A DNA stretch of 6,270 bases, counting the filler, from Candidatus Nezhaarchaeota archaeon WYZ-LMO8 (GTDB lineage: Archaea > Thermoproteota > Methanomethylicia > Nezhaarchaeales > WYZ-LMO8): the NCBI GenBank assembly GCA_004347965.1. It is 2 parts of 2 records of this genome, joined end to end, with 100 filler letters (N's around TTAATTAATTAA, not from the genome) between each part and the next. Parts side by side here need not be neighbours in the genome. Positions count along the whole stretch, not along the records: positions 1 to 3,136 come from QNVF01000077.1; 1 more part is not named here. One strand, 5' to 3'. The position numbers were made by a program, and so were the translations under genes. The notes below the pieces were generated by a model. It saw nothing but the letters and a program-made list of their open reading frames with translations. It was not told the origin of the DNA and ran no database searches. Positions 1-6,270 of the stretch are shown piece after piece. Position 1 is the first letter of the stretch, and every line of letters starts with the position of its first letter.

Positions 1-1313
1 CTTACAGCTAGTTTATCGAAGTACTTAACGTATATAGCGTAAAGTATTACTCCTCTCAAGTACACGTCAACAAACATGGAGATCCATGCGCCAACTACTC
101 CAATGAACTTAGTTAGAATTGATGTAGGCACCACTCTGAATAAGTATAGTCCAATAGCGCTAATTAATAATGGTACAATAGTGTTCCCAGCTCCTCTTAA
201 AGCTCCGCTAAAGCTCATTGCTAGCGCTAAGCCTGCTTCACTTAAGCCAGCTAAAACTAAGTAGAGTGATGCAAGTTCCAGTACCTCTTGATCTACAGAG
301 AACGGTTTAACGAGAATCTTAGATAATGTTGCTGCAGCAATCCCTAGAAGGAACATAGTTACTACAGCTAGCTTAGCTATCTCTAGACCAACTACCTTCC
401 CCTCCTTAAATTCCCCTGCGCCAATTCTTTCACCAACATATGATGAAGCAACTACAGAGAAGGCGAAGCCAGGCATGTATATGAAGCTCTCTATCCTTAA
501 CCCTATTTGATGAGCTGCCAGTGCTTTAGCGCCGCACCTAGCGATAAAAGCTGCATAGGCATTATTGCCGATTGACATTAAGAGCCTTTCAATGAATGCA
601 GGCAAGCCTACTTTGAATACATTCACTGCTTTAAGAGAGTGGAGCTCAAGGATTGGCGAAAGCTTGAGTTTACGTATGAAGATTATTTCCAGAGGAATCA
701 TGAGTGTCTCTGAAAGCACTGTAGCCAATGCAGCTCCTCTTACACCGAGAGGTGGGAGATTAAATGAACCGTATATTAATAGAGGATCTAGCACTATGTT
801 AGTTAAGGCACTTGATGAAACTACGATCATTGAGTACTTAGTTGCTTTAACAGCTCTAACGGCTGAGTCCATTATTAAGGCTACTGCTATCAATGGCAAT
901 CCAATGACTCTCACCCTAAAGTACTCTATTGCTTCACTAAGTAACTCTAAGTTTTCACTACTGACTAAGAGTAAAACCACGTGAGGGGCGGCCGTGAATG
1001 CAGCTATTGCTATGAAGCATATAGCTATTGAGCCGTAGAGAAGGGTTTCACCAATAGTTCTTCTAGCACTATCTAAGTCTCCCGCCCCATTGTATTGAGC
1101 TACCATCACTAAAACGCCAACCATAAATAATGAAGGGAACGACATCATGAGCCAACAGAGGTAGGATCCTGCTCCAACTGCTGCAATAGCATTAGTTCCA
1201 AGCCTTGAAACAAAGTAGGTATCTGCTATAGAGTACATGCTGTCAACTAGTTCACTAAATATGATAGGCCAAGCAGTCTTCAATACTTTCAGCTTTAATT
1301 CAGCTTTACTCAA
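1..1313 (-). CDS. MATE family multidrug/toxin efflux transporter (3' end runs off the window)
   Basis: Manual translation of both ends, in the same frame: (M)SKAELKLKVLKTAWPIIFSELVDSMYSIADTYFVSRLGTNAIAAVG... at the start and ...GVVGAWISMFVDVYLRGVILYAIYVKYFDKLAV at the window edge, about 437 codons. The 'AWP...DT.FVSRLG..AIAAVG' start and 'G..GAW' end are MATE hallmarks. Start is TTG 1313 or GTG 1325; an in-frame TGA lies at 1349-1347. Absent from the ORF track, probably because no stop is in the window. Confidence 0.92.
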   Translation of the reverse strand, partial: MSKAELKLKVLKTAWPIIFSELVDSMYSIADTYFVSRLGTNAIAAVGAGSYLCWLMMSFPSLFMVGVLVMVAQYNGAGDLDSARRTIGETLLYGSIAICFIAIAAFTAAPHVVLLLVSSENLELLSEAIEYFRVRVIGLPLIAVALIMDSAVRAVKATKYSMIVVSSSALTNIVLDPLLIYGSFNLPPLGVRGAALATVLSETLMIPLEIIFIRKLKLSPILELHSLKAVNVFKVGLPAFIERLLMSIGNNAYAAFIARCGAKALAAHQIGLRIESFIYMPGFAFSVVASSYVGERIGAGEFKEGKVVGLEIAKLAVVTMFLLGIAAATLSKILVKPFSVDQEVLELASLYLVLAGLSEAGLALAMSFSGALRGAGNTIVPLLISAIGLYLFRVVPTSILTKFIGVVGAWISMFVDVYLRGVILYAIYVKYFDKLAV

Positions 1314-1344
1314 TACCTTATACACCGTAGCTAATGGATCTCTA

Positions 1345-1490
1345 TTTCATAGAGCTACAGGGGTTCAGCTCTGATATAGGTTTATATTGGTTGATTTCAT
1401 TGCCTCATCTCTGTTCCCCCGCATTCCGCTCGGGTTTTCATCGGGCTTGGGGGCGTTCAGGGTGACCCCGGGCACCCCACATCTTGTGTA
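1345..1490 (-). ncRNA. Putative TnpB omegaRNA/reRNA scaffold plus 3' guide, overlapping the tnpB 3' end
   Basis: GC-rich, self-complementary tract after the RuvC-III codons: GGGGUG(1478-1473)/CGCCCC(1455-1450) enclosing CGGGG-UCA-CCCUG, and CCCCC(1453-1449)/GGGGG(1420-1416). This is the established location of TnpB guide RNAs. Boundaries are inferred. Confidence 0.7.
1364..1401 (-). repeat. Imperfect inverted repeat, tnpB-distal end of the element
   Basis: Minus strand reads AATGAAATCAACCAATATAAACCTATATCAGAGCTGAA, 27/38 ungapped identity to the plus strand at 2806-2843. Confidence 0.7.
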
Positions 1491-2588
1491 CCTGTAGAAC
1501 AGGTTTATGCATGCAACCACATCTCTATCGCCTATGAATCCACATTTAGTGCATTGTAGTGCTCTACCGCCATTATCTTTTAACCTGCTTCTACATCTCA
1601 GACATGTTGATGATGTTTTCATTGGGTTAACGTAGCTAACCATTAATCCTCTCTCGAGAGCTTCATATAATATGGTGAACTGTATCTTCCTGTAGAACCA
1701 CAGCGATAGCTTCTTGTTGAAACTGCTACCTCTATTCACGTTACTCCTGAGTTTGTTTAGGTTTTCGAGAACTATGGTTAAGCTGTGTTCATCGGCTATC
1801 TCCGCTACTCTATCACCCAGCTTGTGAGCATAGTCCCAGGCTATGCTCCTGATCCTCTCACCATGTCTTTTAATCGCTCTCCTAACACCTCTGATGAATT
1901 TCCAGGATTTAGAGTATCTTCGTTGAATCCTCTCAATCCATATCCTGTGGGTTAGGATTTTCCTAAGAGGTGTTTTGTACCGCTTCAGCTTTAGTAGCTT
2001 TCCGCTGGATGCGAACACAGCTAGTGTAACGTTGTCGAAGTTAACATCGATAGTTGTGATGGTTTTGGTTCTTCTTGATTTAACTGTTTTCCTGAAGTAT
2101 ATTGATACATAGACCTTGTCTTCAACAACCTTCACAGCTAGCTCGTAGTTACCCCAACCCCTGAACTTCTCTATCCTATCAATAGATGTTAGTAGTCTTA
2201 GCTTAACTTCTCTACCTCCATGTATTTTTAGAACAAGTGTTTTGTTCTCTAGATCCAGCTTGTAGTCGTATCTATCTATCCTAGCTGTCAATCTCCTGAG
2301 AACCGGCTTCCTACCACCGTTCTGTTTACTAGCTCTAACAACTGTTTTAGCGTAGATATATATCTGCTTAACGTGGTGTGCTCTAAAACCATACCTCTTA
2401 AGCTCTGAGTAGAACATCTTGTGTAGAGTTGTTATCGAGGGTATTTCGCTTAAACTCCACAACCTGTTTACAGCTAGCTGAACAGCATCGCGGTACAGCC
2501 TCAGGAACTCAACTAGTGCGTCATGGTCGTCGCTACCCTTGGGGAGAGCCCTCATCTTAAGAGTCTCGACGAGCTCTTCACCCTTCAT
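1365..2588 (-). CDS. tnpB: RNA-guided endonuclease TnpB (IS200/IS605 OrfB, Cas12f-related)
   Basis: RuvC-I TIDVNFDN (Asp codon 2046-2048), RuvC-II IVLENL (Glu 1764-1766), TSSTCLRC...CTKCG zinc finger, RuvC-III DRDVVACINL (1521-1529). ATG 2588 has GGTGAG 7 nt upstream (2601-2596); the alternative start is GTG 2603 (412 aa). Confidence 0.96.
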   Translation of the reverse strand: MKGEELVETLKMRALPKGSDDHDALVEFLRLYRDAVQLAVNRLWSLSEIPSITTLHKMFYSELKRYGFRAHHVKQIYIYAKTVVRASKQNGGRKPVLRRLTARIDRYDYKLDLENKTLVLKIHGGREVKLRLLTSIDRIEKFRGWGNYELAVKVVEDKVYVSIYFRKTVKSRRTKTITTIDVNFDNVTLAVFASSGKLLKLKRYKTPLRKILTHRIWIERIQRRYSKSWKFIRGVRRAIKRHGERIRSIAWDYAHKLGDRVAEIADEHSLTIVLENLNKLRSNVNRGSSFNKKLSLWFYRKIQFTILYEALERGLMVSYVNPMKTSSTCLRCRSRLKDNGGRALQCTKCGFIGDRDVVACINLFYRYTRCGVPGVTLNAPKPDENPSGMRGNRDEAMKSTNINLYQS

Positions 2589-2624
2589 CGAGTAGCTCAC
2601 CACATCTAGAACTATAGAGTTTAG

Positions 2625-2640
2625 TTTATAATCTTTTCTC
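2625..2640 (-). promoter_or_regulatory. Archaeal BRE + TATA promoter for tnpB, possibly bidirectional
   Basis: Minus strand GAGAAAAGA-TTATAAA (2640-2625), about 25 nt upstream of 2603-2600. The same bases read TTTATAAT on the plus strand, about 35 nt upstream of the small ORF. Confidence 0.55.
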
Positions 2641-2666
2641 TCCAGTATCTATATAGGTGGATATAT

Positions 2667-2810
2667 ATGGCTAGAGTTGAGCTGGTTAGGTGTAGCGTCA
2701 TTAAGTATAGGAGAGGGGACTACGTCCTCTACCCACTCGGCAAAGACAAAGAGAAGATCAAGCATCTCCACGGAAAAGAAGTATGCGTGCTAATCGTAGC
2801 AGAAGAATAA
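2667..2810 (+). CDS. 47-aa small protein, AbrB/SpoVT- or DUF2080-like putative DNA-binding protein associated with TnpB
   Basis: ATG 2667 with AGGTGG at 2655-2660. Translation MARVELVRCSVIKYRRGDYVLYPLGKDKEKIKHLHGKEVCVLIVAEE, TAA ending at 2810. The beta-beta-alpha-beta pattern with C-terminal 'GKEVxVLIV' resembles swapped-hairpin AbrB-like and DUF2080 proteins (recognised by eye, no search run). Confidence 0.7.
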   Translation: MARVELVRCSVIKYRRGDYVLYPLGKDKEKIKHLHGKEVCVLIVAEE

Positions 2811-2843
2811 CATCACCTGATACAAATCTATATGAAACCCGAA
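2806..2843 (+). repeat. Imperfect inverted repeat, small-ORF end of the element
   Basis: Plus strand reads AATAACATCACCTGATACAAATCTATATGAAACCCGAA, 27/38 ungapped identity to the reverse complement of 1364-1401. Confidence 0.7.
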
Positions 2844-2920
2844 ACAGTTGCGTTAGGCTAAAGAGTATTTAAGCAAAGCGCACTCGCTCTTGAATCCACT
2901 GTAGCCGTTGCATAGGACTT

Positions 2921-3136
2921 CTAGATTATATGGTAATATTGCTTCTTTCGCAAATCTTCAACTATGAATAAGTCAAGTCTCTCCGGCCTAGAGCGCCTGG
3001 CTTCATTCACCAGCCTTTTTAATGCTTCCTTAGCGTCTCCCAGCAATTCATTAGCTACAGCTACTACTTTACTTAACTCACTTACTGGTGTAATGAAGTC
3101 CTCTCCTTTCTTAACCATGTGGATTGCCTTTATTCC
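2921..3136 (-). CDS. Hypothetical protein, C-terminal part (5' end at the assembly linker)
   Basis: Open frame from the gap edge: GIKAIHMVKKGEDFITPVSELSK...RKKQYYHII-stop (71 aa). No recognisable family. Confidence 0.55.
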   Translation of the reverse strand, partial: GIKAIHMVKKGEDFITPVSELSKVVAVANELLGDAKEALKRLVNEARRSRPERLDLFIVEDLRKKQYYHII

Positions 3137-3236
3137 NNNNNNNNNNNNNNNNNNNNNNNNNNNNNNNNNNNNNNNNNNNNTTAATTAATTAANNNNNNNN
3201 NNNNNNNNNNNNNNNNNNNNNNNNNNNNNNNNNNNN
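3137..3236. other. Artificial 100-nt scaffold/contig linker
   Basis: 44 N + TTAATTAATTAA (stops in all six frames) + 44 N = exactly 100 nt. Confidence 0.97.
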
Positions 3237-3400
3237 CCTAGTGTTGTTGATATTGGCGCATTAAAGCTTGACGTTGAGTATTCCAGTAAAACATCCTTCA
3301 ATAAAACATGCTTATTTCGAGCATAATCCCAGTCAGGTTCTTCAAGAACGTCGAACTTGCAGATGACGTCAAAGCTCTTCGTGAACTCTACTTCAATCAT
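3237..3400 (-). CDS. Hypothetical protein, N-terminal part (runs into the assembly linker)
   Basis: ATG 3400, MIEVEFTKSFDVICKFDVLEEPDWDYARNK...PISTTL, open to the gap. TATA-like TTTAAATA at 3438-3431, about 30 nt upstream. Confidence 0.55.
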
Positions 3401-3453
3401 ACACGCCGAGGTTTTAGCGTGTCGCCATGGTATTTAAAGGTTGCTTGAAAATT

Positions 3454-4950
3454 TTAGAGCGAGGACTTAGCGTCCTCCAGCATCTTAATAGTAGCTTTCA
3501 AGCAAGTAACTTTATCTTCTTCAACAGCTCTATCTATTGATTCTGCAAGTTCTTCCCATAGGAACACGTATCTAATCCACCTTTGAAGGTAGCCTCTGAC
3601 TATGCTCTCTTCGGCAACCTCCTTGCCCACTGTTTTAAGGGCTTGCAAGACGTCTGACAGGCATCTTGCTCTATAGATCTCCTTTCCACTCCAGGTGAAA
3701 GCAAAAGCGTGTTTCTGTGTCGTCTTAACTTTCCATGCGTACTTCTCTACTTTCTCTAGGTATCTCTCTAAGACCTCTTCGTACAACGATGTTAGCAACG
3801 ACAAGTAACTGGTGTAGGCATTGAGAGGTTCCTTAAATGGGCTGAAGTATGTATGCACTTCTCCTGAAGGGCCCCTCTTAGAGGACATGTAGTAGAAGTT
3901 ATCGCTTATGCCCATGCTTCTCCAATGCCTTAAGTACTCGCCCCCAACAGCCTTTGCGTACATCCCCAATTCTTCGTATAATTCAAGAGCCTTACGCTGA
4001 AGATCTGATCCCGCCCACGCGCTCAAGTCTTTTTCTACATCTGCCCAGCTAATTGTATCCCAAGGAGGGACATCGTAGACGCCCATTGATCTATATTTAT
4101 CTGTAGCTTCACCTACTGTTAGGGTCTTTACACCTTTAGCTGCAAGTTCCCAAGGTAACCACCTAAGAAACTCAAGGATTCCCGTTTCGGGATGATGATG
4201 TTCTCCAAAGGTCTCAAAGTCCATTGCTATGAAGACTAAGTCTCCTGGACATGCTGCTATCCAATTAGCGTACTTATCTGCCGTTAGGGGGTATTGGTCC
4301 CATGCAGCATTAGAGAACCTGAAGGCTACGTCATCACTTAATCTGTAGTTTCTAAGCAACAACTTTAAGTCGCATCCATAGGCTGAGTAGACGTAATTTG
4401 GGCTACGCCATGCTAATATCCTCTCAACGCCCTCAGTTACGCAAGACTTAAACCCCATGCTCCAGAAGAGCCGCCCTATGTCATTGTTATAAATTAGCTC
4501 AGTAGCCTCAGCGGTCTTTGCCTGAAAGCCAAAAATATCCCATAAAATTTTCCTGCTTTCCTCTACCTGTTCTCTAAGCTCCTCTAAGTCTGAGAGTAGA
4601 GGAGAAACGCTGTGATAGTATGTCTGAGCTACTAGTTCGACTTTCCCAGAATCAACAATTCTGCTTACAAGATCTATTAGTTTTGGAGAGAACTTTAAAG
4701 CTTGATCAATCCATACGCCGCTCATGCTCAACGAGAGCTTGAAGTCGTATTCCTTGAGAGCTTTTGAGATTATGTTGAGTGCAGGCCAATAACACTTTGA
4801 AGAAACTCTTTTAAAGACCTCTTCGTTTAGCTGCCAGTCGTAAATAGCATCAATGCCCTTAAGAAGACGATCACGTACGCATTGAGCACTGCACGGTCTG
4901 AGCCTTATTGGCTGATGAAGCTCAAACAAGAAGACCACGCTATTAACCAT
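3454..4950 (-). CDS. Glycoside hydrolase family 57 protein (alpha-amylase type) with a C-terminal DUF5752-like extension
   Basis: GH57 conserved regions: ELHQP, VELVAQTYYHS, ATELIY (nucleophile Glu), AMDFETFGEHH (acid/base Asp), SDNFYYM. ATG 4950 (MVNSVVFLFELHQP) fits the family start better than TTG 4971; 498 aa. Confidence 0.93.
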   Translation of the reverse strand: MVNSVVFLFELHQPIRLRPCSAQCVRDRLLKGIDAIYDWQLNEEVFKRVSSKCYWPALNIISKALKEYDFKLSLSMSGVWIDQALKFSPKLIDLVSRIVDSGKVELVAQTYYHSVSPLLSDLEELREQVEESRKILWDIFGFQAKTAEATELIYNNDIGRLFWSMGFKSCVTEGVERILAWRSPNYVYSAYGCDLKLLLRNYRLSDDVAFRFSNAAWDQYPLTADKYANWIAACPGDLVFIAMDFETFGEHHHPETGILEFLRWLPWELAAKGVKTLTVGEATDKYRSMGVYDVPPWDTISWADVEKDLSAWAGSDLQRKALELYEELGMYAKAVGGEYLRHWRSMGISDNFYYMSSKRGPSGEVHTYFSPFKEPLNAYTSYLSLLTSLYEEVLERYLEKVEKYAWKVKTTQKHAFAFTWSGKEIYRARCLSDVLQALKTVGKEVAEESIVRGYLQRWIRYVFLWEELAESIDRAVEEDKVTCLKATIKMLEDAKSSL

Positions 4951-4974
4951 ATTCGTTAGCCCTACATTCAAAAT

Positions 4975-4991
4975 AGAAAACGTTATATAAG
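4975..4991. promoter_or_regulatory. Palindromic TATA box in the divergent GH57/phosphorylase intergenic region
   Basis: AGAAAACG-TTATATAA: purine-rich BRE-like tract followed by palindromic TTATATAA (4983-4990) between two divergent starts. Confidence 0.5.
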
Positions 4992-5043
4992 TTCTAGGTT
5001 CAAGATAGAACTAGCTCCTTTCATCGTAAGGAGCTGCCACTTC

Positions 5044-6270
5044 ATGTCTTCTAGCAACCAGCGTAGACGCATAGTAATCAGTATAACCCCCGACTTAGCC
5101 TTAGATGTTGGTAACACGTACGCTGGAGGCTTAGGAGTACTTGAAGGAGATAAGTTCTATGCTGCTTCTAAGCTTGGACTAAACTATCTCGTTCTCTCCT
5201 TGTTTTATAAGAATGGCTACGTAGACTACAAGTTCGATGAACAAGATAATCCAATAGCCCTACCTCAGCCCCAACCTAAGGAGTTCACTGATGTGTTAAA
5301 GGTCTCTGATGAAATGGTGATTAAGCTTCGAGGAGATAACGTGAAGGTCAAGGCTTTAGAGTACTCTAATGGGGTAGCTAAAGCTATCTTCTTTAGTGCT
5401 GAAGAGCCTGAGTGGGCTCAAAAGCTTGTAGAGAGATTGTACATAGAGAACACTCATGAAGAACGTTTTTACAAGTACGTGCTGCTCGCCAAAGCCTCTG
5501 AGGCCTACATACGCCGTAACATACCCCTCGATAACATAGAGTACATAGACCTCCAAGAAGCTTATGCTGCATTATTGCCGCTATTTTTACGAATACCTGG
5601 TAAGTATAGGTTGGTGATACACACAGCTGGTCCTTGGGGTCACCCAACCTTTCCTCGAGACTTCTTTAAGCGAGAATACGGGTTCACATTCGTTGACCAC
5701 GACATCGTCTTGACTGAGATAGGTCTAGCTTCCTCGAAGCAGGCCTTTGCTGTCTCGGCCAAGCACTTTGACGTATTATTAAAAGTGTTTCCCCACCATA
5801 GTGAGAAGCTTACATACATTACTAATGGCGTGCATATAGAAAAGTGGATGGACGAGGAATTGTTGAGAAGTTACGAGAATCACGTGCTCACACTCGATAG
5901 ATTCATAGACACTAGACTTAGGCTCAAGAATAGGCTTATCGAGTTTCTAAGGAGATACAAGGACATAAATTATGAGAATAAGTTCATAGTAACATGGCCT
6001 AGGAGGATAGTAGCATACAAGAGACCAGACTTCCCGATAAGGTTGATAACGGAGTTGAAAGACTTGCCCATAGTGCTCGTATTGAGTGGTAAAGCCCATC
6101 CACAAGACGTTAAGGGGTTGGAGTACATGAAGTTATTTAGGAGGTTGCATAGAGAAATGGAGAACGTTGTCTATATACCTAACTACTCGAGAGCCATAGC
6201 AAAGATACTATTGAGTGGAGCTGACTTACTACTCTTCACACCCTTCTCTGGGTGGGAGGCCTGCGGAACA
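5044..6270 (+). CDS. glgP: Glycogen/starch/alpha-glucan (maltodextrin) phosphorylase, short archaeal type; 3' end beyond the window
   Basis: Stop-free frame of 409 codons from ATG 5044 (AAGGAG at 5028-5033). Motifs YAGGLGVLEGD, HTAGPWGH, AVSAKH, ITNGVH, RRIVAYKR, SGKAHPQD, and the start of the PLP-binding motif WEACGT at the window end. Confidence 0.95.
   Translation, partial: MSSSNQRRRIVISITPDLALDVGNTYAGGLGVLEGDKFYAASKLGLNYLVLSLFYKNGYVDYKFDEQDNPIALPQPQPKEFTDVLKVSDEMVIKLRGDNVKVKALEYSNGVAKAIFFSAEEPEWAQKLVERLYIENTHEERFYKYVLLAKASEAYIRRNIPLDNIEYIDLQEAYAALLPLFLRIPGKYRLVIHTAGPWGHPTFPRDFFKREYGFTFVDHDIVLTEIGLASSKQAFAVSAKHFDVLLKVFPHHSEKLTYITNGVHIEKWMDEELLRSYENHVLTLDRFIDTRLRLKNRLIEFLRRYKDINYENKFIVTWPRRIVAYKRPDFPIRLITELKDLPIVLVLSGKAHPQDVKGLEYMKLFRRLHREMENVVYIPNYSRAIAKILLSGADLLLFTPFSGWEACGT

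Follow-up and report, generated by a model that had tools for sequence, protein, structure and literature searches.

The window (the whole 6,270-nucleotide stretch of DNA analysed) comes from a 78-contig, 1.35-Mb draft genome of Candidatus Nezhaarchaeota archaeon WYZ-LMO8, and only positions 1–3136, which belong to one contig, form the true context of the transposon described here. Positions 3137–3236 are a run of N with a short linker at a contig join, and the DNA to the right of 3136, with a GH57 glycoside hydrolase gene (3454–4971) and a phosphorylase-like gene from 5044, is unrelated to that context. The first contig carries a MatE-type transporter gene on the minus strand (3–1325, identified by ORF and Pfam match), a tnpB gene encoding 412 amino acids from a GTG start (1365–2603, minus strand; Pfam PF07282, Cas12f1-like_TNB, E = 2.5e-14) and, on the plus strand, a gene for a 47-amino-acid protein (2667–2810, ATG start, TAA stop), here called the micro-gene and its product the microprotein. 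Residues encoded 5' of the first tnpB ATG are conserved in homologues (V/M/L-VSYS...), which places the tnpB start at the GTG at 2603 and sets the spacer between the two genes at 63 nt; the initial annotation was correct in describing a head-to-head pair, but not in giving the spacer as 78 nt.

Both genes lie in an insertion sequence of 1,499 bp (1360–2858). Similarity among more than 30 copies breaks off sharply at 1360 and 2858 in alignments, and contigs of several public hot-spring runs leave the window exactly at 1359/1360 and 2858/2859, which together define an element carrying only tnpB and the micro-gene. The left end, relative to tnpB (2806–2858), consists of an imperfect subterminal inverted repeat (2806–2843) and a conserved terminal block reaching 2858, and the right end (1360–1401) contains the other repeat arm (1364–1401). 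The micro-gene stop codon lies 48 nt inside the left end and the tnpB stop 5 nt inside the terminus at 1360. The arms at 1364–1401 and 2843–2806 match at 26 of 38 positions (18 of 24 in the core), and the repeat core and left terminal block are kept in both clades of the family described below. The ORF had been said to end inside the inverted repeat; the repeat is real but imperfect, and the stop codon (2808–2810) falls on its inner boundary rather than far within it. As the term "two-protein TnpB system" implied, the element carries two protein genes, and its description as a transposase-less, two-gene TnpB insertion sequence, mobile in hyperthermophilic Thermoproteota, is well supported.

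An alignment of TnpB proteins (n = 20) shows D186, E280, G358-D359-R360-D361 and the zinc-finger cysteines C334, C337, C351 and C354 to be invariant, the RuvC-III catalytic position being assigned through the DRDXN motif quoted in PMC10691335. The 3' end of tnpB overlaps a structured region on the same strand (1360–1475, minus), putatively omega-RNA-like, for which RNAalifold predicted 21 base pairs from 13 copies; two of these keep their pairing through changes on both sides in six sequences each. No match to this region was found in Rfam at E ≤ 1. The conserved RNA structure would fit a guide-RNA scaffold. One of its helices occurs in two alternative versions, C-C...G-G and G-G...C-C, each in about half of the 13 copies. 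The pairing partner of the right-end repeat in the predicted RNA is a G-rich stretch further upstream, and the repeat itself encodes the final TnpB residues (..N-L-Y-x-S).

Several derivatives of the element were observed. Contigs from three DNA runs join position 1409 straight to 2830, giving a MITE-like form with two repeat-bearing ends and neither gene, and one genome locus (L017) represents another form in which the micro-gene is kept beside 45 remaining tnpB codons. In one carrier genome (G320), 46 places match the window's TnpB, most of them only over the last 30–45 codons, that is, the right end with the omega-RNA-like region; these are solo right ends or guide-RNA-only remnants dispersed over the chromosome, far more numerous than full copies. 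Across the four carriers searched besides the window's own genome, G320 included, such places number 7–46 per genome. In the window's own genome a second, degenerate copy lies on another contig (C11) as two pieces, one from the right end (14841–14972) and one from the left end and micro-gene (16913–17007, with an in-frame TGA); 2 kb separates the pieces, which are oriented oppositely relative to each other, hence this copy is rearranged. A search for the insertion site among 10 genomes of the family of the host archaeon found matches to the flanks (900–1359 and 2859–3136) in its own genome only.

A small gene under purifying selection, linked to tnpB

The micro-gene is a clean ORF with a Shine-Dalgarno-like GGTGG (2656–2660) 6 nt 5' of its ATG, as first annotated, and its status as a gene is supported by substitution patterns, homologues and an AlphaFold2 model. 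Across the window copy and 21 genome copies, which yield 21 distinct sequences (L010, identical to the window, was omitted), dN/dS in the micro-gene frame was 0.091 (210 pairs), and a second set of 29 distinct sequences over residues 6–47 gave 0.113 (406 pairs). The two shifted sense frames scored 1.2–2.5 and the antisense frames 1.5, 0.20 and 3.0, the value of 0.20 belonging to the frame that shares the wobble position. Variable columns are concentrated at third codon positions (15, 9 and 36 of 47 at positions 1, 2 and 3, respectively). None of the 30 copies checked has a broken frame, and these include a sub-type whose N-terminus differs. An antisense ORF of 40 codons (2649–2771) was rejected as spurious because its frame is the one scoring 1.5. 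These patterns indicate that the 47-codon ORF is a real gene under strong purifying selection.

A word-indexed search of 5.8 billion proteins returned 18 homologues of 41–75 amino acids with 67–89% identity, from MAGs labelled Desulfurococcaceae, Sulfolobales, Ignisphaera, Zestosphaera, Thermofilaceae and Nezhaarchaeales. Most carry the annotation "hypothetical protein" in NCBI MAG records, so that the description of the gene as unannotated applies at most to the window's own record. HMMER searches of 1.84 billion cluster representatives, with no length filter, found 25 family proteins at E ≤ 0.001, all of 29–99 amino acids; the family therefore stands alone and is no piece of a larger protein. 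The protein had been judged too small for a transposase, and this holds: no homologue exceeds 99 amino acids, no Pfam transposase matches, and nothing points to a fragment of a longer enzyme. The concerns that homologues or selection on the frame might be absent are likewise answered, by the homologues found and by dN/dS of 0.09–0.11. No match was obtained by tblastn of the microprotein against phage and plasmid collections, the ESM Atlas returned only the microprotein's own unnamed clusters, and no paper on the 47-amino-acid family was found among open-access articles and bioRxiv preprints. One RNA run, available as contigs only, covers tnpB and the right end and leaves 2588–2699 uncovered. 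In the ORF it has just one contig, of 96 nt and from a related copy; contigs of this kind are uninformative on whether the gene is expressed or silent.

The genome collection contains 37 micro-gene loci, with up to six copies per genome. Four loci have less than 160 nt upstream and were excluded from the linkage count. Among the remaining 33, a divergent tnpB N-terminus lies 34–68 nt away in 29, most spacers being of about 60 nt. Twenty of these 29 cover at least 380 tnpB residues, three are decayed, and in six the upstream sequence is shorter than 1,350 nt (among these is L027, with about 50 tnpB codons left). The other four loci comprise L017, which keeps only the last 45 tnpB codons, and three without tnpB (L025, L043 and L046), which are remnants amid host genes such as those for reverse gyrase, CTP synthase, a radical-SAM enzyme and a PHP-domain protein. 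Replacement of TnpB by another nuclease at these three loci was ruled out, as the remnants lie between host genes and show no fusion to other nucleases. One of the genome loci, L018, has a micro-gene with 91% identity to that of the window next to a tnpB that is broken and only 47% identical over 350 residues. Either tnpB has decayed heavily there while the micro-gene stayed intact, or the element is a mosaic.

A distant subclade was recovered from metagenomes with a seven-sequence alignment as query. It comprises 233 relatives whose microproteins are about 50% identical to that of the window, and linkage was scored on the best 80 of the 233. A divergent tnpB was present in 77 of these, with nominal gaps of 59–67 nt; the other three were too short to assess, and four of the 77 had only a partial internal or C-terminal tnpB segment. 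Full-length tnpB matches in this subclade are 47–62% identical to the window's TnpB. Between the two clades, identity has fallen to about 50% for the microprotein and 55–60% for TnpB. Linkage at this distance shows that the pairing and its spacing survived deep divergence of both genes, and the association of homologues with tnpB, which the initial annotation had asked to be measured, is thus borne out at 29 of 33 genome loci and at 77 of the best 80 of 233 metagenome loci. Of 301 genomes sampled across the phylum, 15 carry the micro-gene, as do 12 of 123 genera, a patchy spread as expected for a mobile element.

Fold and family relationships of the microprotein

The microprotein is basic (pI 9.1, 10 K+R, 7 D+E), with near-invariant residues S10, I12, K13, R15, Y22, P23, L24 and V39. 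An AlphaFold2 model from a 31-sequence alignment (pLDDT 89) places strands at residues 9–13 and 19–23 and a helix at 27–34, with N- and C-terminal stretches that are modelled confidently yet remain unpaired; a family member of 49% identity was modelled with the same elements (pLDDT 77). A 47-residue chain of this beta-beta-alpha shape is unlikely to be stable alone. Foldseek searches of the PDB with the two monomer models gave nothing at E ≤ 0.001 (best E = 1.3), the weak rows including AbrB-type VapB antitoxins (E 1.3–9.8) and the designed homodimeric RIFT structures 8jvq and 8jvr. These weak neighbours are halves of cradle-loop barrels, none of them significant, and the best structural Z among 48,161 chains was 2.2. 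A swapped-hairpin or RIFT-like dimer of the cradle-loop type is a plausible candidate fold.

The initial annotation had called the protein AbrB/DUF2080-like, and as a statement of family membership this did not hold. Searches of 19 members against Pfam and NCBIfam at E ≤ 10 gave single chance matches only, with no AbrB/MazE, DUF2080 or ribbon-helix-helix (RHH) family among them; the window protein had no Pfam match at E ≤ 1, and searching PDB sequences with a profile yielded a single chance match (E = 0.5). An RHH fold is also not what was modelled, the order of elements in both modelled members being strand-strand-helix. The DUF2080 profile (PF09853) matched nothing in the window's genome or in the class (62 genomes). 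Elsewhere in the phylum it does recognise true members: five of the 301 genomes contain matches, all of them away from the present locus. Profile–profile comparison with hhalign gave a probability of 4.8–14% for DUF2080, confined to the C-terminal strand (14–17 columns) and using a profile of only eight sequences (true members from the phylum and close relatives). For 28 AbrB/MazE domains from the same class the corresponding value was 1.3%, or 4.1% with trimmed profiles. A conserved gene of a common archaeal element thus has no family name in Pfam or NCBIfam.

The protein was also said to lack an HUH motif. Read literally this is inaccurate, since residues 33–35 are H-L-H, but it holds for a catalytic HUH: homologues have Q, P or Y at position 33 and Y or R at position 35. 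Identity with a Y1 HUH transposase (TnpA, PF01797) was accordingly rejected, there being no Pfam match, no conservation of H-L-H and no homologue of more than 99 amino acids. When two microproteins were co-folded with TnpB the score was 0.02, the mark being 0.32; the verdict was no answer and counts neither way, and the design of copies plus partner is unlike the tool's calibration.

A shared intergenic region and a proposed role for the microprotein

The 63-nt region between the two start codons (2604–2666) contains a single TATA-like box, TTTATAAT (2625–2632), separated by about 23 nt from the start codon of tnpB and by about 34 nt from that of the micro-gene. Both the TATA-like block and the GGTG block next to the micro-gene are kept in both clades. 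By the usual archaeal BRE/TATA spacing, a TATA box lies around 26 nt from the start, and on this spacing one box could drive both genes; it is therefore read here as a putative promoter element. Several copies of the distant clade (loci L101–L173), L102 and L113 among them, have the TATA box inside a perfect 16-bp palindrome with A/T-rich runs on its flanks, which looks like a symmetric BRE-TATA-BRE that could fire both ways. Two operator candidates on either side of the TATA box, CTATAG (2611–2616) and CTATATAG (2649–2656), were dropped owing to their absence from the distant clade, as was a common ATATAGGT..ATAT motif (1374–1387 and 2651–2664), and intergenic alignments define no operator conserved in both clades.

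By analogy with known small regulators, the microprotein is most likely a nucleic-acid-binding regulator of its own transposon. Our more specific proposal, to which we give a probability of roughly 45%, is that it binds the 63-nt region and represses both tnpB and itself, as a non-homologous archaeal counterpart of the bacterial repressor Arc. A basic beta-beta-alpha-(beta) protein, probably too small to fold alone, would pair as a small beta-barrel dimer, and the dimer would bind nucleic acid in the form of the element's own DNA, most likely the intergenic region with its central TATA box. The one box would serve a leaderless tnpB transcript in one direction and a short-leader micro-gene transcript in the other, and the microprotein bound at this shared promoter would hold down tnpB and its own expression.

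Purifying selection on the frame, strict linkage, a mobile element with several copies per genome, sharp ends and a patchy spread, and a stand-alone family of small proteins all favour this proposal, as does the precedent of Arc (bioRxiv 10.64898/2026.09.24.754181). Against it, the structural matches are weak throughout, the searches gave no sequence relationship to a DNA-binding family and an operator common to both clades is lacking. Moreover, the micro-gene is intact at loci where tnpB has been lost (L017, L022, L025 and L027), which is unexpected if its sole job is to restrain tnpB, although these copies may simply be young. The probability left over from autorepression and the alternatives that follow belongs to functions we have not thought of.

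The strict linkage to one tnpB lineage across deep divergence could also reflect an action on the TnpB ribonucleoprotein itself, either as an inhibitor or antitoxin-like brake or as a cofactor or RNA chaperone of the omega-RNA complex at high temperature. We regard this as unlikely, though it fares best among the alternatives. The protein is basic; the designed RIFT half-barrels to which it is weakly similar bind ssRNA too (PMC11258233), and small AbrB/MazE or RHH proteins near archaeal TnpBs are proposed as antitoxins in PMC10691335. The RuvC-III D-R-D of the present TnpB is however invariant, with no Asp-to-His change, and the element is mobile, unlike the published pairs; the micro-gene also remains intact where tnpB is gone. 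Type II antitoxins use an extra tail to hold their toxins, and at 47 amino acids the microprotein has no extra tail of this type.

An accessory role in transposition, in which the microprotein binds both subterminal repeats and aids synapsis, recruits a transposase acting in trans or, in the extreme, recruits TnpB, seems somewhat more doubtful again. The same subterminal motif occurs at both ends in inverted orientation and is conserved in both clades, and its left copy begins right after the ORF stop. No transposase gene lies in the element, and Y1 TnpA (PF01797) was found in none of five carrier genomes, including the window's own, despite the multiple copies of the element, an absence that is weak evidence in draft MAGs. 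On the other hand, the serine-recombinase family PF00239 matched in four of the five carriers, and in three of them a serine recombinase is followed by a 28–30% identical tnpB in an IS607-like pair (G321:C3:50388-51975, G323:C5:17387-18968 and G320:C3:27816-29382); these recombinases could act on the element in trans. Deletion derivatives lacking both genes (the 1409–2830 joint) show that the gene is dispensable in cis, and pairing of the right-end repeat within the omega-RNA-like structure could alone explain its conservation. A bolder version, in which microprotein and TnpB form an autonomous mobile unit without a classical transposase and a homodimeric six-stranded half-barrel at both end repeats guides TnpB, or else host repair, in moving or copying it, we consider improbable; such a natural half-barrel would be of a kind that, according to the designers of the RIFT dimers, does not occur among modern single-chain DPBB/RIFT proteins. 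Finally, that the ORF is non-functional, its frame held open by DNA-level constraint on the left end or derived from a larger transposase, is scarcely credible: the ORF does lie less than 200 nt from the element end, with 48 conserved non-coding nucleotides beyond it and a degenerate, TGA-interrupted second copy in the same genome, but third-position substitutions dominate, dN/dS of about 0.1 is confined to the micro-gene frame, the frame is intact in 30 of 30 copies of two sub-types with different N-termini, and neither a longer homologue among 1.84 billion proteins nor a Pfam transposase match was found.

Comparison with known TnpB-associated systems

TnpB, ancestral to Cas12, is encoded by some of the most abundant genes of archaea, and how the expression and spread of TnpB elements are controlled is only now being worked out. 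If the microprotein is a promoter-bound repressor, it would represent an archaeal solution independent of Arc, built on a different, unclassified 47-residue fold. Together with its promoter it offers a compact test case for bidirectional promoter control in archaea, and the microprotein might serve as a natural modulator of genome editors based on thermostable TnpB.

The closest precedent is Arc, an RHH accessory repressor of bacterial IS605 elements which, according to the preprint, binds and represses a bidirectional promoter, is often divergent from tnpB and in some elements accompanies tnpB alone, with some homologues of 50 amino acids or fewer left unannotated (Moon, Zedaveinyte, Wiegand and Sternberg 2026). 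The two systems share a tiny in-element gene, often missed by annotation and divergent from tnpB across a short intergenic region. They differ in that Arc is bacterial with a beta-alpha-alpha fold, whereas the microprotein is archaeal, modelled as beta-beta-alpha with an extended tail, and has no Pfam match; repression is demonstrated for Arc and only inferred for the microprotein.

Archaeal RHH/MazE–TnpB pairs form a second point of comparison. In Altae-Tran et al. (PNAS 2023, PMC10691335), branch RIIIr-4, represented by a 361-amino-acid TnpB of Saccharolobus shibatae (SI Table S5), is non-mobile, with the RuvC-III Asp replaced by His, a small gene upstream and a long 3' untranslated region, and the small AbrB/MazE or RHH partners are proposed to be antitoxins that block guide-target binding. 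A small putative DNA-binding gene beside an archaeal tnpB is common to both systems, crenarchaeal examples included. In every feature that could be tested the present element differs: its TnpB retains the Asp, it occurs in multiple copies whose ends are sharp, its two genes are divergent and it lacks a long 3' untranslated region. The TnpB-only members of the IS200/IS605 family (IS1341-type) share with it a TnpB with RuvC and zinc finger and the lack of a transposase gene in the element.

DUF2080 proteins (PF09853), named "transposase-associated protein" by NCBI and "putative transposon-encoded protein" by JGI, resemble the microprotein as archaeal proteins of about 50 amino acids encoded beside transposase genes, with a C-terminal G-K-x-x-Y-hydrophobic strand. 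They differ in that no HMM match links the two and that the one DUF2080 neighbour which could be named is an IS66-family DDE transposase, not tnpB. At this locus (L047), in another Thermoproteota genome, the true DUF2080 gene (1025–1204) overlaps the start of the IS66-family gene on the same strand (4–1098, minus), which ties DUF2080 there to a different transposon family. AbrB/MazE/SpoVT proteins (PF04014) are likewise short and rich in beta structure, need to dimerise in order to fold and bind promoter DNA; VapB appears in the weak Foldseek rows, and by eye there is a shared succession of a strand ending in Pro, a short helix, a Gly-x turn and a hydrophobic strand. The AbrB topology ends in a C-terminal hairpin, whereas the microprotein is modelled with one C-terminal strand, has no Pfam match and reaches only 1.3–4.1% in hhalign against the 28 domains.

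In terms of shape, the microprotein may be a natural half-barrel that needs dimerisation to fold. The designed homodimeric RIFT peptides Ph1_GG and Ph1_DG (PDB 8jvr and 8jvq) dimerise and bind dsDNA, ssDNA and ssRNA with no sequence preference, and modern double-psi beta-barrels (DPBB) and RIFT barrels are described as single chains (Yagi and Tagami, Nat Commun 2024, PMC11258233). The kind of system to which the locus would belong is already known, that of transposon-encoded micro-regulators beside tnpB, and it is by analogy with these that the function of the microprotein is proposed.
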